Below, piece by piece: positions 1-64,000 of a DNA stretch of 64,000 nucleotides. The position numbers and the translations under genes were made by a program. The notes under the pieces were generated by a model, which worked only from the letters and a program-made list of their open reading frames with translations, was not told the origin of the DNA and made no database searches. Source of the stretch: an uncultured bacterium (GTDB lineage Bacteria; Zixibacteria; MSB-5A5; GN15; FEB-12); NCBI GenBank assembly GCA_965372795.1, contig CBDVDR010000001.1, positions 64,001 to 128,000 on the forward strand, read 5' to 3'. Positions within the stretch are counted from its first letter, which is position 1. The number at the start of each line of letters is the position of its first letter.

Positions 1-2329
1 AATGCCATGCACCCCATTCTCCATCTTCGGGCCAATCTACTCTAGAACATGGGTCAAAAACAGATATATCCTTTTTCATTGCTGTAATATTATTAAGTTC
101 TTTTTGGGTATGTTTAAGTTCACCCACCTCACCTACAAATATATTCATCTTCTGCCCTTTAACAGAAAGCCTTGAAGCATGTCCAAAATGTTGTATTGTA
201 GGGGAAAGTATAATCGAATATTTTTCAATCAATTGTTCTTTATTATACGAAAGAGCTGACCAGGGTAAATTTGATAAAATCCCATCGAGAATAATTAAAA
301 CAGTTTTTTGATTAGTAGGTATTTCAAGCGGTGCCCACAAATAATCACCAATTTTTGCAAATAGTTTATTTTCCTCGAATACATCCGAACGGGTATTTAA
401 TTCACTTCCGAAAAGTACTCGATTTATCAATATCTGCCAATAACCATACATCTCTAATAATTTTTGATGTCCATCTATATAGCGATGTTTTCTTGTAGTT
501 CCTTTAAAATGAATAAATGAGATGATATCATTCTTATCAATATGAAATTGTATGATTGGCATTTGCATAGAATACTTAATCAGATATTTATCTATGTGGC
601 TTGTCTTCTCATCATAAATCTGTTCATTGTGATCTAATAAAAGTAAACTTTCACGTACTGATTTGTGAGATTTATCCAGTGAACGATGCGATCCCAGAGC
701 AACACCAATTCTTGAATCTGAAATTGAGTTCAATTGACCGGATAACATTGAAACTTGATGAGATAATTTTGCTAATGATTGTTCTACATTAGTTCGCTCA
801 CTCATAGCATTGAAAGATTTTCCTGATGTTGCCCAGATTCCGGCGGTTTTAAATCTATCAGCCCATATCGCTGCTTTTCTGGGATCCCTTTCGATATTCA
901 ACGAAATCATCTGTTCATATGGGTCAGATTTACCACTCATAAATGCTGCTCTCATTTCAATCGGAGGTAATTTTGCTCGCACAATATCAAGAACGTTTGC
1001 AGCTTTTGTCCAGTGCTTTGCAGCCACACTAACTTTACCTTTTAAAAACTGCCGATCACCTTGGAAGGTCTGCCACTTTGCTAAAAGGTGAGGGACTGAT
1101 TTAACGGCTTTATTTTTTGACAATCGTTTAAATGCTTTTTCATCATTCGGTTGCTCTGTTATAAAAAATAGATCACATACCGCTTCCCATAGAGGTAGCT
1201 GAGCCTGCTTAAAGAGCCGTCTAATAGAACCATAGCTTCGATGATCAATTTTCTGATTATTAGTAATTTGAGTTTCAAACAACTTTACAGCAGCTTCAAA
1301 TCCTTTATTCTTTTCCTTAGCAAACCCAGATTTGGCTCGATCCAATGCTTTCAAAACTTCCTTATCACGTCCACACCCATAAGCAGCTTTTGCTCTAAAA
1401 AAAGCAGCTTTTGAGGCTTCATAGTTAAGCTTGGTTTTCCTTGCTAATCTTTCGGCATTGCAAGCATAATCATAGGCATCCGAAAAAAGGTTAAGTCCTA
1501 AATAAGCTTCTGCCCTGTCCAAAATACAAAGCATCACACCCTTATTCTGTCCGGATTCCAAATAACTCTCTTCACATTTTTTCAGGAGACTAAGAGCAAT
1601 GTGGTAATCGCCCTTTAAAAGAGAAAGCCAGCCTAAACCATATTCACATTCAGTTACATATAAATTAAAACCTAATTTGCAGAATATATCTTTTGCCTGA
1701 TTGTAAGATTCTGATGCTTTTTCAAAATCAAGCAACTGAACAAGAGTATTGGCCAAATTGTAATGACAAAGGCCTAAAACAAGTCTTTGCCTGTTTGTTT
1801 TTTCCAAATGACAGCGAGCTTGTTCATATTGTCGTTTTGCTTCAAGATGTCTGTCTTGACGATGAAACAAGTTCCCATAGTTAATTCTGGTTTTAGCTAC
1901 TTCATCATATTCTTGAAGTTTTGTAAAGGCTTTGATTGCATTTTGGGCTCTGCGACGAGCCTTGGGAATATCCATCAAATACATATATACATCAATAAGA
2001 ATACGATCTATCTTTGCTCGATCTATCGGACGACTTTTTGACAGCTTACGAGCTTCAAGGTATGCTTTCTCAGCTTCCTTATAATTACCACTACTGTTTA
2101 ATGTCCAGCCGAAAGCACGTAACGCCACATCCAAGGGCATGTTTGGATTTTTGCGGGTCCTGGTTACAAATTGACGTGCTAAAGATAAGGCTAAAGGAAT
2201 AGATTTTTGAGTTTCTGCTCTAATAAGTTGATCGCATGCTTTAGCCAAATCGGATAAATCTACCTGGCTAATAGCCCCTTCTTTTAAAAAGGCAATAGCT
2301 GCTTTTGTCAGAGAATCTGACTTTACCAT
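1..2329 (-). CDS. TPR + CHAT (caspase-like protease) domain protein, 3' end truncated by the window edge
   Basis: Absent from the ORF track (no stop in window). Manual translation from ATG 2329 (MVKSDSLTKA...) gives TPR-like helices (NYGNLFHRQD, HYNLANTLVQLLDFEKASESY). The same frame near the window start gives CHAT-type segments VLIILDGILSNLPWSAL, IILSP and ends at ...GAWH. The middle was not translated codon by codon, but both ends are in the same frame. Confidence 0.8.
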   Translation of the reverse strand, partial: MVKSDSLTKAAIAFLKEGAISQVDLSDLAKACDQLIRAETQKSIPLALSLARQFVTRTRKNPNMPLDVALRAFGWTLNSSGNYKEAEKAYLEARKLSKSRPIDRAKIDRILIDVYMYLMDIPKARRRAQNAIKAFTKLQEYDEVAKTRINYGNLFHRQDRHLEAKRQYEQARCHLEKTNRQRLVLGLCHYNLANTLVQLLDFEKASESYNQAKDIFCKLGFNLYVTECEYGLGWLSLLKGDYHIALSLLKKCEESYLESGQNKGVMLCILDRAEAYLGLNLFSDAYDYACNAERLARKTKLNYEASKAAFFRAKAAYGCGRDKEVLKALDRAKSGFAKEKNKGFEAAVKLFETQITNNQKIDHRSYGSIRRLFKQAQLPLWEAVCDLFFITEQPNDEKAFKRLSKNKAVKSVPHLLAKWQTFQGDRQFLKGKVSVAAKHWTKAANVLDIVRAKLPPIEMRAAFMSGKSDPYEQMISLNIERDPRKAAIWADRFKTAGIWATSGKSFNAMSERTNVEQSLAKLSHQVSMLSGQLNSISDSRIGVALGSHRSLDKSHKSVRESLLLLDHNEQIYDEKTSHIDKYLIKYSMQMPIIQFHIDKNDIISFIHFKGTTRKHRYIDGHQKLLEMYGYWQILINRVLFGSELNTRSDVFEENKLFAKIGDYLWAPLEIPTNQKTVLIILDGILSNLPWSALSYNKEQLIEKYSIILSPTIQHFGHASRLSVKGQKMNIFVGEVGELKHTQKELNNITAMKKDISVFDPCSRVDWPEDGEWGAWH

Positions 2330-2892
2330 TGAAGGCTCCCAAGATCAATTCCAATCTCTTTTGAGAGGAGTTTCAAACGATGAGGCGGATGTTTTGCTAC
2401 CCAGTGAAAACAGTCATCATTCCCAAGATGTATTTTTTTAGAACCAACCTGTAGAATAAACTCTGAATTTACTAATTCATCTTTATAAACGCGCCCGATA
2501 AAGTTCCATCCCTCTGTATAACGGGAACCTACAAATTCAAAGGTGAATTGTTTGAAAATGAATCGAATTCTTCGTTCTATACCAAAAGGTGCCTGGCGCA
2601 CAGCTAAGGCAGGCATATTTTTCCAAGAATCAAATTGCACGGTTCCTTTGGAATGCTTTAGCGGTTTCCGTGATTCAATCATAAGCGGAATACGTTTACA
2701 ACGGGTTATTAAATCTTTTGGTGGTTCATACCTCAACTGGCCAATATTAGTCAATAAAAGTAATTGGTAAATGTCATTACACATTTCACATTCTTCTAAA
2801 TGTCTTAATATTGATTTATTCTCTGTCTTGATAGCTTTCAAAAGTGCATTTCTGTCTGGATGTTTTGAAGAAGGTATCATTAAATTTCTCAT
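2323..2892 (-). CDS. Putative zinc-binding anti-sigma factor (soluble)
   Basis: HLEECEMC matches the ZAS HxxxCxxC motif; lies directly downstream of the ECF sigma; stop overlaps the CHAT gene start; no TM helix seen. Confidence 0.65.
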   Translation of the reverse strand: MRNLMIPSSKHPDRNALLKAIKTENKSILRHLEECEMCNDIYQLLLLTNIGQLRYEPPKDLITRCKRIPLMIESRKPLKHSKGTVQFDSWKNMPALAVRQAPFGIERRIRFIFKQFTFEFVGSRYTEGWNFIGRVYKDELVNSEFILQVGSKKIHLGNDDCFHWVAKHPPHRLKLLSKEIGIDLGSLQW

Positions 2893-2971
2893 AATATCAT
2901 TTTGACATTCATAAAATCTGTTAATTGTTTACATTTGCTGTTACAATTATATAGTTCCATCTAATATCGTT

Positions 2972-3526
2972 TTAGTACTCGTTTATATCATATTTTGCTA
3001 ATATTTTTTTTAATTTTTCAAGACATCGCTTTCGAGTAGGACCAAGACTGTTCATGGATATTTTTAATTTCTTTGCAATTTCTTTATATGATACATCTTC
3101 CGATGAAAAGAAAAGCTCTTTTAATAGTTGAGCGCATCGCTCATCCATTTCATCTAAAGCTTTCTGCAGCATTTCATATCTTCTGAGATAGATAACATGT
3201 TCGTACGGCGTTATAGGTGGATCAGATTCGATACTATTTTTTTCAATTTTCTCTATAGAAATCTTTTTCCTAAGAATTCTCATTGATCTGCGATAAGCTG
3301 TGCTTGCCAGCCAATTTGGTATTTTTTCGACTTCTTTGATTTTAAATCGTGAACTGTAGAGTGCCATCCAAGTCTGCTGAGTACAATCTTCGGCGTCAGC
3401 AGAATTGAGACCGTTACGATGTGCTACCGAATAGACAAGTACCGTATATTTGTCAACAAGCTCTCCCCAAGCGTTCTTGTCACCCTCTAAGATGCTCTTC
3501 CATATTCCATCTAAAGTCTTACTCAT
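2972..3526 (-). CDS. ECF-type RNA polymerase sigma-70 factor
   Basis: Region 2 (DAEDCTQQTW...WL) and region 4 (SYKEIAKKL...SLGPTRKRCLEKLK), 184 aa. Confidence 0.92.
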   Translation of the reverse strand: MSKTLDGIWKSILEGDKNAWGELVDKYTVLVYSVAHRNGLNSADAEDCTQQTWMALYSSRFKIKEVEKIPNWLASTAYRRSMRILRKKISIEKIEKNSIESDPPITPYEHVIYLRRYEMLQKALDEMDERCAQLLKELFFSSEDVSYKEIAKKLKISMNSLGPTRKRCLEKLKKILAKYDINEY

Positions 3527-3835
3527 TGTAAAGATAGGGATGTAAGCTTGGCAGAAGCATAGTATGCCAAATCATTACCCGGTGCTCCAAAATTAATCAA
3601 TTTTACTGAATAAAAACTAATGACAATATAAATAGAAATTTAATTCTTACCAAAAGAAATAAGTTAAAATATTTTCATTCTTGATGTACTAAAGATGTGA
3701 TAAGATGGAACATAATATATGGAGAGTTTTTAATAGATTTTCATTTATTTTCAGACTTAATTATTTTTAATAAAAAAGACATCTGTAGATTTAGACATCT
3801 ATTTATTCAAATGTACTTCCTTCTATCAAATTACA

Positions 3836-4105
3836 TCAAATAATATCCTCAATGTATGTTGCGACCAGTTCTTCCTTTTTGGCTCGTGACAACTTTTTAA
3901 CCGCTCTCTCTCTTATTTGAGCCAGATTCCTTTCGGAAGCGCATTTCTCGGAATATATTAATTTGCAAGGACGGCGCGATCTTGTGTATTTGGCACCTTT
4001 GCCGGAATTATGTTTTTCCAGGCGGGCGTTGATATCAAGTGCAATCCCTGTGTAAAACGAATCGTCTGCACAACGGAGGATATATAAATACCATTCTTTA
4101 CTCAT
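3836..4105 (-). CDS. GIY-YIG nuclease family protein (UPF0213-like)
   Basis: WYLYILRCADDSFYTGI...RLEKHNSGKGAKYTRSRRP. Confidence 0.92.
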   Translation of the reverse strand: MSKEWYLYILRCADDSFYTGIALDINARLEKHNSGKGAKYTRSRRPCKLIYSEKCASERNLAQIRERAVKKLSRAKKEELVATYIEDII

Positions 4106-4124
4106 TTATCCCTTACTAGTTCAT

Positions 4125-4152
4125 GTAGAGCAAGATCCATGTGATCCTGCCC
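4125..4152 (+). repeat. Degenerate GTAG-type REP (family A)
   Basis: gtagagcaagatccatgtgatcctgccc resembles the copies at 37624 and 48155. Confidence 0.6.
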
Positions 4153-4238
4153 TCTTAATCTTTTATTTAATTTATAACAATAAATAAAGGCTTGCAATCT
4201 TTAATAGAGGGCTACTTGGGATACATATCAAACCAACA

Positions 4239-4322
4239 TAGTTGGAATTTTAAGCATGAAAAAACCCTGACCTATTACGCCAGAGTAAATCATACGAAGT
4301 ATGCTGGGACACAGGGATTCGA
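4239..4322 (-). repeat. att-like direct repeat: tRNA-Gln 3' fragment plus downstream terminator
   Basis: 84 bp identical to 6299..6382; similarity extends about 12 bp further left with mismatches. Confidence 0.92.
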
Positions 4323-4551
4323 CGCATGCCATTTTCACCAACTTTTTGCATATCAATAAATTATGCATAATTCACTTACTTTCATAAAGTTAACTTGAGT
4401 TAAGTTAAGTTGAGTTATGTTGGAGCTTGTTGAGCTAACTCCAGTGAAGTAGTTTGTTAGAAAATTGTGAGAAAAAGTGTATACCAAAATATAACACACT
4501 GGGTATTTAAGTTCAATTATCTATTTTGTGAAAAATAAATTTTGAATATTT

Positions 4552-4577
4552 AAAAAAGCCCCACCTGTGTGGGGCTT
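4552..4577 (-). terminator. Rho-independent terminator after the Cys-rich peptide gene
   Basis: AAGCCCCAC-ACAG-GTGGGGCTT followed by a T run on the minus strand. Confidence 0.85.
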
Positions 4578-4615
4578 AAACCTGTTTTCGCCAAATTTAA
4601 TATCTTAGTTTATTA

Positions 4616-4900
4616 TTACCGACACACAGGTGTTATAATTGGACAGTCACCAACAAGCTCTACCAATTCTGCAGGAGGTGGAGTAGTGTGGCAAGTCCAC
4701 CAACCACCATAATATTTATGGAACCAACCAGCACCTGCAGAGCAACCACCGGTTGCTGGCTTGATACAACAACCATAACCATATGGTTCAGGATCTGCCT
4801 CAGGCACGGGTGCAGCTCCAGCATATACTTGAGCAGTTATGCCAGCAACAAATGAGAAGATAAAAAGTAACAGAAATCCAAAAACAAAGTTACGTTTCAT
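4616..4900 (-). CDS. Secreted six-cysteine small peptide (94-aa precursor)
   Basis: GAGGT RBS before ATG 4900; signal peptide MKRNFVFGFLLLFIFSFVAG...VYA; Pro/acidic spacer; CC-C-C-C-C core; own terminator. Confidence 0.75.
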   Translation of the reverse strand: MKRNFVFGFLLLFIFSFVAGITAQVYAGAAPVPEADPEPYGYGCCIKPATGGCSAGAGWFHKYYGGWWTCHTTPPPAELVELVGDCPIITPVCR

Positions 4901-5122
4901 AATTACCTCTTCTTTCTTAGATTCGGTTTGCACGACTCAACACCTATAATCCATAACTGGTATCGAGCAGAGCGGCTCTTTGATTCCACAAATTCGTTAA
5001 TTTTATGACGGTTTGTGAATGATAAAAGAGCTGTAGTTTAGTAAACCTGAGTCATTCAGGTACACGATTACAAAGTGTTTGGCGAAGACAGATAATTTTT
5101 CCTCAGTATCAGCTCTTTGGAG

Positions 5123-5710
5123 CTATAAATTAGATATCCGTTTAATGTCATCTACAGTTAATGCCGCTGCAATAGCTTCACGAATAACGAGATCCTCATC
5201 GACTATCACAGTAAACGGGTAATGATACAATTCAAATGCAAAAGTGTAAGCACCCTGTTGATCGAAAAGAATCGGCATCTGCAAATTGTGTTTTTCTATC
5301 AATGTTTTTATTAAGTCTCTATTACAGTTTGCGATATAGATGAATTTTCGAAGGTCCTGACTATTCAGAATGGTTTTAGTCACTGAAATCATCTCTTTTT
5401 GACAACTTTCACACTCAGGGTCGAAGAATGTGATTGATGTGGGACCATCAACAAGATGTGAAAGAATTTGAGGTAATTGATCAATATCCTCAAACTGGTG
5501 GTCTGGTATAGTATCACCGGGATTAAGTCCCTTAAGATATGAAAGAGCTTCTCTGGTAAATACCTCTCTCTCCTCATAATAATTATTCACCTGTTGTGAC
5601 TTATTCCTGGAAATCATTACTCCAGCAACTTGTACACCAACAAGGTAAGCTACTCCAACAGTAATAACTACAGCTATGAAATACTTCAGAAACGATTGTA
5701 TCTTTCGCAT
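5123..5710 (-). CDS. Membrane-anchored redoxin (TlpA/AhpC-TSA-like thiol-disulfide oxidoreductase)
   Basis: N-terminal TM helix; LNPGDTIPDH; FFDPECESC (CxxC); YPFTVIVD cis-Pro region; GGAGG RBS. Confidence 0.8.
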   Translation of the reverse strand: MRKIQSFLKYFIAVVITVGVAYLVGVQVAGVMISRNKSQQVNNYYEEREVFTREALSYLKGLNPGDTIPDHQFEDIDQLPQILSHLVDGPTSITFFDPECESCQKEMISVTKTILNSQDLRKFIYIANCNRDLIKTLIEKHNLQMPILFDQQGAYTFAFELYHYPFTVIVDEDLVIREAIAAALTVDDIKRISNL

Positions 5711-6363
5711 GTTTCTTTTTTAGTTTAAACCTCCCTGGTTTTTCTATTCATATTTAAATTGTTTTGCTTATATTTTTTCTAAAAAGAAAAGTAACAACTA
5801 AATGCTTTTTAGTTAATTAATAACAGATGCATTTAGCTCATCCCCGCTTCAATTAATTATCATGAAACATTTAACCTATTTTACAATTCTCATAGTCAAC
5901 TTTCTTATATAATTATCTTCTTAGAAAATCCCTTTATCTTTAAACTTTAACTAATTTCTTTTTTTATAAGTCTAAGATTGAAGAAATAATATAAATTGAG
6001 AAAATATTAAATTATTTTCTCATAAAACCCTCAGACATAACTAATAATTCTATCTGATTTACATCATCAACATAACTAATGAAGGTGACAAATTTGGCAC
6101 TGATGAAAATAGTTTTTGTAAAAAATTATTATTATAAAAGGTAATAGTCTAAAAATTGCTTTCAGTGGTGAATAGATTTAGGCATTGAAGAAATAGAATA
6201 AAACAATCCTTTAGAGTGAATAAGGATATTGCGATAAAGTTAGTTTGTTAGAAAATTCCGAGGGCGTCTACAGCCCACGGTTACAAATCGAACCAACCTA
6301 GTTGGAATTTTAAGCATGAAAAAACCCTGACCTATTACGCCAGAGTAAATCATACGAAGTATG

Positions 6364-6434
6364 CTGGGACACAGGGATTCGAACCCCGATCCTACGGTCC
6401 AGAGCCGCATGTCCTACCATTGGACGATGTCCCA
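6364..6434 (-). tRNA. tRNA-Gln (anticodon CTG), CCA not encoded
   Basis: TGGGACATCGTCCAATGGTAGGACATGCGGCTCTGGACCGTAGGATCGGGGTTCGAATCCCTGTGTCCCAG folds as a cloverleaf with GTTCGAA T-loop. Confidence 0.95.
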
Positions 6435-6486
6435 GTATAATGCAAGCATTGATAATTCCAGAAATATTCCGGTTATCAACTTCGGG

Positions 6487-6514
6487 AATATACAAAACCT
6501 AAAGTCTTTGTCAA
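6487..6514 (-). promoter_or_regulatory. Candidate sigma70 promoter of tRNA-Gln
   Basis: TTGACA-N16-TATATT upstream of the tRNA. Confidence 0.5.
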
Positions 6515-6575
6515 GGAATCTTTAAATCCCATAACTTGTTTTATATCAACCACGTCGACGACTATTAAAAAACCT

Positions 6576-7226
6576 TTAGGATGCCCTGTCAATATTTCTA
6601 ATCAGGAGCGCTCCACCCTTAATTTCTATCTCCGCTTTAGACTTTACGATCAGATTTCGGAGACCATGGCAACTACCTAATTTTATGACCTGCTTAGAAA
6701 CATTATATCTCATGCCATCGCAGCTTAATTCAATTTTAGAAGTCACCGGTATTACCGAGATTTGACTATCTTTACATTTTTCTAAAATGATTCGTTCATC
6801 TTTCAGGTAATCTATCTCATAATCAAAATTAATGATCCGTTTTCTAACGATCTCTTTGGAGTTTGTCTTGAATATATTTGCAAGCAGCATGACAGATCCC
6901 AAAAAATGATCCACCTCACCATAACCGGGCATTACAATTTCGATTAATTCGGCATTTTTATTTTTACAATAATCCAATGCAAGTTCAGTATCGGTCATAT
7001 CTTTATCAGTGGGGAATTTTAATACTTCGGTTGTATCAGAAAGCTTTGAGGGGAGTTTTTTTAATGAATCAAAATCACCAATCAGAAGATCAGGAGTTAT
7101 TTTAGTTTTACGAAAAAACTCATAGCCCCCATCTACGGCAATTTTGAATCTATCTTTACTGCAAAGACGGTAAAAATCCAAATGTTTTGACGGGTACTTG
7201 CCATTCAAAAAGAGAATACAATTCAT
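6576..7226 (-). CDS. thiN: Thiamine diphosphokinase
   Basis: IAVDGG, PDLLIGDFDS, DKDMTDTELAL, DH motifs. Confidence 0.92.
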   Translation of the reverse strand: MNCILFLNGKYPSKHLDFYRLCSKDRFKIAVDGGYEFFRKTKITPDLLIGDFDSLKKLPSKLSDTTEVLKFPTDKDMTDTELALDYCKNKNAELIEIVMPGYGEVDHFLGSVMLLANIFKTNSKEIVRKRIINFDYEIDYLKDERIILEKCKDSQISVIPVTSKIELSCDGMRYNVSKQVIKLGSCHGLRNLIVKSKAEIEIKGGALLIRNIDRAS

Positions 7227-8197
7227 TCTCCGACCTTTTTAAGCGCAAATGAGGCGGCTCCTAAAAGAGCTGTCTTTTCATCGATAATTAAACTAACCGG
7301 CATTTTCTCAAGCAGATTTTCCATCTTGCCCTTTTTAATAAACCGCTCCATAAACCGCCCTTTATCAATCGAGGTCATGACCTGTTTGGCAATCATGCCG
7401 CCAATATAGATTCCACTAAGCGTCATCCCTTTTAAGGCAAGGTTCGCAGCTTCCGAGGCAAAACAGCCAATGAAAATTTCAATCGTATCAATAGCAAGAT
7501 CATCTTCACCGGAAAGACACATCTCAATTATTTTCTGAGGACGATCATCAGTCTGCTTAAGCCATTCGGGTTCTTCCGCATTTCGATTAAACAATAGAAA
7601 TCTAAAAATATTTTCGATCCCGGAAAAACTAAGAACATCTTCTATCTCCACATGACCATTATCAGAATATAGATATTCCCACAGATCCATCTCAAGCTGA
7701 TTCGATGGTGAAAAATCACCATGACCGCCTTCGGAAGCATATGGGTAGTAATTGTTTTCATCCCGATAAATCAACGACTGTCCCAATCCGTTCCCGGCTG
7801 CTATCATTCCCATATTGCCATCAACGGGTGATTCGCCGACATTCAAACGGATAAATTTATCCTGCGGTAATTCAAAAACCCCATGAGCCGTTGCGACCAA
7901 ATCATTAAGAAGTTTGACTTTGCCGAGTGAAAACTTTTCTGAAAGTTCGTTGGCTTTAATTTGCCAGGGTAGATTGGTAACCTGAACTTCACCTTGAATC
8001 ACCGGACCAGCCACTCCAAAACAGGCGTAATCCACCGGTTCGGATATTTTTTTCATGTAAAGTTTTAAGAGAGAATCAAGATTAGAAAATTCCTGGGTTT
8101 TATAAGTCACCTGATTATATAGTTTCATTGCTCCGCGTACTTTTTTTACGCAGGTAATATCTACTGTTCGGGCTGTTATATAACCGGAAATTATCAT
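7223..8197 (-). CDS. glk: Glucokinase family protein (divergent N-terminal ATP motif)
   Basis: ACFGVAGPV, TNLPW, LLND, GNGLG, SEGGHGDF motifs; the expected DIGGT is absent. Confidence 0.8.
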   Translation of the reverse strand: MIISGYITARTVDITCVKKVRGAMKLYNQVTYKTQEFSNLDSLLKLYMKKISEPVDYACFGVAGPVIQGEVQVTNLPWQIKANELSEKFSLGKVKLLNDLVATAHGVFELPQDKFIRLNVGESPVDGNMGMIAAGNGLGQSLIYRDENNYYPYASEGGHGDFSPSNQLEMDLWEYLYSDNGHVEIEDVLSFSGIENIFRFLLFNRNAEEPEWLKQTDDRPQKIIEMCLSGEDDLAIDTIEIFIGCFASEAANLALKGMTLSGIYIGGMIAKQVMTSIDKGRFMERFIKKGKMENLLEKMPVSLIIDEKTALLGAASFALKKVGE

Positions 8198-8209
8198 TTT
8201 AATTACTCA

Positions 8210-10138
8210 CTATAATAACTTCTTAATCTTCTCCGCTACCGAAGCCCCATCCAGTCCAATTAACTTATACAAATCGTTGGCAGATCCCGATGGAGCATAA
8301 TTTTCAACTCCAATTTTGATTAACTTAGTTGTCAAACCTTCTTCAAAAAGTTTCGCTGCTATCTGTTGTCCAAGTCCGGTTTTGACATTATGATCTTCAA
8401 GCACCACCAAATTATCTTCCGAGGCTAACAATTTCAGATCATCAGTATGAATCTCTGACCAATCTGATATAGAAACAAGTTTAATCTGAACCCCTTCTTT
8501 ATCCAATAACTGCCAGGCATCAAAGGCGTTGGCTAATATATTACCCGAGGCAGCCAGCACAACTTTGCTTCCATCCCTGATAAAATCAACCCGACCATGT
8601 TCATATTTATAGTTTTCCCCAAAGAACGGCTTGCCGTCAGAATCTGAAATAATATTCAATTTTGAGCGTCCCATTATAACCGCAAAATTACCCGGATTCG
8701 ACAATACATATCGCACTACGCGGTCGGTCTGGTTAGGGTCAGCCGGAGTGATAACTTTCCATCCAAAAGTTGAGTTTAATAAGCCGAAATAATCTATCGA
8801 CTGATGGGTTTTGCCATCCTCGCCAACATTAATACCGCAATGAGTACAGAATAATTTCATATTTGAATGATTGATATCATTCAAACGAGCCTGATTATAG
8901 GTTTCTGCTAAGGCAAACACGCCAAAATCCGCCCAGACTGAAACTGCTTTTTCAGCCGATAACGAACCGGCAGCCGTTGCCGTGCTATGTTCGGTAATTC
9001 CAAACTGGAAAAAGTTATCTGGATACTTTTTTTCAAATCCGGCAGTTTTCACCGATCCGGCAAGATCACAATCAAACACACCGATGTTAAAATCATCTTT
9101 AGACATATTAGCATCAGCCACATCAACCAGAGCATTGCCAAATGCCGAACGGTTATCAGTTTTTTCATCAATGGCGTAGATTCTCGGTTTACCCGGATCA
9201 ACCGTTGGATATTCAGAGCGGTCAATTTCAAAGACAGGCATCTTTTCATTCGACCTTTTAGCTTTCAAATCTTCAATATTATTTTTAAGCCCGCCGAGTT
9301 CTTCAAGGGCACCATCAAGCTCTTCCGGTTTGATCGGGGCGCCATGATAGCCTGCTTTGTTTTCCATGAATGAAACCCCTTTACCCATTATGGTTGAGGC
9401 AAGAATCATTGTTGGACAACTGTTATCATTTTTAGCATCTTTGAAAGCATTATAAATCTGATTTAAATCATGACCGTCTATTTCGACAACTTTCCAGCCA
9501 TCAGCTTTCCATTCATCTGCGATCGCCTGAGGCATAACATCCTCAATGCTGCCGGAAATTTGAAGCCGGTTATAATCAATAATTGCAGTAATATTATTTA
9601 TTTTATATTTTTTAGCAATCCGGCGCGATTCTGAAATCTGCCCTTTTTGCTGTTCACCATCGCCCATGAGAACATAAGTATGAAAATTCTGGTTTGTTAG
9701 TCTGCCATAAAGAGCTTTACCGATTCCCACAGATAAACCCTGACCCAAATTTCCAGTATCCCATTCTATTCCGGGAACCGATTGTTCAACATGACCCTCA
9801 AAAGGTGAGCCGGCTTTTCTGAAAAATGCAATGGCGTCTTCTCTATTAAAGTATCCTGCCGCTGCCAGCGATGAGTAGGCGCCCGGTGAAGTATGTCCGT
9901 TTGAAATAACAATTCTGTCGCGGTCATCCCGCTTTGGTTGTTTCGGGTCAACCTTTGCCATATTAAAAAGAGTCATATAAATTTCGATAAATGACATCGA
10001 TCCGCCGGGATGTCCCGATGATGCCAGAGTTGTCATTTTGAGAATATCGCCTCGTGCATTACGAGACATCTCAGATAATTTTTTGTGCCAATCATCCGGT
10101 AAAGATGGAAATTCAAATCCGCGCCAGTTATCAAACAT
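8210..10138 (-). CDS. tkt: Transketolase
   Basis: SGHPGGSMS, RDRIVISNGH, TGNLGQGLS, GDGEQQKG TPP motif, GEDGKTHQ. Confidence 0.93.
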   Translation of the reverse strand: MFDNWRGFEFPSLPDDWHKKLSEMSRNARGDILKMTTLASSGHPGGSMSFIEIYMTLFNMAKVDPKQPKRDDRDRIVISNGHTSPGAYSSLAAAGYFNREDAIAFFRKAGSPFEGHVEQSVPGIEWDTGNLGQGLSVGIGKALYGRLTNQNFHTYVLMGDGEQQKGQISESRRIAKKYKINNITAIIDYNRLQISGSIEDVMPQAIADEWKADGWKVVEIDGHDLNQIYNAFKDAKNDNSCPTMILASTIMGKGVSFMENKAGYHGAPIKPEELDGALEELGGLKNNIEDLKAKRSNEKMPVFEIDRSEYPTVDPGKPRIYAIDEKTDNRSAFGNALVDVADANMSKDDFNIGVFDCDLAGSVKTAGFEKKYPDNFFQFGITEHSTATAAGSLSAEKAVSVWADFGVFALAETYNQARLNDINHSNMKLFCTHCGINVGEDGKTHQSIDYFGLLNSTFGWKVITPADPNQTDRVVRYVLSNPGNFAVIMGRSKLNIISDSDGKPFFGENYKYEHGRVDFIRDGSKVVLAASGNILANAFDAWQLLDKEGVQIKLVSISDWSEIHTDDLKLLASEDNLVVLEDHNVKTGLGQQIAAKLFEEGLTTKLIKIGVENYAPSGSANDLYKLIGLDGASVAEKIKKLL

Positions 10139-10178
10139 CGTATTGCTGTTCCCTTTCCATGGAAAATTATTATATAAA

Positions 10179-10826
10179 CTAAAGAGCTTTTACCAAATCA
10201 ACTACCGCCTGGCGGTTCTCACTTTTATAGAAGGCGGTTCCCATTACTAAAATATCCGCACCTGCCTGGGCTACTGATTTAGCATTTTTGCTGTCGACTC
10301 CGCCATCAACCGAAATTTCGGTTTTTAATCCATTTTCATCAATATATGTTCGCGCCATTCTAACTTTTGGCAAGGCCGATTCAATAAATGATTGCCCGCC
10401 AAAACCAGGATAAACCGACATCACTAAAAGCAAATCAAAATATTTCAAAAAGGGAAGTAACGGCTCAATAGGAGTGTCAGGATTTAAAGATATGCCTGCT
10501 TTGATACCCATCTTATGAAGTTGCTCAGCAAATTTTATTGGATCCGGGTGAACTTCAATATGAAAAGTAATGCAATTTGCGCCCGCTTTTTTAAAGGCAT
10601 CAAAATAATTCTCAGGCTCGGACAACATCAAATGAACATCAAGAAATGTTTTGGTAACACTTTTGATCGATTTTACAATCGAAGGACCAAAAGAGATATT
10701 TGGTACAAAATGCCCATCCATTATATCAAGATGAAACCAGTCAATTTTTTTGTCATCGGAGTCTTTTATATCTGTTTCTAAATTTGTGAAATCTGCTGCA
10801 AGAATCGAGGGAGCGATTTTAGCCAT
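10179..10826 (-). CDS. rpe: Ribulose-phosphate 3-epimerase
   Basis: IAPSILAADF, HLDIMDGHFVPN, MSVYPGFGGQ, VDGG. Confidence 0.97.
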   Translation of the reverse strand: MAKIAPSILAADFTNLETDIKDSDDKKIDWFHLDIMDGHFVPNISFGPSIVKSIKSVTKTFLDVHLMLSEPENYFDAFKKAGANCITFHIEVHPDPIKFAEQLHKMGIKAGISLNPDTPIEPLLPFLKYFDLLLVMSVYPGFGGQSFIESALPKVRMARTYIDENGLKTEISVDGGVDSKNAKSVAQAGADILVMGTAFYKSENRQAVVDLVKAL

Positions 10827-11019
10827 ATGTCAATAATCCCTTATTTTTGTGTTCCGGCTTTCAACTATAAGTCCAAACAGAACTAATCGCAACCGATAAT
10901 CCAGAATTAAATAAAATTGAATAATTTGTTACTACACAGGTAATTATAGAAGAAAGCAATTTGAAACGAATCATGAAAACTTTCGTAAGTTAAATTAAAT
11001 AGCTCTTGAAAGGTTTAAT

Positions 11020-11223
11020 ATGGCAACTTATATTTTATGGATAATCCTTTTTGTTGTGTGCTGGCCTTTGGCGATTATAGCAATTGTTCTTTATCCGATT
11101 CTCTGGCTAATATTACTTCCCTTCAGAATATTGGGAATTGCTGTTGATGGAATCCTTGAATTAGTTCAGGCTCTTATTTTTCTTCCGGCACGGTTATTAG
11201 GGAGCCAGAAAAAATATAGTTAG
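11020..11223 (+). CDS. Small hydrophobic membrane protein
   Basis: 67 aa, LWIILFVVCWPLA...LWLILLPFR pattern; AAGG upstream. Confidence 0.65.
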   Translation: MATYILWIILFVVCWPLAIIAIVLYPILWLILLPFRILGIAVDGILELVQALIFLPARLLGSQKKYS

Positions 11224-11897
11224 ATTATTTTAGCGTTTGCAGGCTCTTTAATAACAAATTTCACGCGGCGTTTTTTCTGATTATCGATAATCAAAAGAAT
11301 TTTAAGAGAAAATATTTTCATTATTTTAATAGTATCATGAGTTTTATAACCAAACTGACTTTGAACTAAATAACTTTGCTCATTATATTTTTCTACTAAG
11401 CAACAAAACCTCTCTGCCCCATTGTTTTTGTAATAATCATAATACTCACTAAGCAGTTTAGCATATATCCCTTTCCCTCGTGATTCCGGTAATGTGAAAA
11501 CCCAGAAAAGATATGGCATTTTATCACCAAAGTCATAGTCCCAACCGGCACCATTAACATAACAATGACCCGAGGCTGACCACAAAACTGAGGAATATGG
11601 CTGATTATTTTCACCGCCAAGAAACACTTTGACCCCTTGTTCCAACAAACTTCTCACGTTCTCAATCGGCCGGCTGCTTACCCGCACAACCTCATCGATA
11701 TCATCAATAGTGGCGACTTTAACTGAAATATTATTATTAAGTTTGTTAGGGAAATTTAACTGCTTGGCAGTCATAAAATAGTACAAATTATAATCGATCC
11801 ACTCGGGTAATTGCAGGCTAACCTGATGAAGAAATCGGGAGAATTCACCCTTAAGAATCAGACGAATTAGTTTTGTAATTTTAGATAAAAATTTCAT
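11220..11897 (-). CDS. GNAT-family N-acetyltransferase
   Basis: VFTLPESRGKGIY acetyl-CoA motif A; NEQS...FGY. Confidence 0.75.
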   Translation of the reverse strand: MKFLSKITKLIRLILKGEFSRFLHQVSLQLPEWIDYNLYYFMTAKQLNFPNKLNNNISVKVATIDDIDEVVRVSSRPIENVRSLLEQGVKVFLGGENNQPYSSVLWSASGHCYVNGAGWDYDFGDKMPYLFWVFTLPESRGKGIYAKLLSEYYDYYKNNGAERFCCLVEKYNEQSYLVQSQFGYKTHDTIKIMKIFSLKILLIIDNQKKRRVKFVIKEPANAKII

Positions 11898-12007
11898 AAA
11901 TATTATCTTTATAATTCAAATTATCTAAACATTAAAATTCGTTGTAAAATTCTTTTTGACAAAGCTCATATCAATATAAATAACAGAATTTTTCTATTAC
12001 TTGTTCC

Positions 12008-12988
12008 TCACTTTTCATTTTCAAGCACTATCTTAGCATTGCGCTGTAAATTCACAAGTTTCGGTCGTACAAGGGGCGTTCCGGCAGTTATTTTCAAGAA
12101 ATCCTCCTGCGACTGCAAAGCCAAAACTTTCTTCGCCTTCAAAAATTCCCCGACTCCGTTCTGTTCGTCGAACTCCTTATGATTGGTCAATATAGCCCTT
12201 CCGTTGTGGGGACAGACGTCCTGACAAATATCACACCCGAAAATCTTATCACCGATTTTTTGCTTTAACTCCTCGGGAATCGTTGTCGGCCGCTCAATGG
12301 TCAAATATGAAATACATTTTTTCGCATCAACCACGCCATCTTCAATAATCGCACCGGTCGGGCAGGCATCAATACAACGGGTACATTTACCGCATTTTCC
12401 ATGATTTACAGCCCACTGATCATCTGATTCCAGTTCAATTGTAGTTACAATCTCTGCCAGAAAAAACCATGAACCGAACTGCCGATTGATAAGCATCCCG
12501 TTTTTCCCAATATACCCAAGTCCAGCTTTGGCTCCATAAGGCCGCTCGATAAACGGACCATAATCAACCCACCATTTAAACTGTTCGCGGGCTTTGGCTT
12601 TTGATTCATTATCAAATTTATCAATCGACGGATCAGCTGATTGCATCATTTTGAAAATCAAATGTTCTATTTTTTTCTTAATGACTTTGTGATAATCTTT
12701 ACCGCGGGCATATCGAGATACCCGACCATGACCTTTTGGAGTCTTTTCAGACACTTCCTGATAGTAGTTCAAGCCAAGCATAATGATGGATTTTGCATTA
12801 TCCATCAACATTGTAGGATCGGTCCGTCTGACAACATTTTTACCCAGCCAATCCATTTCACCCTGATAATTATTTTCAAGCCATTTCACATAATGATCTC
12901 TGGCTTCGGGAATCAAATCAGGAACTGTTATCCCGCATAAATCAAATCCGCAAGCATAGGCTAATTCTTTAATTTTAGAACTGTTCAT
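12008..12988 (-). CDS. queG: tRNA epoxyqueuosine reductase
   Basis: [49 protein letters not shown]. Confidence 0.96.
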
Positions 12989-13387
12989 TTTCACCAAGTT
13001 ATATATAACTCTTTATAAATCGTCTCATAATATACGTTTTTAAAAGACTACATGAAAGTATGTATTTATCTAAAACTAGATCAGTACTATCACCTATAAA
13101 TATAAGAAAAACCTTTATCATAAAATGAAAAACTTACAGTCTCACAACAATTTATTGCATTTTTCAACCTATATCAATTGACAAAATAATGCCGTATGGT
13201 TAACTTCCCCAAAAAGAAAAGTAATTTTGTGGGCTATTGAAAATGTATACGAAGCTTATCTTTGTTAGTGAAAGAATTCTCAACCTTCCTCTTCTGATAG
13301 TGATTGATTTATTCAATCCAAATCAATCCCATAAATATAATCTAATTATTAAAAATTTAATTTATATAATATTCGAAAGGAGCTGCG

Positions 13388-13879
13388 ATGAGCGCAGGTT
13401 TTTACCTTTTGGTCAGATTTGACAATCGGCAAAAACTACCGGAAATTATTAACAGACTCGATGAGTTGACGCAGGTCGACCATTGGAATGCGGTTGATGG
13501 TTTCTTTAGTTTAGTGCTGAAAGTAAATGATGATCCTGAATCGGTCGTTTCAAGCCTGAAAGAATTCGATGGATCGCTTCAGGTTGCAAAATGCGAATTA
13601 GTTTCGGATGTAAAAACGGTCGAAACTAAGGACGATTTTTTTCAAAGTTTTGTCTTTGCTGAATTGGACAAAACAAAAAAAGATGAAATTATTGCCAAAA
13701 TTGATAAATTTGATAATGTTGCTGCCTGTCATACAACTAAGGGCGATTATGATTTAGTTGCCTATGTTCAGGGAGAAACTTTCGATATTATAGACAGAAC
13801 TGTTGAAGATAAAATCCGAGTGATGGATGGGGTCCTGAGAATTAAACAGGACCGGATTATCACTCTTGATAAAATGTAG
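13388..13879 (+). CDS. Tandem Lrp/AsnC ligand-binding (RAM) domain protein without HTH
   Basis: Two RAM-like halves (AVDGFFSLV / TTKGDYDLV...KIRVMDGV); AAGGAG RBS. Confidence 0.7.
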   Translation: MSAGFYLLVRFDNRQKLPEIINRLDELTQVDHWNAVDGFFSLVLKVNDDPESVVSSLKEFDGSLQVAKCELVSDVKTVETKDDFFQSFVFAELDKTKKDEIIAKIDKFDNVAACHTTKGDYDLVAYVQGETFDIIDRTVEDKIRVMDGVLRIKQDRIITLDKM

Positions 13880-13889
13880 GAGTTGCCAG

Positions 13890-14402
13890 ATGGCTGCTAA
13901 CTTAGATGATAAACTAAAATCTTTCAATGTTGACCTTTGGAAGTATGACGGACAAGCCGGAGCATTGATTCCATTGCTTCAATCGGCTCAGGATACATAC
14001 GGGTATGTTTCTGAGAAAGCGATTGATTATATCAGTCATGTTACTGATATTCCTGCCGCCGATATTTACGGCGTTGTTACATTTTATGCCCAGTTCCGTA
14101 CCAAACCACTGGGTAAATATGTTGTAAAAGTTTGTAACGGTACTGCTTGTCATGTGAACGGCGCCCGCCCTATTGCTGACACAATCACTGATGAACTAAA
14201 CCTCGATTATGAAGAAACTTCAGAAGATAGAAATTTCTCGATGCTCTCACTTGCCTGCGTCGGATGCTGTTCGCTGGCTCCGGTTGTTTTAATAAATGAT
14301 GAAACATTCGGTCGCCTGACTCCGGCTAAACTTCGCAAGATTTTAAAAAAATACAAAATGCGCGCTAAAAAAGAACAACAAGCCGAACAAGGTGAAGGTT
14401 AA
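13890..14402 (+). CDS. NuoE/HydC-like 2Fe-2S subunit (StnA/BfuC-like)
   Basis: GVVTFY, CNGTAC, CVGCC; AGGAG before ATG 13890. Confidence 0.9.
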   Translation: MAANLDDKLKSFNVDLWKYDGQAGALIPLLQSAQDTYGYVSEKAIDYISHVTDIPAADIYGVVTFYAQFRTKPLGKYVVKVCNGTACHVNGARPIADTITDELNLDYEETSEDRNFSMLSLACVGCCSLAPVVLINDETFGRLTPAKLRKILKKYKMRAKKEQQAEQGEG

Positions 14403-14410
14403 GGATAATT

Positions 14411-16165
14411 ATGAAAACTGTAAAAGTTGGTCTGGGTACTTGTGGAATCTCTGCCGGCGGAGAAAAGGTTTTCAAAGCTTTTCAAGATGAGCTGAGAGAA
14501 AATCCGAACGCCTTTGTCCTGTCTGAAACCGGCTGTATCGGGATGTGCTACCGCGAAGTACTCGTTGAAATTACTAACGGAAGCGATACCGGTCATATGT
14601 ATGGCGAGATTACTCCCGACCGGGTCGGTGATATCGTCGAAAAAGATATTATCAATAACTCGGTTATTGATGAATGGCTGGTAAGCGGTGATAGAGAAAA
14701 AGGCTTCTTTGAAAATCAAACCCGAATCGTTCTCCGCAATTGCGGCGTTATTGACCCCGGTTCAATTGATGAGTATATCGCCCAGGGCGGATATGACGCT
14801 ATCAAAAAAGCTGTTACCGAGATGACTCCCGAAAGTGTCATAGCAGAAGTTGAAAAATCAGGACTAAGAGGTCGTGGCGGTGGTGGTTTCCCAACCGGAT
14901 TAAAATGGAAATTCACTCGCGGAGCCAAAGGCGATCAAAAATATATTATTTGTAACGCTGATGAAGGCGATCCGGGTGCCTTTATGGATCGTTCAATTCT
15001 CGAAGGTGATCCGAATGCTGTATTAGAAGGTATGATTATCGCCGGTTATGCAACCGGTGCCACCGAATCCTACGTTTACTGTCGCGCCGAATATCCAAAA
15101 GCAATCGCTCGTTTAAGACAGGCAATTGCTCAAGCGATAAAAAAAGGATTTCTCGGTGAAAAAATATTCGGGTCTGATTTTAATTTCATTATTAAAATCA
15201 AAGAAGGTGCCGGAGCTTTTGTTTGTGGTGAAGAGACTGCTCTTATTCACTCAATCGAAGGTAAACGCGGGATGCCGCGCTTCCGTCCGCCTTTCCCTGC
15301 CCAATCAGGACTCTGGGGTAAACCAACCAATATAAACAACGTAGAAACTTTCGCAAATATCCCCTGGATCATTATTAACGGCGGTGAAAAATACGCCTCC
15401 TATGGGACTGATGACAGCAAAGGAACCAAAGTTTTTGCGATGGCTGGAAAAATTAAACGATCCGGCTTGGTTGAAGTTCCGATGGGTATTACCATCAATG
15501 ATATTATTTTTAAAATCTGTGATGGCATCGTTGATAACAAAACATTTAAAGCTGTTCAGATGGGCGGACCTTCTGGTGGTTGTATCCCGGCTGAAATGTG
15601 CGATATCGAAATAGACTATCAGAAGATCAACAAAACCGGTGCTATTATGGGTTCCGGCGGTTTGGTCGTTATGGATGAGACAACCTGCATGGTTGATGTT
15701 GCGAAATTCTTCCTTGGATTCACTCAGGAAGAATCATGCGGAAAATGTACTTTCTGCCGAATCGGCACCAAACGGATGCTTGAGATTCTCGAAAGAATCA
15801 CCGAGGGTGACGGAACGATGGAAGACCTCGACAATCTCGATGAATTAAGTCATCAGATTTGCGATACTTCTCTCTGCGGACTTGGACAAACTGCTCCAAA
15901 CCCCGTTTTGACTACCCTTAAATATTTCCGACATGAATATGAAGCCCATATCAAAGACAAAAAATGTCCGGCTCATGTTTGTGCCCCGCTTCTGACTTAT
16001 ACTATCAACGATGCTTGTACCGGATGCGTCGTTTGTGCGAAAGCTTGTCCAACTGATGCTATCACCGGTGAAAAGAAAGAGCTACATTTTGTCCATCAGG
16101 ATAAATGTATTAAATGCGGAAAATGTTTCACTGTCTGCCGTTTTGATGCAGTGGTAAAGGATTGA
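14411..16165 (+). CDS. NuoF/HydB-like FMN/NADH-binding subunit (StnB/BfuB-like)
   Basis: GLRGRGGGGFP, NADEGDPGAFMDR, CGEETAL, CGKCTFC, C-terminal 2x[4Fe-4S], N-terminal thioredoxin-like 2Fe-2S. Confidence 0.93.
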   Translation: MKTVKVGLGTCGISAGGEKVFKAFQDELRENPNAFVLSETGCIGMCYREVLVEITNGSDTGHMYGEITPDRVGDIVEKDIINNSVIDEWLVSGDREKGFFENQTRIVLRNCGVIDPGSIDEYIAQGGYDAIKKAVTEMTPESVIAEVEKSGLRGRGGGGFPTGLKWKFTRGAKGDQKYIICNADEGDPGAFMDRSILEGDPNAVLEGMIIAGYATGATESYVYCRAEYPKAIARLRQAIAQAIKKGFLGEKIFGSDFNFIIKIKEGAGAFVCGEETALIHSIEGKRGMPRFRPPFPAQSGLWGKPTNINNVETFANIPWIIINGGEKYASYGTDDSKGTKVFAMAGKIKRSGLVEVPMGITINDIIFKICDGIVDNKTFKAVQMGGPSGGCIPAEMCDIEIDYQKINKTGAIMGSGGLVVMDETTCMVDVAKFFLGFTQEESCGKCTFCRIGTKRMLEILERITEGDGTMEDLDNLDELSHQICDTSLCGLGQTAPNPVLTTLKYFRHEYEAHIKDKKCPAHVCAPLLTYTINDACTGCVVCAKACPTDAITGEKKELHFVHQDKCIKCGKCFTVCRFDAVVKD

Positions 16166-16173
16166 GGTGAGCC

Positions 16174-19100
16174 ATGGTTAAACTTACTATCAACGGAAAA
16201 GAAATTTCGGCATCACCCGACAAAACAATTTTGCAGGTATGCCACGAACAAAACTTAGACACCATTCCAACCTTATGCTACGACAAGAAGCTTCCCCCTA
16301 TCGGTTCCTGCTTCCTGTGCGTAGTTGAAATGGAAGGACAGAAAAAACTGTTCCCTTCCTGTGCAACTAAAGTTGGCGAAGGAATGGTTCTTCACACTCG
16401 CTCAGAAAAAGTTGTCAGAGCCCGAAAAAGCTGTCTGGAACTTTTACTGAGTGACCACTATGCTGACTGTTTCGGTCCCTGTCGACTGAACTGCCCGGCT
16501 GATGTTGATATTCAGGGTTATATGTCCCTTATCAATCTTGGCAAATTCAAAGAAGCAGTCGCTTTGATTAAAGATAAAAACCCGCTTCCATCGGTTTGCG
16601 GGCGTGTCTGTACCCGTAAATGTGAAATCAACTGCCGCCGGTCAAGTCTTGATTCTCCGGTAGGGATTGATTTCCTCAAACGCTACGCCTCTGATCAGGA
16701 TATGATTGGTGAGATGTGGCAACCGGAAGTCAAACCGGACAATGGCAGACAAGTTGCCATTATTGGTGGCGGTCCGGCTGGATTAACAGCCGCTTATTAT
16801 CTGGTGATTGACGGCTATCGTCCAACCATATTTGAAGCTCTTCCCAAAATGGGTGGGATGCTTCGCTATGGAATCCCTGAATACAGACTTCCTAAAGATG
16901 TTCTTGATAAAGAAATCAACTGGATAACCTCAATGGGCGTTGATGTCAAAACTGATACCATGCTTGGTAGAGATATCTCTATTGATGGTCTTTTCAAAGA
17001 TGGTTTTGAAGCTATCTTTGTTGGTCTTGGCGCTCAGGTTGGAAAACCGATGTGGGTTGATAACGAAGATGCCGAAGGTGTTCTCTCCGGCGTTGAGTTT
17101 TTGAAACAAGTCGAGATGAAAACCAATCCTCCGGTCAAAGGCAAAGTTATCGTTGTCGGTGGTGGTAATACTGCTATTGATGCCGCCCGTACTTCTTTGC
17201 GTCTCGGGGCTGATGAAGTCATCCTTCTCTATCGCCGTACTCGCAAAGAAATGCCTGCAAATGAAATGGAAATCGTTGCCGCCGAAGAAGAAGGCGTCAA
17301 AATGGAATTCCTCGCCGCTCCGGTCATTATCAACAAAGACGACAATGGAAGACTAAAATCAATCAGTTGTCTTCGGATGGAACTTGGCGAACCAGATGAC
17401 AGCGGTCGCAGACGTCCGGTTAAAATCGAAGGATCGGAATATATTCTTGAATGTGATTGGGCTATTGCTGCCATCGGTCAGGAACCTGACCTTGAAGGTA
17501 TTGATGGCGACAAAGATATTGCTACTACTAAATGGAAAACTATTGATGCTAAAGAAGGCACCTTTAACACCGATCGCCCCGGCGTTTTTGCCGGCGGAGA
17601 TGTTGTTACCGGTCCGGCTGATGCTATTGATGCTATTGCTGCCGGTCGAATGGCTGCCCGGGCAATCCATAAATATATCACCAAAGGTGTAATCGAACCT
17701 CTGGCTGATCGTTTTGAAAGCAAAAGAGATAATTTCCACAAGATCACTGCCGATGATTTAAAAGAGATTGAAACCAGTGATCGCCACCATATGCCCGAAG
17801 TAGAAGCCGCTGACCGAATCAAAACATTTGATGAAGTCGAAACCGGCTATACTGATAAAATGGCTTTTGAAGAATCCCTGCGTTGCGCCGAATGCGGTTG
17901 CGATGTTGGCTTGGATTGTATCCTTCAGGATTACTGTACCGAGTACGGTGTCGAACAGGATCGTTTTATCGGTGCCTATAACCGCTACAAAGTTGACACC
18001 CGTCATCCGTTCATTAAAATTGATTCCAACAAATGTATCCGGTGCGGACGTTGTGTCGGTGTCTGTTCTGAAATCTTAAATGTCTCTGCCTTAGGCTTTG
18101 TAAATCGCGGTTTCAAAACTATTGTGAAACCGGCTATGGAAAAAGCATTAAATCATACCAACTGCGTCTCCTGCGGTAACTGCATAGATGTTTGCCCGAC
18201 CGGCGCTTTGGTTGAAAAAATGCCGTTCCGCCGTAGTGGTCCCTGGCAGATGGAATCAGTCTTTAATGTCTGCAACTACTGTTCTGTCGGTTGTAACATT
18301 ACTCTTAATGTTAAAACTCCGGACATATTTTATGTAACCGGTGCTCCGCCTGATGAAGGTCCTAACAAAGGGGAACTTTGTGTTAAAGGTCGTTTTGGAT
18401 ACCAGCATTATCTCGACGGAAGCCGTATCACTAAACCGATGATTCGTAAAAATGACCAGCTTGTCGAAGCAAGTTGGGATGAAGCTTTTGAAGCTATCGA
18501 AAAAGGCTTCAAAAACATTTACGATGAACACGGTCGCGACTCGGTCTTTGTGTCAGCTTCTCCAAAACTGACTAACGAAGAGCTCTACCTTGCCGGTCGT
18601 CTCTCTCGTGACTCTATCAAGACCAACAATATCACTTCATTCCACCGTCAGATAAATGACGCCGACTATCATTCACTTGATGATATGATTGGAACAACCT
18701 TTGCTACGGTAGATGAAAAAGATATTGATAACGCCGACCTGTATATTTTCCTCGGTGGTAATCCAAGTTCTGAAAACCCGGTCCTTGGCTGGCAGATGAA
18801 ACGGAAGATGCGTCATGGCACCAAAGCTATTGTCATAAACTCGTCTGAAATTGATCTGGCAAAATATGCTTCTGCCTGGGCAGATAACCGCAGAGGAACC
18901 TCCACTGTTCTGTTAAACGGCATAATGGGTGAGCTGATTCGTCAGGGTAAAGTTGATGAATCTTTCTTAAATGATAAAACAACCAACTACGATCAGTTTA
19001 AAAAAGAACTAAGCAAAGTTGATCTGGAAGAAACCGCCAATATTACCGGCGTAACTTCTGATAAGATTAAACAGATTGTTGAAATTCTTTCTAACCCTGA

Positions 19101-19905
19101 TCAAAAAGTTGTTGCGGTATATAATATTGAAAGCCGAATTGACCGATCAACCAACGATCTGAAAGCTCTGATGTCTTTGCTTATGCTTTTAGGCAAAGTC
19201 GGAGTCGACGGTTCCGGCTTAGTTTTACTGAGCAATCAGTGCAACTTGAACGGGATGCAATCTTCCGGCTTTGATCGTCATATTCTCCCCGGTGGTACAA
19301 CCTTTGATGACCCTGCCGGTCTCAAAGAATTGTCGGCGGTCTGGCAGAATGACATCACCGAACTGTTTAAAACTTCCGGAATGAATTTCCAGAAGAAAGT
19401 TCGTGAAGATAAAATCCGCGCCGGACTTATTTTTGGCGAAAACCCGGCAGCAGCTGATGAGTTTAACAGTGCTGTTGATAAACTCGATTTCTTAGTCGTT
19501 GCCGATCTGTTTAAAACCGAAACGGCTCAGATGGCGGATGTTTTCTTGCCGCTGTCTTCATATCTTGAAACTGAAGGGCATCTCACCAAATGGGATGGCA
19601 CCTCGCAATATACTAATCCAATCGGAGAACCTCTGAATGGAATGAGTAACGTTGACATCATTAAACGCTTGTCGAAACTTCTCGGCAAAGAATTCCACTA
19701 TAATAAGTTTAATGAAATCGCCAGCGAACTTGATTATCTCAAGAAAAAACTCAGTCCTTCAATAAATGGCTCTTTCCCGACTTCTGACGGAAAAGCGCAT
19801 TTTGTTCTCTATTCTTCTGAAATTTCGTCAACTTCGGCAAAAATCACCGAAGTTATCGAGATAGATGCAAGAATTTCTAAAAGAACACAGACTATCAGGT
19901 CCTGA
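16174..19905 (+). CDS. Fused 2Fe-2S / GltD-like NADP(H)-FAD / NuoG-like subunit (StnC/NfnA-like)
   Basis: N-terminal 2Fe-2S; CGRVC; GGGPAG; GGGNTAID, YRRT; AGGD; 2x[4Fe-4S]; CNYCSVGC...LCVKGRFG; molybdopterin-fold remainder. Confidence 0.88.
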   Translation: MVKLTINGKEISASPDKTILQVCHEQNLDTIPTLCYDKKLPPIGSCFLCVVEMEGQKKLFPSCATKVGEGMVLHTRSEKVVRARKSCLELLLSDHYADCFGPCRLNCPADVDIQGYMSLINLGKFKEAVALIKDKNPLPSVCGRVCTRKCEINCRRSSLDSPVGIDFLKRYASDQDMIGEMWQPEVKPDNGRQVAIIGGGPAGLTAAYYLVIDGYRPTIFEALPKMGGMLRYGIPEYRLPKDVLDKEINWITSMGVDVKTDTMLGRDISIDGLFKDGFEAIFVGLGAQVGKPMWVDNEDAEGVLSGVEFLKQVEMKTNPPVKGKVIVVGGGNTAIDAARTSLRLGADEVILLYRRTRKEMPANEMEIVAAEEEGVKMEFLAAPVIINKDDNGRLKSISCLRMELGEPDDSGRRRPVKIEGSEYILECDWAIAAIGQEPDLEGIDGDKDIATTKWKTIDAKEGTFNTDRPGVFAGGDVVTGPADAIDAIAAGRMAARAIHKYITKGVIEPLADRFESKRDNFHKITADDLKEIETSDRHHMPEVEAADRIKTFDEVETGYTDKMAFEESLRCAECGCDVGLDCILQDYCTEYGVEQDRFIGAYNRYKVDTRHPFIKIDSNKCIRCGRCVGVCSEILNVSALGFVNRGFKTIVKPAMEKALNHTNCVSCGNCIDVCPTGALVEKMPFRRSGPWQMESVFNVCNYCSVGCNITLNVKTPDIFYVTGAPPDEGPNKGELCVKGRFGYQHYLDGSRITKPMIRKNDQLVEASWDEAFEAIEKGFKNIYDEHGRDSVFVSASPKLTNEELYLAGRLSRDSIKTNNITSFHRQINDADYHSLDDMIGTTFATVDEKDIDNADLYIFLGGNPSSENPVLGWQMKRKMRHGTKAIVINSSEIDLAKYASAWADNRRGTSTVLLNGIMGELIRQGKVDESFLNDKTTNYDQFKKELSKVDLEETANITGVTSDKIKQIVEILSNPDQKVVAVYNIESRIDRSTNDLKALMSLLMLLGKVGVDGSGLVLLSNQCNLNGMQSSGFDRHILPGGTTFDDPAGLKELSAVWQNDITELFKTSGMNFQKKVREDKIRAGLIFGENPAAADEFNSAVDKLDFLVVADLFKTETAQMADVFLPLSSYLETEGHLTKWDGTSQYTNPIGEPLNGMSNVDIIKRLSKLLGKEFHYNKFNEIASELDYLKKKLSPSINGSFPTSDGKAHFVLYSSEISSTSAKITEVIEIDARISKRTQTIRS

Positions 19906-19928
19906 TAAAATCTGTGTTTAGATTGCCT

Positions 19929-19970
19929 AAAGCCGTTTTTTTAATTTTTGGAAAAGCGGCTTTCTTTTTT
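19929..19970 (+). terminator. Rho-independent terminator
   Basis: AAAGCCG...CGGCTTT stem followed by a T run. Confidence 0.7.
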
Positions 19971-20076
19971 CTTATAATTTTTTTAAAAATAACCATTTAG
20001 ACCCTTGCGCAAAAATTTTAAAATATTATCTTGGCGCCAAATTGAGATTATTAACTGCTTTTTATCGAGGTGAGCA

Positions 20077-21360
20077 ATGAACAATGTCAACACTGTTGAA
20101 CAAACAAATCTGGGGTTTTCTCAGGTCTCTGACAATGAAATTTTTGATAACGAAACCAACTTCGGGGCTCATCATTATGGCCGCTTGAAATTGGTCGTCC
20201 GCAAAGCCGAAGGATGCTGGCTCTATTCTATCGATGGTAAAAAATACCTCGATTGTCTCGCTGCCTACTCGGCTGCCAATCAGGGGCACTGCCATCCTAA
20301 AATTATTAACGCTTTAACTGATGCCTTAAAAAATTCTTATGCCTCAGTTATCTCCAATGTCGTCTATACTGATTCACTGGCTATCTTCTTAAAAAAATTA
20401 GCAACCTTAGTCCCGCAGCTCGGTCTTCGCTTTGGAGCCAATGGTAACAAAGTGCTCCCGAAAAATGGCGGTGTGGAATCGGTTGAAACCGCAATCAAAG
20501 CGATGCGTTATTTTGGTTACAAAGAAAAAGGCATCGAAGACGGTAAACAGGAAATTATTGTTTTTAACAATAACTTCCACGGCCGCATGATTACAGTTGT
20601 TTCTTTCTCCCCAAGTGAAAAATCAAAAACCGGTTTTGGTCCGCTTACCCCGGGTTTCAAAATGGTTGAATATGGTGATTTTGAAGCGGCTAAAAATGCC
20701 GTCAACGAAAACACCTGCGGTATCTTAATTGAGCCGATGCAGGGTGAAGGCGGGATGTTCATTCCACCGGCAGGATTCCTTGGCAAATTAAGAGAACTCG
20801 CTGATGAAAAGAATCTGATGCTTGTCTTTGATGAAATCCAGGTCGGCATGGGTCGTACCGGAAAAATGTTTGCCTTTGAACATGAAGACGTAATCCCTGA
20901 TGGAATTATTCTTGGTAAAGCTCTCTCCGGCGGTCTGGTTCCGTTATCTTGTTTTGTTACCAATTCAAAAATTATGGACATGGCTTTCCAGCCGGGTCGT
21001 GATGGTTCCACCTTTGGCGGTTACCCTCTTGCCTGTATTGCCGGCAACGCTGCTCTTGATGTTATCGTCGAAGACAAACTTGCCGAACGTTCTGCTGAGA
21101 TGGGTGCTATTCTCAAAAAGAAAATCGAAGAAATTGCCTCACGCTCCACTCATGTTAAAGAAGTTCGCGGTCGCGGCTTGTTTATCGGTATCGAAGTGAA
21201 AAACGGAGATGCTATGCATTTCTGTCGTCAGCTTCTGGAACTTGGCGTCATGGCTAATGACTCGCATGGTCATACCATCCGCATCTCTCCACCGCTGACA
21301 ATTACTGAAACTGAAATTGATTATATGGTCGAACGCCTCGAAAAAGTCCTCGTCGACTAA
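20077..21360 (+). CDS. rocD: Ornithine aminotransferase (class III PLP)
   Basis: YLDCLAAYSAANQGHCHP, NNFHGR, EPMQGEGG, DEIQVG, GKALSGG, GSTFGG. Confidence 0.85.
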   Translation: MNNVNTVEQTNLGFSQVSDNEIFDNETNFGAHHYGRLKLVVRKAEGCWLYSIDGKKYLDCLAAYSAANQGHCHPKIINALTDALKNSYASVISNVVYTDSLAIFLKKLATLVPQLGLRFGANGNKVLPKNGGVESVETAIKAMRYFGYKEKGIEDGKQEIIVFNNNFHGRMITVVSFSPSEKSKTGFGPLTPGFKMVEYGDFEAAKNAVNENTCGILIEPMQGEGGMFIPPAGFLGKLRELADEKNLMLVFDEIQVGMGRTGKMFAFEHEDVIPDGIILGKALSGGLVPLSCFVTNSKIMDMAFQPGRDGSTFGGYPLACIAGNAALDVIVEDKLAERSAEMGAILKKKIEEIASRSTHVKEVRGRGLFIGIEVKNGDAMHFCRQLLELGVMANDSHGHTIRISPPLTITETEIDYMVERLEKVLVD

Positions 21361-21420
21361 CTTCGTTAGCTTGATAACTTCGTTAGTTACTGACTTCCTT
21401 AGTTACTAACTTCGGCAGTT
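21358..21420 (+). repeat. Four degenerate tandem copies of TAACTTCGTTAG (16-17 bp period)
   Basis: Seen directly after the rocD stop; a single copy also at 43773. Confidence 0.75.
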
Positions 21421-21451
21421 TGATTATTAATTTAGATTTTATCTATAAATT

Positions 21452-21481
21452 AAAAGGGAACCACATCCGGTTCCCTTTTTT
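21452..21481. terminator. Bidirectional rho-independent terminator
   Basis: AAAAGGGAACC-ACATCC-GGTTCCCTTTTTT between convergent genes. Confidence 0.85.
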
Positions 21482-21509
21482 AAATTTATTATTATACATT
21501 TACTCTTCC

Positions 21510-21548
21510 GTAGGTCAGATATCTCTTGGCTTCGAGACCTGATCTATA
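21510..21548 (+). repeat. GTAG-initiated REP-like hairpin
   Basis: GTAGGTCAG...CTGATCTA imperfect palindrome. Confidence 0.5.
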
Positions 21549-21560
21549 CAGACAGCAATC

Positions 21561-21890
21561 TTACTTATACGGATTTGTTCTAAACTTTTCCTCTTCGGCA
21601 CACCCACAAACCGGTGCTGGCCCATTATTAAACATATAATCTACTAAATAATTAAAATCAAGAGTATCAACCTGACAATCATTATTGACATCTGCTTCTT
21701 TAAGGCACTCTGGTTTAACTCCAATCTGATTTACAAAATCCACCAAAAATGTTAAATCACTTATTCCAACCATTCCATCACTATTCACATTTCCTGCCAT
21801 TTTACAACAATTATTATCATTCAATGTACATGAATATATCGTTAGCAAAGAAACTAACATTATGACAACTATAACTGACTGCCGTTTCAA
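21561..21890 (-). CDS. Small lipoprotein with dockerin-like double Ca-binding repeat
   Basis: Lipobox-like IYSC; CC...GNVNSDGMVGISDLTFLVDF and EADVNNDCQVDTLDFNYLVDYMF...GPAPVC. Confidence 0.8.
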   Translation of the reverse strand: MKRQSVIVVIMLVSLLTIYSCTLNDNNCCKMAGNVNSDGMVGISDLTFLVDFVNQIGVKPECLKEADVNNDCQVDTLDFNYLVDYMFNNGPAPVCGCAEEEKFRTNPYK

Positions 21891-22069
21891 AATATTAAAA
21901 CTACTCCCACGATTAGCTGAACCATATTACATATCCCTGCTTTGATTTATCTAATTCAAATATAATATGAAATTGAAAATTAAAAAGGACTTTTTACACG
22001 AGATTTACAAACCCTTCTCATCGGGTGCCCCACTCCGCCAATGGCGGACGGTGGGATTAGTTATTAATT

Positions 22070-22113
22070 GTCGGGTTTCTCGATGCTTGAAGCATCATCG
22101 GAACCCTACCTAC
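22070..22113 (-). repeat. GTAG-type REP (family B)
   Basis: Near-identical to 37376..37419; ends in CTAC on the + strand. Confidence 0.85.
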
Positions 22114-22136
22114 AACTAAAATCAAACACACAAACC

Positions 22137-23039
22137 CTACGCCTTGCGCCAAACCGACCCCACATAAATCGCCCCAAGCGTCACCACCGCCCCGATAATT
22201 TGCACGAACAAAAGCTGTTCGGCAAAAAACAAAACTCCCCACACCGTTGCCAGAATCGGCTGAAGCAACAATGTTAATCCGCTCCTCGCTCCCTCAAGTT
22301 TCGGAATCGATGAAGATATCGCCCACCATCCAAGTGACTGGGCTACTAATGCCAATGAAAACAACACCGCCCAGCTATACCGGTCAGGAGGCATCATCGG
22401 AACCTGTTCGATCAATAAAATTATTCCGATAAAAAATGCCGTGAACATACTGACCCAGGCTAACAGCGTTATCGGGTGCGGCCGTTCGGTTTTCTCACCG
22501 GCAAATTTCAAAGTCACCAGATACATCGAATACACAGCTCCGGTCGCCAAACCGAATATTATTCCATCAATATACCTTTTTGTAAACTCTACTTCCGACC
22601 CGACCCCCACTAGTAAAGCTACCCCAACAATTGCAGTTAGTGCCGTTATAAAAAATATTAGTGAAGGCTTTTCTTTAAAGACAAAATAACTCAAAACAGC
22701 CGTTCCAAAAACCTGCGTGTTTCCTAAAATAGTAGACATCCCCGCCCCGCAATAGATAATCGAACGATGCCAGAAAAAAAGATCCAGAGCAAACACAAAC
22801 CCGGCTATCATTGAAAGTAATACCATCAATTTTGAAATCTTTAAAGAATGCCTGGCAACAATCGACCAGGTAAATAAAATCAATGCTCCAATCGCAACCC
22901 GCCAAAATCCAATCGCAGTCGGACCGAGTAAATCCAGATTGATCATCTTCACAAACACCGGCGCAAAACTGATGCAGAGCGCTCCAAAAAGAAGGAGAAC
23001 TATTGGTGGTATTTTTTCTGTAGGTAATTTATTTTCCAT
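22137..23039 (-). CDS. DMT/EamA family transporter
   Basis: About 10 TM helices, two EamA repeats, LLQPILA...FFAEQL. Confidence 0.9.
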   Translation of the reverse strand: MENKLPTEKIPPIVLLLFGALCISFAPVFVKMINLDLLGPTAIGFWRVAIGALILFTWSIVARHSLKISKLMVLLSMIAGFVFALDLFFWHRSIIYCGAGMSTILGNTQVFGTAVLSYFVFKEKPSLIFFITALTAIVGVALLVGVGSEVEFTKRYIDGIIFGLATGAVYSMYLVTLKFAGEKTERPHPITLLAWVSMFTAFFIGIILLIEQVPMMPPDRYSWAVLFSLALVAQSLGWWAISSSIPKLEGARSGLTLLLQPILATVWGVLFFAEQLLFVQIIGAVVTLGAIYVGSVWRKA

Positions 23040-23067
23040 AAGTATAAAAACAGGCTATGCCTGTCAC

Positions 23068-24285
23068 CTAGTATTCTTGCCAGCGGTAATCAGCAAGAAC
23101 AATTAAAGCTATCAGCGACCACGACATCACCAGCGAAGTCCCGCCATAACTTAAAAACGGCAGAGCTAATCCGGTCACTGGCATAAACCCGAGGGTCATT
23201 CCTATATTTACAAAAAACTGAAACAGTAAAATGAATGCCGCACCCATAACAAGATTGGATGCAAACTTTGACCGGCTCCTTGAAGCGATCATTACTGCCC
23301 GGTAGAAAATATATCCAAACAGGAATAACACAATCAAGCTCCCCCAGAATCCGAATTCTTCACCTAAGACTGAAAATATAAAATCGGTATGACTTTCCGG
23401 TAAAAATTCAAGTCGGGTTTGGGATCCTTCAAGCATCCCTTTGCCAAGGACTCCGCCCGAACCGATTGCGATTTTGGATTGGATTATTTGATATCCGGCA
23501 CCTCGCGGGTCTCGCCCTGGATCAAGAAAAGTCAGGATGCGTGATTTTTGATAATCTGCCAGCCGATTCCAGAGAAACGGCGTTATCGTTCCAAAAGCTA
23601 AATTCCCTATTACAACAACTATGCTGAATAACATCCCCGGTCGGATTAAAGCAAGCATGACTAAAAGAACAACCAGATAAATTATCCAGGCAATCCAATG
23701 CGAGGCTGCGATAAGTGAGACCAGCGGTGAAAGGATCAAAACCAAATACCACGGTGACAGCCCTGACCAAAACCATAAACCGAATAATATTATCGGAAAA
23801 ACCATCGAGGTTCCAAGATCAGGTTGTTTAAGTATCAGAAGCATCGGAATAATTGTTAAAATTGCCGATATAGCAAGTCGCCGTTTGGATGCGACCGGAA
23901 GTTTGGTATATGCTAAAAAACGAGCCAGAGTAAATAACAATGCAAGTTTCGCAATATCTGACGGTGCCAGATTCATTGGACCAAACGAAAGCCATCTGGT
24001 TGCCCCCATTTTTGAAGATCCGATAAAAAGAACCAGAATCAATAATATTAATGAAATACCATATAACAGGTAGGCTGAAAAATCAAAAAGTTTTATCGGA
24101 AGATGAATTATTACCGCGAAAATAACAAAAGCAAACAGGAACCAATATATCTGTCTCTGAAAATAGTTTCGCATGAACTCGCTGTCAGCACCCTGTTGTG
24201 ATGAAAATATCAACATAATGCCGACCAAAGACAGCATTACAACTGCGCTAATTAATTTCCAGTCGAGATCACGATAATTAAGCAT
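23068..24285 (-). CDS. rodA: Rod shape-determining protein RodA
   Basis: GATRW, QPDLGT, GYQIIQSKIAIGSGG, LPESHTDFIF, SYGGTS. Confidence 0.96.
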   Translation of the reverse strand: MLNYRDLDWKLISAVVMLSLVGIMLIFSSQQGADSEFMRNYFQRQIYWFLFAFVIFAVIIHLPIKLFDFSAYLLYGISLILLILVLFIGSSKMGATRWLSFGPMNLAPSDIAKLALLFTLARFLAYTKLPVASKRRLAISAILTIIPMLLILKQPDLGTSMVFPIILFGLWFWSGLSPWYLVLILSPLVSLIAASHWIAWIIYLVVLLVMLALIRPGMLFSIVVVIGNLAFGTITPFLWNRLADYQKSRILTFLDPGRDPRGAGYQIIQSKIAIGSGGVLGKGMLEGSQTRLEFLPESHTDFIFSVLGEEFGFWGSLIVLFLFGYIFYRAVMIASRSRSKFASNLVMGAAFILLFQFFVNIGMTLGFMPVTGLALPFLSYGGTSLVMSWSLIALIVLADYRWQEY

Positions 24286-26096
24286 TAATCTACATCTTCT
24301 ACATTAACGGTGGCAACTCCATCAAGCAGGAGTTTCTTTTCCATAAATATCTTGATAATCTTTCCAACAATCGGGGCGGCAACATCAGATCCATGTCCCG
24401 AATTTTCAACAATGGCCGCAACAACAATCTCGGTATTTTCAAGGGAAGCAACTCCCACAAACCAGGAATGGTTTTCACCATGAGGGTTTTCAGCCGTTCC
24501 GGTTTTCCCGCCGACAGTGTAATATTTATTTTTTAATCTTCGCGCTGTTCCTTTTTCACCTTCAACAACCAGAGTTAAACCTTCCATCAGAATCTCAAGA
24601 GTTTTTTTTGAAAATGGTAGTTGAAAAGAAATAGTCGGTTCCGTTTCCTGTATCTGTTTGTCCGGATAATTTACTTTTTTTATTAAATGAGGACGATATA
24701 CGACCCCGTCATTTACCAGACCACAAAAAAACTGGGCTAATTGAATAACATTGACAAGAAGCTCACCTTGACCAATCGAATTATTCAACACTAAGCCAGT
24801 GGTCCATTTCCTTTTTCCATATCGCTTATCATAGTATGTTGTATTTGGATTTAGTCCTTGCGATTCCCGAGGCAAATCCACTCCGGTAGTTTTTCCAAAT
24901 CCGCAAAGATCAAAATAGCGGCTCAAACCATCAATCCCCAACTTCAAACCTAACTGATAAAAATACACATCACAGGATTGTTCAATCGCATGAACACTGT
25001 TTAATTTTCCATGCCCACTTTCAAGCCAGCATCTGAAAAAACGATTCCCGAATTGATAACCACCGATACAACTGCTGAAAGTTGTATTAATATTGACTAT
25101 TCCTTCCTCTAAGCCGGCACCCAAAGTGATAAATTTTGTGGTAGAACCGGGTGGATATAATCCGTTCAGCGGCCGGTTTAATAAAGGATGCGTGCTGTCG
25201 GTAGTAATTGACTGCCAGAGGCTTTCAGGTATCACTGAAGAAAATATATTTGCATCATAGCCAGGGTAAGAAATCAAAGCCAATATTTCTCCGTTGCGAG
25301 GATCAATGGCAATTATTGTCCCGCAACAAAAAGTATCCAAGGCTTGAGTACAGGCATTCTGAATATCATTATCAATAGTTAAGACCAGATCCGCCCCGGG
25401 AATCGCCGGGTCTGTTTCCTTCTTTTCATATTTCCCAATATTTTGTCCTGAGGCAGTAACCTCAACGTAATCAGTCCCTTCAAATCCCCTAAGCAAAATA
25501 TCGTACTGTTTCTCAATTCCTTTTTTACCGATGACACTTCCCAAACGATAATTGACAGCACTCGTTTTTAATTCATTTTCAGAGACTTCACCGACATATC
25601 CAGTAAATGATTCCGCGCTTAAATCATTATCATATTTCCGAACCCGTTCCATTTGATAAGTTATGCCCGGGAAAAGAGAATTCTGTTCTTCCAAAATTGC
25701 AATTGTTTCAAATGACACATCCCGTTTGACCGGAGTTGGTTGATAACGATTAACCATATTTTTACGGATACGTTTGCGAATCATTGTTGTATCCATTTTC
25801 AAAAGTTCTGCCAGGGCGGGAACGGTTACCCCTTTGACTTCCTCGGTTGGAACAACGGAGACAGTATAAGACGGACGGTTATCAATGATGATTTTTCCTT
25901 CACGATCAAGGACTCTGCCCCGTCGTGGAATAATCGGGACCACTCTTAAGCGGTTTGTTTCTGACTTTAATAAAAGTTCTGAATGCTGTATTACCTGCAG
26001 ATTAAACAGTCCGGCAATAAGCACAATAAAAATTATGCCGACGGCAACAAAACTTACAAAGCGTCGACGGTCAATAGAAAGCTTGAATTGATCCAT
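24285..26096 (-). CDS. mrdA: Penicillin-binding protein 2
   Basis: YPPGSTTK (SxxK), SCD, KTGTAE motifs. Confidence 0.95.
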   Translation of the reverse strand: MDQFKLSIDRRRFVSFVAVGIIFIVLIAGLFNLQVIQHSELLLKSETNRLRVVPIIPRRGRVLDREGKIIIDNRPSYTVSVVPTEEVKGVTVPALAELLKMDTTMIRKRIRKNMVNRYQPTPVKRDVSFETIAILEEQNSLFPGITYQMERVRKYDNDLSAESFTGYVGEVSENELKTSAVNYRLGSVIGKKGIEKQYDILLRGFEGTDYVEVTASGQNIGKYEKKETDPAIPGADLVLTIDNDIQNACTQALDTFCCGTIIAIDPRNGEILALISYPGYDANIFSSVIPESLWQSITTDSTHPLLNRPLNGLYPPGSTTKFITLGAGLEEGIVNINTTFSSCIGGYQFGNRFFRCWLESGHGKLNSVHAIEQSCDVYFYQLGLKLGIDGLSRYFDLCGFGKTTGVDLPRESQGLNPNTTYYDKRYGKRKWTTGLVLNNSIGQGELLVNVIQLAQFFCGLVNDGVVYRPHLIKKVNYPDKQIQETEPTISFQLPFSKKTLEILMEGLTLVVEGEKGTARRLKNKYYTVGGKTGTAENPHGENHSWFVGVASLENTEIVVAAIVENSGHGSDVAAPIVGKIIKIFMEKKLLLDGVATVNVEDVD

Positions 26097-26100
26097 AATT

Positions 26101-26589
26101 TTAAAATATCGTTTTAAACCGCTTATAAGTTATCTTGCCATCCTTGATCAAAAAGAACAGCCAGACGATTAACATAGAATAAATCGCTCCCAAAATAGCA
26201 TTTGTTCCCAGAAGAATCCAAAAACCATCGGTTCGATAAAGAAGAAGCGTTAAAATGTTTGAGATAAAAACACCAAAGGCAACAACCAGGACTCTTGAAA
26301 AAATAGATTCTAAATTTAATTTCTGGCAGATATTATAACTTAAAATCGCAAGAGTGGCATAGACTAATCCCTGCCAACCCATCAAACCCGGTTCAGCTAC
26401 CGCAACTACCACACCAGCTAAAAAAGCAAACCATACAACCGTTAATTCTGATTTATACAAAGTTAATATAAGAACAATAATTATCGGCAGATTAATTGAG
26501 GCAGTATAAATCTGCGTTAAGTCTTTGAGCATGACCTGATGTAAGCCGATCAATAAAAAATAAAGCAGATAAGGAATATATTTTATCAT
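26101..26589 (-). CDS. mreD: MreD-like membrane protein
   Basis: 162-aa polytopic protein between mreC and mrdA. Confidence 0.75.
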   Translation of the reverse strand: MIKYIPYLLYFLLIGLHQVMLKDLTQIYTASINLPIIIVLILTLYKSELTVVWFAFLAGVVVAVAEPGLMGWQGLVYATLAILSYNICQKLNLESIFSRVLVVAFGVFISNILTLLLYRTDGFWILLGTNAILGAIYSMLIVWLFFLIKDGKITYKRFKTIF

Positions 26590-27377
26590 TATAGCCTTGG
26601 TCTCAAAATAAAAATTTCTTCTACTGAGTAAAAATTAACCGAAGCCTCAACCTTAACTCCGCAGAATGGTTCTTCTTCGGGTCTGATAACTTCACTGACC
26701 AAAGCAACATTTAAACCGGAAGGATAGATTCCGCCAAGGCCCGAAGTAACAATTGTATCACCAATAGCAATTTCGCTTTGAATCGGAAGATTTTTTAAAA
26801 TCATTCTATCTTTAATGTTGAATTCAACAATTCCCATATCACGATTTTTAGCTACCCGAACAGCTACTTTATTAGCCGGATGAGTTAATAGCTGAACTGT
26901 TGAAAAATTGTAAGAGACAGCCGTAATTTTCCCTATCAACCCCTCCTGATTGACAACGACCTGATTCAATATTACCGAGTCACGACTGCCTTTATTGATC
27001 GTTACCAATATTGGGACAATATCTGAAGTAACCGAAATTACCTTTGCGGGAAGCAGCCTATACTCGGGAGGAGCTGCAAAACCTAAGACCTCGCGAAACC
27101 TCTCATTCTCCCGAACGGTTTCTTCGAAGGATGAAATTTTGATTGAAGTTTCAACCAGCGCTTCTTTTAATTGGTCATTTTCAAGTGCAATATCCATCAT
27201 ACTTTCGTATTTATGACGAACATTCGAAAAAGGATAATAAAAACCGGTGAAGACGACTTGGCTTACTATGCCTCTAAAAAAATCTCCTCCGCCAATTAAT
27301 AAAATAGATATAATTAATATAATCCCCAAATTTATATTTCGCCATTGTTTGGGGAATAAAGATGAAAGCCAACTCAT
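26589..27377 (-). CDS. mreC: Rod shape-determining protein MreC
   Basis: TM helix, coiled coil, INKGSRD, GDTIVTSGLGGIYPSGL. Confidence 0.93.
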   Translation of the reverse strand: MSWLSSLFPKQWRNINLGIILIISILLIGGGDFFRGIVSQVVFTGFYYPFSNVRHKYESMMDIALENDQLKEALVETSIKISSFEETVRENERFREVLGFAAPPEYRLLPAKVISVTSDIVPILVTINKGSRDSVILNQVVVNQEGLIGKITAVSYNFSTVQLLTHPANKVAVRVAKNRDMGIVEFNIKDRMILKNLPIQSEIAIGDTIVTSGLGGIYPSGLNVALVSEVIRPEEEPFCGVKVEASVNFYSVEEIFILRPRL

Positions 27378-27406
27378 AATTATACTGCATCCATGCAGAA
27401 AGGTTA

Positions 27407-27859
27407 TTATTCTACATTATCTATTAGTTCTAAAACATCTCCGGGAGAAGAAACGGCAAGTAATTTTTTACGATTTTCTTCTGATTTCATTAAATAAGAC
27501 AATCTCGCCATGACATTCAAGTGAGCGCCTATTGCATCTTCTGGAGCAGCGATCAAAAAGAAAAGATTTACCGGCTTATGATCCATCGCATCAAAATCAA
27601 TCCCATTCTCTGAACGACCAAAAGCAATCACGATTCCTTTTACAGATTTTGTTTTTGCATGTGGAAATGCAACCCCGTAGCCGACGCCGGTTGTCACCAG
27701 ATCTTCACGTTCTTTAATGTCAGTTAACAACATCTCTTTATTATTGACCATGTTTGATGAAGCGACTAACTCTACCAGCTCATCAATTGCTTCGCTTTTG
27801 TTGGTAGCGCTAAGATCAAATTTAACTAATGTTTCATCGCAAAATTTTGATAATTTCAT
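27407..27859 (-). CDS. PTS IIA (Ntr/Fru-type) protein
   Basis: REDLVTTGVGYGVAFPHA phospho-His motif. Confidence 0.92.
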   Translation of the reverse strand: MKLSKFCDETLVKFDLSATNKSEAIDELVELVASSNMVNNKEMLLTDIKEREDLVTTGVGYGVAFPHAKTKSVKGIVIAFGRSENGIDFDAMDHKPVNLFFLIAAPEDAIGAHLNVMARLSYLMKSEENRKKLLAVSSPGDVLELIDNVE

Positions 27860-27870
27860 TTTTCTCCGCC

Positions 27871-28038
27871 TTATATTTTTTCCGCTTCATCTAATAATAG
27901 TACCGGAATATTATCAGTTATTCGGTACGATAGATGACACTTTTCACAATTCAACAGCTCTTCCTTTTCAATGTAATCAAGTTTTGATTTACACTGAGGA
28001 CAAACCAGCTTTTCGAGTAATTTCTCGCATAATGACAT
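27871..28038 (-). CDS. Trm112/YcaR family protein (55 aa, below ORF-track cutoff)
   Basis: Manual translation MSLCEKLLEKLVCPQCKSKLDYIEKEELLNCEKCHLSYRITDNIPVLLLDEAEKI; fills the gap between accA and PTS IIA. Confidence 0.9.
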   Translation of the reverse strand: MSLCEKLLEKLVCPQCKSKLDYIEKEELLNCEKCHLSYRITDNIPVLLLDEAEKI

Positions 28039-28049
28039 ATTACTTCAAC

Positions 28050-29009
28050 CTATTCTTCAAAATCGCCCATTTTTCTATATTTCTTTAATCTCGCAATTAA
28101 TAATTGATCAATGGGCATCTTTTTTAATTTTTCTAGTTCGATTAGAATCTCTTTTTTCATTGATGCTGCGACTACGGCATGATCTGTATGGGCTCCGTTT
28201 GGCGGCTCTGGAATGACTTTGTCAATGATATTAAGATCAACCAGATCACTGGATGTCACCTTTAGAGCTTCGGCAGCTTCAGGAGCCTTAACTGCATCTC
28301 GCCAAAGAATCGCAGCACAACCCTCAGGCGAAATAACTGAATACCAGGCATATTCAAGCATCATCACACAATCGCCAATACCGATACCCAGAGCCCCTCC
28401 AGAAGCACCTTCGCCAATAATGACAATAACGATTGGAACCCTTAAATTGAACATCTCACGAATATTTTTAGCGATAGCTTCCGCCTGCCCTCGTTCTTCG
28501 GCGCCTATTCCCGGGAACGCACCCGGAGTATCAATTAGAATTATAATTGGTAGGCTAAATTTCTCAGCCATCTTAAATAATCTTAATGCTTTTCGATATC
28601 CCTCAGGATGCATCATTCCAAAATTTCGGTACAACTTATCTTTTGTGTCTCTGCCCTTTTGTTGTCCGATAACCATCACTGGCTGATCATCCAAATTTGC
28701 AAACCCGGCAACAATCGCATGGTCATCACCAAACCCGCGATCACCGTGCAACTCGATAAAATCGGTTGTCATGTGTTTGATGTAATCAAGAGTATATGGT
28801 CGCTTGGGATGTCTTGAAAGTTGAACTTTTTGCCAACGTGATAAATTTGAATAAATTTCTTTACGCAATTTATCGAGCTTTTTGTTCATTGATGCAATTT
28901 CATTCGACAACTCTATATTTTCTCCGACTGCAAAATCTTTCATGTCAGAGATTTTCTTCTCAAGCTCTATAATTGGTTTTTCAAATTCTAAATTTTGAAG
29001 TTCACTCAT
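28050..29009 (-). CDS. accA: Acetyl-CoA carboxylase carboxyltransferase alpha
   Basis: RHPKRP, ELHGDR, GYRKALR, DTPGA, SVISPEGCAAILW. Confidence 0.97.
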   Translation of the reverse strand: MSELQNLEFEKPIIELEKKISDMKDFAVGENIELSNEIASMNKKLDKLRKEIYSNLSRWQKVQLSRHPKRPYTLDYIKHMTTDFIELHGDRGFGDDHAIVAGFANLDDQPVMVIGQQKGRDTKDKLYRNFGMMHPEGYRKALRLFKMAEKFSLPIIILIDTPGAFPGIGAEERGQAEAIAKNIREMFNLRVPIVIVIIGEGASGGALGIGIGDCVMMLEYAWYSVISPEGCAAILWRDAVKAPEAAEALKVTSSDLVDLNIIDKVIPEPPNGAHTDHAVVAASMKKEILIELEKLKKMPIDQLLIARLKKYRKMGDFEE

Positions 29010-29027
29010 AAAATAATACTATCTCTT

Positions 29028-30101
29028 TTATCCTTTTAAGTTCCTTCGATTATTTTTAATTCGACCGGGAACAATATTGGTAATTATAATAAAGAATATA
29101 GCGAAAATTACAACCATAAAAAAGACCAGACATCCAAAGACTATCAGTCTGTCCCAGAAAAACATAGCCAGCGCAAAACAGCCAAAAACAACCGCCAGGG
29201 AATAAAATATTGTAACCGTCTGTTTTGGGGAAAAACCGGCTAAGGCAAGAAAATGGAATAAATGCCGTCTATCTGCCCCAAGTACATTTTTACCCGTTAT
29301 TAACCGTCTGACAAAGGAAGAAACTGACTCAAGGATCGGTACCGCTAAAACCAATAATGGAATAAACAAAGCCGATACGGTATATGACTTTAAAGGGAAT
29401 ATCAGCGACACAACCGCAAAATAATACCCGATCTGCATCGACCCGGAGTCTCCCAAAAATATACGCGCAGGATATCGATTAAAATAGAGGAATACAGAAA
29501 GAAATCCGATCAAACCTGCTATAAATATCTGAATTTCAACAACTTGATAAAGAATACTTATTATCAAAAGGGTGACTGCACCGATAAGTGAGACTCCCGA
29601 AGCAAGCCCATCAAGGCCATCGATCAGGTTTATCGAGTTGGTCAGCATAACCACCCAGATAACCGTTATAAACACTGAAAACCAGCTCATTTCAACTGAC
29701 CCGAAAGGAGTTGACAAAAATTCTACCTGTAAACCGGAAAAAAACAGTACCAACCCTGCAGAAATCTGTGCCGCCAATTTGACCCAGGCAGCAAGAGGCG
29801 TGAGATCATCGGCGATCCCTACCAGCAGAATAATCAAAGCTCCCATAAATATATAGATAATCGAATCTGATAATTGAGTATTCAAATTTTCAAAAAACAA
29901 TAATGCGACAAAAACTGTCATCCAAAAAGTTATAAACAATGCCACCCCGCCAAATATCGGCATTGGCTTTTTATGCCGTTTATGCTTTCCCGGAAAATCC
30001 AATAACGAATATTTGTGGCACAATTTAATTACAAGGGGGATTATAAATATCGCGCTGATCGAGCTTATTAAAATTCCTGATAATATCTGAATATAGTTCA
30101 T
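29028..30101 (-). CDS. Undecaprenyl-phosphate GlcNAc-1-phosphate transferase (WecA/TagO-like)
   Basis: GIADD, NSINLIDGLDGLA, IFLGDSGS, DRRHLFH. Confidence 0.9.
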   Translation of the reverse strand: MNYIQILSGILISSISAIFIIPLVIKLCHKYSLLDFPGKHKRHKKPMPIFGGVALFITFWMTVFVALLFFENLNTQLSDSIIYIFMGALIILLVGIADDLTPLAAWVKLAAQISAGLVLFFSGLQVEFLSTPFGSVEMSWFSVFITVIWVVMLTNSINLIDGLDGLASGVSLIGAVTLLIISILYQVVEIQIFIAGLIGFLSVFLYFNRYPARIFLGDSGSMQIGYYFAVVSLIFPLKSYTVSALFIPLLVLAVPILESVSSFVRRLITGKNVLGADRRHLFHFLALAGFSPKQTVTIFYSLAVVFGCFALAMFFWDRLIVFGCLVFFMVVIFAIFFIIITNIVPGRIKNNRRNLKG

Positions 30102-30110
30102 AGTTTTCCT

Positions 30111-30950
30111 TTAGTTCTTTCGAACCAAAGAATATAAACCGATTAGGGTAAGATTAACAACCAATAATAAGGGAAGTAACAACAATGAAAAACCATTTGG
30201 ATAATGTTTTAGAAAATATTTCCAAACCGATGAATGATGATAAAGCTTCCTTTTGAAAAATCCGACCTCACTCCCTTTCCCCCAATGATGACACCCCATT
30301 GCATCTGGCACAAAATAATTTTTATAACCGTTACGATGCAAACTCAGACAAAGATCGGTATCTTCCATATACATAAAATACCTTTTATCAAACCCGCCTA
30401 ATTCATGAAAGAGAACCCGCTTGATAAATAAAGCTGTTCCGGAAACTGCCGGAACTTCGGTGAGTTCATTATAATCTTTATGAGTATATAGACTATTTGA
30501 AAACATTTTCCCTACTAATGAGCCTCTTGAAAAAAAGATATTATTGATTGTGGGGAGTTCCCGGCAGGTTGGATGGAAACTTCCATCAGGGTTAACCATT
30601 CGAGCCGCCAGAGCGCCGGGATTTTCACATCTTTGAAAAGCTTCGCTCAATTCTAAAATTGCATCGTCTTCCAAAATAACGTCGGGATTTAAAAAAAACA
30701 AGAATTCACCTTTGGCAAAAGATGCCCCGACATTACATGCCGGACCAAAGCCGATATTCTTTTTGGTTTTAATCAGATATATATCAGGGTGATTTTCTTC
30801 AATAAACTGAATCGTCCCATCAGTTGACTTATTATCAATGATTATAATATCAGAAGATTCGGCACAGAGTTCTAGAGCCTTAAGGCAGTCAGGTATTGTC
30901 GAGAGAGAATTACAAGTAACAATAATAACCGAGACTTTGTTTTTGTTCAA
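30111..30950 (-). CDS. GT2 glycosyltransferase (WbbL-like)
   Basis: IIDNKSTDGT, FLNPDV, GGFDKRYFMYMEDTDL. Confidence 0.88.
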   Translation of the reverse strand: MNKNKVSVIIVTCNSLSTIPDCLKALELCAESSDIIIIDNKSTDGTIQFIEENHPDIYLIKTKKNIGFGPACNVGASFAKGEFLFFLNPDVILEDDAILELSEAFQRCENPGALAARMVNPDGSFHPTCRELPTINNIFFSRGSLVGKMFSNSLYTHKDYNELTEVPAVSGTALFIKRVLFHELGGFDKRYFMYMEDTDLCLSLHRNGYKNYFVPDAMGCHHWGKGSEVGFFKRKLYHHSSVWKYFLKHYPNGFSLLLLPLLLVVNLTLIGLYSLVRKN

Positions 30951-30963
30951 AGCCTGATGTTCC

Positions 30964-31692
30964 CTATTTTAATTTTCCAAAAATTGATTTGAGTCGTAAC
31001 ATCCAGACCATCCAGATTGCCTCACGAACAATTTTTTTGGACATTTTTGAAGTCCCAATAATCCTATCTACAAAAACAATTGGAATTTCTTTGATTCTGA
31101 ATCCTTTTTTCCAGGCTCGCATGGTGACTTCTATTTGGAATGAATAGCCGTTGGAGCGTACATCATCAAGATTTATTGCCTGAAGAACTTCTTTACGGAA
31201 ACATTTAAATCCGCCGGTAGCATCTCTAAGCGGCAGACCGGTTACAATTCGAGTATATACATTAGCATAGTAAGACAGCAACAAACGCATCATCGGCCAG
31301 TTGATAACATTGACTCCCGAGATATATCTTGAACCGATCACCAGATCATGATCTTTAATCTCACGAAAAAAATCTTTGATATATTCCGGTCCATGAGAAA
31401 AATCAGCATCCATCTCAAAAATCAGATCAAAATCTTTTTCAAGAGCCCATCTAAATCCGGCAATATAAGCCCGGCCAAGACCCTCTTTATTCTGACGATG
31501 AAGCACGAACACTTTTTCTTCCTGTTTGCTTAATCGTTCAGCAATTTTACCGGTACCATCCGGAGAGTTATCATCGACTATCAAAACATGAATTCGTGCA
31601 TCCAGAGGTAATACTGAATGAACTATTTTTTCAATATTCTCTTTTTCATTGTAAGTCGGGAATATTATCAGTGCCCGTTGCGAATGAGTCAT
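30964..31692 (-). CDS. Polyprenol-monophosphomannose synthase (Dpm1-like GT2)
   Basis: PTYNE, VDDNSPDGT, EMDADFSH, DATGGFK, GYSFQIE. Confidence 0.9.
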   Translation of the reverse strand: MTHSQRALIIFPTYNEKENIEKIVHSVLPLDARIHVLIVDDNSPDGTGKIAERLSKQEEKVFVLHRQNKEGLGRAYIAGFRWALEKDFDLIFEMDADFSHGPEYIKDFFREIKDHDLVIGSRYISGVNVINWPMMRLLLSYYANVYTRIVTGLPLRDATGGFKCFRKEVLQAINLDDVRSNGYSFQIEVTMRAWKKGFRIKEIPIVFVDRIIGTSKMSKKIVREAIWMVWMLRLKSIFGKLK

Positions 31693-34157
31693 TCTATTTG
31701 AGTTTCCTTTTCTTCTTTTCGGGAAAATCCCCGGTAGCTATAAAAAACTAAAATAACAAACAGCCAGACCATTGTCAAGCCGGTTAACATCTTGCCTGTA
31801 CCGTATTTACTTGACTTATACTTAAATTTTACCTGTTTTGTTCCAGCCGGCAGCTCTACTGCTCGAAATGAACCATCAGCCCGTAACAATTCAGATTTTT
31901 CTCCATCAACGAATACCTGCCAGGCATAGTAATAATTGTCGGTTAAAACCAACATTCTGTTACTCTGACAATTTGTCCCAATTACAATTGAATCATTTGC
32001 ATATTCGATTATCCAGGCGGAGTCACTCAACATTGAATCCGGTTTTATCTGTAAGGTAGGCGTTTTTTCAAGATATACAACATGGCTCAAATCTTCATAA
32101 CCATTGATAACCTGATCGACAAGTTTATCAATATCAGACATGACTATAACACTATCTGCTAAAAATACCCTGTCAATTGCATTATCATTTTTTAGAACTT
32201 TTGCCGGTCCAAAATCAACAATCTGCTGAACCGGTTTATCACCAAAATAACCAGGGTTGAAACCATCATTTGTTTGAAGTAAAAGATATTTGGCTCCAAC
32301 AAGGTTCAAAAATCGAGGATTCCTCCGGTTTTTCTTCTGAGGACCGCCTAATAATTTGTCATACCAATTAAGCTGGTTGCCGTGATAACCCACAACCACA
32401 TCTACCCCAAAAAACGGCAGCATATCTTCGGGGATAATTCCCATGTTCATGACCCGGTATTTCCCATCAATATTTTTAAAATAATCGGTTACCGGATTAC
32501 CCGCAAAATACTGTTGAGGTTCAATTGTATCAATAAACCGGGAATCAAAACGCAACCCGTCCCAGACCACAACCAATGGTATTACTGCAAGTATCAACAT
32601 TCCTGATTTCTTATTTGTGTACAGATATATACAACCGGCAACAATGGCTGTAAAAATAAATCCCATCCATGCCCCCGACACAATCGCCGGAAGATTCATA
32701 TAACCGATATCCAGCTTTGTAACCCCTTGCTGAACTAACGTAGTCGAGGCGGTGCTATGAAAAATAGATGCCCACAGATTCAACATCCCTTTTCCGGCAA
32801 CGGTAAACAGGAAGGCTAACAAAAACATGAAAGATGGAAAACCGAACAATAAATATTTGAATCTTTTATGAGAATCTGAAAATAGCTGTTCCCTTTTATC
32901 TTTAATTGTCTGAATTGCAAACCCCGACAGCAAAGCCGTCGAGAAAAGGAACATAAACATTATCATTGAGGCTGCCCGAAGGGCACTCACCTTTGGTATT
33001 AAATAGAAAAAGATATAATAAATCGGCGTTGTTGCCGCCAGCGCATAGATCAGCGAAAAGAGCGCCAAGCCCCCGAAGAAATACCCTTCCCTCCTGCGGC
33101 TAAAGAAAAATCCGATCAATCCCAAAAATATTCCAATAACCGTTACCGATTCAGAATTATCCTTAAAAGCATTTTTTCCCCAGTAGTAAGTCTTGGTATT
33201 ATTGCTTCTTGTTCCGGAGAATTCATTTACCACCAACGAAAAGGCTTCCTCCTCATGTAACGACCATGAGGTTGACCATTCCCAACCCTGCTTGGTGTCG
33301 GTCCTTGGTGAGTAATTTGTCGTGTAATTATAACCCGGATAAAACTGTATCGCCGACAATGTCAACCCGATCACTACCGCATAAGCAGTCAATGCTCCCG
33401 GCTTAATCAGCGGTTTAATTGATTTTTTCTCTCTGAAAAGATTAACTAATTTCAGCAAAGCATAAAAACTAACCGCCCATAAAGTATAGTATGACATCTG
33501 AGCATGTGGTGAAAGAATTATTACCCCGATAACCATTCCTAATAGCGAAAAATAGAGTAACTTGTTACTTCGGGTAAAGCCTAATTCTAAAAACATTATC
33601 ACTAACGGAAACAGAGTAATAACATAAATCTTACCATCATGCCCCGGTGCAATCATCGAAACCAGTAATGGGGCAAACATATAAATTGTCGCACTTACTA
33701 ATGACGCAACTTTAGAAAGATTAAAACTCTTGGCGCAGAAATACATAAACACACCGGCAAGATAGATATGCCAGATCAGTGTCCAACCCTGTATCCGAAC
33801 GTAATCGGTATAATCGGTTGCCAGAAGTTTCATCATCGACAGCGGATAGAATATATCACCATGGAAGGCTTCGATATACGGCATCCCTCCAAAAATATAT
33901 GGCATCCACTGCGGGAATGATCCGCTATTCAAAAAATGCTCAACTAAAAACATTCTGAAAAACACTCCGGCTTGTATCTGATCCGACATCGCCAGCATCT
34001 TATCTGAAAAAACAAAATCACGAAACAAAAATAGCAAGGCTACCAGTATAACTGCAAAATATGCCGGTACAAACCATCGCTGTTGCTCAATATGAAATTC
34101 TGACTTGGGTTTGATTTGTCTTGTAACAGGTTTTTTCTTAGCCAAACTATTCTCCAA
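31689..34157 (-). CDS. YfhO-family multi-TM protein (probable GT-C glycosyltransferase)
   Basis: PQWMPYIFGGMP, many TMs, C-terminal LVLTDNYYYAWQVFVDG...FRAVELPAG. Confidence 0.82.
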   Translation of the reverse strand: MENSLAKKKPVTRQIKPKSEFHIEQQRWFVPAYFAVILVALLFLFRDFVFSDKMLAMSDQIQAGVFFRMFLVEHFLNSGSFPQWMPYIFGGMPYIEAFHGDIFYPLSMMKLLATDYTDYVRIQGWTLIWHIYLAGVFMYFCAKSFNLSKVASLVSATIYMFAPLLVSMIAPGHDGKIYVITLFPLVIMFLELGFTRSNKLLYFSLLGMVIGVIILSPHAQMSYYTLWAVSFYALLKLVNLFREKKSIKPLIKPGALTAYAVVIGLTLSAIQFYPGYNYTTNYSPRTDTKQGWEWSTSWSLHEEEAFSLVVNEFSGTRSNNTKTYYWGKNAFKDNSESVTVIGIFLGLIGFFFSRRREGYFFGGLALFSLIYALAATTPIYYIFFYLIPKVSALRAASMIMFMFLFSTALLSGFAIQTIKDKREQLFSDSHKRFKYLLFGFPSFMFLLAFLFTVAGKGMLNLWASIFHSTASTTLVQQGVTKLDIGYMNLPAIVSGAWMGFIFTAIVAGCIYLYTNKKSGMLILAVIPLVVVWDGLRFDSRFIDTIEPQQYFAGNPVTDYFKNIDGKYRVMNMGIIPEDMLPFFGVDVVVGYHGNQLNWYDKLLGGPQKKNRRNPRFLNLVGAKYLLLQTNDGFNPGYFGDKPVQQIVDFGPAKVLKNDNAIDRVFLADSVIVMSDIDKLVDQVINGYEDLSHVVYLEKTPTLQIKPDSMLSDSAWIIEYANDSIVIGTNCQSNRMLVLTDNYYYAWQVFVDGEKSELLRADGSFRAVELPAGTKQVKFKYKSSKYGTGKMLTGLTMVWLFVILVFYSYRGFSRKEEKETQIE

Positions 34158-34158
34158 T

Positions 34159-35103
34159 TTATTTTTTTACAAACAAAGCCATCGTTGCTGCAATCGACTC
34201 AATTACAATCGACCACAACCGCGCCATTATCGCAACCGCCGGAGCAATAGCCCCGACAAACGGCGTTAACAGCATCCCCATAATTATTTCCCTCGGTCCA
34301 AATCCTCCCGGTGCAAATAAAGCCAGATACCCCAGTTGATAGGCAGCATTAAAAATACCTATCGAGGCAAACAAGCCGACTTTTGAGTCCGGAATTACCG
34401 CCTGAAGAAACAACCAGAACGCTGCTCCGTACCCGACCCAGGCAATAGAATAACCTACAAATAACTTCAGAGCAACTTTTTTGTCCGGATTGAACTTTAC
34501 TTCAGGGCGTGAGAATTTTCTTAAAACAATATTCCCAAATGATAAAATCTTCTCAGGGAAAAATATTATCGCAAAACTTACCAATAACATAAATGCAAAA
34601 ATCAACATCGATGACTGGGGTCCAAAAATCGCAATCTGATCAATCAATATCTCGGTCTCAAACTGTGCCATCAGAATGTATATCAAAAACGAGGCTGGCA
34701 GAGCATACAACTGTGCCAGGACAAACGAAGCGGTTGCATCCTCAGGCGGAATCCCCTCTTTTTTGGCAAGATACAAAATCCCGAACAATTGCCATACTTT
34801 TCCCGGAATATACCGGCCTAAATTAGAGATGTAAAATATCCGAAACGATTTTGCCGGGCTGACCTGATGCCCCAAACTGAATATTATCCAGCGCCAGATT
34901 AACGAAAACAAAACCAGCGTCACCAATCCGGTAACAATCGACAGAACCAGATAGAGATAATCCAACTGCCAGTTGAAATCTTTTATATCTGCCCAATGTT
35001 TTTCAATTTGAAAAAATAGGAAATAAAGGACAACGACCGTCAACAGAATTTTGATAGCGTTGCCAAGATATTTATTTAAGCCTGATCGGGAAGTTTGAGT
35101 CAT
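34159..35103 (-). CDS. Flippase-like membrane protein (lysylphosphatidylglycerol synthase TM / UPF0104)
   Basis: SNLGRYIPGKVW and APGGFGPRE motifs. Confidence 0.8.
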   Translation of the reverse strand: MTQTSRSGLNKYLGNAIKILLTVVVLYFLFFQIEKHWADIKDFNWQLDYLYLVLSIVTGLVTLVLFSLIWRWIIFSLGHQVSPAKSFRIFYISNLGRYIPGKVWQLFGILYLAKKEGIPPEDATASFVLAQLYALPASFLIYILMAQFETEILIDQIAIFGPQSSMLIFAFMLLVSFAIIFFPEKILSFGNIVLRKFSRPEVKFNPDKKVALKLFVGYSIAWVGYGAAFWLFLQAVIPDSKVGLFASIGIFNAAYQLGYLALFAPGGFGPREIIMGMLLTPFVGAIAPAVAIMARLWSIVIESIAATMALFVKK

Positions 35104-35113
35104 GCTCTTTTAT

Positions 35114-36073
35114 TTATTTATCAGATTTATTTAATTCTTCAAGAAGCGCCTGTACTCTCCGACGCATAAAGCTCAACTCTTCTTTGACGGAAGCCTGCCC
35201 CTCGGAGATAAAACCCATCATGAAAAGACCAAGACCGATTCCAAACAGTAAAATCACCAGATACAAAAGCGGGAGTTGAGTTTCTCCGGCATAGTATTTC
35301 AGAAAGACTGCCCAGATCCCGACCAAAACTCCGAAGATCATAAATATTGAACCAAGAGCGCCGAAAAACAGAAGCGGTTTTTTCAAAAAGGTTATCTGAA
35401 ATTTCACCGCAATCATATCAAGAACCCCCACCGGAATCCGCCAGAATGAAAATTTTGTTTCGCCCCAAGCCCGTTCATACAACGGAATCTTGACCTCGTC
35501 GACTCGGAATCCTTCGGTTGCGGCCAGAACGACCAGATACCGATGCCAGTCGCGGCGCATGAAAATATGTTTGATGACTTCTTTGCGGAAAGCTTTGACC
35601 GAATTCAGATCGTGAACCTGGAGATTAAAAATCTTCCGCGACACCCAATTGTAGATAGTCGAAACGAACCGTTTTTCATATTTCCCCTGTTTCCAGCCGG
35701 TACTTAAATCGGCACCGTCAAAGATTGGGCTGACTAAAGCCGGGATATCTTCGGGGATATATTGCAAATCTGCAGGATAAAAGACATAAATTTCACCGCT
35801 CGCGATTGAGAATCCGGTCTGCAAGGATTCGGTTAGACCTCGATTGCGCTGATGGCTTTTATATTTGATAAAACTGTATTTTTGGGCATTTTCTTTGATT
35901 TTTTCAAGGGTCTTATCGGTTGAACCATCGTCAATAAGCACTAATTCTGACTTGAATGGAGCTTTTTGCTGCATTTCGTCGAACTGACGACAGAGTTCAT
36001 CGATATTGCCTTCTTCGTTGAGGGCTGGAATAACCGTTGATACGATACAGTTTTTGATCTCTTCTGGGCTCAA
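35114..36073 (-). CDS. GT2 glycosyltransferase (polyprenol-phosphate sugar synthase-like, 2 C-terminal TMs)
   Basis: IPALNEE, IDDGSTD, ADLQY, HRYL. Confidence 0.88.
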   Translation of the reverse strand: MSPEEIKNCIVSTVIPALNEEGNIDELCRQFDEMQQKAPFKSELVLIDDGSTDKTLEKIKENAQKYSFIKYKSHQRNRGLTESLQTGFSIASGEIYVFYPADLQYIPEDIPALVSPIFDGADLSTGWKQGKYEKRFVSTIYNWVSRKIFNLQVHDLNSVKAFRKEVIKHIFMRRDWHRYLVVLAATEGFRVDEVKIPLYERAWGETKFSFWRIPVGVLDMIAVKFQITFLKKPLLFFGALGSIFMIFGVLVGIWAVFLKYYAGETQLPLLYLVILLFGIGLGLFMMGFISEGQASVKEELSFMRRRVQALLEELNKSDK

Positions 36074-36222
36074 TATATATCCTTCAATCTCTGCTAATTA
36101 TAAATGTCTATTCAAATAGTCGACTGTATAATGCTATTTAATTACTCAAAACTCAACTTCTTTTTTTATACAGGATTAATGAAGATTTGCCCGGAAAACA
36201 GAGAATTATTTAGATTTAATAA

Positions 36223-37089
36223 TTATTGATAATAATTGAATATTTCATAATTGAAGGCTGCTTCGGTATCAATTCGAAGTGAGATCAGATCAACTTCATC
36301 AATACACATCTCTCCAATATAATAATCAGTCTCTTTTTCAGATTCATAAGCTTCAAAGAAACTGGCTCCAATATACTTGGCAAGTAGATCAGCAATAGCA
36401 ATCACTCGTCCTAAGCTTTTTGAAGGTTCTTTTTTATAAGGTTTTGATGAATGATGGACTGATATTTGTGAAATCAGGTTTGAAGGAAATTGCCATTTTG
36501 TTAATAGCGCATGTCCAACATTGACATGATTAAAGCCCAGCTCTTGACCTTCAACTTCCATAAATGGTAATTTGGTTTCTTTAACCTTTTCTATAATTTT
36601 GAGATAAGTGTTTGGTGCGGTTTGCAAAAGCACCAGTTTACCTATGTCATGCAATAAACCGCAAAGATAAGCTTCTTCTTTATCTAAGATTCCAAATTTT
36701 TGTACAATTATTCTTGATCCAAGGGCTGCGGCAAGTGAGTGTTCCCATAGTTTTTTTGCGATCTTGGCGTGTGTAGATGATTTAAATAAATTATAGGTCG
36801 AAGCACTGACGATAATTGATTTGACCTGATCAAATCCAATAATTCTTATAGCTTCAGATATTGAAGAAATTCGGTTTACCTGTCCATACATCGGAGAATT
36901 AGATAAACTAATTACTTTTAATGCCAGGGATTGGTCGGCTAAAATTTGTTTTGATATATCATTGATATTCGATTGTAGATCGGATGTCATTTTTAATGCT
37001 TTACTCAAAATCTCAGGTGCTGCGGGTAAATCTCCAAGTTGCTCAATGATTTTATCAACTGTTTCTAAATCAGTATCAGGAACAATCAT
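36223..37089 (-). CDS. HDOD domain protein
   Basis: LPAAP, DQSLALKVISLSNSPMY, WEHS, GLLHDIGK, KWQFP. Confidence 0.9.
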   Translation of the reverse strand: MIVPDTDLETVDKIIEQLGDLPAAPEILSKALKMTSDLQSNINDISKQILADQSLALKVISLSNSPMYGQVNRISSISEAIRIIGFDQVKSIIVSASTYNLFKSSTHAKIAKKLWEHSLAAALGSRIIVQKFGILDKEEAYLCGLLHDIGKLVLLQTAPNTYLKIIEKVKETKLPFMEVEGQELGFNHVNVGHALLTKWQFPSNLISQISVHHSSKPYKKEPSKSLGRVIAIADLLAKYIGASFFEAYESEKETDYYIGEMCIDEVDLISLRIDTEAAFNYEIFNYYQ

Positions 37090-37321
37090 AAATCCAACTT
37101 ATTAAAACGTTGATCATTTTGCTCTATCCTAATGTGCCCTGTGTACATATTATATTTCGGTAAATGTTGAGAAACCTTAATTATTTTTTCTGTATATTTC
37201 GTGTTTATTTTGTCGTAAGTTATTCCGTTAATTTCATGTACAACGAAAACAGGGCAGATTTAGTGTGACTTTCTCTGGCGCACATGTTGTGTGTTTTATA
37301 ATCAAGTACATTTAGTTTTTC

Positions 37322-37419
37322 GTAGGTCGGGTTCTGACCGAAGGGAAAAATCCGACATCTGAATTTAAATTGAATGTCGGGTTTCTCAATGCTTGAAGCA
37401 TCATCGGAACCCGACCTAC
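37322..37419. repeat. Inverted REP doublet (REPIN-like, family B)
   Basis: GTAGGTCGGGTT...TCCGAC, short spacer, then GTCGGGTT...AACCCGACCTAC. Confidence 0.85.
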
Positions 37420-37506
37420 TATTTTTTTCATCGTTATCTATAAAACCTTAAAAATTCGTTGTAACCTTATCGGCAATTTACTTTTACAACGATTTGGCTT
37501 CGTTTC

Positions 37507-37570
37507 TTCACTTTTACATACTTCGTATACTTCGCACACTTTGTATATTTTACATACTTCGTATGTTTTA
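37507..37570. repeat. Degenerate 9-bp tandem repeat
   Basis: catacttcg tatacttcg cacactttg tatatttta catacttcg tatgtttta. Confidence 0.65.
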
Positions 37571-37623
37571 AGTTTCCTATATCGTAAGGCATGGTTTTTG
37601 AGTTCTTTCAATCTTAATTCTTT

Positions 37624-37650
37624 GTAGGGCAGGATCCCTGCGATCCTGCC
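37624..37650 (+). repeat. GTAG-type REP (family A)
   Basis: GTAG-GGCAGGATC-CCTGC-GATCCTGCC perfect stem. Confidence 0.85.
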
Positions 37651-38086
37651 AATTATCAAATGGGTTCGCACACTTCGTGTGATTTTCTCTGGCGCATTAT
37701 TATTACTTTCCTTTGAATTTTCTAAATGGGTTCGTTTTGTTACTTTTATATTTAAAATACTTTCAAGCATGGTTTTTCTTCTTTCGTGCTGTCAGGTGAC
37801 TCTGCCTGACAGCATTGTCACTTTGGTAGGCGTCGAGCCCGCCCAGGCGGACTGACCCCACTTTACCTCGTGTGTTTTTGTAATCGTGATTATGGACATA
37901 ACTTCCCGTCCCTCCTTTTATAAAGGGTATCGAAACCTCATTCACCATTGAAAAGCTGGGGAAATTGGGAGTGTGGCAGGATAGATTCTCTGGCCTATAT
38001 GGACTATCCTAACAATTCTTTGTTGTTTAACATACTAGAATATCATATTATTAACACAGGGTTTAACCATACATGGGAAAATTTTA

Positions 38087-39796
38087 ATGATTGAATGGCT
38101 AATATATTTCTTACCAGCACTAGCAGGCGTATTAGTAGTAATGAATAATTTGCTTTCAAAACCAGAACCTGGGAAGAAATTGCAGTGGTATATGAACTTG
38201 ATAGTAGTATCAACTTTATGTCTTGTTACAATTCTTATTTTTATTGAAGATAAGCCAGAACTTATCACTAAAGAAAATTTTAACGAAGCTATGTGTGAAT
38301 GGGAAGATTACAAAGCACAACTTAAGATGTCATCATTGGGTGATGAAAAAACTCAAGAAGAAAAAAATGATTTAAGAGTCGAGGCAGATTGTCTATCATT
38401 GCAGGCAACAACAGCGTTTGATTCAGGTTTGGTCGCATTAGGTCGAGAAGAATACAATTCGGCAATTAAACATTTGCAATATGCACTGAGTGAGGCACAA
38501 AACACATTACCATTAGATACGCAAAAAATTATTGAAATCTATTTTTATATTAGTTTGAGTTATGATGACAATGAGGAATATACTACTTCTTTAAAATATA
38601 TTAAATTGGCGTTAAATCTAGAGTATAATAATTATACTCTTTGGAATAATCAAGGTGTTGTCTTTGGGCATTTGGATATGTATGCAGAAGCTATTGAAAG
38701 TTATGATAGTGCTTTAGTTTATAAACATGATAATTCTGTTATATGGTGTAATCGTGGAAATACATTAGAAAAATTGCAAATGTACGAGGAAGCAATTGCC
38801 AGTTATGACAGTGCTTTAGTTTATAAACCTGATAATTATCTTGTTTGGAATAATCGTGGGATTGCATTTAGGAATCAAAAAAAGCATAAAGAAGCCGTTG
38901 CAAATTATGATGGTGCTTTGACTCATAAGCATGATTTTATAGATGCTTGGGATAATCGCGGGATTGCATTACATGAACTTCAAATGTATAAAGAGGCTGT
39001 CGCCAGTTATGATAGTGCTTTGGTTTATAAACATGAACATTATATGTCTTGGAATAATCGTGGGGTTGCATTACATGAACTTCTGATGTATGAAGCTGCT
39101 GTTGCCAGTTATGACAGTGCTTTGGTTTTTAAGAATGATTATTTTGATGCTTGGTGTAATCGCGGAATTGCATTCTTTGAGCTGAAAATGTATAAAGAAG
39201 CTATTGCCAGTTATGACAGTGCTATAGTATATAAACATGATTATTTTGATGCTTGGTATAATCGGGGAAATGCCTTCGTTGAACTGAGAATGCATAAAGA
39301 AGCTATTGCCAGTTATGACAGTACTTTGGTTTATAAACATGATCATATTGGAGCATGGTATAATCGAGGACATTCTTTAAATGTACTAGAGTTTTATCAA
39401 GAAGCAATTGCCAGTTATGACAGTGCTTTAGTTTATAAACATAATTATATTGAAGCTTGGAATAATCGTGGGATTAATTTAGATGAACTGAAACAATATG
39501 AAGAAGCTATTGCCAGTTATGACAGTGCTTTGGTTTATAAACATGACTTTTTTAATGCCTGGCATAATCGAGGGAATTCATTTGGTGAGCTGAAAAAGTA
39601 TGAAGATGCAATTGCCAGTTATGATAGTGCTTTGGTTTATAAACATGATAATTTCAAGTCTTGGTTTAATCGCGGCGTTGTTTTCTATTATATTAATATG
39701 ATTCCTGAAGCAATTAAAAGTTTGGATAGTTGTTTAGTTTATAATCCGAATGATATAGAGGCCTTAAATTTGAGAGATAAACTTCTTAATAGATGA
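38087..39796 (+). CDS. Membrane-anchored TPR repeat protein
   Basis: Two N-terminal TMs; 11 tandem 34-aa repeats WxNRG...EAIASYDSALVYKHD. Confidence 0.92.
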   Translation: MIEWLIYFLPALAGVLVVMNNLLSKPEPGKKLQWYMNLIVVSTLCLVTILIFIEDKPELITKENFNEAMCEWEDYKAQLKMSSLGDEKTQEEKNDLRVEADCLSLQATTAFDSGLVALGREEYNSAIKHLQYALSEAQNTLPLDTQKIIEIYFYISLSYDDNEEYTTSLKYIKLALNLEYNNYTLWNNQGVVFGHLDMYAEAIESYDSALVYKHDNSVIWCNRGNTLEKLQMYEEAIASYDSALVYKPDNYLVWNNRGIAFRNQKKHKEAVANYDGALTHKHDFIDAWDNRGIALHELQMYKEAVASYDSALVYKHEHYMSWNNRGVALHELLMYEAAVASYDSALVFKNDYFDAWCNRGIAFFELKMYKEAIASYDSAIVYKHDYFDAWYNRGNAFVELRMHKEAIASYDSTLVYKHDHIGAWYNRGHSLNVLEFYQEAIASYDSALVYKHNYIEAWNNRGINLDELKQYEEAIASYDSALVYKHDFFNAWHNRGNSFGELKKYEDAIASYDSALVYKHDNFKSWFNRGVVFYYINMIPEAIKSLDSCLVYNPNDIEALNLRDKLLNR

Positions 39797-39824
39797 TTTA
39801 TAACATTGTACCCTGGAGTAGTTA

Positions 39825-40484
39825 ATGGCTGCTAAAATAATTCCTTCACTTACAGGAGAATATAATAAAGCACGGCGACAGTTACTGCTCTGGAGTAGTA
39901 TTCTGTTTGCATGGGAATTAGTTGGAATTGATTTATCGAAAGTTGAAACTTCTGATAATTTCGGATCAATTATCTCAGCAATCAAAACTCCTCAAGCTGT
40001 TCCATGGGTAATTGTAATACTGGTAATTTATTTTGTATATCGTTTTGTAATAGAATGGTTACATTGCGACGAATCAAAAAGAACGCAATCCGTTTCTAAA
40101 ACGGATATGGGTGTATCAATTTCAATTGCATCTTTGTCAATTCTTCTATTTGTTTATCAACTTACTACAAATTCTAATGTTGCCTCTGAAATAAATCTTA
40201 GTGACGTTTTATTTATGAGACTAACTAATGGAATATTAATATTTAGTATTGCTAACATGTTAAGTGGTAAATTCCTCGGATTGATACTTCTTAAAATTGG
40301 GATTGTTAAAAATTATAATACATCTATAAATATTCATTATATATTTCTAATTCTAATATTTATACTATTAACTAGGTTGCAATTAGAAAAAATACCTTTA
40401 GGTTTTACATTTATAGCTATAATTGGATTACTAAGCTTTTATGTTTTGAAATTTATAAAAAAATTCTTAGTCTTAACAAAGTAA
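39825..40484 (+). CDS. Hypothetical polytopic membrane protein
   Basis: 219-aa ORF with GGAG RBS and several hydrophobic helices. Confidence 0.7.
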   Translation: MAAKIIPSLTGEYNKARRQLLLWSSILFAWELVGIDLSKVETSDNFGSIISAIKTPQAVPWVIVILVIYFVYRFVIEWLHCDESKRTQSVSKTDMGVSISIASLSILLFVYQLTTNSNVASEINLSDVLFMRLTNGILIFSIANMLSGKFLGLILLKIGIVKNYNTSINIHYIFLILIFILLTRLQLEKIPLGFTFIAIIGLLSFYVLKFIKKFLVLTK

Positions 40485-40537
40485 ATAAGTTAGATAATAG
40501 CATGGAGTGGTAGTTCTCATACTAGAGCACACACCCC

Positions 40538-41872
40538 TTACCCCACTTCCAGCAAACTGTCCCAGCGGGTGGTGTAGTTGGGAGTACGGCTCGCAGATCG
40601 CATCTTCCAGTTCTTCCTCAACCCTTGCGTCGCATAGATAAGCGTGCCCGATCCCATCTTATCATTGATATCATCAAGGGTCTCCATCAACGCCTGCGAT
40701 TTTTTACTTCGCGGTTTACTAAACAGATCCGCCTGTACCTTGTCCGCCGGCACCAGTTCGGTAAACAGCACACCCGCCTTTTTGTATTTGTAACCTTTGC
40801 GGTAAATTTTTGCAAGACACCGTCCGGCATATTTTATCAGCACCGAAGTATCGTTGGTTGCGACCGGAAGTTTTATCGAGACCGATTTGTTATACTGGGG
40901 AGCATCGGTTTTATACGAATTAGTCAGGATATAAACGCTGAGATATTTGGCGGCAAGTTTTTCCGACCGAAGTTTTTGGGCGGCAATAGATATAAAACTC
41001 GCTACGGCTTCGCGTAGTTCCTCAATCGACTCAACCTCGCGCCCGAACGACCGCGACGAGGTGGTGCTTTTGCGCGGTTGCGGGCAATGGTCAAGCTCCA
41101 TACATGACACCCCGTTTAGCTCCTTGACCAGTCGCACGCCGTTCACCCCCATCTCATTGCGGACGACCTTTTCATCGGCGTTGCGCAACTGGAGAGCGTT
41201 GTTGATCCGGCGCATCTTCAGTTTTTTTTTGCTCTGATGTCCGACACCCCAAATATCACCCACTTCGATATTTTCAAGCGCCTGTTCAAGGTAGGGCGAG
41301 TCGACCAGATCGAGCACGCCTCCGGCCCGGGGCGATTTTTTCGCCAGACGGTTCGCGGCTTTGGCAAGAACTTTGGTGCGAGCGATGCCGACCGAGACCG
41401 GAATACCGGTCCATTTCTGAACGGTGTCCTTTATCAGCCGACCATATTTCTCAAGGGTGGTGCGTCCGTAGATTGCCCGGTTGGATTCGACTTTTTGAAG
41501 CTGTTCAAACTGGTTCAGCCGATCACAACCGAATAAATTCATGAAGGCTTCATCAATAGAATAAATCTCGACCTCGGGTGAAAACATCCGAAGAGTATCA
41601 AACACCCGGCGTGACATATCGCCGTACAAAGTATAGTTGGATGAAAAAACATGGACGTTATTTTTTTCGATAATGTTTTTTGCCTTAAATACCGGCACCG
41701 CCATTTCGATTCCCAGCGCTTTAGCCTCGTTGGAACGCGCCACGATTACCCCGTCGTTGTTGGACAAGACCACAATCGGCTTGCCGTTCAGTTTGGGATT
41801 AAACAACCGTTCGCAGGAGGCGTAGAAATTATTGCAGTCCACCAGCGCGTATATTATATCGGTCCGTTCCAT
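40538..41872 (-). CDS. umuC: Y-family DNA polymerase V subunit UmuC
   Basis: VDCNNFYASCE, SNNDG, YSIDEAF, SRSFG, C-terminal W..R....TPNYTTRW. Confidence 0.95.
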   Translation of the reverse strand: MERTDIIYALVDCNNFYASCERLFNPKLNGKPIVVLSNNDGVIVARSNEAKALGIEMAVPVFKAKNIIEKNNVHVFSSNYTLYGDMSRRVFDTLRMFSPEVEIYSIDEAFMNLFGCDRLNQFEQLQKVESNRAIYGRTTLEKYGRLIKDTVQKWTGIPVSVGIARTKVLAKAANRLAKKSPRAGGVLDLVDSPYLEQALENIEVGDIWGVGHQSKKKLKMRRINNALQLRNADEKVVRNEMGVNGVRLVKELNGVSCMELDHCPQPRKSTTSSRSFGREVESIEELREAVASFISIAAQKLRSEKLAAKYLSVYILTNSYKTDAPQYNKSVSIKLPVATNDTSVLIKYAGRCLAKIYRKGYKYKKAGVLFTELVPADKVQADLFSKPRSKKSQALMETLDDINDKMGSGTLIYATQGLRKNWKMRSASRTPNYTTRWDSLLEVG

Positions 41873-41883
41873 ACGTTTTGCTC

Positions 41884-42345
41884 TCAAACAATCTCGGTGG
41901 CGGGACTTCCGCAAAAGCCATGAATGACATGGGTCACCACGCCCCAGATTTCAAACTGGGACTCTTCGTTGATTTTGATCGGTTTATAATTTTCATTTTC
42001 AGGCATCAGAATAACTTTTCCCTTTTTACGGATCAATCTTTTGACGGTAATCTCACCATCAATTACCGCAAGTATGATATTCCGGTCGGTCGATTCCAAC
42101 GACCTGTCAACCACTAGCAGATCGCCGGCATGGATTCCGGCATTGATCATCGAATCACCGACTACCCGCACAAAGAAAGTTGCCGCCGGATGTTTGACCA
42201 GATATTCATTGAGATCAAGTTTTCCCTCAAGATGATCATCCGCCGGCGAAGGAAACCCCGCCGCCACATGTTCGGTCGCCAAATTCGCTTTGCCCCCGGG
42301 GGATAAACCGGTGTCTACTTCAAATATTTTATTTTTATCAGCCAT
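41884..42345 (-). CDS. umuD: DNA polymerase V autoproteolytic subunit UmuD
   Basis: VAAGFPSPA cleavage site, GDSM Ser, TVKRL Lys; GGAGG RBS. Confidence 0.95.
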   Translation of the reverse strand: MADKNKIFEVDTGLSPGGKANLATEHVAAGFPSPADDHLEGKLDLNEYLVKHPAATFFVRVVGDSMINAGIHAGDLLVVDRSLESTDRNIILAVIDGEITVKRLIRKKGKVILMPENENYKPIKINEESQFEIWGVVTHVIHGFCGSPATEIV

Positions 42346-42455
42346 ATAACCTCCTATTGTTAAGTCATCCTAACATACGGTAATTCTGACAGTCTCCAAT
42401 CACATATAGCAAACAAGACTAATCATGTGATGTTTGAAAATATAATCAGACTTTC

Positions 42456-42469
42456 TTGACTTAGATCAA
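42456..42469. promoter_or_regulatory. FNR/CRP-family-like binding site
   Basis: TTGAC-TTAG-ATCAA versus consensus TTGAT-N4-ATCAA, about 75 bp upstream of the cytochrome ATG. Confidence 0.55.
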
Positions 42470-42542
42470 GCGTACTAACTATAAAGATAATTAAATAATA
42501 GAGAGAGGTCAAAACTATATCCTATTGAGAGAGAGGTATGTA

Positions 42543-43775
42543 ATGTACAAAATTTTAACTTCATTCGTGATGGTCTTTCTGATGACAGGACTGGCTATTG
42601 CAGATGACTGTGTTGATTGTCATCAAAAGGAAACACCTAACATCGTTGTTGATTGGCAGTTGAGTAAACACAGCGAGAACGATATCTCCTGTGACGGTTG
42701 TCATGGCGATGGTCACAAAACGGCTGATGATGTTGCCAATGTTTTAATCCCGACACCTGAAACCTGTGCCGAGTGTCATGATACGCAGGTTGAACAATTT
42801 ATGAAAGGCAAACACTCGCTTGCCTGGGCGGCGCTTCAAGCTATGCCGACCACCCATCAATTGCCGATGGCACTTAATGAAGGGATGAAAGGGTGCGGCG
42901 GTTGTCATAAAATAGGAGTAAAATCTGAAGAACAGATTGCTGATTTGAAAGCCAAAGGTGCCGGGTTCGGTTTGGCATCCTGTGATGCCTGTCATACCCG
43001 TCATACTTTTTCAGTAAAAGAAGCACAACAACCACAGGCTTGTCAGACCTGTCACATGGGGTTTGATCATCCGCAGTGGGAGATGTATTCCTCATCGAAA
43101 CACGGCGTTCGGGCTTTGTTAAAACAGAATGGTACGCTTCCGGAATCAACTCCGGCGCCTACCTGTCAGACCTGTCATATGTCTGAAGGAAATCATGAAG
43201 TTCGCACAGCGTGGGGATTTTTAGCGGTACGTTTGCCACTTTCAGAGGACCCGCAATGGAAAGCTGATCAGATTACAATTTTCCAGGCACTGGGTGTGCT
43301 TGATATGGAAGGTAATCCGACCGCGAGACTTGATGTTATCAAGGCGGCTGATGTTGCCCGTTTGGATAAAGAATCTTTTGATGTCGAACGAAATAAAATG
43401 ATCGCTATCTGTTCCGATTGTCACTCTGAGAATTTCGCCAAAGGTGAGCTTCAAAAAGGTGATGATATGATTCGCGAAGTTGATCATTTGCTGGCTCAGG
43501 GAATTCGGATAATTGCTGATCTTTACAAAGATGGCATGTTAGCCCAGCCGGAAAGTTATTCCTTTCCGTTCCCGGATCTATTAACATTCCATGATGCACC
43601 GACCCATATTGAACAGACTCTGTTTGAGATGCATCTGAAACATCGCATGCGGGCGTTCCAGGGTGTTTTCCATGCTAACCCGGATTACGCGCTTTGGTAT
43701 GGCTGGAGTGAGATGATTCGTGATTTGCAGAAGATCAAAGAAATGGCGGCTGATATGAGAGCCGAAATTAACTAA
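42543..43775 (+). CDS. Periplasmic octaheme cytochrome c (HAO-like family)
   Basis: Signal peptide; 8 CxxCH motifs; CHTRHTFS, CHMGFDHPQWE, helical C-terminus with GVFHANPDY. Confidence 0.88.
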   Translation: MYKILTSFVMVFLMTGLAIADDCVDCHQKETPNIVVDWQLSKHSENDISCDGCHGDGHKTADDVANVLIPTPETCAECHDTQVEQFMKGKHSLAWAALQAMPTTHQLPMALNEGMKGCGGCHKIGVKSEEQIADLKAKGAGFGLASCDACHTRHTFSVKEAQQPQACQTCHMGFDHPQWEMYSSSKHGVRALLKQNGTLPESTPAPTCQTCHMSEGNHEVRTAWGFLAVRLPLSEDPQWKADQITIFQALGVLDMEGNPTARLDVIKAADVARLDKESFDVERNKMIAICSDCHSENFAKGELQKGDDMIREVDHLLAQGIRIIADLYKDGMLAQPESYSFPFPDLLTFHDAPTHIEQTLFEMHLKHRMRAFQGVFHANPDYALWYGWSEMIRDLQKIKEMAADMRAEIN

Positions 43776-43800
43776 CTTCGTTAGTTTGATTATAAATATA

Positions 43801-43830
43801 GGGAGCAGATTATTCTGCTCCTTTTTTATT
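43801..43830 (+). terminator. Rho-independent terminator
   Basis: GGAGCAGA-TTAT-TCTGCTCC followed by TTTTTT. Confidence 0.85.
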
Positions 43831-43831
43831 T

Positions 43832-43874
43832 GGTAGGATCACAGGGCAACCGAGGGTTGGTAATCCTGCCCTAC
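43832..43874 (-). repeat. REP family A variant with internal insertion
   Basis: ggtaggatcacaggg...atcctgccctac. Confidence 0.7.
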
Positions 43875-43883
43875 AAATATAAA

Positions 43884-44651
43884 TTATTTTGCGATTACTA
43901 TTATCTTTTCAGTTTTACCAAGCGGGACATTAAAATCATAGTCTCCATAAAGTTTAATCTCTGAGAATCCGGCATTGGTTAAACAATTCATAAGCTCGTC
44001 TTTTGTCCAGCAGCGCATGATTAGATCATGTTCGACTTTTTCAGTTTTTCTGTTATTAATAATTTTATGGGTCTCTTTGATATGTAACTGTTTCTTATTG
44101 GGATTCAAAGTTGTTTCAGATTTGAAATGCAGTTCGCCATCTTCAAGTTGAATAACTTTTTCAAAGATAGGATTTGTAGATTTGGCTTTTTTTGAGTTCT
44201 CCCAGTCACGGACATCAAATATTAAAAGACCATCAGGTTTTAGGTATGATTTAAACTTATAAAATATTTCCTGACGTAAATTATTTTCGATAAAATCGTT
44301 AAGTACACCCCGGCATATAATTGAATCGAATGAGTTTTTATAATCCAAGTCAAACAGATTTCCTGTTGAAAATTCTATCTGGGAGTTTTCATTGGTCAGT
44401 TTGCTTTTTGCTACTTCTATTTGCTGTTCGGATAAATCGACACCAACTGTTTTGAAACCATGATGTGCTAATTCTATAGAGTAATTCCCTGTTCCACATC
44501 CGGCATCTAAAATATAACTGTTGAGTGAAATATTATTTTTCAACAAGCTTCGCTTGATAAATTCGCAGTCTTTTTTTGTATCTCTTTCAATGATTTTATC
44601 ATACGCCCAGGCGAATTTAGTATAGAATGGTCGGTTAGAAGTATTATCCAT
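43884..44651 (-). CDS. Class I SAM-dependent methyltransferase
   Basis: ILDAGCGTG, GVDLS, LKPDGLLIFD; true start probably ATG 44651 because the longer frame runs into a repeat. Confidence 0.9.
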   Translation of the reverse strand: MDNTSNRPFYTKFAWAYDKIIERDTKKDCEFIKRSLLKNNISLNSYILDAGCGTGNYSIELAHHGFKTVGVDLSEQQIEVAKSKLTNENSQIEFSTGNLFDLDYKNSFDSIICRGVLNDFIENNLRQEIFYKFKSYLKPDGLLIFDVRDWENSKKAKSTNPIFEKVIQLEDGELHFKSETTLNPNKKQLHIKETHKIINNRKTEKVEHDLIMRCWTKDELMNCLTNAGFSEIKLYGDYDFNVPLGKTEKIIVIAK

Positions 44652-44663
44652 ATAATAATTAAA

Positions 44664-44853
44664 CTGTCGGGTCACAATTTTTGCAAGCAAAAATCAAGAC
44701 CCAACAGAACCTAAATTTTAAAAGTAGAATTGATTGCCAGTAAAACTTAAACAGCAAATTATTCCCAGTAGAACTTAAACAATAAGTTATACCCAATAGA
44801 ACTTACAAACTGTCGGGTCACAATTTTTGCAAGCAAAAATCAGGACCCAACAG
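44664..44853. repeat. Two 44-bp hairpin repeats (family C) at 44664-44707 and 44810-44853 separated by ~28-bp subrepeats
   Basis: CTGTCGGGTCACAATTTTTGCAAGCAAAAATCAAGACCCAACAG. Confidence 0.92.
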
Positions 44854-44901
44854 AACTTAATAAAGCTGTTACAAAAATTGTCGAATTTCTAAAATAATCA
44901 T

Positions 44902-45324
44902 TTAATCTTTTGGGAGTTTGTAATAGAATTCAGACTCAGCGCACTGTTCGAAAGCATCAGACAACAATTTCCCATCGACACCGACATTATCATAGGGATG
45001 CTCGCAAATATGTATCACCGGTTTCCATTCACTTTCACCGATAACTTTTGTATAAATCTCTGTGAACTCTGCTACCAGTTTTTGTTTCACTTCTCTTTTA
45101 ATTTTTGGACAGTAAAGCAGAAAATGAAGATACGGTCTTCCTTCATAGTCGTTACACAAAACACCGCCCGATGAGGCATCGTTGAGAACGTACAAATTAA
45201 ATTTTATCCCGAAAATCTCTTCCGGAAAGCCACTTGCTTTTGCAAAAGCTGAGGTCAATTGTTTGGCGAGTTCTTCTTTTCTGTTATTATCAATCTTTGG
45301 GATTGTTATTTCAAGACAGGGCAT
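44902..45324 (-). CDS. Tautomerase superfamily protein (fused beta-alpha-beta units)
   Basis: N-terminal Pro after Met; KEELAKQLT / KQKLVAEFT repeated units; NVGVDG. Confidence 0.75.
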   Translation of the reverse strand: MPCLEITIPKIDNNRKEELAKQLTSAFAKASGFPEEIFGIKFNLYVLNDASSGGVLCNDYEGRPYLHFLLYCPKIKREVKQKLVAEFTEIYTKVIGESEWKPVIHICEHPYDNVGVDGKLLSDAFEQCAESEFYYKLPKD

Positions 45325-45378
45325 AATTAGCCTTTTTTGAAAGTTGTTATATTGAAAATTTATATAAATCTATTAAGC

Positions 45379-45759
45379 TTATTGATTAAGCAGCCATTTA
45401 TTCGCATCTTGCTCGTTATCAAACACTTTTAATTGAAATCCTCGATTCGTGGCGACAGTTTCAGTAAAAAGATTATCCTTTCGTGAGTCGTCATTCATAT
45501 CATATAATGCAAATTTAAATTTTCGGTCCCAGCCGAATGAATCGGTAGTATTGATTATATTTAATGAAGCCATAGTTGGCAACCGACCGGAAAGATTTAT
45601 AACACCAAGTACTTTATTGCTATTTTTCTCCTTACAGTACTCTGCCACTTCAACCAAAACAGCACTGATATCTGCCACTTCTTGACCTGGAATTCGGTCT
45701 CCTGAAATCACTACTTTGATGTAATCTTGATTATCTTGAATTGAAAGGTCATATGACAT
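45379..45759 (-). CDS. Hypothetical protein, SpoIIAA/STAS-like
   Basis: C-terminal FTETVATNRG...VFDNEQDANKWL pattern; AGGAG RBS. Confidence 0.65.
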   Translation of the reverse strand: MSYDLSIQDNQDYIKVVISGDRIPGQEVADISAVLVEVAEYCKEKNSNKVLGVINLSGRLPTMASLNIINTTDSFGWDRKFKFALYDMNDDSRKDNLFTETVATNRGFQLKVFDNEQDANKWLLNQ

Positions 45760-45895
45760 AGAATATCTCCTTTCGTTGATAGCATGACAAAATGATCTAT
45801 AATTTATATAATATTCTATCTATTATACGATGTCAAGATAGTATAAAAATTCATACTGAATTATATTGGTCAAATATATTGATCTTACAAGCTTG

Positions 45896-47143
45896 TTAAA
45901 AACCAAATCTTGGATTCACTACATTATTGTTTGTAGATCCAAACGAATAACTGAAACCGAACGAAGCATAATAGCTGTAGCTTGTTGCAAGTTCTGTTTG
46001 ACGTAATAACACATCCGCTTCGTCGGCATCGCCGCGTCTTAATGATAGCTGGTCACGTATCCTTGATATTGACCCATCAATTTCCAATGAAAAACCTTCA
46101 AATAATCTGACTGACACATCACCGTACAACTGAATTCGGGTCTTGTCAAAATCGTGAAAATAGTGCAAACCACTCAAGGTAGCTTCTACCTCTCCCCATG
46201 GCTGGATAAATTCTGCTGTCACTCGAAATTGTTCAGATATAAGATTCTCACTGGTTTTATTATAAATCGTTATTTCATCATAATCGACAATATGACCAAT
46301 CAAAAGATAGCCGAATCTGAATTGGCGCCTATTAGATTCATTGTAAGGGAACAGATTATATTCAATTCGGGGGATTAAGGAAGTTGATAATTTTTTATTG
46401 CTGTAAGTCGAGGTATAGACAGAACTCGACAAACCCACCGACCAATGATCGTTTAAACCAAAATATAAATCAACATCAGCACCGCGACTGCGTGAGATAC
46501 TTAGTTCATGCGTATCTTCATAATCATATTTATCTTCATTATAATTTCCCCACATTCCAAAAATAAATCGATTCTTTTTTGTCACTTTCTGGGCTCTGAT
46601 ATTACCATATATATTAATTGAACGATAAGTTTTCTGACCGTTGAACCATGAGTTTGCATCGATAGTAAAAACCCAGTTTTTCCATTTATCAAATTCGACA
46701 ATCTCTTCGGAGGGCTTATTAAAATTTATCTCAACATATTTTGCCAGATCGGTTTTAGCAATAAACCGCACCAGACCCATGCGAATTATTTTAATCAAAC
46801 CCTTGCGAGTTATATCATCGGTATCTGATTCCTGTGAAATATATTTAAGAGTATCAGACATAGTCTTGTATTTTTCCTGTCCGATAAATTCAAGCGTATA
46901 TTCCCGACCATTACTTCCGGTTCGCTGTCTTGTAACCAGAATATGCACCTCGGCTTGCTTGCGGTCGCGTACCAATGAGGCGATACCGATCTCCTGCCGG
47001 AAATAGTCCATATCGCAGGACTGACAGTCGATAAATATTTTCGGAGCCTCGTTATTGGTATTTATTACGGTTGTATCATCAGCCCAACAGAGTGATGATA
47101 AAATTATAAGTGTGATTATTATTGATATAACCTGACGCAGCAT
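45896..47143 (-). CDS. Secreted probable outer-membrane beta-barrel protein
   Basis: Signal peptide, N-terminal IDCQSCD domain, alternating aromatic strands, ends NVVNPRFGF. Confidence 0.7.
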   Translation of the reverse strand: MLRQVISIIITLIILSSLCWADDTTVINTNNEAPKIFIDCQSCDMDYFRQEIGIASLVRDRKQAEVHILVTRQRTGSNGREYTLEFIGQEKYKTMSDTLKYISQESDTDDITRKGLIKIIRMGLVRFIAKTDLAKYVEINFNKPSEEIVEFDKWKNWVFTIDANSWFNGQKTYRSINIYGNIRAQKVTKKNRFIFGMWGNYNEDKYDYEDTHELSISRSRGADVDLYFGLNDHWSVGLSSSVYTSTYSNKKLSTSLIPRIEYNLFPYNESNRRQFRFGYLLIGHIVDYDEITIYNKTSENLISEQFRVTAEFIQPWGEVEATLSGLHYFHDFDKTRIQLYGDVSVRLFEGFSLEIDGSISRIRDQLSLRRGDADEADVLLRQTELATSYSYYASFGFSYSFGSTNNNVVNPRFGF

Positions 47144-47228
47144 TTCTATGTTCCCTCTCTAATTCCTAATTCCTTAGTTAGACGATACAAATAGTTTTAC
47201 GCTATAAAATTACATTTGTTCATTTTAT

Positions 47229-47263
47229 TAAAAAAAAGTCAGATGTGATAATCCACCTGACTT
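47229..47263 (-). terminator. Terminator-like hairpin
   Basis: AAGTCAG...CTGACTT followed by a T run on the minus strand. Confidence 0.55.
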
Positions 47264-47275
47264 AAAATTAGCTAA

Positions 47276-47463
47276 CTGTCGGGTCACAATTTTTGCAAGC
47301 AAAAATCAAGACCCAACAGAACCTAAACAGCAAATTAATCCCAGCAGAACTTAAATAATCTTCTGTTTCGTATTGTTTGTCGTATTTATTATATCGTTCC
47401 ATGTCAATCTTCTTACTGTTGTGTTGGGTCTTGATTTGCCAGAGGCAAATTGTGACCCGACAC
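47276..47463. repeat. Family C hairpin (47276-47319) and inverted variant (47421-47463)
   Basis: First copy is identical to 44664; the second has the same stem ends in opposite orientation, abutting the transposase stop. Confidence 0.88.
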
Positions 47464-47465
47464 TT

Positions 47466-47948
47466 CTATTTCCAATTTGTAAATACAATAAAATTAACTA
47501 TTTTGTCACTTGAGTAGTCCTGTGCACTCGACCATTTCCAATCATTGGCATTATTTACAAATCCTGCTTTCACTGGATTGTGATGAATATATTCCAGTTT
47601 TTGCAATAAAACAACTTCGCTATAAATTACAACTCTATCAAAACCATCCATCCATATTTTATTATTATCTATCCTGATATCTTTGAATGCTTTTTGCGAT
47701 ATATATTTTTTAAAATCTCTCATGAATGGAGAAAGATTTTTTCCTTCTATTTCAATCAATAGGTGAATATGAGAAGGCATAAATACATAACCCATTAATT
47801 TACCTTTATATTTCTTCAAATATAAAACTAATAATTCAAAAAGTTTTTCATAAACTCCATCAATGTTTCCGTAATTTTCCCAGTTGTTGAAGGTGGTCGT
47901 TACGAAAAAACAATTTCCATATATTTGTTCTTTTAAGCGTAGCCCCAT
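47466..47948 (-). mobile_element. REP-associated tyrosine (HUH, IS200-like) transposase, RAYT-type
   Basis: FFVTTT, YVFMPSHIHLL (HUH), MRDFKK, KLEYIHHNPVKAG (catalytic Tyr), WKWSS; flanked by palindromic repeats. Confidence 0.9.
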
Positions 47949-47960
47949 AGTTGTATTAAA

Positions 47961-48087
47961 CTGTCGGGTCACAATTTTTGCAAGCAAAAATCAAGACCCA
48001 ACAGAACATAAACAGTAAATCATACCCAATAGAAATTAGTTAACTGTCGGGTCACAATTTTTGCAAGCAAAAATCAAGACCCAACAG
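47961..48087. repeat. Two family C hairpins (47961-48004, 48044-48087)
   Basis: Identical 44-bp units. Confidence 0.92.
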
Positions 48088-48154
48088 AACATTTTAAACT
48101 GGGGCAGACGAGCACACGGGGTGTGGTTGACATCTGCCGCCCACACGAAATATT

Positions 48155-48208
48155 GGCAGGATCACAGGGATCCTGCCCTACTGGTTCCCCGCTTGCGCGA
48201 GGATGACA
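48155..48208 (-). repeat. REP family A copy (48155-48181) abutting a GTC-type palindrome (48181-48208)
   Basis: Minus strand reads GTCATCCTCGCGCAAGCGGGGAACCA followed by GTAGGGCAGGATCCCTGTGATCCTGCC. Confidence 0.75.
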
Positions 48209-48211
48209 TTA

Positions 48212-49525
48212 TTACTGTTCGAAAACTACTTTGCCGCCAAGGATAGTTTTATCAACCTGTCCTTTGAGCTTCCATCCTATAAACGGAGAGTTTTTAGATT
48301 GCGAACGGAATTTGTCAGCTTTCACTGTCCATTTTTTCTCAGGATTGATGATCGTTATATCGGCAATTGAACCATCGTCAAGCGATCCGCCTTCAAGGTT
48401 CAATATTCTTGCCGGATTATAAGATAGTTTACGAGTGACATCAGCCCAGCTTAGATAACCTTTAGATATCAGATAGGTACTGACTAAGCCAACCGTTGTT
48501 TCCAGTCCGATCAGTCCGGGAGGAGCCTTGTCAAATTCGGAGTCTTTGTCTTCCTCGGTATGAGGGGCATGATCGGAGGCGATACAATCGATGGTACCAT
48601 CAATCAGACCGGCGATACATGCTTCACGATCTTCTTCTGTTCTAAGCGGCGGATTGACTCTTAGATTAGTATTAAACTCTTTGCCGATCTCTACATCAGT
48701 GAGAAGCAGATGGTGCGGGGTTACTTCGGCAGTAACATTGATACCTTCTGCTTTAGCCTTACGAATAGCATCAACGGCACCTTTGGATGAAACATGCTGA
48801 ATATGCAGTCTACCGTTGGTTGTTCTGCAAAGCGCAATGTCTCGAAGCACAGCAATCTCTTCAGCTACCGCCGGAGAACCTTTCATACCCAGTCGGGATG
48901 ACTGGAACGATTCATTCATCACACCGCCATCACAAAGGAAAGTATCTTCAGCGTGCTGCATAACCGGGATATTAAACATCTTGGCATATTCCAAGGCTCG
49001 ACGCATAATTTCCGGGTTTTGCACATAATGTCCATCGTCGGTAATACCGACCGCACCCATGGCTACGAGGTCACCGATTTCGGCAAGTTCTTTGCCTTCG
49101 ATATTTTTGGTAATCGCCCCAATGACATGGACTCTGGCTTTAGCATCTTTGGCACGATCCTGAACAAATTTTACAGTTTCCTGATTATCAATTCGGGGGG
49201 TTGTGTTGGGCATACAACAGATAGTAGTAAAACCACCGGCAGCGGCAGCCTCACAACCTGATTTGACAGTTTCGGCACTTTCTCGACCGGGTTCTCTCAG
49301 ATGGACATGAATATCAATCAATCCCGGTACGACAATCATCCCGGCAGCATCGACTAATTGATTTTCATCTAAAGTGCTAATCTCTTTTCGGTTGGTGCCG
49401 TTATCTTTTTCGATTTTGACAATTTTGCCATCTTTAATAAAAATGTGGGCATCTTTACCAAACCCCAGAGCGGAGTCTATTACTCTTCCGTTGGTAATAA
49501 CTAAATCATATTTTTTACTGGTCAT
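48212..49525 (-). CDS. pyrC: Dihydroorotase
   Basis: DIHVHLREPG, MPNT, HAED, HVSS, NPPLR, ASDHAPH. Confidence 0.96.
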   Translation of the reverse strand: MTSKKYDLVITNGRVIDSALGFGKDAHIFIKDGKIVKIEKDNGTNRKEISTLDENQLVDAAGMIVVPGLIDIHVHLREPGRESAETVKSGCEAAAAGGFTTICCMPNTTPRIDNQETVKFVQDRAKDAKARVHVIGAITKNIEGKELAEIGDLVAMGAVGITDDGHYVQNPEIMRRALEYAKMFNIPVMQHAEDTFLCDGGVMNESFQSSRLGMKGSPAVAEEIAVLRDIALCRTTNGRLHIQHVSSKGAVDAIRKAKAEGINVTAEVTPHHLLLTDVEIGKEFNTNLRVNPPLRTEEDREACIAGLIDGTIDCIASDHAPHTEEDKDSEFDKAPPGLIGLETTVGLVSTYLISKGYLSWADVTRKLSYNPARILNLEGGSLDDGSIADITIINPEKKWTVKADKFRSQSKNSPFIGWKLKGQVDKTILGGKVVFEQ

Positions 49526-50463
49526 TATTCGCTCTCCTCCTCTTTTCTCCCGGATAACAGATAAAGCACAGCCATTCTGACTGCCTGTCCGTTTGTAACC
49601 TGATCGAGGATTACCGAGTGTTTACTGTCTGCAACTTCACTTGTGATCTCAACGCCGCGATTGATTGGTCCCGGGTGCATAATAGTGTAATTTTTATTCA
49701 ATCTTTTTAGGCGTTCTTTTGTAACTCCAAACAGTTTTGTGTATTCACGATTCGATGGAAACATTGCGGCTTGTTGTCTTTCGAGCTGGATTCTCATCAC
49801 GTTGACAACATCAGCACCCTCAAGGGCTTCATCAATATTAGAATAAACATCACAGCCGAATTTTTCAATTTCATAAGGATGTAAGGTTACCGGTCCGCAA
49901 AGAGCAACCGAGGCTCCCATCGCTTTCAAGCCCCATATATTTGAACGAATAACCCTTGAATGTTTGATGTCACCGATAAGGACAACCCGGAGACCGTCAA
50001 TTTTGCCGTATTTTTTCTTGATCGTGTACATATCCAGCAGTGCCTGAGTTGGGTGTTCGTGGGCGCCATCGCCGGCGTTAATAATATTAGCATCCATGCA
50101 CTGGGTCAGAAAATATGGTACTCCCGAAGAACTGTGGCGAACCACAACCATATCTATTTTCATAGCTTCAATATTCTGAACGGTATCTCTAAGTGACTCA
50201 CCTTTTTTTACCGAGGAAGTTGAAGTAGAGAAATTTACAATATCAGCCGAGAGACGTTTTTCAGCCAATTCAAATGATATTCGGGTACGAGTCGAAGGTT
50301 CGTAAAACAGGTTTACAACCGTCATTCCGCGAAGAGTCGGAACTCTTTTAATCGTCCGATCAATAACTTCCCGAAAGGTATCAGAAGTATTCAGAATTAA
50401 TTCCAGATCTTCTCGTGGAACCCCTTCAAGACCCAACAAATGCCGTGAACTTAATCGACTCAC
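49525..50463 (-). CDS. pyrB: Aspartate carbamoyltransferase catalytic subunit
   Basis: EPSTRT, HPTQALLD, RIQLER, MHPGP. Confidence 0.97.
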   Translation of the reverse strand: MSRLSSRHLLGLEGVPREDLELILNTSDTFREVIDRTIKRVPTLRGMTVVNLFYEPSTRTRISFELAEKRLSADIVNFSTSTSSVKKGESLRDTVQNIEAMKIDMVVVRHSSSGVPYFLTQCMDANIINAGDGAHEHPTQALLDMYTIKKKYGKIDGLRVVLIGDIKHSRVIRSNIWGLKAMGASVALCGPVTLHPYEIEKFGCDVYSNIDEALEGADVVNVMRIQLERQQAAMFPSNREYTKLFGVTKERLKRLNKNYTIMHPGPINRGVEITSEVADSKHSVILDQVTNGQAVRMAVLYLLSGRKEEESE

Positions 50464-51032
50464 TTTTTAGTTCCTTTTGTTTTAGTTTTTCTGGTAGCAC
50501 GCTCAATTTTAACCTGATCAGTGCCATCTTTTTCCAAGACTTCCACGATGACCTGATCGTCTTTAGAGGTAGGAATATTGACGCCGACATAATCAGCCTT
50601 GATCGGCAATTCGCGATGTCCGCGATCAACCAAGACTGCCAACTGGACAGTTTTAGGTCGTCCAAAATCGACGATTTGAGACAAGGCGGCTCGGATTGTG
50701 CGTCCTGAAAAAAGTACATCATCAACCAAAATCACATTTTTGTTTTTCAATTCAAAAAGTATCTCAGTTGCCTGTACAATCGGCTGATCCAGTTTGGAGT
50801 GCACATCGTCACGGTATAAACTGATATCCATCAACCCAACCGGTACTTTAACACCCTCAAATTCTTCAATCATCTCAGCAATTCTTTTTGCCAACCTTGA
50901 ACCACGAGTCACAATTCCGATAATCCCAAGCGATTCAGGATCGGTATTCTGCTCCAAAATCTCATGAGTAATACGGGTCAGCGCCCGTTTCATTTTCTTT
51001 TCATCCAGAATAATTTCTGTTTTATCCGGCAA
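50460..51032 (-). CDS. pyrR: Pyrimidine operon regulator / uracil PRTase
   Basis: DISLYRDD, LVDDVLFSGRTIRAA, DRGHRELPI. Confidence 0.96.
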   Translation of the reverse strand: MPDKTEIILDEKKMKRALTRITHEILEQNTDPESLGIIGIVTRGSRLAKRIAEMIEEFEGVKVPVGLMDISLYRDDVHSKLDQPIVQATEILFELKNKNVILVDDVLFSGRTIRAALSQIVDFGRPKTVQLAVLVDRGHRELPIKADYVGVNIPTSKDDQVIVEVLEKDGTDQVKIERATRKTKTKGTKK

Positions 51033-51132
51033 TAGAACCTCCAGAAAATAGAAAGTAACTTATTGATATATATTTATTTAAGCAGTTAATATTTGAAGTT
51101 TTATAATTGTTCGAAAGGCTTAACATTTTTTT

Positions 51133-51165
51133 CCTTTAGCGACCTCACCGGATCACCTTAAAAGG
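51133..51165 (-). promoter_or_regulatory. PyrR-binding RNA hairpin
   Basis: CCTTTTAAGGTGATCCGGTGAGGTCGCTAAAGG matches the UUUAA + RUCCNGNGAGGY PyrR loop consensus, upstream of pyrR. Confidence 0.85.
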
Positions 51166-51271
51166 GACATCATATGTCATTACAAGTTTTCGGCTAATGC
51201 CGTAGTTGCATGATAATAATAGAATTTCACTTTCAGTCAAGCTCTCTTGTCATATTTGTTGAAATATATAA

Positions 51272-52747
51272 TTAATGCTGAAAATTTAAGATAGTGGATA
51301 TATTCTCTCTTTTAAAGAATTCGGAGTTGTATACGAACTCATAGGATTTATCATCTTTTAAATAGAGGATTTTATCAGAGACTTCTTTTATCAGATCGCC
51401 ATCATGGGAAATAATAATCTGCCCGATTCCTGATTCTTTCAATTTTAAAGATAAATTCACAAAACCACTTACACCCTCAGGATCAAGGGCGCAGGTCGGT
51501 TCATCAAACACAATAAATTTTGGAGATATGGCTAATACAACCGCAAAAGCCAGTCTTCGTTTCTCACCCATTGAAAGTGCCATCGGGTCGCGGTGGGCAA
51601 AACTATAAAAATCCAAGCCGACTATATCGAATAGTTCATTTAATTGATCTTTTGAGAGTTCATTCCCGAAATTCTTCGGACCAAACCTGACCTCTTCCTC
51701 ACAATTGGATAGAAAAAACTGTCGTTCTGGAAATTGGAAAACACCGCTGATAATCCCTTTGGATTTTGATTCTTCAAGTTTGCTCCCTTGAATATCCATC
51801 AAGGCATGATTTCCGGTTACGGGTTCCAATAGCTTACAGAAGATATTACCAAGGGTTGATTTTCCCGAACCCGAATTACCTACAATAGCTAAAGTTTCGC
51901 CGGTTGAGACACCGCAAGAAAGGCTTTCAAATACATTGCTCATACCCGGATAGTTAAAAGAAACTTTGGTGAGTTTCAATTCATGGGCGTGGTCTGTTTC
52001 AGGGTTTGTAGTATTACTGAGAAATCTATAATTTTTGTTAGTAGAATTATTTCGTGCTTTTAGTCCTGTTTTTTGGCATAGTTCAACATTATTAAAAACA
52101 TCATCTGGTTTACTATCAGCCGTAATTTGACCTTCATGCATCACCAGAAGCCGGTCGTATTTACGGGCAACACTTAGGTATTGAGTGATCCTTAAAAGAA
52201 TCATATCAGGAGCTTCTATTCGCAAATCGGACAAAAGATTATCCAGGGTATTGCGACCTTTAACATCCAGAAATGAATCGGGTTCATCCAGAATTAACAA
52301 TGAGGGTTTGAAGATCATCACCGACGCCAAAGCGACCCTTTGCATTTCTCCACCGGAGAGTTCTGAGATAAGTCTTTTTCTAAGATGCTGGATTGAGAAT
52401 TTGTTAAGAGTTTCAAGCAGGGCTGTTTCCATTTCGTTAAAGGGTACAGCCAGGTTTTCAAGAGTAAAGACCAGTTCTTTTTCGACGGTTGCGGCAACAA
52501 ACTGATTATCGGGTCTTTGAAAAAGCATTCCAACCGGAAGTTTCGAATTATTACCAAGCGATAATTCAACCTCGCCCATAGTTGGAGTATATAGTTGTGC
52601 CAGAATTTTTGCCAGAGTCGATTTCCCCGAACCGTTGGAACCCATTACACAAACAGACTCACCCTTTGCTATTGACAAGGTAAGGTTATCCAAAGCCGGT
52701 GCAACAGCCTGAGGGTATTGATATGTTACGTTATTAATTTTAATCAT
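51272..52747 (-). CDS. ECF-type transporter ATPase with two fused ABC domains
   Basis: GSNGSGKS, FQRPDNQ, LSGGE, LDEP; second GNSGSGKS, FQFPERQ, LSMGEKRR, FDEPT. Confidence 0.88.
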   Translation of the reverse strand: MIKINNVTYQYPQAVAPALDNLTLSIAKGESVCVMGSNGSGKSTLAKILAQLYTPTMGEVELSLGNNSKLPVGMLFQRPDNQFVAATVEKELVFTLENLAVPFNEMETALLETLNKFSIQHLRKRLISELSGGEMQRVALASVMIFKPSLLILDEPDSFLDVKGRNTLDNLLSDLRIEAPDMILLRITQYLSVARKYDRLLVMHEGQITADSKPDDVFNNVELCQKTGLKARNNSTNKNYRFLSNTTNPETDHAHELKLTKVSFNYPGMSNVFESLSCGVSTGETLAIVGNSGSGKSTLGNIFCKLLEPVTGNHALMDIQGSKLEESKSKGIISGVFQFPERQFFLSNCEEEVRFGPKNFGNELSKDQLNELFDIVGLDFYSFAHRDPMALSMGEKRRLAFAVVLAISPKFIVFDEPTCALDPEGVSGFVNLSLKLKESGIGQIIISHDGDLIKEVSDKILYLKDDKSYEFVYNSEFFKRENISTILNFQH

Positions 52748-52783
52748 AAAAAAAACCGATGCCCTAATTAACGACATCGGTTT
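52748..52783 (-). terminator. Terminator of the gcv operon
   Basis: AAACCGATG...CATCGGTTT followed by a long T run on the minus strand. Confidence 0.75.
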
Positions 52784-52801
52784 AAAATAATAAACAAATA
52801 T

Positions 52802-54253
52802 TTACTTTTTATAATTCACATCAAGATTACGGACCGCCCCGGCTTCATCGAGTCGACGAACCGGAGTATTATAAGGCGCCGAAGTAACAATTTCGGGATT
52901 CTCAATCACTTCTTTGGCAATTTGTTTCATAATTGCGGCAAATTCATCCAGTGTTTCTTTCGATTCTGTTTCGGTCGGCTCAATCATTATAGCTTCCGGG
53001 ACAATTAACGGAAAATAAACAGTCGGTGGATGAACACCAAAATCGAGCATCCGTTTTGCCATATCAGAAGTTTTTACGCCAAGTTTTTTCTGGCGACTGC
53101 CCGACAGGACAAATTCATGCATACAGTTAGTATCATACATCAGATCAAAATCTTCACACAAAAGCACTCTCAGATAGTTAGCATTTAATACTGCGTTTTC
53201 ACTAATTCTTTTGAGTCCGTCACCTCCGCAATTTTTTATATAGGCATAAGCACGAACAATATTCCCAAAATTCCCAAAGAAAGTATGAAGTCTGCCAATA
53301 GAATCAGGTCTTTTATAATCGAATTTCAATCTACCATCATCCAATTTAACTAATACCGGAAGGGGTAGAAACTTTTCAAGTTCTTTAGTCACACCAATGG
53401 CACCGGCACCCGGTCCTCCTCCGCCATGTGGAGTTGAGAAAGTTTTATGCAGATTAAAATGCATCATGTCAAAACCAACATCACCCGGGCGGAAAATTCC
53501 CATATTGGCGTTCAAGTTGGCGCCATCCATGTACATCAAACCGCCTTTGGCATGAACGATTTCTGCAATTTCTTTGACGTGGGATTCAAATATCCCGAGT
53601 GTATTTGGATTCGTCAGCATCATTCCGGCAACATCTTCAGTCATTACTTCAGCCACAGCTTCAGGCGAGATTATCCCTTTTTCATTCGATTTAATCTGAA
53701 TCGTTGAAAATCCAATTGATGAGACCGAAGCGGGATTGGTCCCATGAGCTGAATCGGGAATAATAATTTTCTTCCTGTTTTCACCTTTAGAACGATGATA
53801 AGCCTGCATAATCAACAGTCCGGCAAATTCTCCCTGGGCTCCGGCAACCGGCTGCAATGAGACATTCGCAAATCCTGACACTTCGCCAAGATACTCAGAC
53901 AGATTATACATTAATCTTAAAATCCCGGTCGAAGCAGAGCATGGAGTCAAGGGATGATGCGTTTGAAAATTAGGGAAATTTGCAGCCGCATCATTCAACT
54001 TTGGATTGTACTTCATAGTACATGATCCCAGAGGATAAAAACCTTTGTCGATATGATGATTTTTAACAGACAGTTCGACAAAATGCCGCATGGCTTCGCC
54101 TTCGGTTACCTCCGGAAGTTCCGCATCAGTCGTTCGGCGGTAATTTTCCGGAATTAACGAAAGTAATTCTGCTTCTGTTTTAGTTGTATCCGGAAGGGTA
54201 TAACCTTTCCTCCCGGATACGGATTTTTCATAGATGAGCTGTTTATCGTTCAT
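52802..54253 (-). CDS. gcvPB: Glycine dehydrogenase subunit 2
   Basis: PLGSCTMKYNP, SAHGTNPAS, NLHKTFSTPHGGGGPG, IEPTETE. Confidence 0.97.
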   Translation of the reverse strand: MNDKQLIYEKSVSGRKGYTLPDTTKTEAELLSLIPENYRRTTDAELPEVTEGEAMRHFVELSVKNHHIDKGFYPLGSCTMKYNPKLNDAAANFPNFQTHHPLTPCSASTGILRLMYNLSEYLGEVSGFANVSLQPVAGAQGEFAGLLIMQAYHRSKGENRKKIIIPDSAHGTNPASVSSIGFSTIQIKSNEKGIISPEAVAEVMTEDVAGMMLTNPNTLGIFESHVKEIAEIVHAKGGLMYMDGANLNANMGIFRPGDVGFDMMHFNLHKTFSTPHGGGGPGAGAIGVTKELEKFLPLPVLVKLDDGRLKFDYKRPDSIGRLHTFFGNFGNIVRAYAYIKNCGGDGLKRISENAVLNANYLRVLLCEDFDLMYDTNCMHEFVLSGSRQKKLGVKTSDMAKRMLDFGVHPPTVYFPLIVPEAIMIEPTETESKETLDEFAAIMKQIAKEVIENPEIVTSAPYNTPVRRLDEAGAVRNLDVNYKK

Positions 54254-54266
54254 ATTTTATAAAAGA

Positions 54267-55139
54267 TCAACCTTCAGTCTCGGTTACGATTCCTTTTAGT
54301 TCGTTAATTTTTTTCTGAGCAAACTCAACATCTTCAGATTCCGGGTACATTTCAATAAACTTTTCAAAGCGACTGATGGCATTAGTTGTATCAGCATCTT
54401 TCATAGTTATATAAGCACCCCACACATAAGCCTGTTCAGCTTGAGGTTTAGCTTTAAATTCCTCGGCAATCTTATCATAGTTTGTAACTGCGGTTTTATA
54501 ATCTTTGGCACGGTAATAAGTGTCAGCGACAGCCATTCTACTTTCTCCGGAAAGTGAATCAAGCGGTTCGCCGGCATCAATCACCTTTGCAAACCATCCC
54601 AGAGCATCTTCCTGCCCGCCGCGATATTTATATTTTTCACCGATGTCAAAAGCCATAGTGCGGTCAAAGTTTGCTTCTATTTTTACTAATAAGTCTTCGA
54701 GGGTACCGATACCCTGTTTATAATCACGAATAGTTTGGAGGAATTCATCAACTTCCATGTATCCAACAATACGATCAATTTCATTGCCATCTTTATCAAC
54801 GAGTACAGATGTCGGATAGCCACTGATGTTATATTTGCGGGCTAACATAGAATCAACTTCAGCGTTTATTTTTGCAAGAATTACTTCGTTAGAGAAATAA
54901 TCGATAGCTTTTTGATCCCTCAATACGACCGTATCGAGGCGTTTACACCACGTTCACCAATCGGTGTAAAAATCAATAAGAATATCCCGGCTGTTTGTCT
55001 GAGCTTGATCACTTGCTTCAGTATAAGTTGCAAAAAACGGAGAACCTTTTGCAGTCTCAACTGTTTGTTCAGCAGTACATGAGATAATAAGCATTACCAT
55101 CATCAGTACTACCAATAGATTTACTAATCTTTTCATCAT
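54267..55139 (-). CDS. Probable selenoprotein: lipoprotein thioredoxin (UxxC) with C-terminal TPR domain, about 290 aa
   Basis: ORFs 54954..55139 and 54267..54923 are in frame across one TGA (54954-54956): LIDFYTDW-U-TWCKRLD; YNISGYPT cis-Pro; lipobox-like IISC; hairpin right after the TGA. Confidence 0.88.
54918..54939 (-). promoter_or_regulatory. Candidate bacterial SECIS hairpin
   Basis: CCTCGATAC-GGTC-GTATTGAGG, 9-bp stem (one G-U) with G-led loop, beginning 14 nt after the TGA. Confidence 0.75.
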
Positions 55140-55172
55140 TCCTCCTGAATAAATATTTATTTTTTATATCCG

Positions 55173-55529
55173 TTATTCTTTTTTATCAATTCTGTTTACG
55201 GGTTTCCACGATTCTCCAATTGTTATCCCCAAAATTTCTATCGCTTCATCTTTGCAGGAGAGTGGTACCGAGATTTCAAAAAGAGCTTCCTTGGGTCCGA
55301 AGATAGAATTTAAGGGTAATCCAATATTTCCGAAAAACCCCGAATTAGAAATAGAAACAGCGGGGATTTCTGAAGTTTTCAAGGATTCAATGGCAAAATC
55401 GGACGACAGTTTATCCTGAATATAACCAATGATTACCCAATCCTCAGCTTTGACCAGTTGAGTATTACATTCTGAACAGACAGAAATTTCATCTGAATAT
55501 TCTTTGTTACATTTGGGACACAACATCAT
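55173..55529 (-). CDS. Zinc-ribbon + DUF2007-like protein
   Basis: CPKC...CSEC then SLKTSEIP...EISVP...DEAIEIL. Confidence 0.7.
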   Translation of the reverse strand: MMLCPKCNKEYSDEISVCSECNTQLVKAEDWVIIGYIQDKLSSDFAIESLKTSEIPAVSISNSGFFGNIGLPLNSIFGPKEALFEISVPLSCKDEAIEILGITIGESWKPVNRIDKKE

Positions 55530-56862
55530 TCACCGGAATTTCTTTTAAACTATTTACAAACATTTGAATTTCTTCGTCGGTTCGCTTCTCAGTAGCAGCA
55601 ATAATCAGACAATTACCAATACCTTTGAACCAGCGGCTGGCATCCAAGCCGGGTAAAATTTGTTTTTCTCCCAGCGACAAAATAATTTCACGAGCCGGGA
55701 CTGGTGTTTTAACAGTAAATTCTCTTACGAAAGGTAAATCAAAGAACGGTTCGAAACCGTCAATTTTAAAAATTTCTTCAGCTAATTTATGGGCTTTCTC
55801 CATTGAAAGCAGAGCTACTTTTTTAAGACCGGATTTGCCTAACAGACTCAAATAAACCGAGGCAATAGTAGCACAAAGCGCCTGATTAGTGCAAATATTA
55901 GAAGTCGCTTTTTCTCTTCTGATGTGTTGTTCGCGAGTTTGCAAGGTTAAGACGAATCCTTTTTTACCGTCAACATCTTTGGTTCGACCGGCAATACGAC
56001 CCGGCATCTGACGGGCTAATTCCTGTTTGGCTGCAAAAAAACCAAGCAATGGTCCGCCATAAGAAACTGATATCCCAAGCGGTTGTCCTTCGCCAACAAC
56101 AATATCAGCCCCAATTTCAGCCGGTGTTTTTAATAATGCCTGAACCGTTGGATCAATTGACATTATTAATTTTCCGCCGATTTTGTGTATTAACTCTGAG
56201 GCAAAATCAACATCTTCCAAATTACCAAAGAAATTCGGCTGGCTGATAACAACGCAAGCAGTGTTTTCATCAACGACATCTTCCAAACGGGTTAAATCGG
56301 TCAGACCGTTTTTCATGGGAAGGGTAATCAGTTCGATAGGTTGTCCCGACAAATAGGTCTGAACCACCTCACGGCACAATGGACTTAGGGTTTCAGTAAT
56401 AACCGCCTTACTCCGGCGCGTTGCCTTGACTGCCATAATTATAGCTTCTGCAACTGCGCTGGCTCCATCATACATTGAAGCATTGGCAATATCCATTCCG
56501 GTCAGACGACAGATATGCGTTTGAAATTCATAGATTACTTGCAGGGTTCCCTGAGCAACTTCCGGCTGATAAGGTGTATAGGCTGTGACAAACTCAGGAC
56601 GGCTTGCAATCGTGTTTATTGCAGAAGGAATAAAATGATCATATACCCCGCCGCCGGCAAAACAGATCAATCCTTTATGATTTTCATTGGACATATCTTC
56701 AATTTCACGAAGAAGGTCCATTTCAGACAGAGCTGGAATATTTAAAGGTTTTTTTAAGCGAAGTTCATTGGGTATATTTGAAAAAAGCTCATCTACACTT
56801 TTGACACCAATCCTGTCGAGCATTTTTCTTCGATCATCATCTGTATTTGGTATGTAAGGCAT
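55507..56862 (-). CDS. gcvPA: Glycine dehydrogenase subunit 1
   Basis: YTPYQPEVAQGTLQ, NASMYDG, QTREQHIRREKATSNICTNQ. Confidence 0.97.
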   Translation of the reverse strand: MPYIPNTDDDRRKMLDRIGVKSVDELFSNIPNELRLKKPLNIPALSEMDLLREIEDMSNENHKGLICFAGGGVYDHFIPSAINTIASRPEFVTAYTPYQPEVAQGTLQVIYEFQTHICRLTGMDIANASMYDGASAVAEAIIMAVKATRRSKAVITETLSPLCREVVQTYLSGQPIELITLPMKNGLTDLTRLEDVVDENTACVVISQPNFFGNLEDVDFASELIHKIGGKLIMSIDPTVQALLKTPAEIGADIVVGEGQPLGISVSYGGPLLGFFAAKQELARQMPGRIAGRTKDVDGKKGFVLTLQTREQHIRREKATSNICTNQALCATIASVYLSLLGKSGLKKVALLSMEKAHKLAEEIFKIDGFEPFFDLPFVREFTVKTPVPAREIILSLGEKQILPGLDASRWFKGIGNCLIIAATEKRTDEEIQMFVNSLKEIPVNDVVSQM

Positions 56863-56886
56863 TATAGCTTTCAGTATCCTATATTT

Positions 56887-57264
56887 TTAATCTACTAATT
56901 CTTTATAACTGTTTGCATCAAGCAAAAGTTCAACTTCAGCAGGATTTGTTAGTTCTATTTTAATGATCCATCCATCTCCGTAAGGGTCACGATTGATAAG
57001 CATCGGGTCATCATCAAGATTAGAATTCACTTCTAATACTTTTCCCGCAAGGGGCAGATACATATCAGAGACAGCCTTAACGGCTTCAATAGTACCAAAA
57101 GCCTGCATAAGATCAAAATTATCACCAATATTCGGTAATTCTACAAAAACGATATCGCCTAATTCTCCCTGAGCGTATTCAGTAATACCTAAAGTTGCAG
57201 TATTGCCATCTATTTTCACCCATTCATGTTCTTTGGAATATTTTAAATCACCCGGTACGCTCAC
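56887..57264 (-). CDS. gcvH: Glycine cleavage system H protein
   Basis: YSKEHEWV, LGDIVFVELP, IEAVKAVS lipoyl-Lys, DPYGDGW. Confidence 0.97.
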   Translation of the reverse strand: MSVPGDLKYSKEHEWVKIDGNTATLGITEYAQGELGDIVFVELPNIGDNFDLMQAFGTIEAVKAVSDMYLPLAGKVLEVNSNLDDDPMLINRDPYGDGWIIKIELTNPAEVELLLDANSYKELVD

Positions 57265-57281
57265 ATTGACCTCCGTTTTTA

Positions 57282-58742
57282 TTAGTTCTCACTGCTGGTT
57301 TCAACAGTTGCTTCTTCCTTAGTATCTTTTATTGTTTCCGAAGTTTCAGGACCAGACTTGATCGATAAAGAGATCTTCTCAGCCTCGTCTATTTGTTCTT
57401 TTTTTTTATAATAATTTTCAAGGAAATTGATGTCATATTTCCCGGCTTTAAAATCTTCATTCTCCAACATTTCTAAATGAAAAGGAATCGTAGTCGGGAC
57501 ACCTTCAATAATAAATTCATCAAGGGCGCGTTTCATTCGCACCAAAGCCTCTTGACGGGTTCTCCCTTTTACAATCAATTTTGCAATCATTGAATCATAG
57601 TAAGGCGGGATCATATAATCGGTATAAGCGGCGGTCTCCACTCGGACGCCAAGTCCACCGGGAATATTTAAGGTTGTCAATTTTCCGGGTGTAGGACGAA
57701 AATCCTTTTCAACATCTTCGGCATTGATACGACACTCAATAACAGCCCATTTTGGAATTAGATCTTCCTGTTTGTATTTTAATTCTTCACCCATTGCAAC
57801 CCGGATTTGATCCTGAACCAGATCAACTTCAAACGCCTCTTCGCTTACCGGATGCTCGACCTGAATTCTTGTATTCATTTCCATGAAGTAATAATTCAAA
57901 TCATCATCAACCAAAAATTCAATTGTTCCGGCACCGCGATAGTTTACTTTACGGGCACCGTTCACAGCCGCTTCGCCCATCTCTTGTCTCAGCTTGGGAG
58001 TTAAAATAGGAGAAGGTGTTTCTTCGATGAGTTTCTGGTGTCTTCTTTGGATCGAGCAATCTCTTTCCCCGAAATGAAAGACATTACCATGGGTGTCACC
58101 CATCAACTGAATTTCAACATGATGGGGTCCAACGATAAATTTTTCGAGATATAAATCGGGGTCACCAAACGCATTGCCGGCTTCTGTTGATGCGATATGG
58201 AAGCCTCTTTCAAGTTCAGCCATATCACGACAGACCCGCATGCCTTTTCCCCCGCCCCCTGAAACAGCTTTAACAATCACCGGGAATTTAATTTCTTTAA
58301 CCATTTCAGCAGCTTCTTCAAAAGTTGCTACAATTCCTTTAGAACCCGGAATTGTCGGAACGCCTGATTTTCTCATGACTTCTTTAGCTTTAATCTTGTT
58401 CCCTAACATGCGAATCTGAGCCGGAGTCGGCCCGATAAAAGTGATACCGCATGATTCACAGATTTCTGCAAAATCAGCATTTTCAGCAAGAAACCCGTAG
58501 CCCGGATGGATCGCGCCGGCGTTAGTAATTTCCGCAGCAGCAATAATCCGTTTCGGGTCAAGGTATGACAGTCCCGGTTGTGATTCTCCGATACAAATAT
58601 CTTCATCAGCAAACCGGACATGAAGAGCATCCCGGTCGGCTTCGGAATAAACTGCAACAGTTTTTAATCCGAGTTCCCGACAGGCTCTTATTATGCGAAG
58701 TGCAATTTCTCCGCGATTAGCAATCAGTATTTTATCAAACAA
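57282..58742 (-). CDS. accC: Biotin carboxylase
   Basis: ANRGEIA, HPGYGFLAEN, ERDCSIQRRHQK, EMNTRIQVEH, YDSMIAKL. Confidence 0.97.
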   Translation of the reverse strand: MFDKILIANRGEIALRIIRACRELGLKTVAVYSEADRDALHVRFADEDICIGESQPGLSYLDPKRIIAAAEITNAGAIHPGYGFLAENADFAEICESCGITFIGPTPAQIRMLGNKIKAKEVMRKSGVPTIPGSKGIVATFEEAAEMVKEIKFPVIVKAVSGGGGKGMRVCRDMAELERGFHIASTEAGNAFGDPDLYLEKFIVGPHHVEIQLMGDTHGNVFHFGERDCSIQRRHQKLIEETPSPILTPKLRQEMGEAAVNGARKVNYRGAGTIEFLVDDDLNYYFMEMNTRIQVEHPVSEEAFEVDLVQDQIRVAMGEELKYKQEDLIPKWAVIECRINAEDVEKDFRPTPGKLTTLNIPGGLGVRVETAAYTDYMIPPYYDSMIAKLIVKGRTRQEALVRMKRALDEFIIEGVPTTIPFHLEMLENEDFKAGKYDINFLENYYKKKEQIDEAEKISLSIKSGPETSETIKDTKEEATVETSSEN

Positions 58743-58945
58743 TGGACACCCTCATAAGTATTCCAAATTTTACATTCTTAATTAAGTTACACCTAAGACG
58801 GCATTATAATTCAAACTACGTAAAATTACAATAGGAAAGCAGAAAAATCCTATGCAAAATCAAGAATAATTTAAACCGTAACCTCTTATCCTATAACGGA
58901 ATCAAGGCATAACTCAGGAAGCTTCCGATTTATTGCTAAAAAACA

Positions 58946-58981
58946 AAAAAGGCTGTTAAATTATTATAATAAAACAGCCTT
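58946..58981 (-). terminator. Terminator after pilT
   Basis: AAGGCTGTT...AACAGCCTT followed by a T run on the minus strand. Confidence 0.7.
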
Positions 58982-59023
58982 AATTTTAAGAATTTGTTAT
59001 GATTTATTCAGATTGAAAATCGG

Positions 59024-60181
59024 TCAAAACTTGATAAAATCGGACTCTGAATCGGGTTCAGAAGTTTCTGATTCACTCTCTGATTCATGACCATCCGCCC
59101 ACCGATCGGAACTTCCTGTTATGCCTTTTAAGCGTAGATCAAAATCATCCGGGTTTGAGGCTTGAGTCATGGCTTCTTCAAATGAGATCATACCTTGTTT
59201 GTACAACTTCATTATTGATTGATCAAAGGTCTGCATACCATATTGAACCATGCCTTGTTCAATCAATTCAGGGATATCAACTGTTTTTTCCGGGTTAATT
59301 ATGCACTCGCGGATTGCTGCGGTATTTACCATAATCTCAAGGGCCGGAACACGACCGGGCATATCATTGCGGGAAAGCAACCTTTGACAAACGATAGCTT
59401 TGACGGTGCCTGCCAGAAGGAGACGAATTTGTTGATGTTGATGAGGAGGGAAAAATGAAATTATTCGAGTAATTGTTTCAACAACATTCATTGTGTGAAG
59501 GGTGGTCATAACCAGATGACCCGTATCCGCCGCCGTTAAAGCGATAGACATTGTTTCAATATCTCTAACCTCACCAATAAGGATAACATCAGGGTCCTGA
59601 CGAAATGCAGCTCTAAGAGCCATGGCAAATGTTTCGGTATCACCGCCAACTTCACGTTGAGAGATAATTGATTTTTTATCCCGATAGATATACTCAATAG
59701 GATCCTCAACGGTCAGAATATTCTCAGCCCTGGTTCCGTTGATTTCCTCGATTAGAGTTGCAAGCGTTGTGGATTTTCCAGAACCGGTAGTTCCGGTGAT
59801 AATAACCAGTCCGCGCCGTTCTAACGATAATTTCTTGATTGCTTCAGGAAGGTTCAAATCATCAAAGGTCGGCACGTTGGTATTGACCGCACGAATCGCA
59901 ATACCGGAAGTACCTCTTTGGCGATACAAATTAATTCTGAAACGACCCAGTTTTGCAACTGATAAAGCCAGATCCATTTCATTTTTTCTGTTGAAGCGTT
60001 CCAGCTGTTTTTCATTGAGAATTTGAGTGACAATTTTTTCGATACTTTCAATAGAAACCGGGTCGGTTGCTATCTGTTCAAGACGACCATTAACTCTCAG
60101 ATGCGGTCTGACACCGACTCTTATATGTAAATCAGAAGAATTCCGGTTCAACATTTCAACCAGCATCTGTTTTAAATTCAT
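59024..60181 (-). CDS. pilT: Type IV pilus retraction ATPase (PilT/PilU family)
   Basis: SDLHI, GTTGSGKST, EDPIEY, RQDPDVILIGEVRD, TGHLV, GMQTFDQ. Confidence 0.9.
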   Translation of the reverse strand: MNLKQMLVEMLNRNSSDLHIRVGVRPHLRVNGRLEQIATDPVSIESIEKIVTQILNEKQLERFNRKNEMDLALSVAKLGRFRINLYRQRGTSGIAIRAVNTNVPTFDDLNLPEAIKKLSLERRGLVIITGTTGSGKSTTLATLIEEINGTRAENILTVEDPIEYIYRDKKSIISQREVGGDTETFAMALRAAFRQDPDVILIGEVRDIETMSIALTAADTGHLVMTTLHTMNVVETITRIISFFPPHQHQQIRLLLAGTVKAIVCQRLLSRNDMPGRVPALEIMVNTAAIRECIINPEKTVDIPELIEQGMVQYGMQTFDQSIMKLYKQGMISFEEAMTQASNPDDFDLRLKGITGSSDRWADGHESESESETSEPDSESDFIKF

Positions 60182-60202
60182 GGAAGTCCCTTTCGAAAAA
60201 AA

Positions 60203-60691
60203 TTATTCCGGTTCGATCAAAAACATTGTCTGACCGAATTCAACCGGCTTACCGTTCTCTACTAATATTTCGGCAATTCTACCTGAAACTTCAGACTCTA
60301 TTTCATTCATCAATTTCATTGCCTCAACGATGCAAACGACTTGACCGACACGAATTTTTTCATTCAGTGAAACGTACAAATCGGCATCTGGAGCCGGTGA
60401 GGAATAAAATGTTCCCACCATAGGAGAAGTGACCGGGACAAGTTTGCTGGTATCTGCTTTAGGAGCAGCCTCAGCAGGAGCTGGCGCGGCAGTTGCATGA
60501 GACTCTGCAGATACTGCAGGTGCGGTATGTACAACCGGATTCATAACAACCGAAGTTGGATTTTGACCATTGCCGGTATTTACTCCACGATGAGTTATTT
60601 TAACGGTTCTTCCCCAGCTTTTAACTTCGAGAGATTCAATATTTGATTCTTCAACTAACTTAATAAGTTTTTTTAAATATTTCTCGTTCAT
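60203..60691 (-). CDS. accB: Biotin carboxyl carrier protein
   Basis: SPMVGTFY, EAMKLMNEI biotin-Lys, Ala/Pro linker. Confidence 0.96.
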   Translation of the reverse strand: MNEKYLKKLIKLVEESNIESLEVKSWGRTVKITHRGVNTGNGQNPTSVVMNPVVHTAPAVSAESHATAAPAPAEAAPKADTSKLVPVTSPMVGTFYSSPAPDADLYVSLNEKIRVGQVVCIVEAMKLMNEIESEVSGRIAEILVENGKPVEFGQTMFLIEPE

Positions 60692-60786
60692 CAAATTCCC
60701 CAATAATTATTGAAATTAATGGCAGGGATTTTCCTGCCATTATCATATGCATATAAAAATCTGCATAAAATTATATGTTAATCGCT

Positions 60787-61860
60787 TTACAGTTCCAACA
60801 ATTTTTTTGTCGACTTGTTAAGAACTTTTCCACCAGTTTTTGTCACCAGCACATCATCCTCGATCCTTACTCCGCCCCAGCCAGAGATATAAATCCCGGG
60901 CTCAACCGTTATCACATTGTTAGGCTTGAGCTTATCTTCGGAAATTGCACTTAAGCGAGGTCCGACATGGACATAATATCCGATTCCGTGACCTGTTCCG
61001 TGACCAAAATTACTGCCATATCCGGCTTTTGTAATAATTGAGCGACAGGCTTCATCAACTTTTTTTCCAAGAACTCCGGCTTTTATTTTACGAACTCCGG
61101 CTTTTTGAGCTTTTAATACAAGATTGTAGATTTTTTTCTGACGCGAGGTTGCCTTGCCGACGACAACCGTGCGGGTCATATCTGAGACATAACCATGAAC
61201 GGTTGCTCCGAAGTCGAATGTGATGAAATCACCTTTTTTTATTTTTTTACCGGATGCGATACCATGAGGTAAGGCTGAGCGGTAGCCGGATGCAACTATT
61301 GTTTCGAATGCAGGCTTCTCAGATCCAAGCATAATCATTTGATATTCAAGTTCAGCAGCTAAATCTTTTTCTCTTATACCCGGTTCTATCATGTTCAAAA
61401 TTCGTTCGTAGGCGATATCAGCAATATCAGCTGCTTTTGAAATAAATTTGATTTCTTCTTTATCTTTCACCCAGCCGAGTTCAGTAAAAATTGAAGCCGC
61501 TTTGACAAGTAATGCATCTGGCATTGATCCCTGTAGACGTTTTTTAGCCCCAACCGTTAGATAGTCTTCATTGAACCCATATTTCAGATTTTTAGTATTT
61601 TTTTGAGTAAAATCTTTAAGGGCAAGCATAGGATCAGCTTTAACAATAGAAACTTTGGCACCACTGACTTCTTTAGCAGCTTGATCTTTATATCTAAAAT
61701 CTGTTAAGAATTGTGACCCTTTACCAGATATCACAAGCAACCCGGCAGAACCTGTAAAACCGGTTAAATATCTGATATGATCGAGATGGTTGACAACTAC
61801 TCCATCAAGGTTTTCTTTTTTAAGAAGTTTTTTTATTTCACCAATTCTTTTAACCGACAT
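60787..61860 (-). CDS. Xaa-Pro peptidase (M24)
   Basis: RYLTGFTGS, DFGA...SDMTRT, HGTGHGIG, EPGIY, GVRIEDD. Confidence 0.93.
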   Translation of the reverse strand: MSVKRIGEIKKLLKKENLDGVVVNHLDHIRYLTGFTGSAGLLVISGKGSQFLTDFRYKDQAAKEVSGAKVSIVKADPMLALKDFTQKNTKNLKYGFNEDYLTVGAKKRLQGSMPDALLVKAASIFTELGWVKDKEEIKFISKAADIADIAYERILNMIEPGIREKDLAAELEYQMIMLGSEKPAFETIVASGYRSALPHGIASGKKIKKGDFITFDFGATVHGYVSDMTRTVVVGKATSRQKKIYNLVLKAQKAGVRKIKAGVLGKKVDEACRSIITKAGYGSNFGHGTGHGIGYYVHVGPRLSAISEDKLKPNNVITVEPGIYISGWGGVRIEDDVLVTKTGGKVLNKSTKKLLEL

Positions 61861-61863
61861 TTC

Positions 61864-62502
61864 TTAGTCCTTTATTAATTTTGCTTTAGCTTTATTCAAT
61901 TTTTCAATATAGCGGGGATTTTGATTTTTCGTATGCAAGTGCTGAAAAACTTCAATCGCCAATCTGTTATGCCCCTGGCTCAGATATAAATCACCCATCG
62001 TTTCCGTCAAAAAAGGGATATCTTTTAATTGCAGTTCAAAATTATCTGACAGGGTGGCTGTTTTGTTTTCATCTTTTCTTGTAAGTGTAATTGAATGGGT
62101 TGTCTCTTTTGTTTTATCCTTAATCATTGATTTTATACCGCAACATTTTTTATCAAGTTCCAAAATTCTCTGATAGTTCATTAAGGATGAGAACTCTTCC
62201 CCTTTGGTAAATTTAATATCTCCAAGATATTTCAGGGCAACAATATTTTCAGGGTCTCTTGAAATAATATTATAAAATTGTTCTTCGGCTGATTCCAATT
62301 GTCCGGCATGGAACAACGCCCGGGCATAAATGATTCTGGCTGAAAGAAGTTGAGGAAATTCCTCTATTTTATTCTGACATAGTTCAACGGCTTTGGAATA
62401 GAAACCATCATCAAGATGCTTGCCTGCAATTGCAACCCAATAACCTCGCGAGGCTAATGAATTGAGCGTGCTATTTTTTATTGTTTCTATTGGTTCAGTC
62501 AT
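61864..62502 (-). CDS. TPR protein
   Basis: TPR helices; C-terminal TETMGDLYLSQGH. Confidence 0.8.
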   Translation of the reverse strand: MTEPIETIKNSTLNSLASRGYWVAIAGKHLDDGFYSKAVELCQNKIEEFPQLLSARIIYARALFHAGQLESAEEQFYNIISRDPENIVALKYLGDIKFTKGEEFSSLMNYQRILELDKKCCGIKSMIKDKTKETTHSITLTRKDENKTATLSDNFELQLKDIPFLTETMGDLYLSQGHNRLAIEVFQHLHTKNQNPRYIEKLNKAKAKLIKD

Positions 62503-62567
62503 TTCATTAAATAATTAAAATAATCCTCAAAACGCAATCATCAAAAATTATTTGTTTCTCTTTTTTA

Positions 62568-63032
62568 CTAAATAAGTTTTATAATCTTAGTTGACGATTT
62601 ACCCCGAGTAAGCCTAATTCGTTTCACCCTACCGCCATTTTCTTTTACAAAATCGGCTCCGACTATTTCAGCTGTTTTATAATCAGCCCCTTTGGCTAAT
62701 ATATCGGGCTTGATCTCCTTGATAAGTTTCAAGGGTGTATCTTCACCAAACAATACCACATAGTCAACCGGTTTTATGGCTGATAGAATAATTGCCCGGT
62801 CATTCTGTTTTTGCAATGGTCGCTTTGGTCCTTTTAATCTCTTGACCGAAGCGTCACTATTTAAACCAACTATAAGAATATCACCGTATGATTTTGCCAG
62901 CGATAAATATTCAACATGACCACGGTGGATTATATCAAAGACTCCGTTGGTAAAGACGATTCGTTTTTTTTGCCTGCGAATCTTTGCTAATAGCTTTGGG
63001 AGTGAATTTCTTGGAATTTGTCGTTGAATCAT
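62568..63032 (-). CDS. rfaE2: D-glycero-beta-D-manno-heptose 1-phosphate adenylyltransferase
   Basis: FTNGVFDIIHRGH, GLNSDASV, KGADY, SSTKII. Confidence 0.95.
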   Translation of the reverse strand: MIQRQIPRNSLPKLLAKIRRQKKRIVFTNGVFDIIHRGHVEYLSLAKSYGDILIVGLNSDASVKRLKGPKRPLQKQNDRAIILSAIKPVDYVVLFGEDTPLKLIKEIKPDILAKGADYKTAEIVGADFVKENGGRVKRIRLTRGKSSTKIIKLI

Positions 63033-64000
63033 TTTTTCTCCTGATTATCATCAGTAGACATATTTCCAAGCGAAAAATTATACAAAAGGTCATCTTTTAA
63101 TTTCTGTGCGGTTACTGAGGCAGTGCCAACCTCGCCAACCGTTATTCCGGCTCCGGCATTGGCAACTACCGCCGATTCCACCAAACTGGCTCCGGCACAG
63201 GTTGCTGAAACAAAGGTAGCGATAACAGTATCACCGGCTCCGGTGACATCAAACACTTTCCTCGCAAAAGTAGGAATATGAGTCGGCGCGACACTATCCT
63301 GAAATAGTGACATACCATCGGAACCACGAGTAATTAAGATTGATTTTGCCTGAAGTTTTTTAAGTAACCCATTGCCCACTTCAAGCAGATCATTTTCTGT
63401 TACAATTCGTTTGCCGTAGGCAAATCCGGCTTCGTGATGATTGGGAGTTGTTAATGAAACTTTTTTGTAATTATGAAAATGGGTTTCTTTGGGATCGACG
63501 GCTACAAAGATATCCTTTTCAAGACAGGTTGAAATAACATTTTCAAGCAGAGTTTTTGTAATGACACCTTTACCATAATCAGAAATAATAACCGCTTTGA
63601 TATCGTCTACGATTGACATGAACAGACTTAGAACGCGCTTCTCAATCTTTTGATTTAATTCGTGCCGGTTTTCCCGATCAGCTCTGACAACCTGCTGTGA
63701 GTTGGCGATAATTCTTGTCTTAATTGTCGTTTGACGGCTTTCATCGTTTACCAGAAACTTGCTTGAGATATGTTTTGATTTCATCAATTGTGAAAGCTTG
63801 ATTGAAGCCTCATCAATACCAACCGTTCCCAGCAAAATAGGTTCATCACCTAAAGTGCTGATATTAGCGGCGACGTTGGCAGCCCCGCCCAACAATAGTC
63901 TGCTTTCCGATATCTCAACCACCGGCACAGGAGCTTCGGGGGAAATGCGATTCACTGAGCCAAAAAGGTACTCATCAAGCATTATATCGCCCAATATAAG
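63029..64000 (-). CDS. rfaE1: D-glycero-beta-D-manno-heptose 7-phosphate kinase (5' end beyond window)
   Basis: GDIMLD, RISPEAPVPV, SDYGKG, DVTGAGD. Confidence 0.95.
   Translation of the reverse strand, partial: LILGDIMLDEYLFGSVNRISPEAPVPVVEISESRLLLGGAANVAANISTLGDEPILLGTVGIDEASIKLSQLMKSKHISSKFLVNDESRQTTIKTRIIANSQQVVRADRENRHELNQKIEKRVLSLFMSIVDDIKAVIISDYGKGVITKTLLENVISTCLEKDIFVAVDPKETHFHNYKKVSLTTPNHHEAGFAYGKRIVTENDLLEVGNGLLKKLQAKSILITRGSDGMSLFQDSVAPTHIPTFARKVFDVTGAGDTVIATFVSATCAGASLVESAVVANAGAGITVGEVGTASVTAQKLKDDLLYNFSLGNMSTDDNQEKK

Follow-up and report, generated by a model that had tools for sequence, protein, structure and literature searches.

A predicted exported thioredoxin-TPR selenoprotein encoded between gcvPA and gcvPB in Zixibacteria

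Gene organization of the locus

The window analyzed in the present study is the whole 64,000-nucleotide stretch of DNA from an uncultured bacterium of the phylum Zixibacteria (positions 64,001 to 128,000 of contig CBDVDR010000001.1). On its minus strand, two open reading frames, 55139-54954 (61 aa) and 54923-54267 (218 aa), are separate under translation table 11, and a single in-frame TGA at 54956-54954 bridges them in the context DFYTDW-U-TWCKRL (a W-U-T-W-C motif). A first-pass annotation, made from the letters alone, had joined the two frames through one TGA at the first Cys of a thioredoxin motif, and our translation confirmed this. The features of the locus are as follows.

54267..55139, minus strand: full coding sequence, signal peptide - thioredoxin domain (UxxC) - TPR domain; 290 codons, TGA stop at 54269-54267
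55141..55146, minus strand: Shine-Dalgarno sequence AGGAGG, 1 nt before the ATG at 55139 and 4 nt before the ATG at 55136; read directly
55077..55139, minus strand: putative lipoprotein-type signal peptide with the end I-I-S-C21; assigned by eye, LspA in genome
54954..54956, minus strand: TGA, predicted Sec62, nucleophilic position of U-T-W-C; from the codon column in 63 copies
54945..54947, minus strand: Cys65, putative resolving cysteine; invariant
54918..54939, minus strand: predicted bSECIS hairpin, 9 pairs, GGUC loop at 54930-54927; from folding and covariation
54711..55037, minus strand: thioredoxin-fold domain, about aa 35-143, invariant P109 in G-Y-P-T; from Pfam, model, and alignment
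54291..54701, minus strand: helical TPR domain, about aa 147-283, BamD/YbgF(CpoB)-like fold; from model and fold match
55173..55529, minus strand: zinc-ribbon protein, 118 aa, CxxC...CxxC; overlaps the gcvPA stop, between gcvPA and the thioredoxin-TPR gene
55507..56862, minus strand: gcvPA (context)
52802..54253, minus strand: gcvPB (context), 13 nt downstream of the thioredoxin-TPR stop
56887..57264, minus strand: gcvH (context)

The spacing of AGGAGG suits the second ATG (55136) better; a start there would give a protein of 289 aa with U61. The protein matches the Pfam families PF00085 (thioredoxin, E 8.5e-16), PF13098 (Thioredoxin_2), and PF13899 (Thioredoxin_7), and P109 in G-Y-P-T is taken, from knowledge of the fold, as the cis-Pro loop. 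The AlphaFold2 model, based on a 63-row alignment (pLDDT 94.3, pTM 0.86), consists of a thioredoxin domain and then a run of helices. The C-terminal TPRs noticed in the first pass were recovered both as a YfiO/TPR_6 Pfam match and as a helical repeat in this model.

The gene order is accC-gcvH-gcvPA-(zinc-ribbon gene, one or two copies)-thioredoxin-TPR gene-gcvPB-ABC ATPase gene-pyrR; the genes are co-oriented, with gaps of 13-33 nt or overlaps. Most relatives have one or two tandem copies of the zinc-ribbon gene, the product of which weakly matches NF049953 (zinc-ribbon (seleno)protein DG; 30.7 of 130 bits). The gcvT gene is not in the cluster and lies on contig C16. The promoter and terminator scan was uninformative, as its terminator count of 14 was close to the 11.1 of shuffles; on the coding strand, it gave no terminator-like site from gcvPA to gcvPB. 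At 59024-60181 and 60203-61860 (both on the minus strand), within this co-oriented run, a PilT-like ATPase (PF00437) stands after an M24 aminopeptidase, between an accB-like gene (assigned by eye) and accC.

Selenocysteine machinery of the genome

The proposed reading of the TGA as selenocysteine (Sec) was to be checked by a search for selA, selB, selC, and selD, and all four are present in the genome, which is 98.65% complete. The scores of selA (513.6 bits), selB (323.6), and selD (389.3) are all above the cut-offs. The selA and selB genes are adjacent on contig C19, which also carries tRNA-Sec(UCA), and selD is on contig C4.

The host selD itself carries an in-frame TGA. Further TGA candidates belong to known selenoprotein families, namely DUF3179, HesB-like, two AhpD-like, BCP-type peroxiredoxin, GSU2204, DUF1573, and HdrA. 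The candidate loci (L005 and L162-L170, including selD) are on contigs C4, C16, C27, C31, C19, C2, C7, C6, and C63. In the hairpin test, the AhpD-like candidate on C19 and HdrA on C63 were without a hairpin; the GSU2204, DUF1573, and DUF3179 candidates have signal-like N-termini. This list, obtained by a script screen and family scans, is an incomplete selenoproteome, and the first coding filter passed over both the window gene and selD. The organism clearly uses Sec, including in proteins with signal-like N-termini.

One of these loci, L167 (C7:66207-68894, minus strand), encodes a Ser/Thr kinase-TM-TPR protein of 896 aa. Close to its C-terminus, an in-frame TGA forms part of a C-H-W-U motif, and a hairpin with a GGTC loop follows the TGA at a distance of 17 nt. 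The TGA is present in 12 of the top 20 homologous loci, and all 12 have a hairpin in that register and, three residues before the TGA, a Cys. In the remaining eight loci, the site codes for Asp, Ile, Leu, or Tyr, not Cys. This kinase-TM-TPR type was absent from the examined entries of the selenoprotein catalogue table. In the case of selD from genome G022 (L081), TGT is found in place of TGA, without the stem of the other selD genes examined.

The hairpin downstream of the TGA

Folding reproduced the 9-bp GGTC-loop hairpin that had been noticed 14 nt after the TGA; it has nine pairs (eight Watson-Crick and one G-U), and its GGUC loop lies 23 nt past the codon. In comparison with shuffled sequences it is moderately unusual (z -1.7 to -2.2), and as z is only about -2, the hairpin by itself is not convincing. 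An equally stable SECIS-type hairpin occurs at just 21 of the 6133 open in-frame TGAs of the genome, and the window gene was the strongest of the 19 genome candidates after the hairpin filter and a two-sided coding filter. The consensus model for bacterial SECIS elements (bSECIS; PMC13188914) has a loop of 3-9 nt, a stem of 4-16 bp, G in the first two loop positions, a spacing of 16-37 nt, and an MFE at or below -7.5. The window hairpin agrees with this model on every point (4-nt loop, nine pairs, GG, 23 nt, and -11.0 kcal/mol); a check for a bacterial SECIS had been suggested in the first pass. A Rfam scan of 54200-55600 gave five weak matches, all under the gathering scores, and none was a SECIS. 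The SECIS of Escherichia coli fdhF has the same GGUC apical loop; however, its loop is 18 nt after the UGA rather than 23 nt, and the window stem is an unbroken run of nine pairs without the bulged U of the fdhF element.

For comparison, we used 61 genomes (the host and 60 relatives from four families of the order), each with a full-length match. These gave 63 full-length copies, as two genomes contain tandem pairs; an extra partial match in G057 was left out. A SECIS-type hairpin (at or below -4 kcal/mol) was found in 34 of the 38 copies with TGA versus five of the 25 copies with Cys (Fisher p 2.6e-8), although this value and the shuffle counts overstate the significance because the genomes are kin. 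In family f1, to which the host belongs, the GGTC loop is located 23 nt past the codon in all 25 TGA copies versus three of 14 Cys copies. The loop-forming Thr and Val codons in these TGA copies are ACG and GTC in 25 of 25 cases each, whereas their usage elsewhere in the same genes is 24% and 32%. The 7-pair stem core pairs in 99.4% of the cells in the 25 TGA sequences, as compared with 27-52% in slid controls; one pair alternates between GC and CG (13:10), which is compensatory, and none of 500 shuffles equaled the observed pairing. Family f3 has another conserved hairpin in the same register (nine of nine copies; loop CGTGAC). The four TGA copies of family f2 depart from the SECIS consensus: in three, the loop is 8 nt long and lacks an early G, and in the fourth, the stretch tested contains no hairpin. 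No hairpin was found in the distant TGA copy L150. The unlike hairpin types between families could mean separate gains or turnover.

Sec and Cys at the active site

The aligned codon in the 63 copies is TGA in 38, TGC in 17, and TGT in eight. The alignment of homologues proposed at the outset thus gave a column of Cys or TGA in 63 of 63, an invariant C/U. No frame among the 63 has another break, and their lengths range from 276 to 327 aa. The residues U/C62, C65, P109, D122, R123, T146, K169, and P266 are invariant throughout; x-W mostly stands between U/C and C in the active-site motif, and [GA]-[YF]-P-T is found at the proline loop. The thioredoxin fold, the (U/C)xxC motif, and the conserved Pro loop are those of a thioredoxin-fold oxidoreductase.

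From these sequence comparisons, the TGA at codon 62 is almost certainly read as Sec. The Sec machinery, the TGA/Cys column, and the covarying hairpin all agree with the first-pass annotation in pointing to a selenoprotein. That the TGA is instead a true stop (in a pseudogene or a split gene, or through a sequencing error) or a Trp codon is extremely improbable; the only support for this is that gene callers split the gene. Copies from three families have the same single TGA, the homologues have Cys and in no case Trp at its column, and the covarying hairpin follows it. A sequencing error cannot explain a TGA that is common to 38 of the 63 copies; a look-up of public sequencing runs listed none. 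In addition, the second break that a pseudogene might show in relatives was found in none of them. TGA is also the terminal stop codon of the window gene and, at the corresponding position, of many homologues, and tRNA-Trp(CCA) is present in the genome.

Loss of the Sec trait was considered as the origin of the Cys forms and was rejected, as selA was matched in 58 and selD in 59 of the 61 genomes. Both genes were matched in 21 of the 23 Cys-only genomes and in 35 of the 38 genomes that carry TGA; the other three, G027 (56% complete), G006 (81%), and G054 (93%), have one of the two. Because Cys versions recur in genomes that retain the Sec machinery, Sec would be a means of tuning and not a necessity. 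In a quick tree, built unrooted after masking of the site and hairpin residues, 15 state changes are needed, at least five of them forced by well-supported branches; 31 of its 60 inner branches are open, and it gives no direction of the Sec/Cys change.

The hairpin is kept in register in the Cys copies of G004, G026, G031, and G029 and also in that of G100. Remnant SECIS elements are taken as a sign of Sec-to-Cys change in the portion of a 2006 survey used here (PMC1794560), and, by the same argument, these remnants suggest recent Sec-to-Cys changes. In that portion, such changes are described as few in number and largely confined to FdhA and SelD (PMC1794560). With repeated switching while the Sec machinery is kept, and with tandem Sec and Cys copies, the family is a natural Sec-versus-Cys experiment, and its natural Sec/Cys pairs could show what Sec buys outside the cytoplasm.

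Export, distribution, and annotation

The N-terminus of the window copy consists, by eye, of MMKR, a hydrophobic stretch, and the lipobox I-I-S-C21, which provide the charged n-region, h-region, and lipobox Cys of a bacterial lipoprotein; LspA is present in the genome. A signal-peptide-like N-terminus was recognized by eye in 63 of 63 copies. About 24 of the 63 (nine of 38 Sec and 15 of 25 Cys copies) pass a loose lipobox pattern, which makes visible false calls both ways. The lipoprotein signal proposed in the first pass can thus be kept for the window copy and not as a trait of the family. Judging from these N-termini, export looks conserved and lipidation optional.

Of the 285 genomes that represent the phylum Zixibacteria, 273 gave a profile match at E 1e-35 or better, among them 195 of the 198 high-quality ones; the gene is near-universal in the phylum, in a Sec or a Cys version. 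Among 23 loci from other orders, which were partly picked for TGA and are therefore an unfair sample, 12 have TGA, nine Cys, and one Ser, and one was unread. In the phylum of a KSB1-titled record, three of 81 genomes match, one with TGA at the same site; these three loci are short and showed no match to any gcv gene.

Among the top 150 hits in a 50%-clustered protein library, 65 proteins are family-sized, and the start of 28 of these falls at profile position 62-84, which is the Sec site or beyond it. As far as protein records alone, and not their DNA, can tell, this fits gene callers restarting past the TGA. With the two table-11 frames of the window, it agrees with the expectation that standard annotation splits the gene, and the systematic error in the annotation of this gene, which nearly all members of the phylum carry, is hereby corrected.

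The slot in the glycine cleavage cluster

The gene lies between gcvPA (upstream) and gcvPB (downstream) in 54 of the 61 loci, and in the other seven a contig end truncates one side. Of the 23 loci from other orders, 16 retain both flanks, three are cut by a contig end, one has gcvPA only, and three, all with TGA, are unlinked. These unlinked copies (L150, L154, and L158) showed no tblastn match to cluster genes within about 4 kb. In the case of G089, the gcv slot (L151, C1:1673100-1682000) is occupied by an S-K-W-S copy and the TGA copy (L150) is elsewhere; G276 likewise has its TGA copy outside the slot, which is filled by a Cys copy.

Tandem duplicates stand in the slot of G016 (L030; Cys, then Sec), G018 (L047; Sec and Cys), and G095 (L147; Cys and Cys). 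In the G016 assembly (L069, G016:C3:271000-285000), accC, gcvH, and gcvPA are in several frameshifted pieces, probably because of sequencing error.

The first-pass annotation had regarded the position between gcvPA and gcvPB as unexpected. The synteny is real; however, it is phylum-wide and independent of Sec, as Cys and Ser-Ser copies hold the slot and some TGA copies sit elsewhere, and it does not point to a role in glycine cleavage. Such a role, for example in the redox maintenance of lipoyl-GcvH or of the P-protein, would account for the phylum-wide synteny with gcvH, gcvPA, and gcvPB. Glycine cleavage is cytoplasmic, whereas all 63 copies have a signal-peptide-like N-terminus (by eye), and the cluster mixes accC, an ABC ATPase gene, and pyr genes without gcvT; we consider this role very improbable. 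The Sec codon might also act as a selenium checkpoint, at which selenium shortage would cause a stop at codon 62 and polarity on gcvPB and the downstream genes; up to about 690 nt would be untranslated ahead of gcvPB, and the P-protein subunits would be unbalanced. The tight packing, the absence of any terminator-like site on the coding strand from gcvPA to gcvPB, and the constancy of the slot (54 of 61 loci, the other seven contig-cut) are consistent with this idea. It is nevertheless quite unlikely, as 25 of the 63 copies use Cys yet keep the slot, the TGA copies of G089 and G276 lie away from gcv with a Ser or a Cys copy in the slot, and in-frame codons for a restart lie downstream of the TGA (TTG at 54923). 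As an exported protein would be a poor partner for a cytoplasmic complex, we read the slot as inherited gene order; it is probably ancient synteny in a mixed housekeeping cluster and probably has nothing to do with glycine cleavage.

Predicted function

The fold neighbors of the thioredoxin domain are DsbH (Z 15.8, rmsd 2.2, 113 aligned), T. thermophilus thioredoxin 2lst (Z 15.1), B. thetaiotaomicron 2kuc (Z 14.9), and DsbD-gamma (Z 14.6), and these Z values (14.6-15.8) are effectively tied. The helical part is nearest in fold to BamD and YbgF/CpoB (Z 17.5 and 16.3). At whole length, the top Foldseek matches are YbbN/CnoX proteins only, with 12-14% identity and TM of about 0.3. The genome encodes a full three-domain DsbD of 632 aa. 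The part of PMC5193440 used here describes DsbH as an oxidoreductase of the periplasm with a reducing role.

On balance, we favor an envelope enzyme fed by DsbD for the reduction or repair of disulfides, in which Sec would serve as a faster nucleophile and the TPR domain as a dock for clients or a partner. A reductase, rather than an oxidase or an isomerase, is the most likely, as judged only from fold neighbors at 16-30% identity. Almost certainly, SelB-tRNA(Sec) binds the GGUC hairpin and inserts Sec at codon 62. The protein would be exported and, in the host genome, lipid-anchored at Cys21, as its N-terminal sequence suggests. By analogy with thioredoxin chemistry, Sec62 would attack and Cys65 would resolve via a selenenyl-sulfide cycle. 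The three-domain DsbD of the genome would keep the protein reduced, so that disulfides of envelope proteins may be reduced or repaired, and the TPR domain may dock clients or a partner complex.

In the main alternative account, the protein would be an extracytoplasmic 'chaperedoxin', with CnoX as its convergent cytoplasmic counterpart and with chaperoning as its core job. Unfolded envelope proteins would be held by the TPR domain, and their cysteines would be protected or reshuffled through mixed selenenyl-sulfides with Sec62. The domain order and size are as in CnoX, and the top Foldseek match is E. coli YbbN/CnoX 3qou (E 1.7e-8); however, this match is loose (14% identity, TM 0.31, rmsd 22) and reflects shared domain types only, and TPR_20 (PF14561) was not found in a search of the genome for which the E. 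coli and Caulobacter controls were positive. The BamD/CpoB-like TPR fold, the invariant or near-invariant residues in the helical part (K169, R173, and P266), and the presence of the gene in nearly all genomes of the phylum (273 of 285) would suit a chaperone, and the Ser-Ser copy kept in the G089 slot hints at a non-redox role; on the other hand, the 63 copies without exception have U/C and C at the two active-site positions, as for a true oxidoreductase. We regard chaperoning as the core job as a rather unlikely possibility. Equally tentative is the fuller proposal of a phylum-core exported selenium 'chaperedoxin' that combines client holding with Sec-catalyzed envelope disulfide repair. If true, it would be an envelope version of a job so far described only for the cytoplasmic, Cys-based CnoX.

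Comparison with known systems

The window protein shares with CnoX/YbbN an N-terminal thioredoxin domain, a C-terminal TPR domain, and a length of about 280-290 aa, and some of its database homologues are automatically named 'thioredoxin-like negative regulator of GroEL'. In contrast to the cytoplasmic CnoX, it is predicted to be exported, it uses Sec, and its TPR is of the BamD/CpoB type. PF14561, which we take to be the CnoX-type TPR, was absent from the Pfam matches of the window protein and among 25 of the 34 families listed for the 63 members. Identity with CnoX was rejected because of the signal-like N-terminus in all 63 copies and the lack of PF14561 (no matches in the genome search). 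CnoX passes its clients to cytoplasmic GroEL/DnaK, according to the part of PMC8129009 used here. BamD was also rejected (TIGR03302, 49.8 of 81.4 bits; thioredoxin domain present), and a separate BamD over the TIGR03302 cut-off is encoded on contig C29.

The reductase reading, which we prefer, relates the protein to DsbH, DsbD-gamma, and 2kuc. These are the closest structural and profile matches of its thioredoxin domain and, unlike the window protein, they are without TPR. None of the 21 matched NCBIfam families reached its cut-off; the best was TsoB (66 of 805 bits), and DsbH (46 of 190 bits) and DsbD (60 of 330) were below theirs. The catalogued UxxC thioredoxin/PF13098 selenoproteins have the same Pfam domains (63 of 63 members match both), UxxC, and a downstream bSECIS. 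The window protein differs from that PF13098 UxxC family in its TPR tail and export signal, a distinction drawn by the catalogue description only.

The exported thioredoxin-TPR selenoprotein was absent from the 119-entry table of the 2026 catalogue and from NCBIfam. The review of catalogued selenoproteins contains no occurrence of TPR, tetratricopeptide, lipoprotein, periplasm, or signal peptide, and the main text and four supplements of deep-Sep (PMC12013277) contain no TPR terms. In the mostly open-access literature on Zixibacteria selenoproteins or selenocysteine and on thioredoxin-TPR selenoproteins or periplasmic thioredoxin-TPR lipoproteins, the family was not described.

SaoB, SaoC, and SaoX are exported bacterial selenoproteins, as described in the part of bioRxiv 10.1101/2022.07.06.499078 used here. 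With the GSU2204 family (NF041027), they establish Sec in secreted or lipoprotein-type proteins, and their folds are unrelated to that of the window protein. UxxC thioredoxins and exported selenoproteins are thus both known; the exported thioredoxin-TPR form, which was not found in the catalogues searched, would be a novel architecture of a familiar enzyme type and would add to the selenoprotein architectures beyond the 2026 catalogue and NCBIfam.
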